Source: Clostridia bacterium (lineage in GTDB: Bacteria > Bacillota > Clostridia > Christensenellales > UBA1242). Taken from it: DNA of 64,000 nt. How positions within the stretch are numbered: position 1 is the stretch's first letter; every line of letters starts with the position of its first letter. The position numbers and the translations under genes are program-made. Of this stretch, positions 1 to 64,000 are shown in pieces. The stretch lies in NCBI GenBank assembly GCA_045635805.1, contig JAZTWI010000002.1:9693-73692 (forward strand), read 5' to 3'. Below the pieces are notes generated by a model. It saw nothing but the letters and a program-made list of their open reading frames with translations, had not been told where the DNA came from and made no database searches.

Positions 1-2
1 CA

Positions 3-1778
3 CTTGCTATAGAGTATTTAATGCAATGTGGTAAGGCTGACTATACTACACTTAGTAAAAAGTTTACTAATGCCACTATCAATAAGATGATAGAAGAAGG
101 CGTACTAACCGAAGTTAAGAAAAAGGTAAGAAGGCTAAATACTGAAACTTTTGAGAAATCCACTTGTGAACTAACTAAACTACAATTAAAAGCAGTTGAA
201 TCTATAAAGAAATCTGCAGACAGGCCAATTTTACTCTTTGGTGTTACAGGTAGTGGTAAGACTGAAGTATATATGAGAGTTATAGAAGACGCTCTAAGAG
301 ATGGTAAGACTGCACTAATGTTAGTTCCAGAGATATCTCTAACACCACAGATGGTTAGAGTATTTAATAAGAGATTTGGTGCTGATGTCGCAGTCCTTCA
401 TAGTGCACTATCTGTTGGAGAAAAACACGATGAGTGGTTTAGAATCTATAATGGTGAAGCAAAAATAGTAGTTGGTGCCAGGTCTGCTATCTTTGCACCA
501 CTTGAAAATATTGGTGTTATAATTATAGATGAAGAGCACGATGGTTCATACCTTAGTGATAGTAATCCTAGATACCAGACACACGATATAGCAGAATTTA
601 GGGCTAAATACAATAAATGCCCACTAGTACTTGGTAGCGCAACTCCATCGATTGAGACTTTTTATAAAAGTGAAATACACGAGTATAATAGAGTTGAGAT
701 GCCGGTGAGAGTTAATCAAAAACCTATGCCAGGTATTGAAATTATAGATATGTGTAATGAATTCAGACTTGGTAATAATACAATGCTCTCTAGTGTAATG
801 ATGGAGAGACTAGATGAAACTATCAAGGCAAGTAACCAAGCAATACTATTTATTAACCGTAGGGGCTTTAGTTCGTATCTAATGTGTAAGGAGTGTTCGT
901 ACATACCTAAATGCACAGAGTGTGATGCAAACCTTGTCTATCATAAACAAGATGGAGTTCTTAAATGTCACTTTTGTGGTAAGAAATTTAGGGTACTCAC
1001 CAAATGTCCGGACTGTGGCAGTGATAGTATTAAATTAGGAGCGACAGGCACACAACAAGTGGTAGAGATACTTAATGATAAGTTCCCAGGGGTTAAGGTA
1101 TTTAGACTAGACAATGATGTGGTAACTACTAAAGATGCTTACTCTAAGATATTAGGGGAATTTGGTAAAACCAAACCATCTATATTAGTTGGTACACAGA
1201 TGGTAACAAAGGGACACGACTTTCCGTCAGTTGACCTAGTTGGTATAATTGATGCAGACATATCGCTATTTAATTATAGTTACAAGGCAAACGAAACAAC
1301 GTTTGCACTAATGACACAAGTATCTGGAAGAGCAGGAAGAAGTGAAACCGAAGGCAGAGTTGTTTTGCAGACATATGTTCCAAAGAACCCTGTATATCTA
1401 ACTTGTGCTAACTATGATTATCTAAAGTTCTATGATAAAGAAATAAATCTAAGGGAGACTACTAAGTTTCCACCATTTGCAAAGCTAGTTAGAATATTAC
1501 TTACTAGTGCAGATGAAGAGTTAGTTAAGTCTGCTACACATAGTTTAATACTAAAGCTCAAGAAGTTTAGGGTACAGTATGGTAAAGATTTCTTCTTCTT
1601 AGAAGCAATGAAATCACCTGTAAATAAGATTAAAAATAAACATAGATTTCAACTTGTAATGAGATTTGAGAAGAAAATTACAGATGAAGTTATGAGTGAA
1701 GTATATAAAATACTAGATGAATTACGAAATAGTAAACTCAGTGTATTTGTGGAGAATAACCCACAATCGCTCAGTTAG
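3..1778 (+). CDS. priA: Primosomal protein N' (5' part lies before the window)
   Basis: GVTGSGKT, VPEISLTPQ, DEEHD, four CxxC zinc knuckles and QVSGRAGR; frame is open to the window edge; followed by def-fmt. Confidence 0.97.
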   Translation, partial: LAIEYLMQCGKADYTTLSKKFTNATINKMIEEGVLTEVKKKVRRLNTETFEKSTCELTKLQLKAVESIKKSADRPILLFGVTGSGKTEVYMRVIEDALRDGKTALMLVPEISLTPQMVRVFNKRFGADVAVLHSALSVGEKHDEWFRIYNGEAKIVVGARSAIFAPLENIGVIIIDEEHDGSYLSDSNPRYQTHDIAEFRAKYNKCPLVLGSATPSIETFYKSEIHEYNRVEMPVRVNQKPMPGIEIIDMCNEFRLGNNTMLSSVMMERLDETIKASNQAILFINRRGFSSYLMCKECSYIPKCTECDANLVYHKQDGVLKCHFCGKKFRVLTKCPDCGSDSIKLGATGTQQVVEILNDKFPGVKVFRLDNDVVTTKDAYSKILGEFGKTKPSILVGTQMVTKGHDFPSVDLVGIIDADISLFNYSYKANETTFALMTQVSGRAGRSETEGRVVLQTYVPKNPVYLTCANYDYLKFYDKEINLRETTKFPPFAKLVRILLTSADEELVKSATHSLILKLKKFRVQYGKDFFFLEAMKSPVNKIKNKHRFQLVMRFEKKITDEVMSEVYKILDELRNSKLSVFVENNPQSLS

Positions 1779-1787
1779 GAGGAAATA

Positions 1788-2264
1788 ATGGCAATTAGAA
1801 ATGTTGTACAAATTGGAGACGAAATACTAAGAAAGAAAAGTAAACCCGTTAGAGAATTTGATGAGAAACTATGGGAATTACTAGACGATATGAAGGAAAC
1901 TATGCTAAAAAACAATGGTTGTGGACTAGCAGCAGTACAGGTAGGAGTACTTAGAAGGGCTGTTGTAATAGATGTTAACCATATGAGAATAGAATTAGTA
2001 AATCCTGAAATTATCGATTCTTTTGGCGAACAGATAGAGAAAGAAGGCTGTTTATCTGTTAAGAACGAGTATGCTTATGTAAAGAGACCAGAAGAAGTAA
2101 CAGTTAAGGCTCAAGATAGATATGGTAATGAATTTGTAATCACAGGTGTTGACTTACTTGCCAGAGCATTCTGTCACGAGATAGACCACTTAGATGGCGT
2201 ACTATTTACCGATAAGATTGTTAAGGACTACAAAGAGCCTAAATCAAAAAAGAACAATAAATAA
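1788..2264 (+). CDS. def: Peptide deformylase
   Basis: GCGLAAVQ, EGCLS and HEIDHLDG motifs; AGGAGG RBS. Confidence 0.98.
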   Translation: MAIRNVVQIGDEILRKKSKPVREFDEKLWELLDDMKETMLKNNGCGLAAVQVGVLRRAVVIDVNHMRIELVNPEIIDSFGEQIEKEGCLSVKNEYAYVKRPEEVTVKAQDRYGNEFVITGVDLLARAFCHEIDHLDGVLFTDKIVKDYKEPKSKKNNK

Positions 2265-2274
2265 GGGGTGAGAT

Positions 2275-3213
2275 ATGAAGGTAATGTTTTTTGGAACGCC
2301 TGAGTATGCGGTACCATCTTTACAGGCGATATATGATAGTAAGCACGAAGTAGTTGCTGTAGTATCTCAACCAGATAAGGCTAAGGGTAGAAGTAATAAG
2401 ATAGTTCCAACTCCAGTTAAAGAACTAGCAATGAAATATGGAACTAAGGTATTTCAGTTTGAGAAGATTAGAAAAGACGATGTGAGTGAACTTCTAAATA
2501 TTGACGCAGATATCATTGTTACCTGTGCTTATGGTCAAATAATAGGCGAAAACGTATTATATGCAAAGAAACACGGCGTTATCAATCTACACGGAAGTAT
2601 TCTTCCATATTACAGGGGCTCTAGCCCTATTCAATGGTGTTTAATTAATGGAGATACAGAGACAGGTGTTTCTATTCTTAGGTCACAGATTGGTATGGAC
2701 GATGGTCCTGTTATGGATATTAAGAGAATACCTATCACAGATGAAGATAACTCAATTACACTATTTGATAAATTATCTAGACTAAGTGCAGAGATGATAG
2801 TTCCAGCGCTAGATATGATAGAGAGTGGTAAGGCAGTATTTAAAGAACAAGAGCACGAAAAGGCTACTAAATGTGTAATGCTAAAGCCAGAAATGGGGGA
2901 TTTAGACTTTTCAAAGACAGCTAAGGAAGTAGTGGGGCTTATCAAAGGTCTTGCTTCTTGGCCAAACGCACATATGACAATTGGCGATGTTTATTTCAAA
3001 TTATACAATGCTAAAGTGTACAATAGTGATTTAGATATTAAAAATTATCAAGATGGCGAAGTGGTAATTGCTAGTAGTAAACAAGGTCTAGTGATTAAAT
3101 GTGCAGATGGATTTGTAGAAATTACAGAATTATTACCTATAAACTCAAAGAAAATGACAGCAAAAAGCTATTTAAATGGTAAAGGAATTGAACTAGGAGC
3201 GGTGGCTAAATAG
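2275..3213 (+). CDS. fmt: Methionyl-tRNA formyltransferase
   Basis: FFGTPEYA, INLHGSILPYYRGSSPI; follows def. Confidence 0.97.
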   Translation: MKVMFFGTPEYAVPSLQAIYDSKHEVVAVVSQPDKAKGRSNKIVPTPVKELAMKYGTKVFQFEKIRKDDVSELLNIDADIIVTCAYGQIIGENVLYAKKHGVINLHGSILPYYRGSSPIQWCLINGDTETGVSILRSQIGMDDGPVMDIKRIPITDEDNSITLFDKLSRLSAEMIVPALDMIESGKAVFKEQEHEKATKCVMLKPEMGDLDFSKTAKEVVGLIKGLASWPNAHMTIGDVYFKLYNAKVYNSDLDIKNYQDGEVVIASSKQGLVIKCADGFVEITELLPINSKKMTAKSYLNGKGIELGAVAK

Positions 3214-4496
3214 TGAATAAAGAACTAAAGGCGTCTTACGAACTTTTAAAGAAGATTTATATTGAAGGTGCGTATGTAAGTATTGAACTTAATAAACTTT
3301 TAAATATGACAAATGGTATGAATAATGCCCTTATTACTAAGATTGTGTATGGGGTATTAGAGAAAGATATATCACTTGAGTTTTTTGTTTCGCAATATGT
3401 TACCAAGATGCCAAAGACTGAACTACTAATACTACTTAAAATGGTTGCATATGTTTCTAAGAATATCAGCAGTATTCCTAAGTTTGCTGTAGTTAACGAA
3501 GTAGTTAATCTATCTAAAGGTGTAGATAAACACCAGTCAGGCTTTATCAATGCTGTTAGTAAGAAACTAGTAAATGGAGAACTAGTGCTTCCTAATAAAG
3601 ACAAGAATTTAACTAAGCACCTATCTATTAAGTACAATTATCCTGAGTGGGTAATTAAGGAACTGCTTAAAAAACACAAATTAGATTTTGTAGAGAGTTT
3701 AATCTCAGTAGAACTTACTAGTGATACACATATTAGGGTAAACTTAGATAAAATCTCTGCTAAAGACTTTACAGAGCAACTAGATAAAAAGGGTATTAGA
3801 TATTCTAAAAGTCTACTAGATGAGTATATGTATGTAGATTATGCAGAACTACTTAAAACCGATTTGAAGGACTGTGCTATAGTTCAGGGACTACCTAGTA
3901 TCATTACCTGTAAGGCACTTGGTGCTGAAAAAGGAAAAATTCTAGATACTTGTGCTGCTCCTGGTGGAAAGTCTGTGTATCTAGCACAAAGTGGCGATGT
4001 ACAAGTATATGCATGTGATATTCATAAACACAGAGTGGACTTAATTCATAAGTATGCTAGTGGTTTAGAGCTAAAAAATGTTAAATGCTTTGAACAAGAT
4101 GCTACTAAGACACGAGAAGAATGGATTGAGAAATTTGACTATGTAATGTGTGATGTGCCTTGTAGTAATCTAGGTGTATCTAGGAAAAAACCAGATGTTT
4201 TCCTAAATAAATCTATAAATGATGTAAAGACACTAGCAGGACTTCAGTATCAAATACTTAGTAATTCTGCTAAGTATGTAAGGTCAGGTGGTATCTTACA
4301 ATACTCAACCTGTACAATACTAGATAACGAAAATGCTATGGTTATAGATAAATTTTTAAGAAACAACCCAGATTTTGAATTAACAGAAATAGACACAATG
4401 GGGTTAAATATAACAAATGAAAATAAGAAATATACTTTTTATCCAAATTTAACCCGTACAGAAGGATTTTTTATAGGGAGATTAAAGAGAAAATGA
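3213..4496 (+). CDS. rsmB: 16S rRNA m5C967 methyltransferase
   Basis: NusB-like N-terminus, DTCAAPGGKS, DVPCS, YSTCT; GTG start overlapping the fmt stop. Confidence 0.95.
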   Translation: MNKELKASYELLKKIYIEGAYVSIELNKLLNMTNGMNNALITKIVYGVLEKDISLEFFVSQYVTKMPKTELLILLKMVAYVSKNISSIPKFAVVNEVVNLSKGVDKHQSGFINAVSKKLVNGELVLPNKDKNLTKHLSIKYNYPEWVIKELLKKHKLDFVESLISVELTSDTHIRVNLDKISAKDFTEQLDKKGIRYSKSLLDEYMYVDYAELLKTDLKDCAIVQGLPSIITCKALGAEKGKILDTCAAPGGKSVYLAQSGDVQVYACDIHKHRVDLIHKYASGLELKNVKCFEQDATKTREEWIEKFDYVMCDVPCSNLGVSRKKPDVFLNKSINDVKTLAGLQYQILSNSAKYVRSGGILQYSTCTILDNENAMVIDKFLRNNPDFELTEIDTMGLNITNENKKYTFYPNLTRTEGFFIGRLKRK

Positions 4497-5821
4497 CAAT
4501 ACTTTTAGACTATGAGAGAGAAGAACTATATAGTATGCTAGAGAGCTTTGGTGAGCCTAAATATAGGGTTGACCAACTTTTAACTGCTATGTACAATGGT
4601 AAAGATTATGACGATAAAATCAATGTGCCTAAGTCATTTCTAGATAAATTAAAAGAACTAAACTACATAATGCAGCCAATCAAAATTAGAAAGGCTATTA
4701 CTAGTTCTGGTAAAGATAAGACAATTAAATTTTTGTATGACTTACCAGATGGTAATATTATTGAAGGCGTACTTATGAAATATGCTTTTGGTAATACTTT
4801 GTGCGTTAGTACTCAAGTGGGCTGTAAGATGAACTGTGCCTTCTGTGCTAGTGGTCTAAATGGCTTTGTTAGGAACTTATCTGCAGGAGAAATATTGGGT
4901 CAGATAGTTGCAGTTAATAGATATCTAGGTGGAACTACTAAGGATAGAGAGATTACTAATATCGTGCTTATGGGTAGTGGGGAGCCTCTAGACAACTTTG
5001 ATAACCTAAAGAAATTCTTAAAGTATGTAACACACGATGATATGTTTAATATGAGTGTTAGAAATATATCTGTGTCTACTTGTGGTATTCCAAGCAAGAT
5101 AGAAGAACTTGCTGACCTAGGATATGCAGTAACATTATGTTTCTCTTTACACGCATCTAATGACGCTGCTAGAAAGGAAATAATGCCTATAGCAAAGAGA
5201 TACTCCATTGCAGAAGTATTAGATAGTCTTAACTATTATCATACAATGACTAATAGAAGGATAATAATAGAATACACCTTGATAGAAGGTAAAAATAATT
5301 CCTTTAAAAATGCTAAGGAATTAGCCGAATTATTAGGTGAATTACCTTGTCATATTAACCTTATTAAATTAAACGAAGTTGATGGTAGAAATTTAACGGC
5401 TCCTACTCAGGATAGTTGTAAGACCTTCCTAGGCTATCTAAATAGACTAGGCTTATCTGCAACAATGAGAAGAAGTCTAGGAGACGATATCGAAGGTGCG
5501 TGTGGACAACTAAGAAATAAAGAACTAAAAGATAATAAGGTTGTAGTAAAAGAGAGCGAATTTAAGCCTAAAACTAAACCACAACCTAATAAGAATACTA
5601 GAAGCAAGGTAAAAGACGTGTCTAAATTAGCACAGTCAAAAGATAAACAAAAAAGCTTTAGTAAAATGTCAGGAAAACCTGCAGGAAAGGCTGATAACAA
5701 AAAATCAAGAGTAAGAGAAAAAACTCCTAAGCATTATGCTAGAGAAATGTCAAATGATGCAAGGGGTAGAAATTTTGATAAAGCAACCAAGAGTGGAAAT
5801 AGAAGACCAAGTGGCAGATAG
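4493..5821 (+). CDS. rlmN: 23S rRNA m2A2503 radical SAM methyltransferase with basic C-terminal extension
   Basis: CVSTQVGCKMNCAFCASG, MGSGEP, ACGQL; about 100 aa Lys/Arg-rich tail. Confidence 0.96.
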   Translation: MTILLDYEREELYSMLESFGEPKYRVDQLLTAMYNGKDYDDKINVPKSFLDKLKELNYIMQPIKIRKAITSSGKDKTIKFLYDLPDGNIIEGVLMKYAFGNTLCVSTQVGCKMNCAFCASGLNGFVRNLSAGEILGQIVAVNRYLGGTTKDREITNIVLMGSGEPLDNFDNLKKFLKYVTHDDMFNMSVRNISVSTCGIPSKIEELADLGYAVTLCFSLHASNDAARKEIMPIAKRYSIAEVLDSLNYYHTMTNRRIIIEYTLIEGKNNSFKNAKELAELLGELPCHINLIKLNEVDGRNLTAPTQDSCKTFLGYLNRLGLSATMRRSLGDDIEGACGQLRNKELKDNKVVVKESEFKPKTKPQPNKNTRSKVKDVSKLAQSKDKQKSFSKMSGKPAGKADNKKSRVREKTPKHYAREMSNDARGRNFDKATKSGNRRPSGR

Positions 5822-5833
5822 AAGGAGAATATT

Positions 5834-6700
5834 ATAGGAACTATTATTAAAGTTGTAGGTGGAATATATACCGTACTTACAAGTGAAAAAGAGAAGGTTG
5901 AGTGTTCTATTAGGACAACCGCTAAGAAAAATAGATTAGTTGTTGGTGATAGGGTGGAAATTGTACCTAATGAATTTAGTGCTGGTAAGTATATTATCAC
6001 TAAGTGTTTAGAGCGTAGTTGTTATATACCTAGACCACCTATAGCCAATCTAGAGAAATTGCTTATAGTGATTGCTCCTAGACCGGAACCAGACCTGCTA
6101 CTCGTTGATAAATTAATAATCTATTGTTACCTTAATAACATAGAGCCAATAATTGTTATTAATAAGAGTGATATATCGCCTAAGGGGTTTATAGAAGATA
6201 TATCTTTACAATACTATTTCTTAAATAGATTTGTGATTAGTGCTAAAAATAATGAAGGTATTGATGCGATAGAGAAGTATATAAGTGACTCATTTGTGGC
6301 TGTTTGTGGTCAGTCTGCAGTTGGTAAGAGTTCGTTTATCAATGCTCTTATTCCTGGTTTTGATTTGCAAACACAGGGGCTTAGTAATAAGATTGATAGG
6401 GGTAAACACACTACTAGAGTTAATGAAATATATTTGCACAATGATTATATGATAGCAGATACCACTGGTTTTAGTAGTCTAGAACTAGAACTTGAGTATA
6501 AGGAATTACCTTTATATTATCCAGAATTTGAGCCATATCTTAATAAATGTAAATATTTAGATTGCGCTCATATCAAGGAAGGTAAAGACTGTGTTATTAT
6601 ATCTGCTGTTGCTGATGGTAAAATAAATAAATCTAGATATGATAGATATATAGATTTGTATGAGTATTTAAAGAAAAAATGGGAGAATAAGTATGACTAA
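5834..6700 (+). CDS. rsgA: Ribosome small subunit-dependent GTPase A (probable ATT 5831 or ATA 5834 start)
   Basis: NKSD, GQSAVGKSS, GKHTT, DTTG, Cx4CxHx6C zinc site; OB-fold sequence GTIIKVVGGIYTV...VVGDRV is in frame upstream of the called GTG at 5954; AAGGAG at 5822-5827. Confidence 0.9.
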   Translation: MGTIIKVVGGIYTVLTSEKEKVECSIRTTAKKNRLVVGDRVEIVPNEFSAGKYIITKCLERSCYIPRPPIANLEKLLIVIAPRPEPDLLLVDKLIIYCYLNNIEPIIVINKSDISPKGFIEDISLQYYFLNRFVISAKNNEGIDAIEKYISDSFVAVCGQSAVGKSSFINALIPGFDLQTQGLSNKIDRGKHTTRVNEIYLHNDYMIADTTGFSSLELELEYKELPLYYPEFEPYLNKCKYLDCAHIKEGKDCVIISAVADGKINKSRYDRYIDLYEYLKKKWENKYD

Positions 6701-7352
6701 AGTATTACCTAGTTCTAATCCTTGTCCAGAAGAAGATTTAGTTGAGTATGCAAGGAGTCTAGAAGACCTAGGTGTAGAATATCTACACTGTGATGTGATG
6801 GACGGTATTTTTGTAGAGAATAAGTGCTTACCAATAGAGAAAATTGCTGAGATTAGGAATAATAGTAATATATTATTAGATGTGCACTTAATGGTGGCAA
6901 AGAGTTATGAATATGTAGAGAAATTAGTCTCAATTAAGCCAAATATCATTACTATTCATTACGAGAGTCCAGAGACTATTTCTGAGATGGAAAAGATAAT
7001 TAAACTTATCAAAAAGAACGATATATTTTTTGGTCTATCTATTAAGCCTGAGACTGCAATAGAATCTATTTCTCAATATCTAGATGTTATTGACCTTATT
7101 CTTATTATGTCTGTAGAGCCAGGTAAAAGTGGACAAAAATTTATGCCGGAAGCGCTGGAAAAAATAGCCAAGGCTAGAAAACTTACCAAGGGCAAAGATA
7201 TTATTATAGAAGTTGATGGTGGTATTAACCTAGATAACTACGCTGAAGTAGTGTCTAAAGGTGCAGATTTTCTAGTAATGGGTAGTGCGTTCTTTAATGC
7301 TAAAGATAGGGTAAAACTACTATCTATAGTGGATAAAAGATATCAAAAGTAG
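6693..7352 (+). CDS. rpe: Ribulose-phosphate 3-epimerase
   Basis: HCDVMDG, DVHLMV, MSVEPGKSGQKF, VDGG. Confidence 0.96.
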   Translation: MTKVLPSSNPCPEEDLVEYARSLEDLGVEYLHCDVMDGIFVENKCLPIEKIAEIRNNSNILLDVHLMVAKSYEYVEKLVSIKPNIITIHYESPETISEMEKIIKLIKKNDIFFGLSIKPETAIESISQYLDVIDLILIMSVEPGKSGQKFMPEALEKIAKARKLTKGKDIIIEVDGGINLDNYAEVVSKGADFLVMGSAFFNAKDRVKLLSIVDKRYQK

Positions 7353-7362
7353 GTGTTAGGGG

Positions 7363-7370
7363 CATATATT
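7363..7370 (+). promoter_or_regulatory. Putative sigma-E -10 element for spoVM
   Basis: CATATATT about 30 nt upstream of the spoVM ATG; -35 element unclear. Confidence 0.5.
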
Positions 7371-7399
7371 ATAGTACTAAATACTATAAGGGGTGATAT

Positions 7400-7480
7400 A
7401 TGAAAATATATTGTTTTAAGTCGCCTAAGATACTTAGACCATTATTAAAATTAATTTTTAGGAAAAACTTTGTAAAATAA
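7400..7480 (+). CDS. spoVM: Stage V sporulation protein M (26 aa, not in ORF track)
   Basis: MKIYCFKSPKILRPLLKLIFRKNFVK: 26 aa, Pro at position 9, amphipathic; AGGGGTG RBS; lies between rpe and rpmB like known spoVM genes. Confidence 0.88.
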   Translation: MKIYCFKSPKILRPLLKLIFRKNFVK

Positions 7481-7737
7481 TGAAAATTATAATTTATGTA
7501 GACTTTTCAAATGGGGAATTTAATAAAGATTTTACTCTATCAAATAGACTTACAGGCGAAGGACATACGGTCCTACTTGTAACTACTGATGGACAATTGA
7601 GTGCGAGTATGGGTGCGTATGACCTAGTACTAAGTGCTTTTTCGTGTAAAAAAGACCTATCTAATTTAGATAAGCCTACATATACTATAAAAACGGAAGA
7701 AGATTTACAGGGGCTAAATGAATTTTTGAAAGGATAG
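7480..7737 (+). CDS. Hypothetical 85 aa protein coupled to spoVM
   Basis: TAATG stop/start overlap with spoVM; followed by a terminator-like hairpin. Confidence 0.75.
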   Translation: MKIIIYVDFSNGEFNKDFTLSNRLTGEGHTVLLVTTDGQLSASMGAYDLVLSAFSCKKDLSNLDKPTYTIKTEEDLQGLNEFLKG

Positions 7738-7836
7738 TAAATATCCTTTTTTTCTTATTCTAATAAATTTATTTGCTAATAATTTGTCTGTATTGTAAAA
7801 TAATAAGGTAAGATATTGTGTCCAGACGGTGTCTAA

Positions 7837-8646
7837 ATGAATAAATTTTCTAATAAAAAAAGGAACTTTGGCGCAAAAGCTGCGGCAAGTACTCCGTTTA
7901 GTTTAATATTACTTATTTGCATTGCTGTAAGTCTTATAGGTACAGTAGTGGCATTTTTCTTTGCACACGACTGGGCTAGTAATAGAGTAACAATGTCAGG
8001 TAAGGTAGACATAGAAGCAGTTGGTAATGGCACAGAATTTGGAAGTATTGAAGATACAGTGTCTTCTTCTAATCTAGTGATTACTCTTCAAGATGGATAT
8101 CAACACCTGATTCCGGGCGCAGATATATCAATTCCTGCCAATGTTAAAGTTTATAAATCTACTAGTAATCCTTTACTTAGGGCTAAATTCACAATGGAAA
8201 TGTATCTTCATAAAGAAGACGGCAGTGACGAAGTTATGGATGAAGATGATGATATATATGATATTATGCCACAGATGACTGCTAGTCTACACTCTGTCAT
8301 TACAGGTAATGGTTGGGTGCTAGATGAGAGTGATATGTACTATTATTATATAGGTAGTAATACTCAGGCTGGTGTACTTGGTGATACATTAATGAGAGAA
8401 GTTAACGAAGAAGATGGAGATGCTGTAGCAGAAGGTGATGCTATAGTTGTTCACTTTATTGACGAACTAATTAAGTTTCCTACTAATGTAGAGAGTGATA
8501 TGTCTGGATTTAATGTGCAATTTGTTATTACATTTGAAGCCATACAGAATTTCATTCCAGATAGGACAGGTAAACAATTGCCTAATACTATTACTAATTC
8601 TAAGATAATATTCGAAGACCAATACAATACAGGCGATGGAGAATAA
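7837..8646 (+). CDS. SipW-type signal peptide protein, TasA/BsaA-like
   Basis: Basic N-terminus, hydrophobic helix, GTVVAFF..D..N....GKVDI, PG..I, W....D.YYYY, C-terminal EAIQ; acidic mature region. Confidence 0.6.
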   Translation: MNKFSNKKRNFGAKAAASTPFSLILLICIAVSLIGTVVAFFFAHDWASNRVTMSGKVDIEAVGNGTEFGSIEDTVSSSNLVITLQDGYQHLIPGADISIPANVKVYKSTSNPLLRAKFTMEMYLHKEDGSDEVMDEDDDIYDIMPQMTASLHSVITGNGWVLDESDMYYYYIGSNTQAGVLGDTLMREVNEEDGDAVAEGDAIVVHFIDELIKFPTNVESDMSGFNVQFVITFEAIQNFIPDRTGKQLPNTITNSKIIFEDQYNTGDGE

Positions 8647-8676
8647 AAAAAACTAAGCGATTTGCTTAGTTTTTTT
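8645..8676. terminator. Bidirectional intrinsic terminator
   Basis: AAAAAACTAAGC-GATTT-GCTTAGTTTTTT between convergent genes. Confidence 0.85.
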
Positions 8677-8677
8677 A

Positions 8678-8872
8678 TTAACAACAATGTTTGTCATTTT
8701 TAAGTGTTTTTAGACATTTTGTACAAATGTACTCGCTTTGGATTTTGCCATCTACTTCGATTGATTTCTTTTGTAGATTTGCACCCCAAGTTCTTCTAGT
8801 AGCGATGTGAGAGTGACTTACTTGGTTTCCAGCCACTTTTTTCTTACTACATATAAAACATTCTTTTGCCAT
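8678..8872 (-). CDS. rpmB: 50S ribosomal protein L28
   Basis: MAKECFICSKKKVAGNQVSHSHIATRRTWGANLQ...ICTKCLK. Confidence 0.97.
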   Translation of the reverse strand: MAKECFICSKKKVAGNQVSHSHIATRRTWGANLQKKSIEVDGKIQSEYICTKCLKTLKNDKHCC

Positions 8873-8924
8873 TGTAAAATTCACCCCCGAGGTATTTTAT
8901 CTGTAATTCGTTTCAAACACATAG

Positions 8925-8953
8925 AGTATAGCAAATAAAATTGTTGTTGGCAA
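8925..8953 (-). promoter_or_regulatory. Sigma-A promoter of rpmB
   Basis: TTGCCA-N17-TATACT on the minus strand. Confidence 0.7.
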
Positions 8954-9004
8954 GACTTTTTTTTAAGTTTAACAAGATTAATCAAAATATTTTTTACAAA
9001 TCTC

Positions 9005-9033
9005 TTGCCAAATAAGGCTAGTTATTGTAAAAT
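9005..9033 (+). promoter_or_regulatory. Sigma-A promoter of asp23-fakA
   Basis: TTGCCA-N17-TAAAAT. Confidence 0.65.
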
Positions 9034-9134
9034 TAGTATGTAGTATAGTTGTGCATAGTGTGCATAATACTTTTTTGTGCTAATTATGTAAAACAAGATA
9101 CAACAATTTTCTATATTGGTAAGGAGAAAAGATA

Positions 9135-9467
9135 ATGGCAGTTAAGACAAGTAATGCCTATGGTAATATTACTATAGACGATGAAGCTATTGCGTGTGCG
9201 ACTGGACATATTGCTAGAGAGTGTTATGGTGTTGTTGACTTGGTTGGTCAAGGTTCTGTCAAGTCTAAAAATGTTCTTACTAAGGGCATCAAGATTATAA
9301 CCGTTGGTAATAGAATATACATTGATTTATTCGCTATATTGAGATACGGGGTGTCTATTGGAACTGTTACAGATAACCTAAAGAGTGCTGTTAAGTACGG
9401 GGTTGAGCAGTTTACAGGAATGATTGTTGATAGTGTAAATATAAATGTAGTTGGAGTAAGAGTTTAA
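9135..9467 (+). CDS. Asp23/Gls24 family protein (YloU-like)
   Basis: YGNITI, ECYGVV, YGVSI, VKYGVE; conserved position before the DAK2 gene. Confidence 0.92.
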   Translation: MAVKTSNAYGNITIDDEAIACATGHIARECYGVVDLVGQGSVKSKNVLTKGIKIITVGNRIYIDLFAILRYGVSIGTVTDNLKSAVKYGVEQFTGMIVDSVNINVVGVRV

Positions 9468-9496
9468 TACTCCGTATTGATAAGGATAAAGTAAGT

Positions 9497-11143
9497 ATGT
9501 TGAAAACAATTAATAGCACTATGTTCAGAAAGATGATAATAGCTAGTGCAAAGATTTTAGATGATAATAAAAATTTCGTTGACTCATTAAATGTATTCCC
9601 GGTTCCCGATGGTGATACTGGTACAAATATGAGTATGACATATAATAATGTTGTTAAAGAATTAAATAACTGTTTAGATAATGATTTTGCAGGTATTACT
9701 AGAGCCATAATCACTGGTGCACTTAGGGGTGCTAGGGGTAACTCTGGTGTTATTTTGTCACAGATTTTAAAGGGTATCTGTAATGTTATTGGTACTTGTG
9801 AAAAGGAGATTACAACTAAGTTTTTTGCTAAAGCTCTAGCAGAAGGTTCTGCTATTGCTTATAAGGCAGTTGCATCACCTAAGGAAGGTACAATTCTTAC
9901 AGTTATTAGAGTTATTGCTGAGTCTGCTACTAGAAATGCTAAGAAATATAGTAACTTTGAGCAATTCTTCGAAGCAATCTTAAATGATGGTGAAGCTATC
10001 CTACAACAAACTCCAGAAATGCTACCTGTTCTTAAGAAAGCAGGTGTTGTTGATGCTGGTGGTAGGGGTCTTATCATTATCTTTAAGGGTATGGAGAAGA
10101 TTATCCTTGGTGAAGAAGACTTCGATATTAATATCGAGCAATTAATCAGCACTCAAACAATGAATAACAATGAGTTCTATGTAAACCTAGACAATCTAGC
10201 TGACATTGAGTTTGCTTATTGTACTGAGTTTATGATTACTCATATGAAGAAAAAGACTACAGAAAGCGATATTGAGAAATTTAGAGAGAATCTATCTAAT
10301 ATTGGTGATAGTGTTGTTTGTTTCGGTGACCTAGAGCTTGTTAAAGTTCACGTACACACTAATCAACCAAACCTTGCTTTAGGCTCAGCTCTAGAATTAG
10401 GTGAGATTATCAATATTAAGATTGAGAATATGGTTGAGCAGAACAGAGAACTAAAGAGAGCTCAAACACAGAGAGAACAAAATCTAAAAGAAATCGGTAT
10501 GGTTGCAGTGGCTCCAGGACAGGGTATTGCTAATGTATTTGCTGACTTACTTGTTGATGATATGGTAGAAGGTGGTCAAACTATGAACCCTAGTGCCGAA
10601 GATATCGCAAAAACAGTAGACAGAATACCTGCAAAAAATGTCTTTGTATTGCCAAATAATAAGAATATTATTCTTGCTGCCGAACAGGCTAAATCTCTTA
10701 CTAAGAAAATTTTACACGTTATTCCTACTAAGTCTATTCCAGAAGGTGTTGCATCAGTTCTAGCATTTAATCCTGATAGTACTGTAGAAGAAAACGTAGA
10801 AAATATGACTAATGCTAAAGAAAGCGTTAAGAGTGCTTCTGTTACATATGCTGTTAGAACTACTCACGTTGATGGTTTTGACCTTGAGACAGGAGATATA
10901 ATTGGTCTTGATAACAAAGGAATTCTTGCTAAAGGCTCACTTGTTAAAGATACTACTATTCAGTTAATCGATAAACTTGTATCAGAAGATAGTGTAAATA
11001 TTACATTATTCTACGGTAAAGATGTTGTAGAGGAGGATGCAGAAGCCCTAGCTGCTGAGTTAGAGCAGAGATATCCAGATTGCGATATTAATATGATTAA
11101 GGGTGAACAACCTGTATATTACTATATAATATCTATAGAGTAA
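9497..11143 (+). CDS. fakA: DAK2-domain fatty acid kinase subunit A (YloV)
   Basis: LNVFPVPDGDTGTNM, GARGNSGVILSQ, GVVDAGG, YCTEF, GGQTMNPS. Confidence 0.95.
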   Translation: MLKTINSTMFRKMIIASAKILDDNKNFVDSLNVFPVPDGDTGTNMSMTYNNVVKELNNCLDNDFAGITRAIITGALRGARGNSGVILSQILKGICNVIGTCEKEITTKFFAKALAEGSAIAYKAVASPKEGTILTVIRVIAESATRNAKKYSNFEQFFEAILNDGEAILQQTPEMLPVLKKAGVVDAGGRGLIIIFKGMEKIILGEEDFDINIEQLISTQTMNNNEFYVNLDNLADIEFAYCTEFMITHMKKKTTESDIEKFRENLSNIGDSVVCFGDLELVKVHVHTNQPNLALGSALELGEIINIKIENMVEQNRELKRAQTQREQNLKEIGMVAVAPGQGIANVFADLLVDDMVEGGQTMNPSAEDIAKTVDRIPAKNVFVLPNNKNIILAAEQAKSLTKKILHVIPTKSIPEGVASVLAFNPDSTVEENVENMTNAKESVKSASVTYAVRTTHVDGFDLETGDIIGLDNKGILAKGSLVKDTTIQLIDKLVSEDSVNITLFYGKDVVEEDAEALAAELEQRYPDCDINMIKGEQPVYYYIISIE

Positions 11144-11161
11144 TAGTATATAACATTATAT

Positions 11162-11198
11162 ATAGGCAAGGAAAAATTCCTTGTCTATATTTTTGTTT
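11162..11198 (+). terminator. Intrinsic terminator after fakA
   Basis: ATAGGCAAGGAA-AAA-TTCCTTGTCTAT followed by a T-tract. Confidence 0.75.
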
Positions 11199-11264
11199 TG
11201 ATGTATTTAGAGTCTGTTACTTAAGAATAATTGTATTTTATATAAAATATAATTAAAATGGGTA

Positions 11265-11293
11265 TTGACATTTGTTATAATTTATTTTACAAT
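11265..11293 (+). promoter_or_regulatory. Sigma-A promoter
   Basis: TTGACA-N17-TACAAT. Confidence 0.7.
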
Positions 11294-11341
11294 ATTTTTG
11301 CACGACTCTCCCAAATGGAGTGTTGAAAGGGGAAAAAATTT

Positions 11342-12004
11342 ATGAAAAAGTCTCGATTGTTGACATTATTTACAATAGCAAACTTCATATCAACATTATG
11401 CTTTATTATCTTTGTATTACCAGATGTTGTAGTATTTAGATTTATTGATATGATAGCTACAGATTTTATTGGTAAATGGTATAATATCATATTACCTTCT
11501 ATTGCCACAGTCGCTTGTTTTATTATATTAATGATAGATGTTAGGGAAGACGGCTCTAAGAAACACGTATTTAGATATTTAATTGCTTATGTTGCTGTTT
11601 CTGTATGTAGTTACTTTACTTGGGCTATGATGGGTATTCAAGTTCATTTAACTCACGTTACTAATAATGCCATTACTATTCCTTGGACAATTATTATTCT
11701 ATTCCCAATTGCTTACTTTATGTTGGCTAGTGGAGCTGCTCTTGGCGACAAACCTGAAAATGAAGCATCATTCTTTGGTTTTAGTTGGGTAAAATCTAAT
11801 TATATAGTATGGCAAAAGACACATAGTTTTGCAGGTAAAATGAGTATACTTGTAGGTTTGATTCTATTTGTTATTGCTGTTCTTAATGAAACAATTTTCC
11901 ATACTGATTGGATGTATGCAATAGCTATTGCTGTATGGTTTGTACTATATTTCTTATTTGTACTAATCTATTCCAGATGTATTCAAGGTAAATATAATAG
12001 ATAA
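11342..12004 (+). CDS. SdpI/YhfL-like membrane protein
   Basis: About six TM helices; LPD near the N-terminus; N..FFG..WV.....WQKTHSFAG motif typical of the SdpI family. Confidence 0.7.
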   Translation: MKKSRLLTLFTIANFISTLCFIIFVLPDVVVFRFIDMIATDFIGKWYNIILPSIATVACFIILMIDVREDGSKKHVFRYLIAYVAVSVCSYFTWAMMGIQVHLTHVTNNAITIPWTIIILFPIAYFMLASGAALGDKPENEASFFGFSWVKSNYIVWQKTHSFAGKMSILVGLILFVIAVLNETIFHTDWMYAIAIAVWFVLYFLFVLIYSRCIQGKYNR

Positions 12005-12036
12005 AAAAATTCTAGTTGAAAAACTAGAATTTTTTA
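12002..12036. terminator. Bidirectional terminator
   Basis: AAAAAATTCTAGTT-GAAA-AACTAGAATTTTTT. Confidence 0.85.
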
Positions 12037-12037
12037 T

Positions 12038-12361
12038 TTATCTAAAAAATAATGGAATAAACTTTACTATAACAAAGATGCATATAGCAGCAAGTATTAC
12101 ATTTATACATGTAAAGACTATGGCGGTTCTTTTGATTCTTATACTTTCAGATTTTATTGCTTTAATTGATAGTATGCCACCCACAAGAAGTAGAACTAAA
12201 CTGATTGGTAATAATATTATTGTATATGGTACAATTACTAGCAAAGCAAGTGATTCTGTTCCTTCTGTAGGAATATTTAGGTTTAGATATCCACAGAGTA
12301 GGGTGGGAAATATATTTAATATTGTTAATATTATGCTGGTAATAATAGATTTTTTATACAT
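12038..12361 (-). CDS. Small three-TM membrane protein
   Basis: GAGGTGAG RBS on the minus strand; three hydrophobic segments. Confidence 0.8.
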   Translation of the reverse strand: MYKKSIITSIILTILNIFPTLLCGYLNLNIPTEGTESLALLVIVPYTIILLPISLVLLLVGGILSIKAIKSESIRIKRTAIVFTCINVILAAICIFVIVKFIPLFFR

Positions 12362-12561
12362 AACTCACCTCTTAATTTTGATTTATATTTAAATTATACA
12401 CTATCTTATAACAAATAAATAAATGATTTTGATAATATTTTATTTAATTAATAATATAATTTACATTATTTGGATATATTTATTTGTAATATTTTGTAGA
12501 TATTAAACCAAACTATTAATACAAGGCAACGATATGTCTTGTAATATAGGGAGGTGAAAAT

Positions 12562-12711
12562 ATGGCAACAAAGAAATGCGATTGTACTAAGAAGTCTACT
12601 ACTAGCAAAAGAACTTCTAATAGAAATACAGAAGCTAGTACAGATAACGCTAGAACAACATCTAGAACATCTGCAAAGAAAACTTCTAGTAGAACTAGAG
12701 CATGTAACTAA
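12562..12711 (+). CDS. 49 aa basic Ser/Thr-rich peptide (not in ORF track)
   Basis: GGGAGGTG RBS; MATKKCDCTKKSTTSKRTSNRNTEASTDNARTTSRTSAKKTSSRTRACN; 5' hairpin and downstream terminator. Confidence 0.8.
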   Translation: MATKKCDCTKKSTTSKRTSNRNTEASTDNARTTSRTSAKKTSSRTRACN

Positions 12712-12735
12712 TTAGCCTAGTTTCACAATTTTATT

Positions 12736-12803
12736 GACACTTTAAAATATTTATTTTGATTCTTAAGCATAACTATAATAAATATTTTAAGGTGTTTTTT
12801 TTT
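12736..12803 (+). terminator. Long hairpin terminator after the 49 aa ORF
   Basis: ACACTTTAAAATATTTATT...AATAAATATTTTAAGGTGT followed by a T-tract. Confidence 0.7.
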
Positions 12804-12837
12804 GGATAAAAAAAAGACCCTTAACAGGGTTAATTAA

Positions 12838-12912
12838 TGGAGCGGAAGACGAGATTCGAACTCGCGACATTCGCCTTGGCAAGGCGACGCTCTACCACTG
12901 AGCCACTCCCGC
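12838..12912 (-). tRNA. tRNA-Gly(GCC)
   Basis: Reverse complement GCGGGAG...CTTGCCAAG...TTCGAAT...CTTCCGCTCCA forms a cloverleaf. Confidence 0.97.
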
Positions 12913-12925
12913 ATAAAAATAAAAA

Positions 12926-13001
12926 TGGTGGGAGTTATAGGGCTCGAACCTATGACCTCCTGCTTGTAAGGCAGATGCTCTCCCAACTGAGCTAAACTCC
13001 C
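12926..13001 (-). tRNA. tRNA-Val(TAC)
   Basis: Reverse complement GGGAGTTTAGCTCAG...CTTACAAG...GGTTCGAG...CTCCCACCA. Confidence 0.97.
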
Positions 13002-13274
13002 ACATTTCTTTAGTAGTCCTATTTGCTACTCTACTAATATATCAAATCTGGAGATAAAATGCAACACTTTTTTATATATTTTTTAAATTTTTTTAAAATA
13101 TTTTTTTAACATTATTTTAAATGCAATTCATAAATTATAATAACAAATTTAAATATTTAGGATAGTAATGCTAGTTTTTTATTTAATTAATAATATCAAA
13201 TAATTACTAGAAATTTTTATATAAATACTTTACTTAAGTTTTTTTTTATGATATACTAACCTCGTTAAACGTAT

Positions 13275-13349
13275 GGCACCATAGCCAAGCGGTAAGGCCC
13301 GGGTCTGCAAAACCCTCATGCCTCAGTTCGAATCTGAGTGGTGCCTCCA
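13275..13349 (+). tRNA. tRNA-Cys(GCA)
   Basis: GGCACCA...CTGCAAA...GTTCGAATC...TGGTGCCTCCA. Confidence 0.96.
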
Positions 13350-13352
13350 TTT

Positions 13353-13439
13353 GCTGGTGTGGCGGAATCGGCAGACGCACAGGACTTAAAATCCTGCGGT
13401 GTAACAACCGTACCAGTTCAAGTCTGGTCACCAGCACCA
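13353..13439 (+). tRNA. tRNA-Leu(TAA)
   Basis: GCTGGTG...CTTAAAA anticodon loop, long variable arm, TTCAAG, CACCAGCACCA. Confidence 0.96.
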
Positions 13440-13450
13440 AAATTACGAAC

Positions 13451-13670
13451 CACTAGGTTCGTATTTTTTTTGCCTATGTGACCGACTTGTAGTAGATATT
13501 CATCTACTAGATTACTGCGTAATCAACTGGTACTCCGTACCTGTATTGACTTACGTCAAATTTGTTTACCTTCGCAGAATGTAAACTGCACCAAGCTGGT
13601 CACCCACGCACCCAATACGGACACACTAGGTTCGTATTTTTTTTGCCTACGTGACCGACTTGTAGTAGAT
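13451..13670 (+). repeat. 47 bp direct repeat (13451-13497 and 13624-13670, one mismatch) enclosing a multi-hairpin spacer and a degenerate tRNA-Leu 3' end
   Basis: CACTAGGTTCGTATTTTTTTTGCCTA(T/C)GTGACCGACTTGTAGTAGAT twice, 173 bp apart. Confidence 0.92.
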
Positions 13671-13837
13671 TTAAGCTGTTCAAACAATGTATTATTTTAA
13701 TTTATTTTGTTTATTGCTATTATGCTATTGCTTTATAATTACTTGAATAATTTTCAAGTGTAATATTATTTAAAAAAGAATAACAAATTATTATCTTTGT
13801 GCTATAATGACATTGAAAATAATTAAGGAGAGACTTT

Positions 13838-14896
13838 ATGGATAAGAGTTTCGGTAATTTTTTAAAAGAAAAAAGACAAGAAAAGGGGATAACACAGAAG
13901 GAACTAGCGAAGCAACTTTTCGTTTCTGACTCTGCCGTTAGTAAGTGGGAAAAAGATGTCGCTCATCCTGATATAACAATCCTTCCACAGCTATCTCAAA
14001 TTTTAGGGGTTACAGAGCACGAATTAATAACTGCTAGTGTAGATAAACAAGCTAGACAAGAAAAAGTACAGGCAAAGAAATGGCGAACCGTCTCTATGTC
14101 TTGGAATTTGTTTTTTTATATATCATATGGTATAGCATTACTTACTTGCTTTATTGTAAATCTAGCAGTGAGTGCTACACTTAGTTGGTTCTGGATAGTG
14201 TTTTCTGCATTGTTACTTGCTTTTACTTTTACAAATCTTCATCAATATATAAAGAAACATAGGTTAATACTTATTCCTTTATCTATGTGTCTGGCTCTTT
14301 GTTTACTTCTAGGAATTGTATGTATATATACTAATGGTAATTGGTTTTGGATACCTGCTATATCGGTATTTTTTGCCCTTGTTATAATATTTGTGCCTAT
14401 ATTTATTGCTAAATACAGAGTCTTTGCTAAATTATATAAATTTATTGATTTTATATCTATTGCGATAGACTTTGTATTGCTTAATATCCTGCTGATAATT
14501 ATAGATACCTATACAAATGTAAACGGACTTGCTAGTTATCACTGGTACTTTACTTTAGCATTACCGATTACTCTACTTGTGTATGTATTTCTTAATGTGT
14601 TTTTAAGTGTTAGATTTATAAAGGTTAATAGATTTATAAAAACTAGTATTATTTTATTTATAATAAATCTTATTCACTTTGGTTCTTCATTTTTAACATC
14701 GGAAAATACTGAAATTCAAAAAGAAATTGAAGGTTTAAAGTTTTATAAGGCAGAATTTTCTAATTGGCAGGGAGAGATAGCACTTGAGCGAAATATTCAG
14801 TGTATTATATTCTTAAGTATATTGGGTATTGCATTAGGTTTCTTGATTACAGGTATTTTACTTTCCTATTTTAGAAAAAAGAAAAACAATGGATAA
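13838..14896 (+). CDS. XRE-family HTH regulator with multi-pass membrane domain
   Basis: TQKELAKQLFVSDSAVSKWE..PD helix-turn-helix followed by about eight TM helices. Confidence 0.88.
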   Translation: MDKSFGNFLKEKRQEKGITQKELAKQLFVSDSAVSKWEKDVAHPDITILPQLSQILGVTEHELITASVDKQARQEKVQAKKWRTVSMSWNLFFYISYGIALLTCFIVNLAVSATLSWFWIVFSALLLAFTFTNLHQYIKKHRLILIPLSMCLALCLLLGIVCIYTNGNWFWIPAISVFFALVIIFVPIFIAKYRVFAKLYKFIDFISIAIDFVLLNILLIIIDTYTNVNGLASYHWYFTLALPITLLVYVFLNVFLSVRFIKVNRFIKTSIILFIINLIHFGSSFLTSENTEIQKEIEGLKFYKAEFSNWQGEIALERNIQCIIFLSILGIALGFLITGILLSYFRKKKNNG

Positions 14897-15013
14897 AAAT
14901 TATAAAAACACTCTATTATAATTGATAGGGTGTTTTTTAATGGTTAGTTTTTGCTTTGCAATAAAATAATCTTATATGATATAATTATTAATATAATATA
15001 GTTAGGAGTATAT

Positions 15014-15778
15014 ATGTTAGATATTGGTTTGTACGATATGATTTTTAAGAGAAAATCATTTCATTTATTTAGAGATATTGGAAATGAAAATATTACAGAA
15101 AAAGAATTGGGTGATATAGAAGGGTTTTTTAGTAATATACAACCACTATATAAAGATATTAGAGTACAAATGAAGATTACAAAAGACAAGTCTAGTTGTG
15201 ATAGGGGACAGGAGTATTGCTTGTACTTGTATTCTGAAGTTAAGCCTAATTATCTACAAAATATTGGTTATATAGGACAACAATTAGACTTATATTTAGT
15301 ATCTAAAAATATAGGAACACTTTGGTATGGAATAGGAAAGCCGAGTGATAATAAATTAGATGGACTTGATTATATTATAATGTTTGCTATCGCTAAGGTA
15401 GATAGTCCTTCTAAATTTAGAAAAGATATGTTCAAAAGCAAAAGAAAAGAGATAAATGAAATCTGGCGTGGTGATGATATATCGGAAATTGCTAATATTG
15501 TTAGATTTGCTCCTAGTGCATGTAATTCTCAGCCTTGGTTTGTTGAAAATAAAGACAATGTTTTGAGAGTGTTTCGCCATAGAAATCTTGAGAGAAGGGG
15601 TATAATGCCTGTAGATAAGGTTAATTATTTTAATCAAATAGATATGGGTATTTTCCTATATTTCCTTGAGATATGTTTGGGTAAAAATAATATACAATAT
15701 ACAAGGGAATTATATGTAGAAAAAGATAGTGATACTGAGTATAACTTAACTGCAGAATATTTCTTAGAAAAAAAATAA
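15014..15778 (+). CDS. Nitroreductase-family protein
   Basis: IFKRKS, GTLWYG, APSACNSQPW, IDMGI. Confidence 0.85.
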   Translation: MLDIGLYDMIFKRKSFHLFRDIGNENITEKELGDIEGFFSNIQPLYKDIRVQMKITKDKSSCDRGQEYCLYLYSEVKPNYLQNIGYIGQQLDLYLVSKNIGTLWYGIGKPSDNKLDGLDYIIMFAIAKVDSPSKFRKDMFKSKRKEINEIWRGDDISEIANIVRFAPSACNSQPWFVENKDNVLRVFRHRNLERRGIMPVDKVNYFNQIDMGIFLYFLEICLGKNNIQYTRELYVEKDSDTEYNLTAEYFLEKK

Positions 15779-15803
15779 AAGGTTGCTAATTGCAACCTTT
15801 TTT
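15777..15803. terminator. Bidirectional terminator
   Basis: AAAAGGTTGC-TAATT-GCAACCTTTT. Confidence 0.8.
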
Positions 15804-16486
15804 TATCTCTGAATTACGTGTGCTCTTGCACCACAACTAGGGCATTTACTATCTTTTGCTTTAAATGTTGTTTTACAGTATTCACATTGATAGTTTTGTT
15901 GAGAAGAACCATATTGTTTGATTTCTTTTAAAATTCTATCTGCTTCTGACCTATTATCATTAATCATTTGAGCAACGTCAATGTAGTATTCTATGCATGA
16001 GAATTCTAGTTTAAATACACTTGATTGAATTGTGATACTACCGATTGATTTAAAAGCGTGTGCCTGTGTGGTTTTTACTGACACGATATCAGAAAGTTTT
16101 AAATAATTAAATTTAAATTGATTTATTTGATTTTCTACTATGACTCTTTGGTTTGTTACATAGTATGATACAGAATCGACAGTTTTTTTACCCTTTGCTC
16201 TACCAAATAAATATATCCAAACAGGGGTCATATGAACGGCTAGAAATGCTGTTACACCTAGTATTATACCTATCTCTCCTGTAGATACAACTCCTAAGAA
16301 TGCAAATAGGTCAAAGCAACACCAGATTGCTACGAAGAAAAATGGTATTCCTGCACTTCTTTTTATATATGTTTGTCTATCTGGTTTTCCTTCCCATAAT
16401 ACAACTTCACCAGGTTCTAGATATTCATCTATTGTTTTTGCAGTAGCTTTATCACTACGCCTTGAGTAATTAATATTGTTATTCAT
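15803..16486 (-). CDS. Membrane protein with bacterial PH-like domain and C-terminal zinc ribbon
   Basis: PGEVVLWEGKP, two TM helices, YYVTNQRV, GSITI, CEYC...CPSCGA. Confidence 0.75.
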   Translation of the reverse strand: MNNNINYSRRSDKATAKTIDEYLEPGEVVLWEGKPDRQTYIKRSAGIPFFFVAIWCCFDLFAFLGVVSTGEIGIILGVTAFLAVHMTPVWIYLFGRAKGKKTVDSVSYYVTNQRVIVENQINQFKFNYLKLSDIVSVKTTQAHAFKSIGSITIQSSVFKLEFSCIEYYIDVAQMINDNRSEADRILKEIKQYGSSQQNYQCEYCKTTFKAKDSKCPSCGARAHVIQR

Positions 16487-16657
16487 TTCTTTTTCCTTAA
16501 ATCTCTTAATATATTTATAGTATCATAAATTATAAATATATACAATTAATTAAAAACTATTATTGATTTTTTAATTAAAGAAAAAACAATTAGGGTAGAT
16601 TAACTGAAAATTTAATCAAAACTAATTGTTTTAATATTTATACTTATTTATGAATAA

Positions 16658-17581
16658 TTATAAATCTTCATATTTTACAGACATTGAGTCGATTTTATCT
16701 TCTAAGATAAATCTAGTTATGTCGTTAAATACTTCTTCTTTATTGATTTCATTTAAAATTTCGTGTCTAGCATCTAAGTAGCTCTTTAGATATAATTTCT
16801 TTCTGGCTTTTGCGTATTCATAGAAAAGTCTAATAACACCATTTTTACCAGAGACAGGGTCGTTAGTTCCTGCTACTATGAGAATTGGTAGGTAGTATGG
16901 AATATTATTTAAATTTTTATAATTCTTTCTAGCATTTTTAAAGAAAGAGTGATAAAAGTTAACAGGGAAGGGCTTTCCACACAATTCATCTGCTTTATAT
17001 TCTTCCCAAACTTTTTCGTCTCTAGATAACCAATTACCATCTGGAAATTTCTTTCCATATGCCTTGATGCTCATACCTTCTATCATTTTAGCAGTCTTTT
17101 TCTTGAGTCCAAATGCCTTTTGTAGTGATGCTAGTACATATCCTGCTTTGTATTGAATATCATTAGTATATGTCGAGCCTGATAGTATTATGGACTTTAC
17201 TTTAAATCCATTTTCCACCATATATCTTTGGGTTATAAATGAACCAAATGAGTGACCTAATATGCTGATAGGAAGATTAAATTTCTCGCATAAATATTCA
17301 GTTACTTTGATTTGGTCTTTTACAATCTCCATAAATATGTCGCCATCTGAGTATCCAAGGGGCAGATTATTGATAAGAGCTGTCTGACCATGACCCCTTA
17401 GGTCACTAGCGAATACGATGATTCCATTTTTATTTAGGTGTCTTGCAAAAGAATTGTATCTCATTGCGTGTTCCTGCATACCATGTATGATTTGTAGTAC
17501 ACCTACAGGTTTTTCTACCTTGTCCCATAAGTATCCAACTAATTCAAAATTTTCATACCCTTCTAATTTAACTGTTTTCAT
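16658..17581 (-). CDS. Alpha/beta hydrolase (lysophospholipase/monoacylglycerol lipase family)
   Basis: IIHGMQEHAMRY, DLRGHG, GHSFG nucleophile, DPV, RHEILNE. Confidence 0.9.
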   Translation of the reverse strand: MKTVKLEGYENFELVGYLWDKVEKPVGVLQIIHGMQEHAMRYNSFARHLNKNGIIVFASDLRGHGQTALINNLPLGYSDGDIFMEIVKDQIKVTEYLCEKFNLPISILGHSFGSFITQRYMVENGFKVKSIILSGSTYTNDIQYKAGYVLASLQKAFGLKKKTAKMIEGMSIKAYGKKFPDGNWLSRDEKVWEEYKADELCGKPFPVNFYHSFFKNARKNYKNLNNIPYYLPILIVAGTNDPVSGKNGVIRLFYEYAKARKKLYLKSYLDARHEILNEINKEEVFNDITRFILEDKIDSMSVKYEDL

Positions 17582-19054
17582 TTATTCTCCTATAGTTTTT
17601 TTAACAGCTAGATGCCAATTATCTAGTAATTGCTGTCTAGTTTGTTTATTCATTGTGTTTTCATATGTTTTGCCTGAGATGAATTTACTCTGTATTTCAT
17701 TTAGGTCTTTAGCGTATCCTAGGGCTAGGGCAGTCATATATATTGTACCTAAAACTGTTCCTTCACTAGTTTCTGTCTTAATAACTTTTTTATTTAGAAT
17801 ATCTGCTTGGAATTGCATTAAGAAATCATTTCTAGATACTCCGCCATCTACTCTGAGTTCCTTTACTTTGGTAGTGCCAGAATTCATACAGTCAATGATA
17901 TCGTAAACATTGTATGCCATACTCTCAAGACCTGCTCTAATGATATGTTCTCTCTTAGTACCCCTAGTAATACCAGAAATATTACCTGTGCAGTACTGAT
18001 TCCAATATGGTGCGCCAAGTCCTGTAAATGCTGGTACGAAGTATACACCATCTGTCGTACCTATCTTTTTACAGATATCACTAGACTCTTGGTTACTACT
18101 TAATATTTTAAGGTCATCAATCATCCAATTAATAATTGTTCCTGCATTAAATATACTACCTTCTAGTGCGTATGTTGTTTTGTTTCCAATAGTCCAAGCA
18201 ATGGTTGATAGTAATTTACTGTTTTCTACTAATTTATCTCCGGTATTAGATAGGATAAAGCAGCCTGTACCATAGGTGGCTTTTGCTAGTCCTTTTTCTA
18301 TACAACCTAGACCGAATAGTGACGATTGTTGGTCTCCTAAGATAGAGCCGATAGGCAGTTCACCATATTTAGTATATGCAATTCCTAGTTCTTTTCCATT
18401 AGCCACTACTTCTGGTAGTATACTTTCTGGTATGCCAAAGAAATCAAGTAATTTTTTATCCCAGGTGAGTGTCTTGATATTAAATAACATTGTCCTACTA
18501 GCATTAGATGAGTCTGTAATAAATCTTTCACCCTTAGTTAGTTTAAATGTTAGATATGAGTCAATTGTACCTACGCAGAGTCTATTTGATTTTAGTAGTT
18601 TTTTAGCCCTAGGAACATTGTCTAGTATCCACTTAATTTTAGTTGCTGAGAAGTATGCGTCAACTATGAGTCCTGTTGTGTCTTTGATATACTTTCTCAT
18701 TTTCTTATTGATACTATCGCAGAACTGTGCAGTTCTTCTACATTGCCATACAATAGAAGGGCAGATAGGTTCTCCTGTATTTCTATCCCAAGCAACGATA
18801 CTTTCTCTTTGATTAGTTATTCCTATTCCTATGAGTTCATCTGCCTTGATTTTTGCCTGTTTTATGGCAGAGTGCATTGTTTTTTCTTGGACTTGCCATA
18901 TCTCATTTGCGTCGTGTTCTACCCAGCCTGGCTTTGGGAAATACTGTTTAAATTTTTCATTAACAGCTATTACGATTTTATTGTCAACGATATCGTATAT
19001 AACTGTTCTTGCAGAAGTTGTGCCTTCGTCTAAGCCTATAATATATCTTTTCAT
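17582..19054 (-). CDS. glpK: Glycerol kinase
   Basis: DEGTTSAR, GITNQRE, IVWQCRRT, GDQQS, TYGTGCF, VPAFTGLGAPYW. Confidence 0.96.
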   Translation of the reverse strand: MKRYIIGLDEGTTSARTVIYDIVDNKIVIAVNEKFKQYFPKPGWVEHDANEIWQVQEKTMHSAIKQAKIKADELIGIGITNQRESIVAWDRNTGEPICPSIVWQCRRTAQFCDSINKKMRKYIKDTTGLIVDAYFSATKIKWILDNVPRAKKLLKSNRLCVGTIDSYLTFKLTKGERFITDSSNASRTMLFNIKTLTWDKKLLDFFGIPESILPEVVANGKELGIAYTKYGELPIGSILGDQQSSLFGLGCIEKGLAKATYGTGCFILSNTGDKLVENSKLLSTIAWTIGNKTTYALEGSIFNAGTIINWMIDDLKILSSNQESSDICKKIGTTDGVYFVPAFTGLGAPYWNQYCTGNISGITRGTKREHIIRAGLESMAYNVYDIIDCMNSGTTKVKELRVDGGVSRNDFLMQFQADILNKKVIKTETSEGTVLGTIYMTALALGYAKDLNEIQSKFISGKTYENTMNKQTRQQLLDNWHLAVKKTIGE

Positions 19055-19131
19055 TGAAATCTCCTAATAGACATAGTTTTATATTTTCAATATAACAAAT
19101 CTCTTAAAATTAAGCAATTACATTTTTATAT

Positions 19132-19160
19132 TTGACATAAAATAATTATTTTTGTACGAT
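19132..19160 (+). promoter_or_regulatory. Sigma-A promoter of the oxidoreductase operon
   Basis: TTGACA-N17-TACGAT. Confidence 0.65.
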
Positions 19161-19209
19161 TATAGTAATAAGTAATTAATGAAAAATGGAAACAAAATAG
19201 AGGTTGATT

Positions 19210-20616
19210 ATGGTCTTTGATGTTGCTATATTAGGTGGTGGAATTGTAGGAACTGCAATTCTAAATAAACTAACTAGAATAGGTAAAAAAGCGATAATTA
19301 TAGAGAAAGGCAGTGACGTTGCTGTTGGTACAACTAAGGCTAATAGTGGTATTGTTCACGCTGGTTTTGACGCAAAGCCAGGCACTTTGAAAGCAAAGCT
19401 TAATAAAAGGGGTGCAGAACTATTTCCAACTCTATGCAAAGAATTATGTGTACCTTATAAGAAAAATGGTGCTCTTGTTATCGGTAGTGATATGTCGGTT
19501 GTTAAAGAACTATACGACAGGGGTATTGAAAATGGTATACAGGGACTAGAGATACTAGACAGACAGGCAATACTAGAGAGACTACCTAATATTACCGAAG
19601 AAGTTACTTGTGGCTTGTACGCTAGTACTTCTGGTATTGTTTCTCCATACAAGATGGCTATAGCTCTTGCCGAAGAAGCAATACTTAATGGTGGTAGTAT
19701 AGTGTTTAATTTTGATACTACTTCTGTAAGGAAAGAAAATGGTGTGTACACTATATCTAATGGTAAAGATGAGATTAAGGCTAGTAGAGTAGTTCTAGCA
19801 GTAGGTGCTGCTCATAATGATATAGCTAAGGTATTTGGAACTACAGAGTATCCTATAGAATATAGAAGGGGTGAATATTATCTTCTTGACGTAGACGCTA
19901 TGGACACAAATGGTCATACAATATTCCCTTTACCATCGGCTCATAGTAAAGGAAGTTTAGTTTCCCCAACAGTATCTAATAACTATATTGTGGGACCGAC
20001 TTCTACTCTAACAGATAGCGATAGTCCTGTTACAACTAAAGATGGTCTTACTGAGATATCAAGTAAGTCAGGAACAATGCTTACAAATGTAAACTTGAGA
20101 AAAAATATTAGAGTATTCTCTGGTGTTAGAACAGTTATTGGTAGTGACTTTATTATAGAAGAAGACAAAAATGATGGTGGTATTATTAATGTAACAGGTA
20201 TATGTTCTCCTGGTCTTACTGCTGCACCTGCCATTGCTGAGATGGTTGTATATATGCTAGGTATGACTACTAACGAGAGACAAGACCTAGTTAGATTAAA
20301 AAATAAACCACACATCAAAAATATGTCTATAGAAGACTTAGATAAACTAATTAAGAAAGATAGTAATTATGGCAAGATTGTATGTAGATGTGAGATGATT
20401 AGTGAAGCTGAGATAATTGAAGCAATCAATTCACCACTAAAACCAATGTCTGTAGATGCCATAAAGAGAAGAACCAGGGCTGGTATGGGTAGATGCCAGG
20501 GTGGTTTCTGTTTCTCTAGAGTAATGGAACTCATAGCTAGAGAAAGGGGAATATCTATAGACGAAGTACTTAAAGAAAACGAAGGCAGTAGAATTATAGT
20601 AGGAGATATTGATTAA
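19210..20616 (+). CDS. FAD-dependent glycerol-3-phosphate dehydrogenase-like subunit with BFD-like [2Fe-2S] domain
   Basis: GGGIVG, TTKANSGIVHAG, SPGLTAAPA, VCRCE...RAGMGRCQGGFC; divergent from glpK. Confidence 0.88.
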   Translation: MVFDVAILGGGIVGTAILNKLTRIGKKAIIIEKGSDVAVGTTKANSGIVHAGFDAKPGTLKAKLNKRGAELFPTLCKELCVPYKKNGALVIGSDMSVVKELYDRGIENGIQGLEILDRQAILERLPNITEEVTCGLYASTSGIVSPYKMAIALAEEAILNGGSIVFNFDTTSVRKENGVYTISNGKDEIKASRVVLAVGAAHNDIAKVFGTTEYPIEYRRGEYYLLDVDAMDTNGHTIFPLPSAHSKGSLVSPTVSNNYIVGPTSTLTDSDSPVTTKDGLTEISSKSGTMLTNVNLRKNIRVFSGVRTVIGSDFIIEEDKNDGGIINVTGICSPGLTAAPAIAEMVVYMLGMTTNERQDLVRLKNKPHIKNMSIEDLDKLIKKDSNYGKIVCRCEMISEAEIIEAINSPLKPMSVDAIKRRTRAGMGRCQGGFCFSRVMELIARERGISIDEVLKENEGSRIIVGDID

Positions 20617-21839
20617 TGAAAAAATATGATGTTGTAATTATCGGTGGTGGTCCTGCTGGTATGGCTGCTGCGATAGAATGTAGTAAAACGGGAGCAAAGA
20701 CACTACTAGTTGAGAGAGATAATAGACTTGGTGGCATTCTTAATCAGTGTATACATAATGGTTTCGGGCTTCACTATTTCAAAGAAGAGCTTACAGGTCC
20801 AGAATACGCTAGTAGATTCGAGAAACTGCTTAGAGATACTGATGTAGATGTAATGCTAGAGACATTTGTTACAAGTGTTGATGGCAGGAAAGTATCACTT
20901 ATAAATAGTGATGGTGCTATTACAATAGAACCAAAATCCGTGGTATTTGCTATGGGTTGTAGAGAAAAGACTGCTGGTAGTATAAAACTTAATGGTACTA
21001 GACCTGCAGGAATTATGACAGCAGGACAGGTACAGAAACTAGTTAACTTCTATGGTAAATTACCAGGCAAGAAAGCAGTAATACTAGGTAGTGGTGATAT
21101 AGGTCTTATTATGGCTAGAAGACTTACGTTTGAAGGTGCTAAGGTTGATATGGTATTAGAGATAATGCCTACTTCTAGTGGTCTTCCTAGAAATATTAGA
21201 CAGTGTCTAGAAGATTACAATATTCCTATTCATTATAATACAACTATAACAGAAGTTATGGGCAAGGATAGAGTTACAGGTATTAAGTATGCTCAGGTAG
21301 ACAAAGACTTTAATATAATCAAGGAAACAGAAAAATACATAGATTGTGACCTAGTAGTATTATCTGTAGGACTTGCTCCAGAATTTGATATCGTAAATAA
21401 CCCTAATATCAATCCTGTTACAGGTGGATTTATAGTTAATGAATTTAGAGAGTGTAGAGAAGGTGTATTTGCTTGTGGAAATGTACTACAAGTACACGAC
21501 CTAGTAGATAATGTAACAGCAGAGAGTATTACTGCTGGAAGAAATGCTGGACTCTATGCTCTAGGTAAACTAGATAGGGGTGCAGAACACAAAGTTCTCA
21601 CAGGTGATGGTGTTAGATACACAGTTCCTAGTACATACTTTGAAGGCGATAACGATGTGGAAGTATTCTTTAGGGTTGGCAAGAAATTTAAAGACGTTCA
21701 AATCGTTGCATCTATTGGCGACACGGAAATTAATAAAAAACCTGTTATAGCACTTAATCCAGGTGAAATGACAAGCATTGTAGTGAATAAGAAAGATTTA
21801 AAAGAAGATATGACTATATCTATTAAGGAGAGAAAATGA
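20616..21839 (+). CDS. NAD(P)/FAD-dependent oxidoreductase, partner subunit
   Basis: GGGPAG, GGILNQCIHNGFG, GSGDIGLIMARR, CGNVLQVHDLVD. Confidence 0.88.
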   Translation: MKKYDVVIIGGGPAGMAAAIECSKTGAKTLLVERDNRLGGILNQCIHNGFGLHYFKEELTGPEYASRFEKLLRDTDVDVMLETFVTSVDGRKVSLINSDGAITIEPKSVVFAMGCREKTAGSIKLNGTRPAGIMTAGQVQKLVNFYGKLPGKKAVILGSGDIGLIMARRLTFEGAKVDMVLEIMPTSSGLPRNIRQCLEDYNIPIHYNTTITEVMGKDRVTGIKYAQVDKDFNIIKETEKYIDCDLVVLSVGLAPEFDIVNNPNINPVTGGFIVNEFRECREGVFACGNVLQVHDLVDNVTAESITAGRNAGLYALGKLDRGAEHKVLTGDGVRYTVPSTYFEGDNDVEVFFRVGKKFKDVQIVASIGDTEINKKPVIALNPGEMTSIVVNKKDLKEDMTISIKERK

Positions 21840-22162
21840 AGTTAGTTTGTATCAAATGCCCTAGGGGTTGTGAATTAGATGTTGATGGCGACAAAGTAAC
21901 AGGTAATTTTTGCCCTAGGGGTATAGACTATGCTAGGGAAGAACAGACTTGCCCTATGAGAACTGTTACTGCTCTTGTAAAGGTAGATAATACTGTTGTG
22001 CCTGTAAAAACCGATAAAGAAGTGCCTAAATCACAGGTATTTAAAGTATTAGAAGAAATCGCTAAATTACACCTAAAAAGTGCTAAAGAAGGTGAAATAA
22101 TTATTAAAAATGTAGCTGGTACAGATGCAAATGTTATAGTTACAGGTAAAAGATATAAATAG
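21836..22162 (+). CDS. DUF1667-type small Cys-rich protein
   Basis: CIKCPRGC...GNFCPRG..YA..E...P.RTVT; usual third gene of this operon. Confidence 0.85.
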   Translation: MKLVCIKCPRGCELDVDGDKVTGNFCPRGIDYAREEQTCPMRTVTALVKVDNTVVPVKTDKEVPKSQVFKVLEEIAKLHLKSAKEGEIIIKNVAGTDANVIVTGKRYK

Positions 22163-22166
22163 ATAA

Positions 22167-22193
22167 ATAAATTTAAGCCCCTTTGCATATAAT
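22167..22193 (+). promoter_or_regulatory. Sigma-E promoter of the ytxC-like gene
   Basis: ATAAA-N14-CATATAAT. Confidence 0.7.
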
Positions 22194-22211
22194 AGATGAA
22201 AGGGGCTATTT

Positions 22212-22931
22212 ATGTGGGAAATTACTTTGGTTGGGGAAGAGTGTGATTACATATATTTCTCACAACTTAGAGATATAATTATTAGGCTTTATAAAGATGC
22301 TTTTGTTTCAATTGGACTCAGTGACAAACTTTATATTAGTATAGCCGCAAAAGAGAATATTTTACAGAAGATAGAAGATTATCTCTTTGAGACCATTATT
22401 AAAATTAACAAGAAAGATTATTTGGTGGATAAACTAGAATTTATAGGCAGTAATGATTTGTACGATGACTTTATTTTAACTAGTATTATTTATCTAGACT
22501 TACCACAGGAAATAGAGTATGCTAGGTATTCTGCAAAACTAGGTAAAATTAACTATATTAGGTCATTATTTCAATTTAAACTAAATAGACTACTTATTCT
22601 TTGGGATAGTATGGCAAATGAATTAAATTTGTCTATTAAAAAAAGTAAAAAAGAAACAATTTATTTGGATTTTTTAAAGTTTCTAGCAGAAGCGACAGAG
22701 CCAACTTATGATATAGTTTATTTAGATAAATGTGGTAAGAAATTGTCGTTATGTGATAATCATAATAAGAAAATTAAAGTAATAACCAGCACAGACGAGA
22801 TAGATATCATAGTTAATCTTATAATATTTTCGCCTAAGAAGATAGTTATTAACAAGGTGGAGAGTATAAGTGAAAGGCTATGTAATATGCTTAGATACAT
22901 ATTTATCGATAGAGTGAGTTTAGTTTTATAA
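22212..22931 (+). CDS. YtxC-like sporulation protein
   Basis: Directly upstream of T-box-thrS; F.FKL..L...W, YLDFLKFL, SPKKIVI, IFIDRV; sigma-E-like promoter. Confidence 0.65.
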   Translation: MWEITLVGEECDYIYFSQLRDIIIRLYKDAFVSIGLSDKLYISIAAKENILQKIEDYLFETIIKINKKDYLVDKLEFIGSNDLYDDFILTSIIYLDLPQEIEYARYSAKLGKINYIRSLFQFKLNRLLILWDSMANELNLSIKKSKKETIYLDFLKFLAEATEPTYDIVYLDKCGKKLSLCDNHNKKIKVITSTDEIDIIVNLIIFSPKKIVINKVESISERLCNMLRYIFIDRVSLVL

Positions 22932-22948
22932 TTTTTTAAATTTTATAC

Positions 22949-22977
22949 TTGACAAAGGTATTTTTATATACTAAAAT
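22949..22977 (+). promoter_or_regulatory. Sigma-A promoter of thrS
   Basis: TTGACA-N17-TAAAAT. Confidence 0.75.
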
Positions 22978-23019
22978 TAAGGCATAGTTTAGGGGATAAC
23001 TCTATACATAACTTAATAC

Positions 23020-23246
23020 ACGATGATAAAAGACAAGTAATATATAGACAATATTTTTACAGAGAGTAAGGGTGGCTGAGAACCTTGCAAAATACCTATG
23101 TATGAAACCACTTTTTGAGTGTCAGTAGCCTAGACTGAGATTAGGTATTAGAGTGGACTTAAGGTATCTATATCTTGAGCCAAGTAAGGTGGAACCACGG
23201 GTAAATGATTATTCGTCCTTATGTATTTACATAGGGATTTTTTTTG
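23020..23246 (+). ncRNA. T-box riboswitch (Thr, ACC specifier)
   Basis: AGTA, AGAGA and GCTGAGA stem I motifs; GAA-ACC specifier at 23107-23109; T-box AAGGTGGAACCACGG at 23186-23200; terminator TCCTTATGTA-TT-TACATAGGGA plus T-tract. Confidence 0.93.
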
Positions 23247-23284
23247 TAAAAAATTCCTAAAGACATAAAAAAGGAGCAAAGAAA

Positions 23285-25054
23285 ATGAGTGAAATTAATG
23301 AAAAGGAAATGATGTACAGACATAGTATGAGCCACGTTCTAGCAAAGGCTGTAAAAGAGCTATTTGGTAAAGACGATGTTAAATTAGCAATCGGTCCAGC
23401 TATTGATAATGGTTTCTACTATGACTTCGATATTCCGGTATCTATCACAAATGATGATGTCGCTAAAATCGAAGAAAAAATGAAAGAAGTTATTGCAAGA
23501 AACGAAGACTTTAGAAGGGTAGAAGTGTCTAGAAAAGAAGCTCTAGAAATGTTTAAAAATGAACCTTATAAACTAGAGTTAATAGAAGAACTACCAGAAG
23601 GTGAGACTATTTCTATGTACTACCTAGGCGAAGACTTTGTTGATTTATGCAGGGGCCCACACGTTGAAAATACTAAGTTTTTAAGGGGTTTTGCATTTAA
23701 AATTAATAGAGTTAGTGGTGCTTATTGGAGAGGTAGCGAGAAAAATAAAATGCTACAGAGAGTTTATGTATATGGCTTTCTAGATAAAAATGACTTAAAG
23801 AAATATATCAATATGATAGAAGAAGCAATCAAGAGAGACCATAATAAATTAGGTAGAGAATTAGGCTTATTTACTACTGTAGATTATATTGGTCAAGGTC
23901 TACCAATTCTTTTACCAAAGGGTGCTAGAATAGTTCAATTACTACAAAGATTTGTAGAAGATGAAGAGCAGAAAAGGGGTTGGTTATTAACTAAAACTCC
24001 ATTTATGGCAAAGAGTGACCTTTATAAAATCTCCGGACACTGGGACCACTACAAAGATGGTATGTTTGTACTAGGTGACGAAAATAAAGATAAAGAAGTA
24101 TTTGCACTTCGTCCAATGACTTGTCCATTCCAATATCAAGCATATCTAAATGAGTCTAGGTCATACAAAGACCTTCCACTTAGATATAATGAAACTTCTA
24201 CATTATTTAGAAACGAAGCTAGTGGTGAAATGCACGGCCTAATCAGAGTTAGACAGTTTACAATCAGTGAAGGACACCTAATGTGTACTGCTGAGCAATT
24301 AGAAGAAGAATTCAAAAACTGCCTAGAACTTGCTATATATATGTTAAAGACATTAGGTTTATATGAAGACGCTAGTTATAGATTCTCTCAATGGGACCCA
24401 AATAATAGAGAGAAATATATTGGTACAGAAGAAGAGTGGAACGAAGTTCAAGGCATGATGGGAAGAATACTAGATAATCTAAAAGTTCCTTATAATATCG
24501 GTATCGGAGAAGCTGCTTTCTATGGACCAAAACTTGATATTCAGATTAAAAATGTTTGGGGTAAAGAAGACACTCTTATTACTATTCAAATCGACCCTAT
24601 GATTGCTGAGAAATTTGGTATGGAATATACTGATAAAGATGGCTCTAAGAAAAATCCATACATTATTCATAGAACAAGTATTGGTTGTTATGAGAGAACT
24701 CTTGCATACCTTATTGAGAAATTTGCTGGTGCTTTCCCAACTTGGTTAGCTCCAACTCAAGTAAAAATTCTTAATATTGCAGACGTTCATCTAGAATATG
24801 CTAATGCTGTAAAAGAGAAACTATCTAGTTATGGTATCAGAGTGGAAGTTGATGGCAGAAACGAGAAAATCGGTAAGAAGATTAGAGAAGCACAACTAGA
24901 GAAAGTTCCTTACTCATTAATAGTTGGTGATAACGAAGTAGAGAGTGGTTCTGTTTCTGTAAGAAAGAGAAGTGTTGGAGATATTGGTTCTCAAAAACTA
25001 GAAGAATTTATCGATAATATCTTAAAAGAGATTAATTCAAAAGCTCTTAACTAA
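23285..25054 (+). CDS. thrS: Threonyl-tRNA synthetase (no N-terminal TGS domain)
   Basis: RHSMSH, DLCRGPH, RDHNKLG, RPMTCP, GLIRVRQF, AFYGPKLD. Confidence 0.98.
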   Translation: MSEINEKEMMYRHSMSHVLAKAVKELFGKDDVKLAIGPAIDNGFYYDFDIPVSITNDDVAKIEEKMKEVIARNEDFRRVEVSRKEALEMFKNEPYKLELIEELPEGETISMYYLGEDFVDLCRGPHVENTKFLRGFAFKINRVSGAYWRGSEKNKMLQRVYVYGFLDKNDLKKYINMIEEAIKRDHNKLGRELGLFTTVDYIGQGLPILLPKGARIVQLLQRFVEDEEQKRGWLLTKTPFMAKSDLYKISGHWDHYKDGMFVLGDENKDKEVFALRPMTCPFQYQAYLNESRSYKDLPLRYNETSTLFRNEASGEMHGLIRVRQFTISEGHLMCTAEQLEEEFKNCLELAIYMLKTLGLYEDASYRFSQWDPNNREKYIGTEEEWNEVQGMMGRILDNLKVPYNIGIGEAAFYGPKLDIQIKNVWGKEDTLITIQIDPMIAEKFGMEYTDKDGSKKNPYIIHRTSIGCYERTLAYLIEKFAGAFPTWLAPTQVKILNIADVHLEYANAVKEKLSSYGIRVEVDGRNEKIGKKIREAQLEKVPYSLIVGDNEVESGSVSVRKRSVGDIGSQKLEEFIDNILKEINSKALN

Positions 25055-25255
25055 AAAAATAGGTGTATGCATTTTGCATACATCTTTTTTGTTTTATTAA
25101 TCAAAATAAAAATTAGTCTCTATATATTAATATAATATATTATATTATTATAATATTATAATACAAAATAACATAAAATTTTCGGTTTAATTTAGTTGTC
25201 TAAATTTTGCATTGTGGCTATAATGAAAAGTAGAATGTTTATATAAAGGAAGAGT

Positions 25256-26788
25256 ATGTTAGCAACTGTTAAGAGTTTTGGCTTAAATGGAATAAGTGGT
25301 TATCTTATTAAGTGCGAAGTTGATATCAATAGGGGACTCCCTGGTTATGATATCGTTGGACTTGTAGGTACTGCTACCAAAGAGAGCAAAGAAAGAGTTA
25401 AGTCTGCCATCAAAAATAGTGGGCTTAGATATCCAATAGAGAAAATCACAGTCAATCTAGCACCTGCAGATACCAAGAAAGATGGTCCGGTATATGATTT
25501 GCCGATAGCCCTTGGCATACTATCTGCAATGTCACAGGTTAAATTAGACAAATTAAATAAGTATATAGTGTTAGGTGAGCTTGGTCTTAATGGTGAAGTT
25601 AGAAAGGTTAATGGAGTTCTTCCTATACTTATATCTGCTAGACAAGAAGGTTATACTAGAGTTATTATGCCTAAAGAAAATTGCGTTGAAGCGAGTTTTA
25701 TAGAAGGTATGATGATATATGGTGTGTCTAATCTAAAAGAAGCAGTTGACTTTTTAAATGGTGATAAGGAATTAGAGCCAATAGAATTTACTGACTTTGA
25801 TACTATTAGACAATCTAAGAAGAAAAGTCTAGATTTTAAATATGTTAAAGGACAGGCTCAGGCAAAGAGAGCCCTTGAGATAGCTGCTGCTGGTGGGCAT
25901 AATGTTATTATGATAGGACCACCTGGTAGTGGTAAAACTATGCTTGCTAAGTGTTTTCCTAGTATTTTACCAGAGTTGACATTTGAAGAAGCACTAGAAG
26001 TTACTAAAATACATAGTATTGCAGGAGTGCTAGATAGCAAAGAAGGAATTGTAACTACTAGACCTATTAGGTCTCCACATCATACTGCAACAACTCTTTC
26101 TCTTACAGGTGGTGGAAGACTTGCTAAACCGGGTGAGATTAGTCTTGCACACACAGGGGTATTATTCTTAGATGAGATGCCTGAGTATAATAGAAATAGT
26201 CTAGAAACACTTAGACAGCCATTAGAAGACGGAGTGATTACTATTACTAGAGTAGAGAGTGCTGTGGAATATCCAGCCAACTTTACATTAATTGCTAGTA
26301 TGAATCCATGCCCTTGTGGTAACTATGGTTCCAGAGATAAGGAATGTAAATGCTCTCCAAATGCTATAAAGAAATATCTGAATAAACTATCTGGTCCACT
26401 TATGGATAGAATAGATATGCATATTGAAGTGGATAGTGTTACTTATGATGAACTTAGAAGTGAAGACTTAGAAGAGCCAAGTGAAAGTATCAAGTCTAGA
26501 GTAGATAAGGCTAGAGAGATTCAATTAGATAGATACAAAGACTCTGGAATATATTCTAATGCAAAGATGAGTGACCATTTGTTAAAGAAATACTGCAAGA
26601 TTTCTCAGGCTAGTGAGTCAATGCTAAGAGTTGCTTTTGATAAACTAAATTTAAGTGCTAGAGCATACAGCAGAATTTTGAAGGTGGCTAGAACGATTGC
26701 TGACCTAGATGGGTCTACTGATATAACAGATGAGCACATTATGGAAGCGATTTCTTATAGGTCGCTAGATAATAAGTATTGGGGATAA
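25256..26788 (+). CDS. comM: YifB/ComM Mg-chelatase-like AAA+ ATPase
   Basis: NLAPAD, GPPGSGKTM, PGEISLAH.GVLFLDE, LRQPLE, MNPCPCG; precedes dprA. Confidence 0.93.
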   Translation: MLATVKSFGLNGISGYLIKCEVDINRGLPGYDIVGLVGTATKESKERVKSAIKNSGLRYPIEKITVNLAPADTKKDGPVYDLPIALGILSAMSQVKLDKLNKYIVLGELGLNGEVRKVNGVLPILISARQEGYTRVIMPKENCVEASFIEGMMIYGVSNLKEAVDFLNGDKELEPIEFTDFDTIRQSKKKSLDFKYVKGQAQAKRALEIAAAGGHNVIMIGPPGSGKTMLAKCFPSILPELTFEEALEVTKIHSIAGVLDSKEGIVTTRPIRSPHHTATTLSLTGGGRLAKPGEISLAHTGVLFLDEMPEYNRNSLETLRQPLEDGVITITRVESAVEYPANFTLIASMNPCPCGNYGSRDKECKCSPNAIKKYLNKLSGPLMDRIDMHIEVDSVTYDELRSEDLEEPSESIKSRVDKAREIQLDRYKDSGIYSNAKMSDHLLKKYCKISQASESMLRVAFDKLNLSARAYSRILKVARTIADLDGSTDITDEHIMEAISYRSLDNKYWG

Positions 26789-26790
26789 TT

Positions 26791-27882
26791 ATGTATACGA
26801 TAGATGATAAAGTGATATTATGGTTATCTTCATTTGATTTTGTTTCGTACAAAAAGGCGATGCAGGTAATCGATTTATTTGATTTAGATGATTTATTTAA
26901 TAATCTAAAAGAATATAGAGCAGACTTACTTAAGATATTTAAAGCTAGTGAATATGACGAATTACTAGCAAATAATAACTTAATGTATGTAGATAGTATT
27001 ATTAGGGGCTATGATGAGCATAAAATAAGGGCTATTACTTACAGAAGTAATGCTTATCCTATGCTACTCAAAGAAACCGATAGCCCACCACTAATACTAT
27101 ACTGTAAGGGTAATGTTGACTTGCTAAGTAGTGATTGTCTAGCAGTGGTTGGTACTAGAAGGGCTACTAACTATGGCAAGACTGCTTGTAAGAAGATTGT
27201 AAATGAAGTAGCAACTCAAGGCATTACTATTGTCAGTGGATTAGCCGAAGGTATTGATACTATTGCGCATAAGAGTAGTCTAGAAGTAAATGGCAAGACT
27301 ATCGCTGTCCTTGGTAGTGGACTGCTACATATATATCCTGCTAGTAACGAAGCACTATATAACGAGATTTTAGCAAAAGATGGACTAATTATTAGTGAGT
27401 ATAAGCCTAATGAACCATCAGTAACCTATCATTTTCCTGTGAGAAATAGGATAATAGCAGGACTTAGTAAGGCAGTGGCTATTATGGAAGCAACAGAGAA
27501 GAGTGGTAGTATGCATACCAAGAACTATGCACTAGAGTATAATAGAGAAGTATTTGCTCTACCTGCTAGAATTAATGATATTTATAGTGTTGGCTGTAAT
27601 AAGATTATTAGTAATGGTCAGGCAAAGATGCTACTTGGCTCACAAGATATAATAGAGTTTTATGGTAAATCAGCAAAAAGTACTGCAGATATAAAAGTAG
27701 TACAACTATCATACGACGAGCAATTGATTTACGATGCTCTTGACCTAAACGAAATGAATATAGATGAGATATTAAAGAAAACAAAAATGGAAACAAAGGT
27801 ATTACTAACAATGCTTATGAGAATGGAAATAAAGGGGATAATTAAGAAACTTCCAGGCAATATATATGCAATAGTTAGATAA
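26791..27882 (+). CDS. dprA: DNA-processing protein DprA
   Basis: AVVGTR..T.YG, VSGLAEGID..AH, FPVRNRIIAGLS. Confidence 0.95.
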   Translation: MYTIDDKVILWLSSFDFVSYKKAMQVIDLFDLDDLFNNLKEYRADLLKIFKASEYDELLANNNLMYVDSIIRGYDEHKIRAITYRSNAYPMLLKETDSPPLILYCKGNVDLLSSDCLAVVGTRRATNYGKTACKKIVNEVATQGITIVSGLAEGIDTIAHKSSLEVNGKTIAVLGSGLLHIYPASNEALYNEILAKDGLIISEYKPNEPSVTYHFPVRNRIIAGLSKAVAIMEATEKSGSMHTKNYALEYNREVFALPARINDIYSVGCNKIISNGQAKMLLGSQDIIEFYGKSAKSTADIKVVQLSYDEQLIYDALDLNEMNIDEILKKTKMETKVLLTMLMRMEIKGIIKKLPGNIYAIVR

Positions 27883-27899
27883 ATAAAACAAGGTGATAT

Positions 27900-29981
27900 A
27901 TGAAATTAGTTATTATAGAAGGTGTCGGTAAGAAAGATACTATTAAGAAATACTTAGGTAACGACTACGAAGTTGTAGCAACTAAGGGACACGTTAGAGA
28001 TTTACCACAAAAGTCTTTAGCTGTTAATCCTAGAAATAATTTCGAAGTACAGTATATGATAATGCCTGACAAACACGACATTGTAAAAATGCTAAAAGAG
28101 AAGAGTTCTAAGGCAGATGCTATATACCTTGCGACCGACCCGGATAGAGAAGGAGAAGCAATTAGTTGGCACTTGTGTACAATACTTGGACTTAATCCTA
28201 ATGACCCTATTAGAATTCAGTTCAATGAGATTACTAAGGCAGCTATTACAAAGGGACTAGAGAATCCTAGGGGTATTGACTTAAATCTAGTTAATGCTCA
28301 ACAGACTAGAAGAATAATAGATAGACTAGTTGGTTATAGGGTTTCACCTAAGGCTTGTAAACAGATAAGACCTAACTTAAGCGCTGGTAGAGTACAGAGC
28401 GTTGCTCTTAGACTAGTTGTAGATAGAGAGAACGAAATTAGAAACTTCGTACCACAAGAGTATTGGACAATGGTAGCTAGTCTTACTAAAGGTAGTAGTG
28501 ATGTATTTAAGGCAAGTCTAGCAAAGTATAAAAACAAGAAGATTGTTCCTTCTAGTAAAGAAGAAGTAGATGAGATACTATCTAAGGTTAATAATGGTAA
28601 GTATGTAGTTAAGAATATTAAGAAGAGCCTATCAAAGGTACACCCATCTGCACCATTTACAACTAGTACAATGCAACAAGATGCTCTTAATAAATTAGGA
28701 CTATCGCTAAAGAAAGTGTCTTCTTGTGCACAAGAACTATACGAAGGTGTAAACCTAGGTAGTGAAGGTAAAGTGGCACTTATCACATATATTAGAACAG
28801 ATAGTGTGAGAGTTGCTCCAGAAGCACAGGCAATGGCAAAAGAGTATATTACTAGAGTATATGGTGAGAAATACGTGCCAAAGACGCCTAATTTCTACAA
28901 AACTAAAGGCTCTGCTCAAGATGCGCACGAAGCGATAAGACCTATATCACTTGAGAGAACACCTGAGAAAGTTAAAGAATTCTTGAGCCCAGATAACTAT
29001 AAGTTATACAAACTAATATATAATAAGTTCCTTGCTAGCCAAATGAGCGATGCAACATACGACTCAGTATCTGTAGAGATAGATAATAGTGAGTATATCT
29101 TTAAATGTACAGGCAAAACTCCTGTGTTTGATGGTTTTACCGTTCTTACATCATCTTCTAAGAAGGCAAAACAGACAGAGAACGAAGAAGAAAATGAGAG
29201 CGAAAATAGTAAATTACCAGAGATGAACGAAGGCGATGAACTAACATTTAAAGAGATGGCGACTACTCAGAAATTTACTAAGCCACCATCAAGGTATACT
29301 GAAGCGTCTCTAGTGAAAGAGATGGAAGAGAAGGGAATAGGTAGACCTGCGACATACACTCCTACAATTACTCTACTTACTTCTAGAAAGTATGTTGATA
29401 AAGAAGCAAAATACTTAATTCCAACCGAACTAGGTGAAAAACTAACTGAGTTCTTAGTTAAAAATTACGAAGGTTTATTTAATGTTCAGTTTACTGCTGA
29501 TATGGAGAATAAGTTAGACCAGATAGCAAATAATGAAATTGATTTCTTGGCTGTTATGAAAAAATTTAATGATTACCTAGAGAAACTACTAGGTCAATAC
29601 GTTGAGCCAGAGAAGACAGGCATTATGTGTGAGAAATGTGGTCACGAGATGGTAAAAAGAGTAAGCAAGTACGGCGAATTCCTTGCTTGTAGTAATTACC
29701 CACAATGTAAGAATATTCAGAGCATTGTTAAGGTTGTTGCTAAATGTCCTAAGTGTGGTGGAGACGTAATTGAGAGAAAGTCTAAGAGTGGTAAAATATT
29801 CTATGGCTGTAATAGTTATCCTAAGTGTGACTTTATCTCTTGGGAAGTACCACTTGAAGACAAGTGTCCTAAATGTGGTGCTTATCTAACACAAAAAGAA
29901 TTATATGGTAAACCTAGAAATAAATGTAGTAATCCAGAGTGTGATTTTACAGAAATATTAAAGAAAAATAGCGAGAATTAA
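27900..29981 (+). CDS. topA: DNA topoisomerase I
   Basis: GHVRDL, ATDPDREGEAI, SAGRVQS, ITYIRTDS, GIGRPATY, C-terminal zinc ribbons. Confidence 0.97.
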   Translation: MKLVIIEGVGKKDTIKKYLGNDYEVVATKGHVRDLPQKSLAVNPRNNFEVQYMIMPDKHDIVKMLKEKSSKADAIYLATDPDREGEAISWHLCTILGLNPNDPIRIQFNEITKAAITKGLENPRGIDLNLVNAQQTRRIIDRLVGYRVSPKACKQIRPNLSAGRVQSVALRLVVDRENEIRNFVPQEYWTMVASLTKGSSDVFKASLAKYKNKKIVPSSKEEVDEILSKVNNGKYVVKNIKKSLSKVHPSAPFTTSTMQQDALNKLGLSLKKVSSCAQELYEGVNLGSEGKVALITYIRTDSVRVAPEAQAMAKEYITRVYGEKYVPKTPNFYKTKGSAQDAHEAIRPISLERTPEKVKEFLSPDNYKLYKLIYNKFLASQMSDATYDSVSVEIDNSEYIFKCTGKTPVFDGFTVLTSSSKKAKQTENEEENESENSKLPEMNEGDELTFKEMATTQKFTKPPSRYTEASLVKEMEEKGIGRPATYTPTITLLTSRKYVDKEAKYLIPTELGEKLTEFLVKNYEGLFNVQFTADMENKLDQIANNEIDFLAVMKKFNDYLEKLLGQYVEPEKTGIMCEKCGHEMVKRVSKYGEFLACSNYPQCKNIQSIVKVVAKCPKCGGDVIERKSKSGKIFYGCNSYPKCDFISWEVPLEDKCPKCGAYLTQKELYGKPRNKCSNPECDFTEILKKNSEN

Positions 29982-29984
29982 TTA

Positions 29985-31304
29985 ATGACATATGTTAAAA
30001 TAATAGGTGGTGGACTGGCTGGTTGCGAAGCTGCTTATCAACTAGCCAAAAGGGGTGTAAATGTCAAATTATATGATATGAAACCCCATAAATTCACACC
30101 TGCACATAAAAATAAAAATTTAGCAGAATTAGTATGCTCTAATTCATTAAAGAGTGATGATATAGCTACTTCTGGTGGACTTCTAAAGGAAGAACTAAGA
30201 AAACTTGATTCATTACTTATTAGAGTCGCAGATGAAACTAGAGTCCCAGCAGGTTCTAGTCTATCTGTTGATAGAGAAAAGTTTAGTGCTAGAATTACCG
30301 AGATTTTGTCTTCTTTTGATAATATCGAGATAATTGCTGAAGAAGTAGAGAAAATTGATACAGATATTCCTACTATTGTAGCATCTGGTCCACTTACTAG
30401 TGATGCCTTATCTAAGGAGATATTTAATCTAGTAGGTACGGAAGGTTTATATTTCTTTGATGCAATTGCTCCAATAGTAGAGTTTGATAGTATTAATTTT
30501 GATATTGCATATATCAAGGACAGATATGACAAGTGCGAAGGTGAGCCTAGTTATATAAATTGTCCGTTCACTAAGGAACAATATCAAGTATTTTATAATG
30601 AACTTATAAATGGAGAGTCTGTCAAACTAAAAGACTTTGAGAAGAATAAAGTTTACGAAGGTTGTATGCCTATTGAAGTCCTAGCAAAAAGGGGAGAAGA
30701 CTCTATAAGGTTTGGTCCGCTTAAGCCTGTCGGTCTTAGAGACCCAAAGACTGGTCAAACTCCATATGCTGTAGTGCAACTAAGGAAGGAAACTTTTGCA
30801 AATGACTACTATAATATTGTAGGATTCCAAACAAATCTTACATATCCAGAACAGAAAAGAATATTTAGACTAATTCCGGGACTTGAAAATGCAGAATTTC
30901 TAAGATTAGGTACGTGTCACAAAAATACTTACATTTATTCTCCTGGTAACTTAAAAGAAACATACCAAATGCTCAAATATCCTAATGTTTTCTTTGCAGG
31001 ACAGATTACAGGTGTAGAAGGCTATGTGGAGAGTATTTCTAGTGGACTAGTTGCTGCACTTAATATGTATGCATATCTAAAAGGACTAGATGCAGTAATA
31101 TTTGATAAAAGTACTATAATAGGTGCTCTTTGTAAGTATATTGCTACTAAAGTTGGTGATTTTCAGCCAATGAGTGCTAATATGGGACTTATAAACTTCG
31201 GTGAATTTAAAATAAAAGACAAGAAAGAGAAAAACAGAAAATTAGCAGAGATATCTTTGCAACAAATAGATAAAGTAAAGGAGATAATAGATAGATGGAA
31301 CTAA
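29985..31304 (+). CDS. trmFO: Folate-dependent tRNA m5U54 methyltransferase
   Basis: GGGLAGCEAA, AELVCSNS, FFDAIAP, VGFQTNL, AGQITGVEGYVES. Confidence 0.96.
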   Translation: MTYVKIIGGGLAGCEAAYQLAKRGVNVKLYDMKPHKFTPAHKNKNLAELVCSNSLKSDDIATSGGLLKEELRKLDSLLIRVADETRVPAGSSLSVDREKFSARITEILSSFDNIEIIAEEVEKIDTDIPTIVASGPLTSDALSKEIFNLVGTEGLYFFDAIAPIVEFDSINFDIAYIKDRYDKCEGEPSYINCPFTKEQYQVFYNELINGESVKLKDFEKNKVYEGCMPIEVLAKRGEDSIRFGPLKPVGLRDPKTGQTPYAVVQLRKETFANDYYNIVGFQTNLTYPEQKRIFRLIPGLENAEFLRLGTCHKNTYIYSPGNLKETYQMLKYPNVFFAGQITGVEGYVESISSGLVAALNMYAYLKGLDAVIFDKSTIIGALCKYIATKVGDFQPMSANMGLINFGEFKIKDKKEKNRKLAEISLQQIDKVKEIIDRWN

Positions 31305-31828
31305 GAGGTACAACTATACTAGGTGTAAAGAGAAATGGAAAAACTGTCTTAATCGGTGATGGTCAGGCAACCTTGGGCGAGAGAGTTATAATGAAGAGTA
31401 ACTCTAGAAAGGTTAGAAGAATTTTTAATGACAAGGTGGTTATCGGCTTTGCTGGTTCAGTTGCTGATGCTTTTGCTTTAGAAGCAAGATTTGAAGAATT
31501 ACTACAGAAATTCGGTGGAAATTTACTCAGAAGTGCTGTAGAAGTAGCCCTAGGATTTAGAGATGATAAGTACACTAGAAAACTAGATGCTCAAATGATT
31601 GTTGCAGACAAGGATATGATGCTAGTACTTACAGGCACAGGCGAAGTAATCGAGCCAGAAGGTAATGTATGTTCTATCGGTAGTGGTAGTCTGTATGCTC
31701 TTGCTAGTGCAACTGCATTATATGAAAATACTGAATTTGAAGCATTAGAAATTGCTAAAAAGAGTATGAAGATTGCTAGTGATATGTGTGTTTATACTAA
31801 TGACCATTTTACAATAGAGGAGTTATAA
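31295..31828 (+). CDS. hslV: ATP-dependent protease subunit HslV
   Basis: GTTI, GDGQATLG, GFAGSVADA, IGSG, CVYTN. Confidence 0.96.
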   Translation: MELRGTTILGVKRNGKTVLIGDGQATLGERVIMKSNSRKVRRIFNDKVVIGFAGSVADAFALEARFEELLQKFGGNLLRSAVEVALGFRDDKYTRKLDAQMIVADKDMMLVLTGTGEVIEPEGNVCSIGSGSLYALASATALYENTEFEALEIAKKSMKIASDMCVYTNDHFTIEEL

Positions 31829-31832
31829 GATT

Positions 31833-33143
31833 ATGAATTTATCACCTAAAGAGATTGTTAAACAATTAGATAAATATATCATCGGTCAAGATGAAGCAAA
31901 AAGAGCAGTTGCTATTGCTCTTAGAAATAGATATAGAAGAAGTAAACTTCCAAAGGAACTTAGAGACGAGATTACTCCTAAGAATATCATTATGAAAGGT
32001 CCTACAGGTGTGGGTAAAACAGAAATTGCTAGAAGACTTGCAAAACTAGTTAAGGCTCCTTTTATCAAGGTCGAAGCTACTAAATTTACCGAAGTAGGAT
32101 ATGTGGGTAGAGACTGTGAAAGTATGATTAGAGACTTAGTCGAGTACTCTGTAAGAATGGTAAAAGATGAGAAAATAGCCGAAGTTAAAGACAAGGCTAG
32201 ACCAATTGTTGAGAGAAGAATAGTTGAATCATTACTTCCTATGAGAAGGGAGAAAGAGCCGGATATGGAGAGTGAAAAACTCAAAGAAAAAATCTTAGAA
32301 GAACTAAGAGAAGGTAAACTTGATGATGAGACTATTGAAATAGTTATTAGTGAGCAGGCTAAACCTATAGGTGTAATGCCAGGTATGGGTCCAGATATGG
32401 ACTTAGGCAATGTACTAGGTAGTATATTCCCATCTCAAAAGAAGAAAAAGAAACTAACTGTTGGTAAAGCATTTGAACTAATGCTTGCTGATGAGAGCGA
32501 TAAGTTAATCGATACCGACGGACTTAATGCAGAAGCAATTAGAAGGGCTGAGCAAGACGGTATTATCTTTATTGATGAGATAGATAAAATTGCCGGTAGA
32601 ACTGCTAAGGCTGGTCCTGATGTTAGTAGAGAAGGTGTGCAGAGAGATATCCTTCCACTTGTAGAAGGTTCTACTGTTAATACTAAGTATGGTGTTATTA
32701 AGACAGATTATATGTTATTTATCGCTGCAGGTGCGTTCCATATCAGTAGAATGGAAGACCTTATTCCAGAGTTCTTAGGTAGATTCCCAATCAAGGTAGA
32801 ACTAAACAATTTAAATGCTGCTGAGTTCTTTAAGATTTTAACTCAACCAAAGAACGCATTAACACTACAATATACAGAACTTCTAAGAGTAGATAATATC
32901 AATCTAATCTTTACAGATGACGCACTTAAGGCTCTTGCTGACCTAGCAGAGAAGGAGAATTCTACTAGTGAAAACTTAGGCGCTAGAAGGCTTCATAACG
33001 TTATGGAAAAACTACTAGAAGATATATCATTTAATGCAAATGGTGAACATCAAATGATAGATGTTAAGATTGATAAAGAGTATGTAGACAAGGTATTTGT
33101 AGAAACAACTAAGAAGTTTGACCTTAAAAAATATATTATATAA
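31833..33143 (+). CDS. hslU: ATP-dependent protease ATPase HslU
   Basis: GPTGVGKTEIARR, EATKFTEVGYVGRD, SREGVQRD, GARRL. Confidence 0.97.
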   Translation: MNLSPKEIVKQLDKYIIGQDEAKRAVAIALRNRYRRSKLPKELRDEITPKNIIMKGPTGVGKTEIARRLAKLVKAPFIKVEATKFTEVGYVGRDCESMIRDLVEYSVRMVKDEKIAEVKDKARPIVERRIVESLLPMRREKEPDMESEKLKEKILEELREGKLDDETIEIVISEQAKPIGVMPGMGPDMDLGNVLGSIFPSQKKKKKLTVGKAFELMLADESDKLIDTDGLNAEAIRRAEQDGIIFIDEIDKIAGRTAKAGPDVSREGVQRDILPLVEGSTVNTKYGVIKTDYMLFIAAGAFHISRMEDLIPEFLGRFPIKVELNNLNAAEFFKILTQPKNALTLQYTELLRVDNINLIFTDDALKALADLAEKENSTSENLGARRLHNVMEKLLEDISFNANGEHQMIDVKIDKEYVDKVFVETTKKFDLKKYII

Positions 33144-33169
33144 TTCCCAATTTATATGATTTTAATAAT

Positions 33170-33202
33170 AAAAAAAGTTGTCTATTTTATAGCAACTTTT
33201 TT
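33170..33202 (+). terminator. Intrinsic terminator after hslU
   Basis: AAAAAAGTTG...CAACTTTTTT. Confidence 0.7.
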
Positions 33203-33442
33203 GTGTTTTTATGCATTTTTGTATGTTTTTATGCAAAAAATGGGTAAAAAGTTGACAAAATTGAGTATTTTTATGCCAAAATCGATATATTTGTTATATT
33301 GAATATTGTTTGATTTTTACAGCTAAAATCTCACTACTATCGCTGACTACATAGAATATATAATAACTAAAAATATGATAAATAATTGAAAAAAAAGTTT
33401 ACTTATGTTAAACTAGCATATAGAATTCAAAAGGTATGTACT

Positions 33443-35509
33443 ATGGAAGAAAAAGTTTTTGGACTAGAGAGACAGAATCTAGAAGAAACGCTAGTTCTAG
33501 TTGAAGAAAAACTTAATATAGTAAAAGAAAGTTCAAGTAATTTGAATTCTATTTTTGATGACTCAAATAGTGAATACTTTGAGTATTTAAAAAGAAATGC
33601 TAATAAAATTAACGAAGAAGATATTGTTGAACTTGTAAATATGCAGACTAGACTAGGTGACTTAGAACTAGATAGTGACACTCTTGAGAGAGAAAGAAAA
33701 GCTTATGAGAAGATGCTAGATAAACCATATTTTGCTAAGATTGATTTAAAAGCAGATGATACTAAGGACGAAGAAAAATATTATATCGGTCTACATTCTT
33801 TAGTTGATGACGAGAAAGAGTATAGAGTAATAGACTGGCGTTCTCCTATAGCTAGTATTTTCTATGACTATGAGAAAGGTCCTTGTTCTATTAAGACTAA
33901 TTCATCTACTCTAAAATGCAATCTTCTAAATAAAAGGCAATTTGGTATAACTAGTGGTAAACTTGATTACTATATCGATACAACCATTAATATTGAAGAC
34001 ACTTTACTTCAAGAAGCTCTTGCAAAGAATACTACTAATCAGATGAAGTCTATTGTTCAAACAATTCAAAAAGAGCAAAATGAGATTATTAGATGCGATG
34101 AGAATAAGACTGTAGTAGTGCAGGGTGTGGCAGGTTCTGGTAAGACTGCTATCGCACTTCATAGAATTGCGTATCTTATGTACAAGAATAGGGATAAGTT
34201 TACAGCTAATTCAATTGTGTTCTTGTCACCAAACAACGCACTTTCTAGTTATATATCTTCCGTTCTTCCAGACCTAGCAGAAGATGATATTCAGAAAATG
34301 CAATTAGATATCATTGCTAGAAGATTACTTAAGAAGAATTGTATTGTTGAGAGAAAGTATGAGCAGATAGAAAGGCTTATAAATTCTAGTGATTTAGAAG
34401 AGTATAATTACAAGACTAGTTATGATTTTCTAAAGGATATACTTGATTATGCTTATCGGCATTATATCGAGAATTTTGATTTAAAAGAATTTAGTATTAG
34501 AGATTTATCGATTGATACTAGGAAGATAAAGGAATTATTCTTTACTAGATATGCAGACAGAGATTTATTTACTAGACTTAGATGGATTACAGATAATATT
34601 TTTGATAAATATTTCTACTCTGTTAAAAATCCGGAAAAGACTGTTAAGTTAAAAGAACTAATTTTTGTTAAACTTTATTCTCAAATTAAAGATAAAAACT
34701 GTGTAAAAGCATATATGAATTTCTTAAAGTCAAAAGGTCTAAAATTAGAACTTGTTGGCGATAAAGTAAAAAATGAAGATGCTTATGGTATTCTATTCTT
34801 CAAAATGTTTATTTTTGGACTAGAAACTTATGATAATATCAAGCATCTAGTTATAGATGAGATGCAGGACTATTCGGCTGTGCAATTATATATTTTGAGT
34901 AAATTGTTTAAATGCTCTAAGACTGTCTTAGGTGACTATAACCAAACACTTAACCCAGAGTATGTTGCGAAATTTAAAGAAGATATGTCTACAATGCTAG
35001 GTGATGATATTAATTTCGTTACTATCAATAAGTCATATAGACAGACCGAAGAGATTGCTAATTTTGCAAATAAAGTAGGTAATAAGACAGGTGTAGAACT
35101 AGTACATAGAGAAGGTAGACCTGTTGACTTGCGTAAAATTAGTGCTGCTAATTCTCATGATGAATTACAGAAAATTATTAACGATTATAGAAGTAATGGA
35201 TATAAATCTATTGCTATTATTACTAGGTCTAATAAAGATGCTAAGAGATTATTTGCTAGTGTATCAAGTAAAATACCAGACATTAATCTAATAGATGATG
35301 ATATGGATAGTTATGATAATAACTTATGTATCATCTCTGTTTATAATAGTAAAGGATTAGAATTCGATGCTGTTATTATATATAATGCATCAAATAATTA
35401 TGAAAATGAAGTGGACAGAAATCTATTATACATTGCTGCAACTAGAGCATTACATAGATTGACAGTTGTGTATTTAGATAGTCCATCAAAGTTTATTGAT
35501 AAAAATTAA
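33443..35509 (+). CDS. helD: HelD-like (UvrD-family) RNA polymerase recycling ATPase
   Basis: PYFAKID, YIG, DWRSPIAS.FY, MKSIVQTIQKEQ, GVAGSGKT.IALHRIAYL, DEMQD, KGLEFD. Confidence 0.85.
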   Translation: MEEKVFGLERQNLEETLVLVEEKLNIVKESSSNLNSIFDDSNSEYFEYLKRNANKINEEDIVELVNMQTRLGDLELDSDTLERERKAYEKMLDKPYFAKIDLKADDTKDEEKYYIGLHSLVDDEKEYRVIDWRSPIASIFYDYEKGPCSIKTNSSTLKCNLLNKRQFGITSGKLDYYIDTTINIEDTLLQEALAKNTTNQMKSIVQTIQKEQNEIIRCDENKTVVVQGVAGSGKTAIALHRIAYLMYKNRDKFTANSIVFLSPNNALSSYISSVLPDLAEDDIQKMQLDIIARRLLKKNCIVERKYEQIERLINSSDLEEYNYKTSYDFLKDILDYAYRHYIENFDLKEFSIRDLSIDTRKIKELFFTRYADRDLFTRLRWITDNIFDKYFYSVKNPEKTVKLKELIFVKLYSQIKDKNCVKAYMNFLKSKGLKLELVGDKVKNEDAYGILFFKMFIFGLETYDNIKHLVIDEMQDYSAVQLYILSKLFKCSKTVLGDYNQTLNPEYVAKFKEDMSTMLGDDINFVTINKSYRQTEEIANFANKVGNKTGVELVHREGRPVDLRKISAANSHDELQKIINDYRSNGYKSIAIITRSNKDAKRLFASVSSKIPDINLIDDDMDSYDNNLCIISVYNSKGLEFDAVIIYNASNNYENEVDRNLLYIAATRALHRLTVVYLDSPSKFIDKN

Positions 35510-35521
35510 GGGAGAAAAATT

Positions 35522-36775
35522 ATGATTAATATACCTAAGGGTACTAAAGATATGTTACCGAAGGATAGTTTTAAGTGGAGAAAAGTAAGAAATGTAGCAG
35601 ATGAACTTGCTAGAAAGTATAATATGAAAGAAATCTCTACTCCAGGCTTTGAGAGTACAGAATTATTTGTTAGAACAGACGGTGAGAGCAGTGATATCGT
35701 TAATAAAGAAATGTATACTTTCTTAGATAAGGGCGATAGAAGTATCACTCTTAAGCCAGAAGGAACAGCTGGTGTTGTTAGGTCGTTTATAGAAAATGGC
35801 TTAGGAAACGATGTTTTACCTCTTAAATTATTCTATATTACACCTTGTTATAGATACGAAAAACCACAGGCAGGTAGACTAAGAGAACACCACCAATTTG
35901 GTTGTGAGATATTTGGTGCTAATTCACTTGCTAGTGATGTTGAAGTGATTCTTATTGCACTTGATTTCTACAAAGCATTAGGAATAGAGCCAACTATTCA
36001 CATTAATTTCTTAGGCTGTGATGATTGTAAGGCCAAATATAAAGAATTACTTAAAGAGTACACAACACCAAGGCTTAATGAAATGTGTGAAGACTGTCAT
36101 AAGAGATACGAGACTAATATTCTTAGAATGTTAGATTGTAAGAGCACAGAGTGCAAGGCAATCCTTGCCGGTGCTCCTAAAGTTACTGAGTGTCTATGTC
36201 CTGAGTGTCAGACTAAATTTGATAGCCTAAAAGAGTCTTTTGATAATTTTGGTATTAAGTATGTTGTTGATTCTAAGCTTGTTAGGGGATTAGACTACTA
36301 TACAGACTTTGTATTTGAATTTATTGATGAAGACAAAACACTTGGTCAAAATGCTCTAGGTGCCGGTGGTAGATACGACAATCTAGTTGAGAGCCTAGGT
36401 GGTAAACACACTCCAACTATTGGTTTCGGTATCGGTATTGAGAGACTACTATTATACATTGAAAGTAAAGGTATTGAATTAAAAGATGATAGACAGATAG
36501 ATGCATATGTTGCTAGTCTAACAGACAATAAGCAATATGTATTTAAGTTTGTTAAAAACTTAAGAGACGCTGGTTTTGCTATTGAAAGCGATTTGATGGG
36601 TAGAAGTTTTAAGGCACAATTTAAGTATGCAGACAAAATCGGTGCTAGGTTTGTTATCACTATCGGTGATGATGAAATTGCTGAAGGAAAACTTTCTATT
36701 AAGAATATGCAGACCGGCGAGCAAGTTAAGATGACTGAAGCAGAAATTATGGAGTTTTTGAAGGCTAATGTTTAG
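35522..36775 (+). CDS. hisS: Histidyl-tRNA synthetase
   Basis: PKGTKD, KEMY, LKPEGTA, RYEKPQAGRLRE, LVRGLDYY, GGRYD. Confidence 0.98.
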   Translation: MINIPKGTKDMLPKDSFKWRKVRNVADELARKYNMKEISTPGFESTELFVRTDGESSDIVNKEMYTFLDKGDRSITLKPEGTAGVVRSFIENGLGNDVLPLKLFYITPCYRYEKPQAGRLREHHQFGCEIFGANSLASDVEVILIALDFYKALGIEPTIHINFLGCDDCKAKYKELLKEYTTPRLNEMCEDCHKRYETNILRMLDCKSTECKAILAGAPKVTECLCPECQTKFDSLKESFDNFGIKYVVDSKLVRGLDYYTDFVFEFIDEDKTLGQNALGAGGRYDNLVESLGGKHTPTIGFGIGIERLLLYIESKGIELKDDRQIDAYVASLTDNKQYVFKFVKNLRDAGFAIESDLMGRSFKAQFKYADKIGARFVITIGDDEIAEGKLSIKNMQTGEQVKMTEAEIMEFLKANV

Positions 36776-37436
36776 AAGAAGTGAAATTTTATTAGGTGAT
36801 AAAATTAATAAATTATTTAATGCAAACATTATAGTTTTTGGTATAGGTGGTGTTGGGGGATACACTACTGAGATGTTAGTCAGAAGTGGTATAGGTAGTA
36901 TCACACTAGTAGACTATGATAATGTTGATATTTCCAATAAAAATAGACAAATTATCGCTCTTGACTCTACTATTGGAAGACCTAAAGTAGAAGTAATGAG
37001 AGAAAGACTAATCGACATTAATAAAGACTGTAATGTAACTATTATTAATGATAAAATTACTCCAGAAAATATTGAGACCTTTGAACTAGAGAAATATGAT
37101 TATGTTATAGATGCCATTGATATGGTTACTAGTAAAATTGCACTTATTAAGTACTGCAAAGAGAAGGGAATAAATATTATAAGTGCTATGGGTGCTGGTA
37201 ATAGAGCAGATATTCCCACATTTGAAGTAATTGATATCTATAAAACATACAACGATGGACTTGCTAAAGTCCTTAGGTCAAAGCTTAAAAAAGATGGTGT
37301 TACCGAGCATAAAGTAGTATTCACTAGTAATATTGCGACACCAAATGGAGATACTATAGGTAGTATTGCATACTATCCAGCAATGTGTGGGTGTGTCTTA
37401 TCTGCCTACGTAGTTCAAGAATTAATTAAAGATTAG
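36768..37436 (+). CDS. tcdA: tRNA threonylcarbamoyladenosine dehydratase (ThiF/E1-like)
   Basis: GIGGVGG, D.V..SN.NRQ, DAID, SAMGAG, DGLAKVLR. Confidence 0.88.
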   Translation: MFRRSEILLGDKINKLFNANIIVFGIGGVGGYTTEMLVRSGIGSITLVDYDNVDISNKNRQIIALDSTIGRPKVEVMRERLIDINKDCNVTIINDKITPENIETFELEKYDYVIDAIDMVTSKIALIKYCKEKGINIISAMGAGNRADIPTFEVIDIYKTYNDGLAKVLRSKLKKDGVTEHKVVFTSNIATPNGDTIGSIAYYPAMCGCVLSAYVVQELIKD

Positions 37437-37445
37437 GAGAAGATT

Positions 37446-37748
37446 ATGGAAGTACAGATTACAAGTAAAAACTTTGAAAAAGAAGTACTAAAGTATGAAG
37501 GAACTGTTATTTTAGATTTCTATGGCACTTGGTGTATGCCTTGCAAGATGTTAGCACCTGTGCTAGATAAAATTGTAAGTGAAAATGATGTTAAACTTGC
37601 TAAAGTTGACGTTGATGAGAACGAAGAACTAATCAAAAGATATAGAATTATGTCTGTTCCTACTATCAAAATCTTCAAAAATGGCGAAGAAGTTGGTATG
37701 TTTGTAGGTGTTGTGAGTGAGTCTAAAATACTAGAATTAATTAAATAA
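37446..37748 (+). CDS. trxA: Thioredoxin
   Basis: DFYGTWCMPCK, SVPT. Confidence 0.93.
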   Translation: MEVQITSKNFEKEVLKYEGTVILDFYGTWCMPCKMLAPVLDKIVSENDVKLAKVDVDENEELIKRYRIMSVPTIKIFKNGEEVGMFVGVVSESKILELIK

Positions 37749-37836
37749 TTGGCTTTAAAATTAAAGGTGACTATTGACATAGTCGCTTTTTTGTTTTAAT
37801 ATATTATTAGTATTTTAATTGGGGAAGTAATATAAA

Positions 37837-39006
37837 ATGAAAAGAGTTTATTTAGATTCTGCTGCTACAACTATGGTTAGTGGCGAAGTATTACAAGAAA
37901 TGATGCCATATTTTACAACTATTTATGGTAATAGTAGCAGTTTACATTCATTTGGTAGAGAAGCCGTTGCTGGTGTTGATGAAGCGAGAGACATTATTGC
38001 TAAAAATATCGGTGCTAAATCAAATGAAGTGTTTTTTACTTGTGGTGGAACAGAAGCAAACAACTGGGCACTTAGGGGTGTTGCTTACGCTAATATAAAG
38101 AAAGGTAAACACATTATTACTAGCCAGATAGAGCATCACAGTGTCTTAGATACATGTAAACAACTAGAGAAAGAAGGTTTTAAAGTTACATATTTACCTG
38201 TAGATAGTAATGGTATGATATCTATTCCAGAATTACTACACGAGATTAATCCTGAGACTACTATTGTATCAATTATTGCTGTTAATAACGAAGTTGGAAC
38301 TATTCAGAATATCAAAGCAATTAGTGAGATAGTTAGATTCTATGGCGCATATTTCCATATAGACGCTGTTCAAGCACTACCTGCATTTAAATTAAATGTT
38401 GAAGAACTAGGTGTAGACCTTATGAGTATTTCTTCTCATAAAATCCATGGACCAAAAGGTGCAGGTGCTCTTTACATTAGAAACAAAGTTAAAATCAATA
38501 AGTTTATGGTTGGTGGAGAGCAAGAAATGAACAAACGTGGTGGAACAGTGAATGTTCCTGCTGTTGTTGGTTTCGGTAAAGCTGTTGAATTAAACGACAG
38601 AGAATTATCTATCAAGGAAAAGAAACTATACGAAATCACTAGTTATTTTATTAAAAAACTAGAATATGAAATTCCAGAGATTAAGTTTAATGGTAATCCA
38701 TATCAAAAAGCTCTAAGCATTGTATCTGTTACATTTGCAGGAGTAGAAGGTGAGAGTTTAATTACTATGCTTGATATGAAAGGTATTGCTTGTTCTACAG
38801 GTTCTGCTTGTGCATCTGGTTCACTAGAGAAGAGCCACGTACTTGCTGCTATGGGGCTTACTGATGCAGAAGTTAGAGGAACAGTTAGATTTTCATTTGA
38901 TATAGATATTACTAGAGATGATATTGACTACACAGTTAGAGTGATTGCTAACGAAGTTGCAAAACTAAGAAAAGCAAGTCCATTAAAAACTAAAAAGAGG
39001 TCATAA
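37837..39006 (+). CDS. iscS: Cysteine desulfurase (IscS/NifS class I)
   Basis: [41 protein letters not shown]. Confidence 0.95.
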
Positions 39007-39009
39007 TTA

Positions 39010-40647
39010 ATGTATAACAAGATTATTATAGATAGATTAAATAACTTAACACATTTATCTGCATTAAAGAATAGCAATGCTACTGCTATTTCTAAGAAAA
39101 ACCCTTATGGCGATATTGTTAAGTTTTATGCACAAATTAATAAAAACAATGTTATCCAAGCTATTACTTTCAAGGCAACAGGTTGTTCATATTTTATTGC
39201 TCTTAGTTCATATTTTTGTGAAATTGTAGAAGGCAAGACTATCGATGAAGCATTAAAAATCAAAGAAAAAGATTTAATTGCTTTTGCTGAACTTGATGAG
39301 AGTAAACACCACATTTATCCTATAATTTTAGGTACTTTTGCTTTGCTTATCAAAAAGTACAGAAAAGGCTTAGAATTAGGAAAAATTAAGCCTTGTGAAG
39401 TAAAAAAGGCTACTAAAGTAGAAGTTAAAAAGAGAGTTTCAAGTAGCAAGACTATTGATATAAAAGAAGGTCTAGGTGAAATACTTGTAAATGATACTAA
39501 AAAAGTATCTGCTACTTCTAAAAAAGTAACAGGTACTAAGCAAACTAAGGTTACAACAACTACAGTAATTACTGAGACTAGTTCTTCTGTTTCTGTAGAA
39601 GAGAAAAAGGCTATTACTGCTATCGAAAAGAGAGAAAGAGAAATTGCTCTAAAAGAAGCGAAACAACAAGCAAAGTTAGAAAAACTCGAGAAAAAAGCAC
39701 AAGCTAAGGAAGAGAAAAAACTTGCTAAAGAAAGTGCTAGTGCGAAGAAATCTCTTGCTGTAGAGAAGGCTAATCAGGTTAAGGTAATAGAAAAACAAGA
39801 TACTGCAAAATTTGCTAAGAAAGAGAGCTCTCTAGCAAAGGCAACTAAGACTGCTGAAACAAAGAAAGTATCGGTAAGTGCTGGTATAAATAAAACCATG
39901 ACTAAAAAGTCAGATAGTGTAAAAACAGAAATAGTTGTTGCAGAAGATAAAAAGGCAGAATCAAAAGTGGCTAAGACTACTAAACCTGCTACTAAAAAGA
40001 CTACTGCAACTGCCAAATCTACTAAACCTGTATTAGAAGACAAGAAAAAATTAACTAAAACTACAGCCAACAAAGAAACAAAGGCAGTTGTTAGTGCTAA
40101 AATATCTGAGAAGAAGTCTGCACCTGTAAAAACTCAGGCATTGGTAAAAACTGAAAATGACGTAATTGTTAGTGACAGTATTCCATCTACTAGTAAAGAA
40201 GAAACTCAGAACCAAATAATAGTTGAGCACGTAGAACACAAGAGAAGAGTAGAGACAATTAGAAAGGGTGGTAGTACACAAACTATCGAAGCTGAGAGAC
40301 TTGATGCTCTTAAATTAAATGCAGAAGGTAAAGATGTGCGTAAAGAAGTACATTCTGCTGCAAATCTTAACGATATGTTAAGCAGGTTAAATGCTTCTAA
40401 AACTACTAAGGTTAATAACTTAGAAGTTCGTAGTGATGCTAGTGCAAAAAAGACCATTGATGGTAAAGTTGTAGACACTAAATCTACTAGCAATAGTTTC
40501 TCATCTATGAGAGATAGTTTGCATCGTATGAGAATAAATAACGAGACAAAGGCTCTACCAAGTACAAATAAAGAAGTTGAAAAGAAAACTGAAAAGAAAG
40601 AAGAAACACAAAAGAAAGGCTTGTTTTCTAGATTATTTAGAAGATAA
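39010..40647 (+). CDS. Degenerate IscU/NifU-N domain fused to a long Lys/Thr/Ala-rich tail
   Basis: First ~120 aa fit the IscU pattern (NPYGD, FKATGC, A.SS, GKTIDEA, KHH); remainder low-complexity and basic; ends KKGLFSRLFRR. Confidence 0.8.
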   Translation: MYNKIIIDRLNNLTHLSALKNSNATAISKKNPYGDIVKFYAQINKNNVIQAITFKATGCSYFIALSSYFCEIVEGKTIDEALKIKEKDLIAFAELDESKHHIYPIILGTFALLIKKYRKGLELGKIKPCEVKKATKVEVKKRVSSSKTIDIKEGLGEILVNDTKKVSATSKKVTGTKQTKVTTTTVITETSSSVSVEEKKAITAIEKREREIALKEAKQQAKLEKLEKKAQAKEEKKLAKESASAKKSLAVEKANQVKVIEKQDTAKFAKKESSLAKATKTAETKKVSVSAGINKTMTKKSDSVKTEIVVAEDKKAESKVAKTTKPATKKTTATAKSTKPVLEDKKKLTKTTANKETKAVVSAKISEKKSAPVKTQALVKTENDVIVSDSIPSTSKEETQNQIIVEHVEHKRRVETIRKGGSTQTIEAERLDALKLNAEGKDVRKEVHSAANLNDMLSRLNASKTTKVNNLEVRSDASAKKTIDGKVVDTKSTSNSFSSMRDSLHRMRINNETKALPSTNKEVEKKTEKKEETQKKGLFSRLFRR

Positions 40648-40651
40648 TGAT

Positions 40652-40684
40652 AATACATAGGTTGCTACACCTATGTATTTTTTC
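40652..40684 (+). terminator. Intrinsic terminator
   Basis: AATACATAGGT-TGCTAC-ACCTATGTATT followed by Ts. Confidence 0.8.
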
Positions 40685-40707
40685 TATATTTTGCCAAAGA
40701 ATTAATT

Positions 40708-40737
40708 GTATATTTGTTGACTTAAAAAGCCAAAATA
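40708..40737 (+). promoter_or_regulatory. Putative sigma-G (forespore) promoter
   Basis: GTATA-N18-CAAAATA. Confidence 0.55.
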
Positions 40738-40760
40738 ATAGTACTATTATGGAGGTAATT

Positions 40761-40901
40761 ATGAAAGATTGTGTAATGATTGGTATGGCACTTGGTTTTA
40801 TCGCTGGTGCGCTTTTAGTTTCTAATAATTCTCAAGCACAGAAAATTGTTGAGAATGGCAAAAAGGCAGTAAAAGACAAAGTTAAACAAATTATGGACTA
40901 A
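40761..40901 (+). CDS. 46 aa YtxH-like single-TM protein
   Basis: GGAGGT RBS; MKDCVMIGMALGFIAGALLV followed by a basic amphipathic helix. Confidence 0.78.
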   Translation: MKDCVMIGMALGFIAGALLVSNNSQAQKIVENGKKAVKDKVKQIMD

Positions 40902-40983
40902 AGTGCTCTAAAATTCTGGCAAATAATTATTTTCTTGGCTAAATTAATTTTGAAAATACCAAAATCTATGGTAAGATTATGGT

Positions 40984-41418
40984 ATGGAAAGTACATATTA
41001 TAGGGTAATGGCTCTTGATTACGGAGAGGTAAGAATAGGTATAGCAATGAGTGATGTGACTAGATTTCTAGCCACAGGCTATGAGAATTATACTAGAAAA
41101 AACCTAGAAGTAGATTGTGAGCATATCGCAGATATTGTGAAGAATAATAATGTTAAAATTATTGTTTTAGGATTACCGCTTAATATGGACGGTTCGAGTG
41201 GTGATAGGGTCGAAAAGACTTATGAATTTGCCTCAGTTTTATCCAAATATACTGATGCAAAGATTGAGTACTTAGATGAACGACTAACATCAGTTTCGGC
41301 TGAAAAAATCCTAATATCAGCCGATGTTTCTAGGAAAAAGCGAAAGGAAGTTTTAGATAAATTATCTGCTACTATTATTTTGCAGGATTACCTAGATTCA
41401 CATTGTAGGAAAAATTAA
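40984..41418 (+). CDS. ruvX: Holliday junction resolvase-like / pre-16S rRNA nuclease
   Basis: ALDYGEVRIGIAMSD, GLPLNMDG, DERLTS, D..SATIILQ.YLD. Confidence 0.95.
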   Translation: MESTYYRVMALDYGEVRIGIAMSDVTRFLATGYENYTRKNLEVDCEHIADIVKNNNVKIIVLGLPLNMDGSSGDRVEKTYEFASVLSKYTDAKIEYLDERLTSVSAEKILISADVSRKKRKEVLDKLSATIILQDYLDSHCRKN

Positions 41419-41439
41419 AATGAAAGGGAGAATAAAGTA

Positions 41440-41757
41440 ATGGCAGAGGAATTTTTATCACCTATTGATATGTTGTTAGATGAGAACAATACTGACAATA
41501 TCAAATTATTTAATGAGGAGAACGAAGAAGTAGAGTTCGAGCAAATCGCTCTAGTTCCAATCGATGAGAGAATCTATGCTATTTTAAAACCAGCTGCTGC
41601 TATGGAAGGCGTTGCTGATGATGAAGCTTTAGTATTCGGCATTGAAGAAATCGATGATGAAGATTGTCTAGTAATTGTAGAAGATGATTCAATCGTTGAT
41701 AAGGTATTCGAAGAGTACTACAAGATGCTAAAAGCTGAAGGTATTGACGTAGAATAA
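41440..41757 (+). CDS. DUF1292-domain acidic protein
   Basis: Acidic; E.EFEQIA, YAIL.P, VFEEY; usual position after ruvX. Confidence 0.85.
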   Translation: MAEEFLSPIDMLLDENNTDNIKLFNEENEEVEFEQIALVPIDERIYAILKPAAAMEGVADDEALVFGIEEIDDEDCLVIVEDDSIVDKVFEEYYKMLKAEGIDVE

Positions 41758-41869
41758 TTTAAATATAAAATGCTACTTTATTAGGTGGCATTTTTTATTT
41801 TTTTTATAAAAATTAAAAGAAAATTATTGATTATTTTTATATATTATGTTAATATTATCCTGTTGAATA

Positions 41870-42030
41870 ATTACACACTAGGCGAATTTTATCTAATTTT
41901 AGTAAAATTTCAATGCTGGAATTGGTTAAAACATTACTTAAAAATCTCTAAATTAAGTGATGATTTGGTAATCGTTGGCGTAAATGCTGGTTACTAGAGT
42001 TAAAACGCTTGGGAGGAAAAAACAAGGAGG
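41870..42030 (+). promoter_or_regulatory. rpsB (S2) 5' leader, likely autoregulatory
   Basis: Begins ACACAC, contains TGCTGG twice and an upstream GGGAGG, as in Firmicute rpsB leaders. Confidence 0.55.
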
Positions 42031-42037
42031 AAAAATT

Positions 42038-42799
42038 ATGTCAGTTATTTCAATGAAACAATTGCTTGAGGCTGGTGTACACTTCGGTCATCAAACTAGA
42101 AAGTGGAATCCAAAGATGAGCAAATACATCTTCAATGCTAGAAATGATATTCATATCATCAACCTTGAAGATACTGTCGTTCTTATCGACAAGGCTTATG
42201 ACTACATTAGAGAGATGGCTAGTCAAGGCAAAACAATCCTATTCGTAGGTACTAAGAAACAAGCTCAAAAGGCTATCGAAGACGAAGCTAAGAGATGTGG
42301 TATGTTCTATATCAACTCTAGATGGTTAGGTGGTACTCTTACTAACTTCAAAACTATCAGAAGCAGAATCGAGAGATTAAACAAATTAAATAATATGGAG
42401 AAAGTAGGCGAGTTCAACCTTCTTCCTAAGAAAGAGGTTATCAAACTTAAAGCTGAGAGAGATAAACTTGAGAAGAACTTAGGTGGTATCAAAGATATGA
42501 CTAAACTTCCAGACGTTATGTTCATCGTTGATACTAAGAAAGAGCATATTGCTGTTAAAGAAGCTAAAACTCTTAATATACCTATCGTTGCTCTACTAGA
42601 TACTAACTGTGACCCAGAGCCTGTTGATTATGTAATCCCAGGTAATGATGATGCTATCAGAGCTGTATCATTAATCGCTGGTGCTATGGCAAATGCTGTT
42701 ATTGAGGCAAAAGAGGGCGTTGCTCCTGAGACTTCAGAAGAAGTTGTTGGTGAAGCTACAGAAGAAGTTGCTGCTGAAACAGAAATTACAGAAGAGTAA
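42038..42799 (+). CDS. rpsB: 30S ribosomal protein S2
   Basis: [42 protein letters not shown]; AAGGAGG RBS supports the 42038 start. Confidence 0.99.
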
Positions 42800-42827
42800 T
42801 ATTATTTGATTAAAAGGAGTATAGAAT

Positions 42828-43472
42828 ATGTTCACAACTGAAGATATTGTAAAATTAAGAAAAAGAACTAATGCAGGTATGATGGACTGCAAGAACGCTC
42901 TAACAGAGACTAACGGAGACCTAGATAAAGCTACTGAATGGTTAAGAGAGAAAGGTATCGCTAAAGCTGCTAAAAAAGCAGACAGAATCGCTGCTGAAGG
43001 TCTAGTATACTCATATATCCATATGGGTGGAAAAATTGGTGTATTAGTAGAGATTAACTGTGAGACAGACTTCGTTTCTAGAAGTGATAACTTCGTAGCA
43101 CTTTGTAAAGATATCGCTCTTCACATTGCTGCTGCTAAACCTTCTTATGTAACTATTGATGAAGTTCCTGCTGATGTTCTAAATCATGAGAAAGAAATCC
43201 TTAGAAACCAAGCTCTAAACGAGGGAAAACCTGCTAATATCGTTGATAAAATGATTGAAGGTAGAGTAAAGAAATTCTACGAAGAAGTTTGTTTACTAGA
43301 GCAACCATTTGTAAAAGACCCTTCTAAGAAAATCACAGACATCGTTAATGAGGCTATCCTTACTATCGGTGAGAAAATTTCTATCAGAAGATTCACAAGA
43401 TACGAAATGGGTGAAGGTCTAGAGAAGAGAAACGACAACTTTGCTGATGAAGTTGCATCTCAAATGAAATAA
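42828..43472 (+). CDS. tsf: Elongation factor Ts (short form)
   Basis: [31 protein letters not shown]. Confidence 0.98.
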
Positions 43473-43486
43473 TAATATTTCCAGAT

Positions 43487-43521
43487 AAAAAGTTCGTTTG
43501 CAAGTCAAGCGAACTTTTTTT
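43487..43521 (+). terminator. Intrinsic terminator after tsf
   Basis: AAAAGTTCGTTTG-CAAGT-CAAGCGAACTTTT. Confidence 0.8.
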
Positions 43522-43613
43522 GTTTAAATATTTTTTATACTTAGTATAAATGTTTGCCTAAATTGTGATTTTTATAGTAAAATAGGGTAGAATTTTTAAT
43601 AGGATGGTTACTT

Positions 43614-44183
43614 ATGTATACTGAAGAAATTGAAATGTATTTAGAAGAATTTAAAGATGATTTAGCTAAGGCTCTTAATCATCATGCTGATGAGCTTATG
43701 CAGATTAGAGCTGGCAGAGCTAATCCTAAAATTATTGAGAGAATTACAGTTGATTACTATGGCACAATGACTCCTATCAGTCAGATGGCTACAATCTCTG
43801 TTCCAGAAGCTAGAATGATACTAGTTAATCTATGGGATAACTCAATGTTAAAAGCAGTTGCTAAAGCAATCGAAGCTGCTAACCTTGGATTAAATCCTAG
43901 TGACGATGGTAAAGTTATTAGACTTATTTTCCCACAACTTACAGAAGAGAGAAGAAGAGAATTAGTAAAGGACATCAATAAATATACTGAGTCTGCTAAA
44001 GTTGTTTGTAGAAACGCTAGAAGAGATGTTCTAGATGTATTTAAAAAGATGAAGAAGAATAGTGAGATTAGCGAAGATGATTTAGCTTCTCTTGAGAAAG
44101 ATGTTCAGAAACTTCTTGATGATACAATTGCTGCCATTGATAAGGTTAGTGCAAACAAAGAAAAAGAGATTATGGAAGTATAA
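43614..44183 (+). CDS. frr: Ribosome recycling factor
   Basis: IRAGRANP, DYYG, LGLNP.DDG, LTEERR, RNARR. Confidence 0.97.
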   Translation: MYTEEIEMYLEEFKDDLAKALNHHADELMQIRAGRANPKIIERITVDYYGTMTPISQMATISVPEARMILVNLWDNSMLKAVAKAIEAANLGLNPSDDGKVIRLIFPQLTEERRRELVKDINKYTESAKVVCRNARRDVLDVFKKMKKNSEISEDDLASLEKDVQKLLDDTIAAIDKVSANKEKEIMEV

Positions 44184-44195
44184 TAGGGGCAACAG

Positions 44196-45143
44196 ATGAA
44201 ACAAAGAATTATTACCGGTGCAGTAATACTTTTGGTTGAAGCATTATTTATCGCATCTAGATTATTTACTCCATATGCTATGGACTTATTTATAGGCCTT
44301 ATTGCTATAGTTGGCTGTGTAGAAGTTGCAAGGGTACTAGAGAGAAAGAGAATGTTTACTAGCATTGCTTTTATTGGCTCTTTCCCACCAATTCTATATA
44401 TCGCTATGCAGATAGGTATAATTAATGAAAGAGAGTGGGTTCATTATCTACTTTACTTTATTATCATTATTTTGGCTTTATTTGTTATTAATTTCTTGTC
44501 AACAATTATAGCTAAAGAATCTACAGAGAAACAAAAAGATAAGTATGGTGTGTTTGTTAGCAATCAAACATTTGCTTTTCAAAAATCAATGAATTCGGCT
44601 TTTGTTATGATTTATCCACTTATTTTATTCTGTTCTTTATTTGTAATAAATCATTTCTTTGATTTTGCATTTATTGACTCAACAGGAATAACCAATACTG
44701 ATACACTAGTTGTATTCTTCTTAACATTTGTATTTGTTGTTACAATTATGACTGATACATTTGCTCTAGTTGTTGGTATGCTTATAGGTGGACCAAAGCT
44801 AGCACCTAAGATTAGCCCTAAGAAAACTATTTCTGGAGCTGTAGGTGGTTTCGTATTTGGTTCTGCATCTAGTATGTTGGTATATTTCTTATTCTCATTG
44901 AATAAGGTATTTAGTACTACTATGGTGACTCTTGGACTATCAATCTGGAGTTTCCTAATCGTTGGTATGGTGTGTGCTATTATCACACAATGTGGGGATT
45001 TACTCGCTAGTTTACTCAAAAGGTCTGCCAGAGTAAAAGACTATGGTACATTATTTCCAGGACATGGTGGTGTTATGGATAGAGTAGATGGTCTAATATT
45101 TAGTGCTTTTGCTACACTAGTTAGTTTATTTATTATGATTTAA
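44196..45143 (+). CDS. cdsA: Phosphatidate cytidylyltransferase
   Basis: DTFA..VG, ISPKKT..GA.GG, GDL..S.LKR...VKDYG...PGHGGVMDR.D. Confidence 0.95.
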   Translation: MKQRIITGAVILLVEALFIASRLFTPYAMDLFIGLIAIVGCVEVARVLERKRMFTSIAFIGSFPPILYIAMQIGIINEREWVHYLLYFIIIILALFVINFLSTIIAKESTEKQKDKYGVFVSNQTFAFQKSMNSAFVMIYPLILFCSLFVINHFFDFAFIDSTGITNTDTLVVFFLTFVFVVTIMTDTFALVVGMLIGGPKLAPKISPKKTISGAVGGFVFGSASSMLVYFLFSLNKVFSTTMVTLGLSIWSFLIVGMVCAIITQCGDLLASLLKRSARVKDYGTLFPGHGGVMDRVDGLIFSAFATLVSLFIMI

Positions 45144-45158
45144 TTTGGAGAACATTTT

Positions 45159-46244
45159 ATGATTATCTTATACATTTTACTTGCTATTGTTGTCTTGCTC
45201 ATAATGATTATGATTCATGAGACAGGACACTATCTAGTGGGTAAACTTCTTAAATTTAAGATAGAAGAATATTCTATTGGTTTCGGTAAACCAATCTTTC
45301 AGAAAACTATGAAAAGTGGTGAGGTTTTCTCTCTAAGGTGGATACCACTGGGTGGTTTCTGTGCCTTTAAGGGAGAAGATGAAGACGAAGGTGAAGAAGA
45401 AGTCTCTGAAGAAGAGAAAAAACAGTACTTCAACGCTTATGCACCTTGGAAAAGGCTACTTGTTCTAGTATCTGGCGCATTATTTAATTTTGTTTCTGGT
45501 ATTATATTTACCTTTGTACTACTTTTATCCGTTGGCTCTGGTATTTGTCAAGTTACAGATATAGTTGCTACTAATGACAATAAAAATGTACTAAATAAAG
45601 GCGATATCATCTTAGAAGTTGATGGTAGGGAACCAACATTTTTAAATGGTGGCATTGTTAAACTAATGGCAGATAAAAACGTTGGCGAAGATATAGTACT
45701 TACAATCGATAGAAATGGTGAAATTAAGGATATTACTGTTCAAAAATACCAAACCTATAAACAAGATGAAGAAGGTAATATTGTTAATGATACAGACGGC
45801 AATCCAATAGTTGAAGATAAGGTTATTGGTGTTTATACAGAGTATGTAAGATACGGCTTTGGAGATGCACTTCTTAAGTGTGTACCATATACTTTCCGTA
45901 TGGCTTGGGAGTGTTTAGTCGTTCTAGGTAATTTGGTTACAGGACAAATTGGTTTAGACACGGTTGGTGGACCTATTACAACTGTTTCTACCATTGCAAC
46001 ATCTACTCAGGCAAATATGAAGAACTTACTTCTATTATTCCCATTAATATCTGTTAACTTAGCAGTATTTAATTTGCTTCCTATTCCAGCACTAGATGGT
46101 GCTAGAGCAGTATTTGTTCTAATAGAATGGATATTTAAAAAACCTGTTCCTAGAGACCTGGAAGGTAAAATCCATACAGTTGGTTTATTTGCTCTATTTG
46201 CTCTAGTAATAGTGATAGACTTACTGCATATATTCTTATTTTAA
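45159..46244 (+). CDS. rseP: RIP metalloprotease RseP
   Basis: HETGH, IPLGGF, PDZ-like middle region, NLLPIPALDG. Confidence 0.95.
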   Translation: MIILYILLAIVVLLIMIMIHETGHYLVGKLLKFKIEEYSIGFGKPIFQKTMKSGEVFSLRWIPLGGFCAFKGEDEDEGEEEVSEEEKKQYFNAYAPWKRLLVLVSGALFNFVSGIIFTFVLLLSVGSGICQVTDIVATNDNKNVLNKGDIILEVDGREPTFLNGGIVKLMADKNVGEDIVLTIDRNGEIKDITVQKYQTYKQDEEGNIVNDTDGNPIVEDKVIGVYTEYVRYGFGDALLKCVPYTFRMAWECLVVLGNLVTGQIGLDTVGGPITTVSTIATSTQANMKNLLLLFPLISVNLAVFNLLPIPALDGARAVFVLIEWIFKKPVPRDLEGKIHTVGLFALFALVIVIDLLHIFLF

Positions 46245-46256
46245 AGGTAGATACTG

Positions 46257-47828
46257 ATGAAGATACTTGAGTATATCAATAATAAAACTAATAATGCTTA
46301 CAAGGATTTTAAACTTGTAAGTGTTATTTTTGATAAAAGCGAAAAAGAGTGTACGTTTAAATTTCTCTATAAAGATACCTGTAAGGACGATGATAGAGAG
46401 ACTCTTTCACGCCTTATAAAAGAGTATATAAATGAAGAAGTGTCTGTGGTTGTTAAACTTAAGAAAGCATATGTAGACGAAGGCTTAGTGAAGACAATTT
46501 TTAATAACTACATTAGTAGACATAATGCTAGTTTGGGTGAAAACTTTGATAGTAATGATATAAAAGTTGAAATCGATGAAACCATCAATGTAATTATTTC
46601 TTGTGGAGACTTTGCATACAATTATTTTAGTGGCCCAGATGTTAGAACAGATATTTTATCTTTTATTCAGGGATTCTTCTTTGAGCCCGTATATCTTGAA
46701 TTAGAAAGAAAAGATGTGCCACAGCAGTCTATCAATGAATTTGATTTGATTCCTGCAGAAACATTTATTCTAGAAGATACTGCTGAAACAAAAAAAATCA
46801 AGCATGTAAAAGTAAAATTATTAAATGATAAGGATAGTACTTTATTTAATAATAGTGCTATATCTATAGATAGTTTATCTACTAAAATGGAATCTGCTGA
46901 GATAGCTGGTGAGATACTATTTTTAAATGAAAAATCTTTTGAATCAAAGAGAAAAGATAAAGAAGGTAATACCGTTATTAAGCATTATTTTTCGTTTACT
47001 CTAAAAGATTCTACAGGCAGGATTAATTGTGTTTACTTCCCAACAAAAGATGGCTTTGAGACTGTTAAATCATTCTTGACTGAGAATAAAACAATAATAG
47101 TCAGTGGTACTCCAGAAGAATTTAATGGTAGGACTAATTTCAAAGTAAAAAATATGGCTGACTGTGAGATTTTACCAGAAGAAGAATCTAATGAGCCAGA
47201 GACTACAGTTGAATTCAAAAAAGAACCAAACGAAGCCTATTTATTTGTAAAGCCTGAACCATATATTGAGTTGATGCAGGACAATTTATTTGCAGTAAAG
47301 GACGAAGTTGGTAAGTATTTAGTTGATAATGATGTAGTTGTATTTGATATAGAGACTACAGGTCTAGATGCACTTACCTGTGAGATAATTGAGATAGGTG
47401 CAGTTAAGATTAAAAATGGAAGAATTGCAGAGACTTTTGAGACACTCATTAAGCCTAAGGGTCATATTCCTGATGAGATTGTTAATTTAACAGGTATTAC
47501 TGATGATATGGTTAAAGATGCTCCTAATATTAAGCAAGTATTACCAGATTTTTATAAATTCTGCTATGGTACTACCATTATGGCATATAATATCGACTTC
47601 GACTATAAATTCATAAATATCGCTGGTCTAAAGCAGGGATATAATTTCGATATGAGACAGATAGATGCTATGTATTTAGCTAGAGCATTTGTACCAGGAC
47701 TTAAGAATTTTAAATTAGGTACAGTATGTAAAAAATTAGGTGTGTCACTTGAAAACGCACACAGGGCTGTTCATGATGCTACTGCTACAGCCGAAGTTGT
47801 TATTAAACTTAGCCCTAATATTACATAA
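46257..47828 (+). CDS. PolC-derived protein: N-terminal domain, OB fold and DEDDh 3'-5' exonuclease; no PHP or polymerase domain
   Basis: At the polC position between rseP and rimP; OB fold (GEILF..., FTLKDSTG); ExoI DIETTG, ExoII NIDFD, ExoIII HRAVHDA; stop at 523 aa. Confidence 0.85.
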   Translation: MKILEYINNKTNNAYKDFKLVSVIFDKSEKECTFKFLYKDTCKDDDRETLSRLIKEYINEEVSVVVKLKKAYVDEGLVKTIFNNYISRHNASLGENFDSNDIKVEIDETINVIISCGDFAYNYFSGPDVRTDILSFIQGFFFEPVYLELERKDVPQQSINEFDLIPAETFILEDTAETKKIKHVKVKLLNDKDSTLFNNSAISIDSLSTKMESAEIAGEILFLNEKSFESKRKDKEGNTVIKHYFSFTLKDSTGRINCVYFPTKDGFETVKSFLTENKTIIVSGTPEEFNGRTNFKVKNMADCEILPEEESNEPETTVEFKKEPNEAYLFVKPEPYIELMQDNLFAVKDEVGKYLVDNDVVVFDIETTGLDALTCEIIEIGAVKIKNGRIAETFETLIKPKGHIPDEIVNLTGITDDMVKDAPNIKQVLPDFYKFCYGTTIMAYNIDFDYKFINIAGLKQGYNFDMRQIDAMYLARAFVPGLKNFKLGTVCKKLGVSLENAHRAVHDATATAEVVIKLSPNIT

Positions 47829-47906
47829 AAATACCAATTTATTTCGAAAAAGCCTTGATTTTAGATATTTATTATGATAATATAATATTGTTAATACTAG
47901 ATTACT

Positions 47907-47936
47907 AGAGTGAACATCTTAACTGACGTTCACTCT
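47907..47936 (+). promoter_or_regulatory. rimP leader hairpin
   Basis: AGAGTGAAC-N12-GTTCACTCT, resembling the AGAGTG...CACTCT hairpin before Firmicute rimP. Confidence 0.65.
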
Positions 47937-47962
47937 TAAATTTTGCTTAGGGGTGAGTGATT

Positions 47963-48424
47963 ATGTCTGAGAGAATTGTTGACAAAGCTGAAAGAATTAT
48001 TAGACCTATTGTAGAAGAACTAGGTTATGTATTTGTAGACCTAGAATATAGGAAGGACTACACAGGTAATGTTTTGGAGCTTACTATTGATAACGAGGTT
48101 GGTATCAATATAAATGACTGTGAGAAGGTTTCTAGAGCTTTAGATATTCCACTAGATGAGAATGATGTTACTGACGGCAGACCTTATAACTTTAATGTTT
48201 CTTCTTATGGCCTAGACAGAAACTTCAAGACCGATTATGATTTTAATAAACATATTGGTAAAGATGTCGATATTAAGTTCTATGCTCCATACAATGGAAA
48301 GAAACTTATAGTTGCGAGTCTTACTGCATTTGATAAAAACACTATCACTATTACCCTAGATGGTGAAGAAAAAATTATAGAAAGAAAATTAATTGCCAAT
48401 ATTTGTGCTCATATAGAGTTTTAG
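47963..48424 (+). CDS. rimP: Ribosome maturation factor RimP
   Basis: GININDCEKVSR..LD, VSS.GLDR; precedes nusA. Confidence 0.94.
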   Translation: MSERIVDKAERIIRPIVEELGYVFVDLEYRKDYTGNVLELTIDNEVGININDCEKVSRALDIPLDENDVTDGRPYNFNVSSYGLDRNFKTDYDFNKHIGKDVDIKFYAPYNGKKLIVASLTAFDKNTITITLDGEEKIIERKLIANICAHIEF

Positions 48425-48439
48425 GAGGAAAATTTTAAA

Positions 48440-49567
48440 ATGGTAAACAAGGACTTTTTTCAAGCATTAAAAGATTTAGAAGAACAAAAGGGTATTAATC
48501 AAGAGTATTTTATGGAAGCTCTAGAGTCTGCACTAACTAGTGCTTACAAAAAACACATTGGTGAAGCAAAGAGTGCTTTTGTTAAATTAAACCCAGAGAA
48601 ACACACTATCAAGATTTATTCTTATAAAACTGTTGTTGAAGAAGTACTAGACAATGATAAAGAGATTAGTTTAGCAGAAGCTAGACTAATTAAGAAAAGT
48701 TATAAAGTAGGAGATTCTGTTCAACAAGAAGAAACTCCTAAGAACTTTGGTAGAATTGCTGCTCAAACTGCTAAACAGGTTATTATGCAAAGAATCAGAG
48801 AAGCAGAAAGAAGCAGAGTAATGGACGAAGTTAATACTAAACAAGACGAACTAGTTACAGGTATTATTAGAAGAATTGATAATGGTACTGTATATGTAGA
48901 CCTAGGTATGACAGAAGTTGAAGGTGTACTTGGACCTAAGGACCAAATTCCTGGTGAGAAATACGCTATCAACCAAAGAATTAAAGTAGTTGTTAAGACT
49001 GTTAAAGAAGGTTACAATGCACCATTTGTTCAATTATCTAGAAGTTCAGCAAGTTTCGTTAGAAAACTATTTGAATTAGAAGTACCAGAGATTGCTAATG
49101 GCGAAATCGTTATCAAAAACATTGTTAGAGAAGCTGGTTATAGAACAAAGATGTCTGTATATAGTAGCAATAGAACAATTGATTGTATCGGTGCTTGTGT
49201 TGGTAACAAGGGTATGAGAGTTAACGAAATTGTTAACGAACTAGGTGGAGAGAAGATTGATATCGTTCCTTACAGCGATGATGCTGGTGAGTATATCGTA
49301 GCTGCTCTTAGTCCTGCAACTGTACTATATATTCATACAAATATTGAAGACAAAACATCTCTTGCAGTTGTTCCAGATGATAAATTAAGTCTTGCTATCG
49401 GTAAGTCTGGTCAAAATGTTAGACTTGCTGCTAGACTAACAGGTTGGAAGATTGATGTTAAAGCAAAATCTGCTGTACCATCACTTAACCTAGAAGAAAC
49501 AACTAAAGAAGCAGAGAACTATGAAAACCTATTCGATGGTTCAGATGCATTTGATGATATTAACTAA
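48440..49567 (+). CDS. nusA: Transcription factor NusA
   Basis: FGRIAAQTAKQV, ELEVPEI, REAGYRTK, SLAIGKSGQNVRLAARLTGWKID. Confidence 0.98.
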   Translation: MVNKDFFQALKDLEEQKGINQEYFMEALESALTSAYKKHIGEAKSAFVKLNPEKHTIKIYSYKTVVEEVLDNDKEISLAEARLIKKSYKVGDSVQQEETPKNFGRIAAQTAKQVIMQRIREAERSRVMDEVNTKQDELVTGIIRRIDNGTVYVDLGMTEVEGVLGPKDQIPGEKYAINQRIKVVVKTVKEGYNAPFVQLSRSSASFVRKLFELEVPEIANGEIVIKNIVREAGYRTKMSVYSSNRTIDCIGACVGNKGMRVNEIVNELGGEKIDIVPYSDDAGEYIVAALSPATVLYIHTNIEDKTSLAVVPDDKLSLAIGKSGQNVRLAARLTGWKIDVKAKSAVPSLNLEETTKEAENYENLFDGSDAFDDIN

Positions 49568-49575
49568 GGTGAGAT

Positions 49576-49848
49576 ATGATTAATAAAAAAGTACCTATGA
49601 GAATGTGCATTGCTTGTAAAGAGAGTAAGGAAAAAAGAGAACTTATCAGAATCGTTAAGATGGGTGATGACTTTACTCTAGACTTTACAGGCAAATTAAA
49701 TGGTAGGGGCGCATATATTTGTAATAATGACGAATGTGTGCAGAAATGTATTAAGGGAAAAATACTTAGTAAGGCATTTAAACAAAATATTTCCAGTGAT
49801 ACTTATGAAAAGATAAAGGAGCAATATTTTGAACGAAAACAAAATTAA
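49576..49848 (+). CDS. ylxR: YlxR/RnpM RNA-binding protein
   Basis: PMRMCIAC, K.ELIRIV, GRGAYIC. Confidence 0.93.
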   Translation: MINKKVPMRMCIACKESKEKRELIRIVKMGDDFTLDFTGKLNGRGAYICNNDECVQKCIKGKILSKAFKQNISSDTYEKIKEQYFERKQN

Positions 49849-50125
49849 GTCTTATTTAGGTTTTGCGATTAGGGGTGGTAAAGTTGTTTTTGGTTATGAT
49901 AATCTATTTGTAACTAGAAAACAGCCACTACTAGTTCTAATTTCTTCATCTCAAAATGAAAAGATGACAGACAAGGTGATTAAATACTGTCTAGATAGAA
50001 AGATTAAATGTATCAAGTTACCATTTGTACTAGAAGATATTTTAAATAGAAACTGCAAGGTAATTGCAGTTCTAGATAGAAGTCTTGCAGATGCTATATA
50101 TAATGAATTGAAAGTGGAAAATTAA
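49829..50125 (+). CDS. L7Ae/L30e-like protein (YlxQ)
   Basis: YLGFAIRGGKVVFG; TTG start; between ylxR and infB. Confidence 0.85.
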   Translation: MNENKIKSYLGFAIRGGKVVFGYDNLFVTRKQPLLVLISSSQNEKMTDKVIKYCLDRKIKCIKLPFVLEDILNRNCKVIAVLDRSLADAIYNELKVEN

Positions 50126-50163
50126 AATATTAAATCTAAAATGATATTTTAGGCGAGGTTAAT

Positions 50164-52650
50164 TTGGAAAATAAAGAAACAAACAAACAGAGTTCTTCAA
50201 ACTTCGAGAACTTAAAGAAACTAAGTTTAATCCTTAGTGGAACAGAACTAAATTCAATGGTATCTAGTATATCTAAGTCAAAATCGGCTTTAGATACTTT
50301 TTGCAAGGCTCTAAAAGCACACGAACAGGTATTAATTAGAGAAGCAAATGCACCTAAGGCTGCTCCTGCACCAAAAGCACCAGAAGTTGAGCCAGTTGTA
50401 GAGAAGATTGCTCCTGTAGTAGTTGAGAAAAAACCTGTAGCACCTGAGAAAACATTTGTTAAGGTTAATGCTCAGCCTAGACCTAATCAACCATTTAATA
50501 AGGTACCTAGAGACGGTGCGAGACCTGAAGGTGCTAGATTTAATAGAGATGGTGCTAGACCAGATGGTAGACCAAATAGGGATGCAAGACCACAGGTAGG
50601 TAAAGATGGTAAGCCATTTGAAAAGAAACCATTTGTGCCTAGAGATAATAATGGATTTAAACCAAAGGCTGTTTCTAAACCAGAGATACTAGAGCCAATT
50701 GCTGTAAAACAAGAGAGAAATTTTGGTAATAAGAATAAAACTAAGACTTTTGATACAGAGAAGAAAGAACTTAGCAAAAAGACCAAGATGAAGATGGGCT
50801 ACATTGACATAGAAGAGAACTACGACTATGATGGTGAAGCTAGAATGGGCAGGGTTAGAACTAAGGCTAAGAAGGCTAAAGTTGTAGCAATGCCAGAGAA
50901 AATTGTTATTGATAAGGCTGTTATTGATACAGAGAACCTAACAATTAAGATTTTATCTGAGAAGATTGGTAAACCAGCTGTAGACATCATTAAGAAATTT
51001 ATGATGCTAGGTATGATGCCTAATATCAATAGTGTAATTGATTATGAGACTGCAGAACTAGTTGCACAAGAATTTGGAGTAACTCTTGAACACAAGGTTT
51101 CTAAGAATATGGAAGAGAAACTACAAGAAATGTTTGAGAATCAATCTGCTAATACAGAAGTTAGGTCTCCTGTTGTTACTGTTATGGGACACGTTGACCA
51201 CGGTAAAACTTCACTTCTTGATGCTATTAGAAAAACTAATGTTATCGAAGGTGAAGCCGGTGGTATTACACAGCATATTGGTGCTTATACTGTAGATGTT
51301 AATGGTAGTATGATTACATTTATCGATACTCCAGGACACGAAGCATTTACTGCTATTAGAGCAAGGGGTGCTAAACTTACAGATATTGCTATCCTAGTTG
51401 TTGCTGCAGATGACGGTGTTATGCCACAGACTATTGAAGCTATTAATCATATAAAGGACGCTGGAGTTCCTATGATTGTTGCTGTTAATAAGATTGATAA
51501 GCCAGATGCAAATCTTGATAGAATTAAGCAACAATTAACAGAGTACAATGTTGTTCCAGAAGAATGGGGTGGAGATGTTATCTTCGTTCCTATTGCTGCT
51601 AAGTTTAATACTAACATTGATAAATTATTAGAAGCAGTATTACTTGTTGCTGAAATGCAAGAATTAAGATGTGATAGTAATCAAGACGCTAGTGGTACAG
51701 TTATCGAGAGTAAGGTTGATAAAGGTAGAGGTATTGTTGCTACTATTCTTATCAAAAATGGTACTCTTAAAATTGGTGACTTTATCGTTAGTGGTGTATC
51801 ATCAGGTAGAATTAGAGCGATGATGGATTACAAGGGAAATGCTGTTGTAAAAGCAGGTCCTAGTATGCCTGTATCAGTTCTAGGCTTTAACTCAGTACCA
51901 GAAGCTGGTGATATGGCTTATGTTGTTGATGAGAAGATGGCTAAGGCTATTGTAGAAGAGAGAATGAGCAGACTACAGATGGAGAAGATTGAACAAGGTA
52001 CAGGTGTATCTCTTGAAGACTTCTTACAACAATCTGCTGATAGTGAAATGAAAGTACTTAAGCTTATTATCAAGGCTGACGTTAAAGGTTCTTGTGAAGC
52101 AGTGAAAGCAACACTTGAGAAAATTCATAACGAAGAAGCAAAAGTACAAGTTATCCACTCAGGCGTTGGTGGTATCAATGAGAGTGACGTTATACTTGCT
52201 GCTGCTAGTAAGGCTGTACTTATCGGATTTAACGTTAAACCAGAAGCTAAGGCTAAACAATTGGCAGAGAGAAATAAGGTTGAGATTGACCTATACAAAG
52301 TTATCTATAATGCTGTTGATGATATTACTGCAAAAATCAATGGTATGATGGCACCTAAGTACGAAGAAGTTGTTGATGGTAGAATAGAAGTTAGACAAAT
52401 CTTCAAGATTAGTAGTATCGGTAATATTGCTGGTAGTTATGTGCTAGATGGTTGCGTAAATAGAGATAGTAAGATTAGAGTAATGAGAAATGGTGAAATG
52501 ATTGCCGAGACAGCAATTGACACCTTACAACAACAAAAAGACCAGGCTAAGACAGTTAAGGCTGGATATGAGTGTGGTATTAAGTTAAAAGGCTTTAATG
52601 ATATTGAAGTAGGAGATATTCTTGAAGCATATAGCCTAAAACAAATCTAG
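50164..52650 (+). CDS. infB: Translation initiation factor IF-2
   Basis: [30 protein letters not shown]; TTG start after GAGG. Confidence 0.98.
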
Positions 52651-52659
52651 AGGTGAATT

Positions 52660-53004
52660 ATGAGCGAAAGAATTTTAAGAGTAAATAGTGAGATTCAGAA
52701 GGCAATTAGCAATATTCTTACTTATGAGATGAAGAATCCTTTAATTAAAGGCTTGATTTCAGTTACTAAAGTTGACACTACTAATGACCTAGACCAATGC
52801 AAAGTATATATTTCTATCTTTGATGAGAGTACTAGAGAAGAAGTATTTAACCAAATCAAACATTCTGCAGGTTTTATTAGAAGAGAACTTGCTAGGGCAG
52901 TTGATTTAAGAAAAGTTCCATTTCTTACATTCTATCTAGACACTAGTTATGACTATGGTCAGAGAATTGAAGAAACTTTAAATAAAATCAATAGTGAAAA
53001 TTAA
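52660..53004 (+). CDS. rbfA: Ribosome-binding factor A
   Basis: SVTKVDTTNDL, AGFIR, LRKVP.L.F..D.S. Confidence 0.96.
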   Translation: MSERILRVNSEIQKAISNILTYEMKNPLIKGLISVTKVDTTNDLDQCKVYISIFDESTREEVFNQIKHSAGFIRRELARAVDLRKVPFLTFYLDTSYDYGQRIEETLNKINSEN

Positions 53005-53107
53005 TTGATATAAAGATACTATTTTATAGTATCTTTTTTTGATTTATATTTTGAATATTTTTCAAATATTGATATAATCTATTTAGATATAAATAAAAGG
53101 TAAAGAA

Positions 53108-53965
53108 ATGTTAGGTTTTTTAAATATAAATAAGCCTTCTGGTATGACTAGCAACGCTGTTGTGCAGAAGGTAAAGAAGAAATTTAAAATTAAGAAAATA
53201 GGACACTTTGGCACTCTAGACCCAATGGCATCGGGTGTATTGCCACTTGCTATTGGTAAGGCAACTAGACTATTTGATTACTCGCTAGAGAAAAAGAAAG
53301 CGTATTCTGTTGTTTACGAATTTGGATATTTAACAGATACTCTGGATAGTACAGGCACAATTATTGAAGAAGGTGGAGTAATTCCGACCCTTGATAGTAT
53401 TATGTCTATTTTACCACAAATGCTAGGTAAACAAGACCAGATACCACCTATGTATAGTGCTAAAAATGTAAATGGTAGAAGGGCGTATGATTTAGCTAGA
53501 GAAGGTATAGAATTTGAATTAAAACCAAAAGAAATAATAATACATAAACTTGACTTTGTAGAACAACTGTCTGTGACTAAGTTTAGATTTAATGTAGTAT
53601 GCTCGTCTGGTACTTATATCAGAGCGATAGGTAGGGATTTGGGTGCAAAATTAGGAACACTTGCTACAATGACTGAGCTTACTAGAACTATGGCAGGAGA
53701 TTTCAATATGACTAATGCTACTAGTCTAGATGATTGCTTAGCCTTAGATTCAATAGACTCGGTACTGCTAGAACCAACTAAAGTCTTTACAGCGCTTGAC
53801 ACACTTGAAATAGGTAGAGAAATCTACTCAAAACTAAAAAATGGCATTAAGGTTGATTATTCACCTATAACAAAAGATAGTTTTGTTATTTGTGATAATA
53901 AGATAGTTGGAATTGCCAAGAAAAACGATAAAATATTAAAACTAGATACTTATCTAGATGATTAG
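53108..53965 (+). CDS. truB: tRNA pseudouridine-55 synthase
   Basis: KPSGMTS, GHFGTLDPMASGVL, PPMYSA, SGTYIR. Confidence 0.97.
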   Translation: MLGFLNINKPSGMTSNAVVQKVKKKFKIKKIGHFGTLDPMASGVLPLAIGKATRLFDYSLEKKKAYSVVYEFGYLTDTLDSTGTIIEEGGVIPTLDSIMSILPQMLGKQDQIPPMYSAKNVNGRRAYDLAREGIEFELKPKEIIIHKLDFVEQLSVTKFRFNVVCSSGTYIRAIGRDLGAKLGTLATMTELTRTMAGDFNMTNATSLDDCLALDSIDSVLLEPTKVFTALDTLEIGREIYSKLKNGIKVDYSPITKDSFVICDNKIVGIAKKNDKILKLDTYLDD

Positions 53966-53973
53966 GAGAAAAT

Positions 53974-54819
53974 ATGGTTACTTTTGGACCGGCTGGTAAT
54001 TGTAAGACATTTTATGATGAAGGCTATAAGAGAACACTTGAAGCTGCTAAATGGTTAAAAGAAAAGGGGCTAGATGCCTATGAATATTCGTTTGGTAAGG
54101 GTTTTACCTTGCCAGATGATACTGCTGTGGCTATAGGCGAAGAGATGAAGAAATACGGCATTGATATTTCTGTTCACGCTCCGTATTATATTAATTTTGC
54201 TACGCCAACCGATGAGATGGCTGAGAAAAGTTATAATTACGTATTAGAGAGCCTAAGAAAATTAAAATTACTAGGTGGTAATAGACTAGTAGTTCATCCT
54301 GCGTCTCAAGGTAAAATGACTAGAGTTGAAGCAGTTGAACTATGTAAAAAGAGACTTAGAGTTTTAAAAGATAAAATCATTGAAAATGGTTATGGTGACT
54401 GCTATATTTGTTTAGAGACTATGGGAAAGTCGGCTCAAATAGGCACATACGAAGAAATACTTGATTTCTGTACTATCTATGATAAGTACATACCAACATT
54501 TGATTTTGGTCATATTAATGCCCTTACTCAAGGAACACTAAAGACTAGAGCAGATTATAGAAAAATATTAGATAGAAGTATAGAAGTTATAGGAAGAGAT
54601 AGAACTAATATCGCTCACGTGCACTTTAGTAAAATAGAATATGGCGCAAAGGGTGAGATTAAACATTTAACTCTAGAAGATACAATCTATGGTCCAGAAT
54701 TTAAACCACTTGCAGAACTTTTCAAAGAATACGACTTAAATTGCAGAGTTATCTGTGAGTCAAAAGAGTATATGGCTAGAGACGCAATTGAACTCAAGCA
54801 AATATATATGAGTTTATAA
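53974..54819 (+). CDS. Endonuclease IV-like TIM-barrel AP endonuclease
   Basis: FGPAG, SVHAPYYIN, VVHP, ETMGK..Q.GT, DFGH, HVHFS.IEY...GE..H, ICES. Confidence 0.85.
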   Translation: MVTFGPAGNCKTFYDEGYKRTLEAAKWLKEKGLDAYEYSFGKGFTLPDDTAVAIGEEMKKYGIDISVHAPYYINFATPTDEMAEKSYNYVLESLRKLKLLGGNRLVVHPASQGKMTRVEAVELCKKRLRVLKDKIIENGYGDCYICLETMGKSAQIGTYEEILDFCTIYDKYIPTFDFGHINALTQGTLKTRADYRKILDRSIEVIGRDRTNIAHVHFSKIEYGAKGEIKHLTLEDTIYGPEFKPLAELFKEYDLNCRVICESKEYMARDAIELKQIYMSL

Positions 54820-54944
54820 TAAATTTGATTAAAATATAAAACTTTGTTGAAATTTATAAGATGTAAGAAATAATACTTACATCTTTTTTTGTATTTAATA
54901 TATTCGCAATTTTTAAGTAGTATATTGGTCAAAAGGGGGCTAAT

Positions 54945-55859
54945 ATGCTTGAACAATATCTATCTTATGACTTATCTAAAGCGCTTGATAATATTCCATA
55001 TAATAATCTCTGTGAATTGAGACTCAGAGAAAATAACCCTGTTGTAATTAATGTTTTAGGTGAAAATTATTATTTGTCCAGAAATCATTTTCATAAGTCT
55101 CCTGATAGTGCTATGGTTGTGTCAAAGGGTTTTCTTCAGTCAGTTATACAGAAAATAAGCAATAATTCCTTGTATACGATTAATGATGACTTGATAGATG
55201 GTTATGTCACTATTTCTGGTGGTATTAGAGTTGGTGTTTGTGGTGAAGTTGTGTCAGTAGATGGTAAGGTAAAAACCATAAAGAATATATCTTCTCTTAA
55301 TTTTAGATTTCCACATAATATAAAAAATTGCAGTTTGCCTATCTATAACTACATCGTAAATAATGGCAAGATTAATAACACTCTTATAATCGCTCCACCA
55401 GGCGCTGGTAAGACAACAATGCTTAGAGACTTAATATACCAATTATCAAGCAGAGAAAATTTACTAAATATACTAGTTGTAGATGAAAGAAAAGAACTAT
55501 GTGAAATTTTTAATGGTAGAGATATACATAGGCTTAAAAATATTGATGTTATATCTAATTCATCGAAAAAGTATGCCTTCAATAATGGTATTAGGAGTAT
55601 GAAACCATCTCTTATAATAACAGACGAATTAGACCTATATAGAGATATTGAAGATATTAAAAATGCTATCACTAGTGGTGTAAACATAATTGCTACTATT
55701 CATGCTAGTTCCGTCTTTGACCTTAAAAACAAAGCACAGTTTGCAGACATTCTCTATAAGGGGTTGTTTGATAGATATATAGTCCTATCTAATAGTAACG
55801 GTATTGGTACAATTGAAGGAATATATGATGAAAAACTATTCTGTATAGGTTATCTATGA
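54945..55859 (+). CDS. spoIIIAA: Stage III sporulation protein AA (ATPase)
   Basis: ELRLR, GYVTISGGIRVG.CG, ISSLNFR, PPGAGKTTMLRD, DER.E, RSMKP, TIHA. Confidence 0.93.
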   Translation: MLEQYLSYDLSKALDNIPYNNLCELRLRENNPVVINVLGENYYLSRNHFHKSPDSAMVVSKGFLQSVIQKISNNSLYTINDDLIDGYVTISGGIRVGVCGEVVSVDGKVKTIKNISSLNFRFPHNIKNCSLPIYNYIVNNGKINNTLIIAPPGAGKTTMLRDLIYQLSSRENLLNILVVDERKELCEIFNGRDIHRLKNIDVISNSSKKYAFNNGIRSMKPSLIITDELDLYRDIEDIKNAITSGVNIIATIHASSVFDLKNKAQFADILYKGLFDRYIVLSNSNGIGTIEGIYDEKLFCIGYL

Positions 55860-56305
55860 AAATATATTTAATAATTATTTTGTTTTGTTTTTTTGTGTTA
55901 TGTGCTGCCATAGTTTATTTATTCTATCTTATACGATATAGGTTGTATAAGGACTTATGTTTTATCTGTGGGAAACTATGTGTAAATATTAATTTTAATA
56001 AAAAAACAATTGATGAGATTTTAAATGGACTATATATAAAACTAAGTTTTTTGACTAAATGTTTTATTTTAGATAACGAAATATATAGTAAGGTACTTTC
56101 AAAAGACAGAGTGAAATTTATCAAAGATTTTTTTAATAGCCTTGGTTGTGGAGATGTAGACTTTGAATTATCTAATATTTCTTATTATGAAAAGGAATTT
56201 ATTAGTCTTACAAGTGAAGCAAAAGAAGACTTGCAAAAGAAAGGTAGTATGTATTTAAAACTGATTATAGGGTTTGGTCTTATAATTTGCATTATTCTTA
56301 TTTAG
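55856..56305 (+). CDS. spoIIIAB: Stage III sporulation protein AB
   Basis: N- and C-terminal TM helices, FFNSLG..D; operon position. Confidence 0.8.
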   Translation: MKIYLIIILFCFFVLCAAIVYLFYLIRYRLYKDLCFICGKLCVNINFNKKTIDEILNGLYIKLSFLTKCFILDNEIYSKVLSKDRVKFIKDFFNSLGCGDVDFELSNISYYEKEFISLTSEAKEDLQKKGSMYLKLIIGFGLIICIILI

Positions 56306-56314
56306 GAGATATGT

Positions 56315-56512
56315 ATGGATGTTGATGTGATTTTTAAGATTGCAGCAATAGGTATTTTAACGGCGATAATAAATCAAGTTCTTAAAATGGCAGGTAAGGA
56401 AGAAATTGCAACTATTGTTACCCTAACCGGTGTAGTTATAGTTCTCTTTTCGGTAGTTAATATGATAAGTGATTTATTTACTACAGTTAGAACTCTTTTC
56501 TCTATATATTAG
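56315..56512 (+). CDS. spoIIIAC: Stage III sporulation protein AC
   Basis: MDVDVIFKIAAIGILTAIINQVLK.AGKEE. Confidence 0.95.
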   Translation: MDVDVIFKIAAIGILTAIINQVLKMAGKEEIATIVTLTGVVIVLFSVVNMISDLFTTVRTLFSIY

Positions 56513-56520
56513 GTGTGAGT

Positions 56521-56904
56521 ATGGATTTAATTAAGGTAGTGATATTAGGTGTTGTTATATCTCTTTTAGCTGTATTTATAAAGTCTATCAAGCCTGAATT
56601 TTCTATATTTATTATTATGTTTGGTAGTATTCTTTTAATAATTTATATAGTGAATTCTCTAACAGATGTATTTTCATTTTTTAACCACGTTGTAGATAAG
56701 ACTGGTATTGATAAGGAATTATTTTTAGTATTACTCAAGATAATCGGTGTGGGATATATTGTAGAGTTTGCTGCAGGGATTTGTGCTGACAGTGGTAATA
56801 TATCTATTGCAAACAAGGTAAGTATTGCTGGTAAAATTTTAATTTTTTTATTAAGTATGCCGATAATTAAAAATCTATTTAATATGGTATTGAGTTTATT
56901 ATGA
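56521..56904 (+). CDS. spoIIIAD: Stage III sporulation protein AD
   Basis: KPEFS, LLKIIGVGYIVEF...C.DSG..SIA.KV..AGK. Confidence 0.93.
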   Translation: MDLIKVVILGVVISLLAVFIKSIKPEFSIFIIMFGSILLIIYIVNSLTDVFSFFNHVVDKTGIDKELFLVLLKIIGVGYIVEFAAGICADSGNISIANKVSIAGKILIFLLSMPIIKNLFNMVLSLL

Positions 56905-58109
56905 AAATATATAGATTTAATGGTACTATGCAAAAAAATAGAAAAACACTGATTTTACTTGTATTTATCTGTATTGTGTTTACTATGCAATTATTCAGTG
57001 GAAACTATATAGTAAGCGCTGAGACAAGTGAGTCTTCAAGTTCTATTAATGCTAGTGTCAGTGATATTGTATCTGCACTAGATTTGTCTGGTCTTGATGA
57101 GATTATCTCTGGGCTAGATAGTCAAGAGTTATTCGGTATGTCGGCTAGAGAAAAGGTTGAACTAATACTGTCTGGAGAATACTTTACAGATTATTCTAGT
57201 TTAGCATCTGCTATCTTTTCTCTATTATTTGTTCAACTAAAATCTTTCTTACCCATTATATTTACAATACTTGCTATTGGGATTTTAAGTTTACTACTTT
57301 CTTCTCTAAAAGAGACGTCTAATGAGACGAGTGATATGGTCTATTATGTATGTAGTGCTATCATTACTATTTTAATTCTAGTATCGTTTAAAAATATTTT
57401 AAGCGATATAAAAAAAGTTATTGATACGATATCTAAGTTAATGCAGATAGTTTTTCCAATTCTCATTTCTCTGCTTGTTTCAATAGGTTCTTTAACATCG
57501 GTTTCTATATACAATCCACTAGTTGCAGTGCTGACCACGATTGTTGATATAGTTTTTGATAAGTTTTTATATCCTATCTTTATATTAATTTTTTTATTCA
57601 CGGTACTTGGTAGCTTAACTACTACGATAAAGTTAGATAAACTAAATAATTTTTTGTCTTCTAGTTTTAAGTGGATTGTAGGGATAATATTTACACTCTT
57701 TAGTGGTTTTTTATCTTTGCAGGGTATATCGGCTGGTAGGTTTGATTCTATTAGTATCAAAGCCACTAAATTTGCAGTTAAAAGCTATATTCCTATCATT
57801 GGTTCATATATGGCAGAAGGTATGGACTTTGTTGTACTTGGTTCTGTTTTAGTTAAAAATACGGTAGGGCTTGTTGCTGTTTTGATTTTATTTTCTATAG
57901 TGCTAATGCCTGTTATTAAACTTATTATCTACAAACTTCTTTTGCAGTTTTCTTCTGGTGTTTTAGAGTTGGTTGGCTCAAACAATATGTCTGCCTTTAT
58001 TTATAAGACTAGTAAAGTACTTATTTTACCTATTGTTATTGTGCTCAGTATTGCTCTTATGTTTATTATGACTATCGCACTTATTATGTGTACGGCAAAT
58101 ATATTCTAG
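56901..58109 (+). CDS. spoIIIAE: Stage III sporulation protein AE
   Basis: Multi-TM; KFAVKSYIPIIG, LVKNTVG. Confidence 0.92.
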   Translation: MKIYRFNGTMQKNRKTLILLVFICIVFTMQLFSGNYIVSAETSESSSSINASVSDIVSALDLSGLDEIISGLDSQELFGMSAREKVELILSGEYFTDYSSLASAIFSLLFVQLKSFLPIIFTILAIGILSLLLSSLKETSNETSDMVYYVCSAIITILILVSFKNILSDIKKVIDTISKLMQIVFPILISLLVSIGSLTSVSIYNPLVAVLTTIVDIVFDKFLYPIFILIFLFTVLGSLTTTIKLDKLNNFLSSSFKWIVGIIFTLFSGFLSLQGISAGRFDSISIKATKFAVKSYIPIIGSYMAEGMDFVVLGSVLVKNTVGLVAVLILFSIVLMPVIKLIIYKLLLQFSSGVLELVGSNNMSAFIYKTSKVLILPIVIVLSIALMFIMTIALIMCTANIF

Positions 58110-58119
58110 GTTTGGTATT

Positions 58120-58575
58120 ATGAAAGAGTGGTTATTTAGTATAGTTGGTGTGGTTTTTTTAGCAATACTTTTTGACTTGATTTATCCGTCTGGAAGAACT
58201 AATAAATTCTGTAAAAGTCTATTTGGTATAATTGCTGCCTTTATTATGATTTCTCCTATTATTAAATTAGAGTCGATTGATTTTAGTGAAGATTATACTG
58301 ATGACGTTCTAGTAAATAACATTAATAAATCAAAAGAAACGGTATATAAATTACAGATGGAAGATTATTTAAAAAGGAAGGGTTATGCTGGTGTTACTAT
58401 AGAGATAGCAGGAAATGTGTCAAATAATGTCTTTGAGATAGAAAATGTTTATATTGATATTACGAATATTGTTCTAACTGAAGAAATGGAGAATATAAAT
58501 ATTTATGAAGTTATTGTTAATGAAATATCAAATGAATATGAGATAGATAGCAAAAGGATTTTTGTTTATGGTTAG
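58120..58575 (+). CDS. spoIIIAF: Stage III sporulation protein AF
   Basis: MKEW...IV.....DLIYPSG...KF...G......ISPI; operon position. Confidence 0.85.
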   Translation: MKEWLFSIVGVVFLAILFDLIYPSGRTNKFCKSLFGIIAAFIMISPIIKLESIDFSEDYTDDVLVNNINKSKETVYKLQMEDYLKRKGYAGVTIEIAGNVSNNVFEIENVYIDITNIVLTEEMENINIYEVIVNEISNEYEIDSKRIFVYG

Positions 58576-59170
58576 TAATCTAATTACATCTAAAGAAGTT
58601 TCATTAGAAGACAAAGATAATTCTTTAAGGCAAAAAGAAGATAGAAAGTTTAAATTACTATCACTCTTTACTAAGAAACATATTAAATTACTTGTTGTTC
58701 TGGTTGTGATGTTGGTTGCTATTATTCTATACATAGGTATTAATGATAACGATAAGGTGGTTGTTAGTAGCAGTGCTACTGATGATGGATATCTATCAAC
58801 ACTTGAGTATTGCGAAAGACTAGAAGAAAAACTAGAAGGAATAATATCACAAATAGATGGTGCTGGTAATGTAAAGGTTATGGTGTCGGTCAGTGGTAGT
58901 CCAGAAATTATTTATGTTAGCGATACCGATAATAAGACTAGCACTACCACCAATGGCTCAACAACCACGACTACTAGTTCTCCGATAATAATAGGTAGTG
59001 GTACCAATTCTTCTGGAATAATAAAGACTGAAACACTACCTGATGTAAAGGGGGTGATAGTTGTTTCTTCTGGGGCAAACAAGGTTGGTATCAAACTAGA
59101 TATTCTAAAGGCCGTTGCTACTTTGCTAGATATTTCTACCGAAAAAATAACAATTTTAAAAGGAGTATAA
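58568..59170 (+). CDS. spoIIIAG: Stage III sporulation protein AG
   Basis: TM helix, LEEKL..IISQIDGAGNVKVMV, P.VKGVIVV..GA. Confidence 0.92.
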   Translation: MVSNLITSKEVSLEDKDNSLRQKEDRKFKLLSLFTKKHIKLLVVLVVMLVAIILYIGINDNDKVVVSSSATDDGYLSTLEYCERLEEKLEGIISQIDGAGNVKVMVSVSGSPEIIYVSDTDNKTSTTTNGSTTTTTSSPIIIGSGTNSSGIIKTETLPDVKGVIVVSSGANKVGIKLDILKAVATLLDISTEKITILKGV

Positions 59171-59174
59171 AGTT

Positions 59175-59696
59175 ATGAAGGTTAAAGAAAAGAAAGAAAA
59201 AAAAGTAAGAGTAAGAAAGAAATTATCATCAAAGGCTAAAAAGGTAATTATACTTGGTTGTTTCTGTGCAGCACTACTACTCACAGGTGTTGTTAATATT
59301 TACCTTAATAATAATGTTGCAGAAGAAGCAAATGCTAATATTGAATCTACAGCTAATTTCTTCACAAATTATAGAGATGATAGGGTAAATACTAGAAACC
59401 AAGAAATCCTATATTTAGATGCTATCATTGCTAGTGAAACTACTAGTGCAGAAGCAAAAGAATTAGCAGAAAAAGAAAGGCTAGAACTAGTTACTACCAT
59501 GGATATGGTTATGACTATCGAAAATTTACTCGTTGCTAAGGGTTTTACAGATGCTGTAGTTTCTACTTCTTCTGGCAATATTAGTGTAATTGTAGAAACT
59601 AGTGGTCTTACTAGTAACGAAGTAGCGCAGATTGTTGATGTTGTTGTAAATAACAGCAGTTATTCAATTGATAATATCAAGATTATTGAAGTTTAA
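59175..59696 (+). CDS. spoIIIAH: Stage III sporulation protein AH
   Basis: TM helix, FF...R.DR...R, E.LL.AKGF.DAVV, VAQI.D.V. Confidence 0.9.
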   Translation: MKVKEKKEKKVRVRKKLSSKAKKVIILGCFCAALLLTGVVNIYLNNNVAEEANANIESTANFFTNYRDDRVNTRNQEILYLDAIIASETTSAEAKELAEKERLELVTTMDMVMTIENLLVAKGFTDAVVSTSSGNISVIVETSGLTSNEVAQIVDVVVNNSSYSIDNIKIIEV

Positions 59697-59832
59697 TTAC
59701 GGAAATTATTTGTAAAATTATAGGTATATTATATTTTTTCTAATTGCAAAATTTACTTTGTTGTGTTATATTATTTATGTATAAGCAGTATTATGAGTAC
59801 AATGCTCAAATTACATGGTAAAAGGGAAATAT

Positions 59833-60210
59833 ATGATGTACGATAACAAAAATAATATTAAGAAACAAGCAAAAGGAAATGTTACTTATAGTAGTGACAT
59901 AGTTTTGTCTGTTATTAATCTAGCAACTAAAGAAATCGCTGGTGTTAGTAGTATTGTTACTAAGTTTGGTTCTATCTTAAAAAGATGGTTTAGTAATAAC
60001 TATTATGATGGTGTTAAGATTACATATAATAAAGATGCTATGTGTGTTGATGTGTATATCAATGTATGCTTTGGTTATAATGTAACAGAAGTTGCTTATA
60101 GGGTTCAAGAAAACATTAAAAATAGTTTATCTGGTATGATTGATGTTAAGATAAGTAAAATTAATGTTCATGTGCTTGGGGTTGATTTCCCAAAAGATGA
60201 ATTAGTATAA
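59833..60210 (+). CDS. Asp23/Gls24 family protein (YqhY-like)
   Basis: G.V....D.V, GVKI, FGYNV.EVA..VQE.IK, INVHV; precedes nusB. Confidence 0.9.
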   Translation: MMYDNKNNIKKQAKGNVTYSSDIVLSVINLATKEIAGVSSIVTKFGSILKRWFSNNYYDGVKITYNKDAMCVDVYINVCFGYNVTEVAYRVQENIKNSLSGMIDVKISKINVHVLGVDFPKDELV

Positions 60211-60261
60211 ATAGAATTTAACCCTTGTAGTCAAGGGTTTCTTTCTTTTAAGGAGATATGT

Positions 60262-60648
60262 ATGAGTAGGAAAAAGAGTAGAGAATATGCATTTAGATTA
60301 GTATTTGAAAAATTCTTCCATGAGCCCGAAGGTGACCTTCAATTTATGGACGAAGATTTTGTTATCGCAGATGATGATAAACCTTTTGTAAACTCATTAA
60401 TCGGTGGTGTTAATGTTCATTATGATGAGATTATGGAAATAATTAAAAACAACACTGAAGGATATAATGTTGAGAGAATTTACAAAGTTGATTTGGCAAT
60501 ACTAGTTCTTGCTGTGTATGAAATCAAATTTGATTGCAGTACTGCTACCAATATAGTAATAAATGAAGCAGTAGAACTTGCTAAAAAATATTCTACCGAT
60601 AAGAGTTACAGCTTTATTAATGGAGTACTAGCTAAGGTTATTAAATAA
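60262..60648 (+). CDS. nusB: Transcription antitermination factor NusB
   Basis: SRKKSRE.AF, VDLAIL, INEAVELAKKYS, FINGVL. Confidence 0.96.
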   Translation: MSRKKSREYAFRLVFEKFFHEPEGDLQFMDEDFVIADDDKPFVNSLIGGVNVHYDEIMEIIKNNTEGYNVERIYKVDLAILVLAVYEIKFDCSTATNIVINEAVELAKKYSTDKSYSFINGVLAKVIK

Positions 60649-61820
60649 TGAGTGAAAGTTATATTTCGGTTTCACAACTTAATACTTATATTAGAAATAT
60701 TTTTGAAGCAGAAATTATGCTTCAAAATATTTTCGTTTATGGAGAAGTAAGTAGTTATAATATTTCCAATGGTATTGCTTACTTTAATTTAAAAGATGAA
60801 GCCGGTATGCTTAGCTGTGTTCTCTTTGGTGCTAATAACTTCGATGCCCCAAAGATTGGAGATATGGTACTAGTTAGGGGTAGTATGAATTACTACGCTA
60901 AAGGTGGTAAACTTTCCTTCAATGCTACATCAATTATGCCATATGGTAAAGGACAATTATATGAGAAGTTTTTGCAGTTGAAAGCAAAACTAGAGAGTAA
61001 GGGGTACTTTGCTCCTGAAATTAAGAAACCTATTCCTAAGAAGGTAAAAAGAATTGGTGTGGTAACTAGTGCCACAGGTGCTGTTATTAGAGATATTATA
61101 GATGTGACACACAGAAGAAATGATACGCTTGATATTGTTCTATATCCTGTTAAAGTACAGGGTCTTGGTGCTGATAGAGAGATTGCTAGTGGTATAGATT
61201 TCTTCTCTGGCTACGATAATGTTGATGTTGTTATTGTTGCCAGGGGTGGTGGTAGTATGGAAGACCTAGAGCCTTTTAACTCTGAAATTGTTGCAGATGC
61301 AGCGTTTAATTGTAATAAACCACTTGTTTCTGCAGTTGGCCATGAAACAGACTTTACTATTATTGACTTTGTGTCAGACCTTAGGGCACCGACTCCATCT
61401 GCTGCAGCAGAATTAGTTGCGTGGGATAAATATTTAGAATTGGAAAAAATAAATAAATTTATTTATACTATTGATAAAGAAATAAAAAATAGGTTATCTA
61501 TTATTCAAAAAGATATTGACATTTCTCTTCAAAAGATAGATAATTGCTCAAAGAATATCATAAATGGCTTTATATCTAGACTTGATAATAATATAGATAA
61601 GTTATATAATATAGAGAGTATAGTAGATAGTAGGGAAAAAGAACTAGATAAATTAAGTGTTAAACTTGATTCTCTTAATCCTGAGAAACTATCAACTCTA
61701 GGATATTCTAAAATATTACAAAATGGAAAAATTGTTACCAAGACTGAAGGTCTTGATAAAGAAAAAGAATTTACAGTGTCAATGATTGATGGAAAAATTA
61801 ACGCAAAGGCTGTAAAGTAG
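60648..61820 (+). CDS. xseA: Exodeoxyribonuclease VII large subunit
   Basis: GEVS, YF.LKD, VTSATGAVIRD, ARGGGS.EDL, SAVGHETD, APTPSAAAE. Confidence 0.97.
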   Translation: MSESYISVSQLNTYIRNIFEAEIMLQNIFVYGEVSSYNISNGIAYFNLKDEAGMLSCVLFGANNFDAPKIGDMVLVRGSMNYYAKGGKLSFNATSIMPYGKGQLYEKFLQLKAKLESKGYFAPEIKKPIPKKVKRIGVVTSATGAVIRDIIDVTHRRNDTLDIVLYPVKVQGLGADREIASGIDFFSGYDNVDVVIVARGGGSMEDLEPFNSEIVADAAFNCNKPLVSAVGHETDFTIIDFVSDLRAPTPSAAAELVAWDKYLELEKINKFIYTIDKEIKNRLSIIQKDIDISLQKIDNCSKNIINGFISRLDNNIDKLYNIESIVDSREKELDKLSVKLDSLNPEKLSTLGYSKILQNGKIVTKTEGLDKEKEFTVSMIDGKINAKAVK

Positions 61821-61832
61821 GAGGCAAGTATT

Positions 61833-62039
61833 ATGGATTTAGAAGCTAAAATTAAAAAATTGCAAGAAATTGTTTCTAAACTTGAAACTCCCGATATGGG
61901 TGTAGATGAGTGTATGAAATTATATGAAGAAGGCATTGTACTTGCTAAAGAGTGCTACAAGGAAGTCGATGCTGTAAAAGGAAAAATTAACGTGATAAAA
62001 CAGGACTTGGAACAATTTAGAGAAGAGTCCTTTGAATAG
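61833..62039 (+). CDS. xseB: Exodeoxyribonuclease VII small subunit
   Basis: L.EIV.KLE, LYEEG..L...C. Confidence 0.93.
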   Translation: MDLEAKIKKLQEIVSKLETPDMGVDECMKLYEEGIVLAKECYKEVDAVKGKINVIKQDLEQFREESFE

Positions 62040-62048
62040 GAGAGGATT

Positions 62049-63725
62049 ATGAAATTAACAAATATGTTTTTTAAGACATTTAGAGAAAATCCTGCTGGTG
62101 CTGAAATTAATAGTCATAGACTACTAGTGAGAGCGGGTTTTATAAAACAAATGGGTAATGGTATCTTTATGTACCTACCAATGGGACTAAGAGTTCTAGA
62201 GAAATTAAAGAAAATTATTAGAGAAGAAATGAATAGGGCTGGTGCTATCGAGCTTCAGATGCCAATTCTTCTACCACAAGAAGTATATGCTAATAGACTT
62301 AATACATTTGGAAATACAATGTATAAATTAACCGATAGTACAGGTAAAGACTTCTGTTTAGGTCCAACACACGAAGAGCCATTTACATATCTTGTAAAAG
62401 AGAATATTAAGAGTTATAAACAATTACCTGTTACTCTATATCAAATCCAAAATAAATACAGAGATGAGATTAGAGCAAGGTTTGGTCTTCAAAGAGCAAA
62501 AGAATTCATAATGAAAGATGCATATTCTTTCGATACAAGCAATGAAGGTCTAGATATTTCTTTCGATAAAATGAAAGAAGCGTACAATGCTGTATTTAAT
62601 AGACTTGGCTTTGACTTTGTTGCAGTAGAAGCTGACAACGGTGTTATGGGTGGTTCTGGTTCGACAGAATTTATGGTAAAGGCAGATATTGGTGAAGACG
62701 AAATTATTGTTTGTGACTGTGGTTATGGTGCTAATACTGAGAAAGCAGAGTGTACATTTGTTCCTGTAGATAATAGCAAGGTTGCTAGAAATAAGATTGA
62801 GATGGTTAAGACTCCTGCTGTTAAGACTATTGAAGAACTAGTAAGCTTCTTAAATCTAAAGAGTGAAAACTTTGTAAAAGCTGTTGTTTATAGTACAGAT
62901 AAGGGTGTAGTTCTTGCACTATGTAGGGGCGATAGGGAGATAGAAGAAGTTAAACTTCAAAATACTGTGGGTGCTATCAGTATGGAAATGGCAACTGCAG
63001 AGCAAATCGAAGGTATTGGTTCTGTTGCTGGATTCGTTGGTGCTATTGGATTAAAGAACGTAAAAGTAGTTGCAGATAATGATGTTAAGAATATGGTTAA
63101 CTTTGTAATTGGTGCCAATAAGACTGATTACCACTATATCAATGCTAATCTAGAAGATTTAGAGATAGATATATTTGCTGATATTAAGAGTGCTAGAGCT
63201 GGTGATGTTTGTCCTAGATGTGGTGGCACAGTTAAAACTGTTAGGGGTATAGAAGTTGGTCATATCTTCAAATTAGGTACTAGATATACAGAAGCTCTTG
63301 ATTGTAAATACCTAGATGAAAATGGCAAAGAACAATATATGATAATGGGTTGCTATGGTATAGGTGTAAGTAGAACACTTAGTGCACTTATTGAGCAAAA
63401 TTGTGATGAGAAGGGTATGTGTTTCCCAGAGTGTGTTGCACCATACAGGCTAGATATTGTTATTGCAAATAAGAAAGATGAAACTCAAATAGCACTAGCT
63501 AACAAAATTTATGATGCTGTTAATGGTATAGATGATGAAGTATTACTTGATGATAGAAATGAGAGCTTTGGTGTTAAATTAAAAGATGCAGAGCTTATCG
63601 GTATACCACATATTTTGATTGTAGGTAAGGGTGCAGTTGATGGTAAGGTTGAATTAGTTGATAGAAAAACAGGTAATAGAACTGAAATGACTGCAGATGA
63701 ATTTATTAAAAATTTTAATAAGTAA
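62049..63725 (+). CDS. proS: Prolyl-tRNA synthetase with editing insertion
   Basis: SHRLLVRAG, GPTHEE, KYRDEIR.RFGL.R.KEF.MKDAYSF, GIEVGHIFKLG, MGCYGIG. Confidence 0.98.
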   Translation: MKLTNMFFKTFRENPAGAEINSHRLLVRAGFIKQMGNGIFMYLPMGLRVLEKLKKIIREEMNRAGAIELQMPILLPQEVYANRLNTFGNTMYKLTDSTGKDFCLGPTHEEPFTYLVKENIKSYKQLPVTLYQIQNKYRDEIRARFGLQRAKEFIMKDAYSFDTSNEGLDISFDKMKEAYNAVFNRLGFDFVAVEADNGVMGGSGSTEFMVKADIGEDEIIVCDCGYGANTEKAECTFVPVDNSKVARNKIEMVKTPAVKTIEELVSFLNLKSENFVKAVVYSTDKGVVLALCRGDREIEEVKLQNTVGAISMEMATAEQIEGIGSVAGFVGAIGLKNVKVVADNDVKNMVNFVIGANKTDYHYINANLEDLEIDIFADIKSARAGDVCPRCGGTVKTVRGIEVGHIFKLGTRYTEALDCKYLDENGKEQYMIMGCYGIGVSRTLSALIEQNCDEKGMCFPECVAPYRLDIVIANKKDETQIALANKIYDAVNGIDDEVLLDDRNESFGVKLKDAELIGIPHILIVGKGAVDGKVELVDRKTGNRTEMTADEFIKNFNK

Positions 63726-63731
63726 TATAAG

Positions 63732-63762
63732 AAAATCCTGATAGAATATGTCAGGATTTTTT
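63732..63762 (+). terminator. Intrinsic terminator after proS
   Basis: AAAATCCTGATA-GAATA-TGTCAGGATTTT. Confidence 0.8.
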
Positions 63763-64000
63763 CTTATGCATTTTATTAATAAAATCTAATTGATATTATA
63801 AGTTATGATATTTTTTTATGTAGTTAAAATATAAATGTTATTAAAACATAATTGTTTAAATATGCAAAATTTATGCATAAAAGGGGGTTTTAAGTTTAAA
63901 AAACTAAAAAATACACTAAAATAATGGCTAAACAAAGCCATTATACATAAAGTTGCATAATTATACATTTTAAAATTTCGTTATGCAAAGTTATGAATTT

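Follow-up and report, generated by a model that had tools for sequence, protein, structure and literature searches.

PolC is regarded as a hallmark of the Bacillota and as the essential leading replicase of this phylum. The stretch of DNA analyzed here (64,000 nucleotides, called the window below) comes from a clostridial genome and carries a gene of only 523 codons in the chromosomal slot of polC. The locus raises three questions: whether this gene is a PolC, which enzyme copies the chromosome in its place, and what function the short protein serves.

The polC locus

The gene is an intact open reading frame of 523 amino acids plus a stop codon in the ORF list, with an ATG start codon 12 nt past the end of rseP. 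The local gene order is rpsB-tsf-frr-cdsA-rseP-[ORF]-rimP-nusA-ylxR-L7Ae-infB, and the features of the locus are as follows.

45159..46244, + strand: rseP, the upstream neighbor and a marker of the polC slot (ORF list, related loci)
46257..47828, + strand: the whole gene, a polymerase-less PolC orthologue (ORF list, Pfam and NCBIfam scans, rseP-[polC]-rimP slot)
47829..47956, + strand: intergenic gap of 128 nt before rimP, without a polymerase remnant (ORF list, tblastn)
47927-47959: terminator-like hairpin near the start of rimP (pattern scan)
47957..48424, + strand: rimP, the downstream neighbor and a marker of the polC slot (ORF list, related loci)

The position of the gene is conserved. 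Of the related loci that extend far enough upstream, 69 of 72 had rseP as the adjacent gene; of those that extend far enough downstream, 74 of 77 had rimP. The same slot holds full PolC elsewhere in the order, where rseP was the neighbor in eight and rimP in six of 10 full-PolC loci with 1.5-kb flanks. The ORF list and the related loci thus bear out the preliminary description, made from the sequence of the window, which had placed an intact 523 amino acid frame between rseP and rimP at the polC position. It had also seen no remnant of the polymerase ahead of rimP, and tblastn searches of the whole genome with four full PolCs of the order agree with this, as they matched only the ORF and dnaE.

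Domain architecture and homology to PolC

The protein is composed of an N-terminal domain, an OB fold, a linker and an exonuclease domain, with the following features.

46257..46709, + strand: N-terminal domain (residues 1-151), a tandem pair of KH-like alpha/beta subdomains like that of PolC (AF2, hhalign)
46719..46790, + strand: poorly conserved spacer of low model confidence (residues 155-178; pLDDT below 50)
46803..47171, + strand: OB fold (residues 183-305), a homologue of the OB domain in PolC (Pfam, hhalign, Foldseek)
46926..46979, + strand: basic insertion within the OB fold, conserved in sequence (residues 224-241), NEKSFESKRKDKEGNTVI (alignment)
47172..47312, + strand: linker (residues 306-352), in place of the first PHP half of PolC (MAFFT alignment with full PolCs)
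47277..47291, + strand: candidate beta-clamp-binding motif QDNLF (residues 341-345; conservation, predicted complex)
47313..47825, + strand: DEDDh 3'-5' exonuclease domain (residues 353-523; Pfam, TIGR00573, Foldseek)

The PolC-like character of the N-terminal region, proposed in the preliminary description, was borne out by profile comparison. A profile of residues 1-352 built from 116 short forms aligned over 275 colinear columns with the N-terminal parts of 10 full PolCs from the order (hhalign, 97.3% probability, E 2.1e-11), and the N-terminal domain alone matched the full-PolC N-termini with an E of 0.0021. AF2 models of this domain had pLDDT values of 85-94. The second subdomain resembles type II KH domains (Era, KhpB, S3, and RbfA; Z 7-10), and the N-terminal domain of PolC is described as KH-like in the available text of a survey of bacterial replicases (Timinskas et al., 2014, PMC3919608). 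The N-terminal domain alone matched no family in Pfam, and comparison with solved structures by Foldseek gave generic tandem alpha/beta matches only (BON, NusA KH, and PrgH). The PolC N-terminal domain and tau domain V were absent among the Foldseek matches listed, which is no evidence of a difference. Residues 152-182, which lead to the OB fold, had a mean majority-residue share of 0.27.

The OB fold was detected by Pfam (tRNA_anti-codon, residues 244-299, E 7.4e-8) and was colinear with the OB domain of PolC in the hhalign comparison. The top Foldseek match of the protein was a PolC structure (9qpc_A, 392 columns). Full PolCs (10 of 10) have a gap at the position of the basic insertion in the OB fold, whose residues F228, K231, and D234 are nearly invariant. 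Model confidence in the linker was uneven, with a pLDDT that was below 50 at residues 309-317, reached about 80 at 321-340 and fell to about 65 at 341-350. A PHP remnant in the linker was considered when MAFFT put 'PEPY...GKYL' under 'PEAY...EGYL' of PolC and was rejected, since profile comparison of the linker with the N-terminal half of PHP gave an E of 0.41 and one aligned column.

The exonuclease domain is complete, as is the set of motifs read earlier in the translation; its catalytic residues are D364 and E366 (in DIETTG), D449 (in NIDFD, which also contains D447), H502, and D507 (in HRAVHDA). Pfam RNase_T (PF00929) matched residues 361-514 (E 8.1e-37, 127.7 bits against a cut-off of 24), the dnaQ-family domain model TIGR00573 was passed (122.9 bits, cut-off 71.5), and the Foldseek matches of the domain included 2p1j, an exonuclease of PolC, as well as the epsilon structures 2gui, 1j53, and 5fkv chain D of E. 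coli. The protein ends about 10 residues beyond the last helix of the exonuclease. The Pfam scan of the ORF found neither PHP nor DNA_pol3_alpha. The best NCBIfam match, the PolC model NF001688, covered model positions 403-585 only (187.8 bits, cut-off 873), and the PolC model TIGR01405 was below threshold (164.2 bits, cut-off 1043), as were the proteobacterial dnaQ (epsilon) equivalog models TIGR01406 (92 against 222.7) and NF004316 (94.2 against 196). The alignment is consistent with two separate losses, as proposed earlier, one of the PHP half before the exonuclease and one of everything after it. The ORF is confirmed as an orthologue of polC without the PHP domain and the polymerase core.

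Polymerases and other replisome genes

The genome that contains the window is 98.9% complete and encodes one pol III alpha subunit, a DnaE of the DnaE1 type with 1195 amino acids. This DnaE passed NF005298 (1419 bits against 1260) and also NF004226, and it was the single match to DNA_pol3_alpha in the genome. The preliminary description had left a full-length polC, or a separate polymerase half, to be sought elsewhere in the genome; neither was found in the genome of the window.

The DnaE protein carries a QFSLF clamp motif internally and has a C-terminal domain. The PHP active site (HHDHEHCDH pattern) was complete, with all nine residues, in each of the 21 DnaEs compared, whether from short-form or from full-PolC lineages. 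With its PHP intact, DnaE may proofread alone, and an epsilon-like partner would not be required. A second, divergent DEDDh-like ORF (208 amino acids; PF21762, 26.6 bits against a cut-off of 27) lies elsewhere in the genome. The dnaX gene is split in the genus and encodes a core of 382 amino acids and a separate C-terminal domain of 121 amino acids.

Distribution and origin of the short form

Each of the 24 further genomes of the genus contained the short frame, and none had a PolC match over the cut-off. Most of these frames had 519-559 codons; four were shorter, three of them with internal stops or near a contig end. The order comprises uncultured gut Clostridia with the names Christensenella, Clostridia or Ca. 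Onthoplasma. Full PolC was detected in 122 of its 251 sampled genomes, each at least 85% complete, and the other 129 had only short or weaker matches. The short form occurs across many families of the order, and relatives are encoded in at least 217 species genomes. The loci come from many independent studies. There are more than 100 protein clusters of 500-560 amino acids with 40-92% identity. A search with residues 1-352 matched 10 genomes out of 399 that were scored in the class, all of the order of the window, and this query missed several short forms within the order.

A DnaE tree of 11 short-form and 10 full-PolC genomes, made with a quick method, had one branch that splits the two groups (SH-aLRT 100). 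The tree of the shared PolC domains (10 of each form) had the same split, on a long stem that measures about 1.8 changes per site. The split supports a single origin of the short form in the ancestor of a large subclade.

The gene could be suspected to be a mis-assembled, recently truncated or decaying polC, with the true polymerase missed by binning, as all genomes of the clade are metagenome-assembled and that of the window is in 16 contigs. We regard this as exceedingly improbable. The gene and both of its neighbors lie inside a contig of 107 kb, the architecture recurs throughout the genus, including in assemblies of 2, 5, and 7 contigs, and in loci from many independent studies, the more than 100 protein clusters have invariant catalytic residues, and many of the genomes with the short form had a rough completeness of 94-100%. 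In the genus the short form is fixed, and it is not a recent deletion or misassembly. The preliminary description had named four outcomes that would speak against its reading, namely a full polC elsewhere in the genome, a full polC at this locus in close relatives, lack of homology to the N-terminal and OB domains of PolC, and lack of conservation of QDNLF, and the analysis turned up none of them. These data show that the clade copies its DNA with DnaE1 as the only C-family polymerase and, because there is no other PolC, DnaE1 must replicate both strands.

Conservation and the candidate clamp motif

The 116 family members that were aligned are 40-92% identical to the protein of the window, and D364, E366, D449, H502, D507, and Q341 are each invariant in all 116. 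The exonuclease is the best-conserved domain, with a mean majority share of 0.76 compared to 0.51-0.56 in the other domains (0.54 in the N-terminal domain and 0.56 in the OB fold). Judged from the alignment, conservation of these features is far above chance, and the short form is shown to have been kept under purifying selection since the truncation. The invariance of the five catalytic residues in the most conserved domain argues that exonuclease catalysis itself has probably been under selection.

Proteins that bind the beta clamp do so by a pentapeptide of the QL[SD]LF or QxxLF type. The sequence QDNLF, which the preliminary description had likened to this consensus, is found in the translation at the coordinates it gave. 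The motif lies in the linker between the OB fold and the exonuclease and has the form Q-x-N-[LF]-[FL] in the family. In addition to the invariant glutamine, position 3 is N in 105 of 116 members, position 4 is L in 77, F in 35, M in three and I in one, and position 5 is F in 90 and L in 26; variants include QPSLF, QSDLF, and QVDLF. The conservation that the preliminary description proposed to check is therefore present. Full PolCs of the order have a QLSLF-type motif at most 10 residues from the C-terminus in 10 of 10 cases, with the same LF, FL, and FF variation, and this C-terminal motif lies in the part deleted from the short form. The available text of a 2026 survey also quotes the clamp-binding consensus as QxxLF (PMC12926913).

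The motif region is flexible, to judge from its pLDDT of about 65. A predicted complex with the DnaN dimer scored 0.50 compared to 0.23 for the best of three controls, which was graded as weak support and may reflect likeness to solved clamp-peptide complexes. Three runs shared at least 88% of contacts with a partner pLDDT of at least 80, and the result comes without a contact list. Of 80 solved complexes, 58 reached the mark used for complex scores, as did two of 110 mismatched pairs; scores that reach the mark and are no higher than 0.60 came from only seven of the 80 solved complexes and from both of the mismatches. A conserved segment with Y328 and P333 adjoins the motif, and segment and motif could together have a structural role instead of forming a binding peptide.

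Proposed function of the short form

We infer that the short form is a clamp-recruited 3'-5' exonuclease that serves as a proofreader for DnaE1, a reading to which we assign a probability of about 0.6. The ancestral PolC lost the PHP domain as well as the entire polymerase part and kept the KH-like N-terminal domain, the OB fold, and the DEDDh exonuclease. The remnant would act in trans as a 3'-5' exonuclease at the fork and be functionally epsilon-like. The sliding clamp would recruit it to the primer end by the newly evolved motif just upstream of the exonuclease, which would replace the C-terminal QLSLF deleted along with the polymerase. The OB fold may assist by way of single-stranded DNA and the N-terminal domain by protein contact. 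The exonuclease would then excise the misincorporated nucleotides that DnaE1 leaves behind, in the way that full PolC corrects DnaE in Bacillus subtilis. In its structural and evolutionary part the earlier reading stands. Its functional part, in which an epsilon-like proofreader is held in place by the N-terminal domain and the clamp and works for DnaE, is an inference.

Several observations weigh against a proofreading role. The intact PHP of DnaE makes self-proofreading possible, so that an epsilon-like partner is not required, and the second DEDDh-like ORF of 208 amino acids could be the partner of DnaE instead. The protein is without an epsilon-like C-terminal tail for binding alpha, the predicted clamp complex adds weak support only, and the clade is known from metagenome-assembled genomes alone. 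In a rather unlikely alternative, the short form is a clamp-associated repair or processing exonuclease, acting in mismatch-repair excision, on damaged 3' ends or in gap processing, while DnaE1 proofreads with its own PHP and the polC slot is occupied by descent only. Such a role would fit the intact PHP sites of the 21 DnaEs, the redundancy of proofreaders that is usual in Clostridia according to the available part of the 2026 survey (PMC12926913), and the OB fold with its conserved basic insertion, which suggests autonomous binding of single-stranded DNA. DinG-linked and Cas-linked DEDDh domains are likewise among the close structural matches in Foldseek, as is exonuclease X. However, a PolC-specific N-terminal domain has been kept for the whole life of the clade, for which replisome contact is the easier explanation, a candidate clamp motif took over from the one lost with the polymerase, and trans proofreading by the PolC exonuclease has experimental precedent.

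Selection could also have acted on a non-catalytic replisome contact made by the KH-like N-terminal domain and the OB fold, which could bridge components such as DnaE, SSB, the helicase and the clamp loader or its detached C-terminal domain. The exonuclease would be secondary in this case. Both domains were retained and are conserved, the KH-like fold class includes contact domains of replication proteins (DnaA domain I and DciA, Z 6.4-7.4), and the split dnaX implies that replisome links have been rearranged in the genus. The exonuclease is nevertheless the most conserved domain, with catalytic residues invariant throughout the family, and we consider this explanation improbable.

In the boldest reading, the replisome would be of an undescribed type, with DnaE1 as sole polymerase and a PolC-derived, perhaps essential holoenzyme subunit as an independent analogue of epsilon. 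This subunit would be a PolC reduced to the N-terminal domain, the OB fold, a re-evolved clamp motif, and the exonuclease, its KH-like N-terminal domain holding to DnaE or to the detached DnaX C-terminal domain. By extension, DnaE1 could be the main replicase in Clostridia with PolC and DnaE1 in general, which would explain why loss of the PolC polymerase was possible only there. We offer this proposal tentatively and would expect it to be wrong sooner than right.

Comparison with known systems

The short form is most like full PolC, with which it shares the rseP/rimP slot, the homologous N-terminal and OB domains, the closest exonuclease profile, and the best structural match. It differs from full PolC in the absence of PHP on either side of the exonuclease, of palm, thumb, fingers, and HhH, and of the C-terminal QLSLF, and in the presence of the OB basic insertion and the new linker motif Q-x-N-L-F.

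E. coli epsilon (DnaQ) bears a clamp-binding motif. Like epsilon, the short form is a stand-alone DEDDh exonuclease of the same fold that passed TIGR00573 and has a clamp-type motif beside the exonuclease domain, before it in the short form and after it in epsilon. Epsilon differs in that both the KH-like N-terminal domain and the OB fold are missing, and in its C-terminal tail, which binds the PHP domain of alpha and has no counterpart in the short form.

The activity proposed here has its closest counterpart in B. subtilis, where, as reported in the available text, the exonuclease of PolC corrects the errors of DnaE within a complex of template, DnaE, and PolC (Paschalis et al., 2017, PMC5627055). 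There, too, a PolC-borne DEDDh exonuclease would serve a separate DnaE. The exonuclease there is within a full and active PolC and the DnaE is a DnaE3 with a degenerate PHP, whereas the clade studied here has no PolC polymerase and a DnaE1 with an intact PHP. The reciprocal case is found among PolC variants of Clostridia and Negativicutes that are without the exonuclease insertion, described in the accessible part of the 2014 survey (Timinskas et al., 2014, PMC3919608). These variants likewise show PolC to be modular in classes that pair PolC with DnaE1, but the polymerase was kept there and the exonuclease here. Survival of an accessory nuclease after loss of its own polymerase is also seen in stand-alone FEN-like 5'-3' exonucleases of bacteria without Pol I and in PolX-like proteins without the polymerase region (PMC12926913). 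Those cases concern families A and X with other nuclease folds, and none described in the available sections of that survey is a replicative C-family enzyme.

Significance

In the available parts of two surveys, C-family systems are of three kinds only, DnaE1 alone, PolC with DnaE1 and PolC with DnaE3, and Clostridia are assigned to PolC with DnaE1 (PMC3919608, PMC12926913). The 2014 survey, in its accessible text, discarded fragments without a polymerase active site (PMC3919608). No description of a polymerase-less PolC was found in the literature searched, and the supplementary tables of both surveys may list such fragments. Replication by DnaE alone in a large group of gut Clostridia is, as far as the literature searched shows, an arrangement not described for the phylum.

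Possession of PolC has been linked to gene-strand bias in the available part of one study (PMC3814617). In the genome of the window, a crude count still puts about 74% of the long ORFs in the orientation of the GC skew.

The short form indicates that the PolC polymerase is dispensable in a clostridial lineage, where DnaE1 alone can carry out replication, and that the module retained by selection is the exonuclease with the N-terminal and OB domains. It is a minimal, naturally excised module with which the role of the PolC N-terminal domain can be probed. Antibiotics that target PolC are in clinical development (PMC11963600, PMC12592400), and one paper on them, in its available sections, considers variant PolCs and not absent ones. 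Gut commensals without a PolC polymerase would lack the target of these drugs, which bears on predictions of their microbiome-sparing action.

Locus and Domain Content

The gene under study lies 12 nt after rseP and 128 nt before rimP in the cluster rpsB-tsf-frr-cdsA-rseP-ORF-rimP-nusA-ylxR-L7Ae-infB, and the motifs quoted for its product in the preliminary description were all found in place in the 523-aa ORF. The ORF list and an AlphaFold2 model of the protein, made from a 24-sequence alignment, gave the following features:

46257..47828 (+), intact ORF of 523 aa (ORF list)
47277..47291 (+), QDNLF motif, residues 341-345 (arithmetic from the ORF list)
Residues 1-151, N-terminal domain (AlphaFold2)
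Residues 155-178, disordered spacer (AlphaFold2)
Residues 183-305, OB fold (AlphaFold2)
Residues 306-352, linker (AlphaFold2)
Residues 353-523, exonuclease (AlphaFold2)

Pfam detected an RNase_T exonuclease domain (residues 361-514, E 8.1e-37) and an OB fold (residues 244-299), and found neither a PHP nor a polymerase domain in the ORF. The top NCBIfam model was PolC (NF001688), matched at model positions 403-585 only and with 187.8 bits against a cut-off of 873, and the general dnaQ-family domain model TIGR00573 was passed (122.9 against 71.5). These matches fit the earlier proposal of a PolC reduced to its exonuclease. Without polymerase and PHP domain, and with a score far under the cut-off, the protein is not PolC proper; it is a PolC derivative by descent and falls within the broad DnaQ-family exonucleases, yet is not an epsilon equivalog. 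Where the 128-nt gap ends, a 13-pair hairpin resembling a terminator (47927..47959, +) overlaps the region of the rimP start codon and could be an attenuator or leader for the rimP-nusA-infB operon.

Homology to PolC

The model had a mean pLDDT of 83.3 and a pTM of 0.43, so the domains are confident and their mutual arrangement is not. The top Foldseek match of the whole model was the PolC structure 9qpc_A (E 1.9e-17, 392 columns), followed by DEDDh domains that included the Thermotoga PolC exonuclease 2p1j and E. coli epsilon. Modelled alone (pLDDT 88.7), the N-terminal domain was predicted to form two tandem alpha/beta subdomains, the second of which matched type II KH domains with Z 7-10; this predicted fold agrees with the two KH-like subdomains predicted for the PolC N-terminal domain in the available text of PMC3919608. 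Homology of the N-terminal and OB regions to PolC, also claimed earlier, was recovered by comparing profiles against 10 full PolCs from the order (the ~1400-aa enzyme with PHP domain and polymerase core): residues 1-352 matched with a probability of 97.3% and E 2.1e-11 over 275 colinear columns, and the N-terminal domain alone with E 0.0021. The linker had no detectable homology to the PolC PHP half in the profile comparison (E 0.41). The first PHP half (RVELHLHT...AITDHG) is present in full PolCs and missing from the short forms (~520-aa PolCs without polymerase), which, unlike full PolCs, end about 10 residues past the last exonuclease helix and have a basic stretch, conserved among them, inserted into the OB fold (residues 224-241).

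Distribution and History of the Short Form

In each of the 24 other sampled genomes of the genus, the same match to the PolC exonuclease lay in a short frame, mostly of 519-559 aa; four frames were shorter, and in three of these the match contains stops or lies close to the end of a contig. The short form was also seen in genus assemblies of 2, 5 and 7 contigs. A DnaE match was present in all 24 genomes (frame of about 1200 aa in 22) and a PolC match over the cut-off in none, and close relatives with a full polC, which would speak against reduction, were not seen among them. The same draw from 16 other families of the order gave full PolC over the cut-off in 11 genomes and the short form in five. 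Ten of the 11 full PolCs had open frames of 1416-1474 aa; the other, from a genome that is 51% complete, was cut to 1158 aa. When the draw was widened to 251 genomes from the order, each at least 85% complete, 122 had full PolC and 129 had short or weaker matches only. Families fell wholly on one side or the other, and genome sizes were 0.8-2.3 Mb for the short-form and 1.3-4.5 Mb for the full-PolC genomes.

A protein search with the ORF returned more than 100 clusters of 500-560 aa at 40-92% full-length identity, named in their sources as "3'-5' exoribonuclease", "DNA polymerase III epsilon subunit family exonuclease" or "hypothetical protein". When one genome per species was scanned, 217 were seen to encode a relative. 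The 80 loci kept were nearly all from uncultured gut or rumen Clostridia, with record titles of Christensenella sp., Clostridia or Clostridiales bacterium, and Ca. Onthoplasma; rseP adjoined in 69 of 72 loci with upstream room and rimP in 74 of 77 with downstream room. Full PolCs of the order occupy the same slot.

Some genomes of the order have additional stand-alone PolC-exonuclease-like ORFs (frames of ~320-360 aa, at most 170 bits on the exonuclease region of the PolC model), which accompany the short form or, in genome G087, full PolC. The matches (genome, contig, positions) are:

G015:C3:710424-711002
G024:C55:1796-2377
G040:C58:2365-2883
G031:C5:104262-104780
G087:C47:108548-109063

In G260, a one-contig genome from another family of the order, PolC appears to be in pieces (G260:C1:1279050-1282924): model positions 75-927 fall in a 1153-aa frame, and positions 1230-1370 in another frame of 296 aa. 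This polC, within a full-PolC family, may be disrupted or frameshifted.

In a DnaE tree built by a quick method, with a midpoint root only, a single branch (SH-aLRT 100) separated the 11 short-form genomes from the 10 with full PolC. The tree of 459 shared PolC columns (10 and 10 sequences) had the same split and placed the short forms on a long stem of ~1.8 changes per site. This fits a single ancient truncation, then fast change, then purifying selection, a direction that, as the trees are without outgroup, rests on PolC being the general state.

Conservation and the Candidate Clamp Motif

Among 116 sequences (the window protein and 115 database proteins of 500-560 aa), D364, E366, D449, H502 and D507 were invariant, and the mean majority share was highest in the exonuclease (0.76), followed by the OB fold (0.56), N-terminal domain (0.54) and linker (0.51). 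The QDNLF motif in the linker proved conserved among these orthologues: Q341 was invariant, position 3 was N in 105, and positions 4 (L 77, F 35, M 3, I 1) and 5 (F 90, L 26) were restricted. Variants included QDNLF (58), QDNFL (19) and QANFL (6), and also QPSLF, QSDLF and QVDLF. All 10 full PolCs had a QLSLF-type motif at most 10 residues from the C-terminus, with the same LF/FL/FF/LL variation, and none had a comparable motif ahead of the exonuclease. The deletion therefore took the ancestral clamp motif, and the conserved candidate is now elsewhere.

The predicted complex of a DnaN dimer with residues 306-523 scored 0.50 (runs 0.48, 0.50 and 0.50) against 0.23 for the best of three controls, which was graded as weak support. 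In calibration, 58 of 80 solved complexes attained the mark, as did 2 of 110 mismatched pairs; at 0.60 or below, only 7 of the 80 and both mismatches attained it. At least 88% of contacts were shared by the three runs, partner pLDDT was at least 80, and the score came without a contact list. Because clamp-peptide complexes have already been solved, the pass may reflect likeness to them.

Polymerases and Replisome Genes

The window's genome (1.24 Mb, 16 contigs, 98.9% complete) had a single DNA_pol3_alpha match, a 1195-aa ORF flanked by whiA and pfkA, whose domains are PHP, alpha, fingers, HhH and OB. It passed the DnaE models NF005298 (1419 against 1260) and NF004226 and is therefore a DnaE1-type enzyme. 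A search of the genome with the PolC model gave no match of substance beyond the 523-aa ORF, and tblastn with four full PolCs of the order matched only this ORF and dnaE; neither a full-length polC, which would have contradicted the preliminary description, nor a separate polymerase half was found elsewhere in the genome. PolA, DnaN and DnaX are all encoded. DnaE of both the short-form and full-PolC groups keeps nine of nine PHP active-site residues, the internal GQFSLF clamp motif and the C-terminal domain.

Another DEDDh-like exonuclease ORF, divergent and 208 aa long, is on contig C1 (L006:1417..2043, +); it begins MNYLFFDIE, scores 26.6 bits against a cut-off of 27 for PF21762 ("DNA polymerase III subunit epsilon-like, C-terminal domain") and weakly resembles the PolC exonuclease region (E 1.7e-6). 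This ORF could instead encode the epsilon-like partner of DnaE.

The dnaX gene is split on contig C13 (L123):

1429..2577 (-), 382-aa ORF with the clamp-loader core alone, domains I-III (Pfam)
1046..1411 (-), 121-aa ORF, 17 nt downstream in a different frame, ahead of ybaB and recR

The second piece shares 34% identity (E 4.7e-8) with the last ~90 residues of an unsplit 505-aa DnaX from a species of the same genus. Among the 23 other genus genomes with a match, DnaX frames were 383-418 aa in 20 and 497-505 aa in three; in full-PolC relatives they were 524-706 aa.

Strong gene-strand bias persists without PolC polymerase. On the window's contig, 71 of 75 long ORFs are on the + strand, and GC skew is about +0.2 over nearly the entire window. 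Over the 10 contigs longer than 40 kb, ~580 of 783 ORFs of at least 150 aa (74%) were co-oriented with the sign of cumulative GC skew, by crude ORF calling and with skew and coding strand not being independent measures.

Interpretation

A large clostridial subclade has this ORF as its polC orthologue, cut to N-terminal domain, OB fold, linker and exonuclease. The reduced gene is fixed and conserved in the subclade and sits in genomes whose only C-family polymerase is DnaE1. The probability that it is an artefact or pseudogene is negligible: against this, or a recent accident, stand its presence throughout the genus sample, including the assemblies of few contigs, its many divergent clusters and 217 genomes, the division of 251 genomes of the order by family, and the shared rseP/rimP slot.

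We infer, with a probability of about 0.6, that the product has 3'-5' exonuclease activity, is brought in by the clamp and proofreads for DnaE1 in trans. The short form would hydrolyze 3'-5', the sliding clamp would recruit it, and the recruited exonuclease would then serve DnaE1, a plausible mechanism; full PolC proofreads for DnaE in trans in B. subtilis, according to the available text of PMC5627055. A strict epsilon role is opposed by the intact PHP site in DnaE itself, the 208-aa DEDDh-like ORF and the absence of an epsilon-type tail. A repair exonuclease associated with the clamp is an unlikely reading, and a replisome role in which the N-terminal and OB modules act mainly as structure is less likely still.

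Of the two surveys compared in their available text (PMC3919608; PMC12926913), that of 2014 (PMC3919608) left out fragments lacking the polymerase active site and describes a PolC without exonuclease in Clostridia and Negativicutes. That variant is the reciprocal of the form described here, which has lost the polymerase. No description of a polymerase-less PolC was found in the article text searched. The polymerase-less PolC is real and lineage-wide, which will surprise the specialist in bacterial replication.
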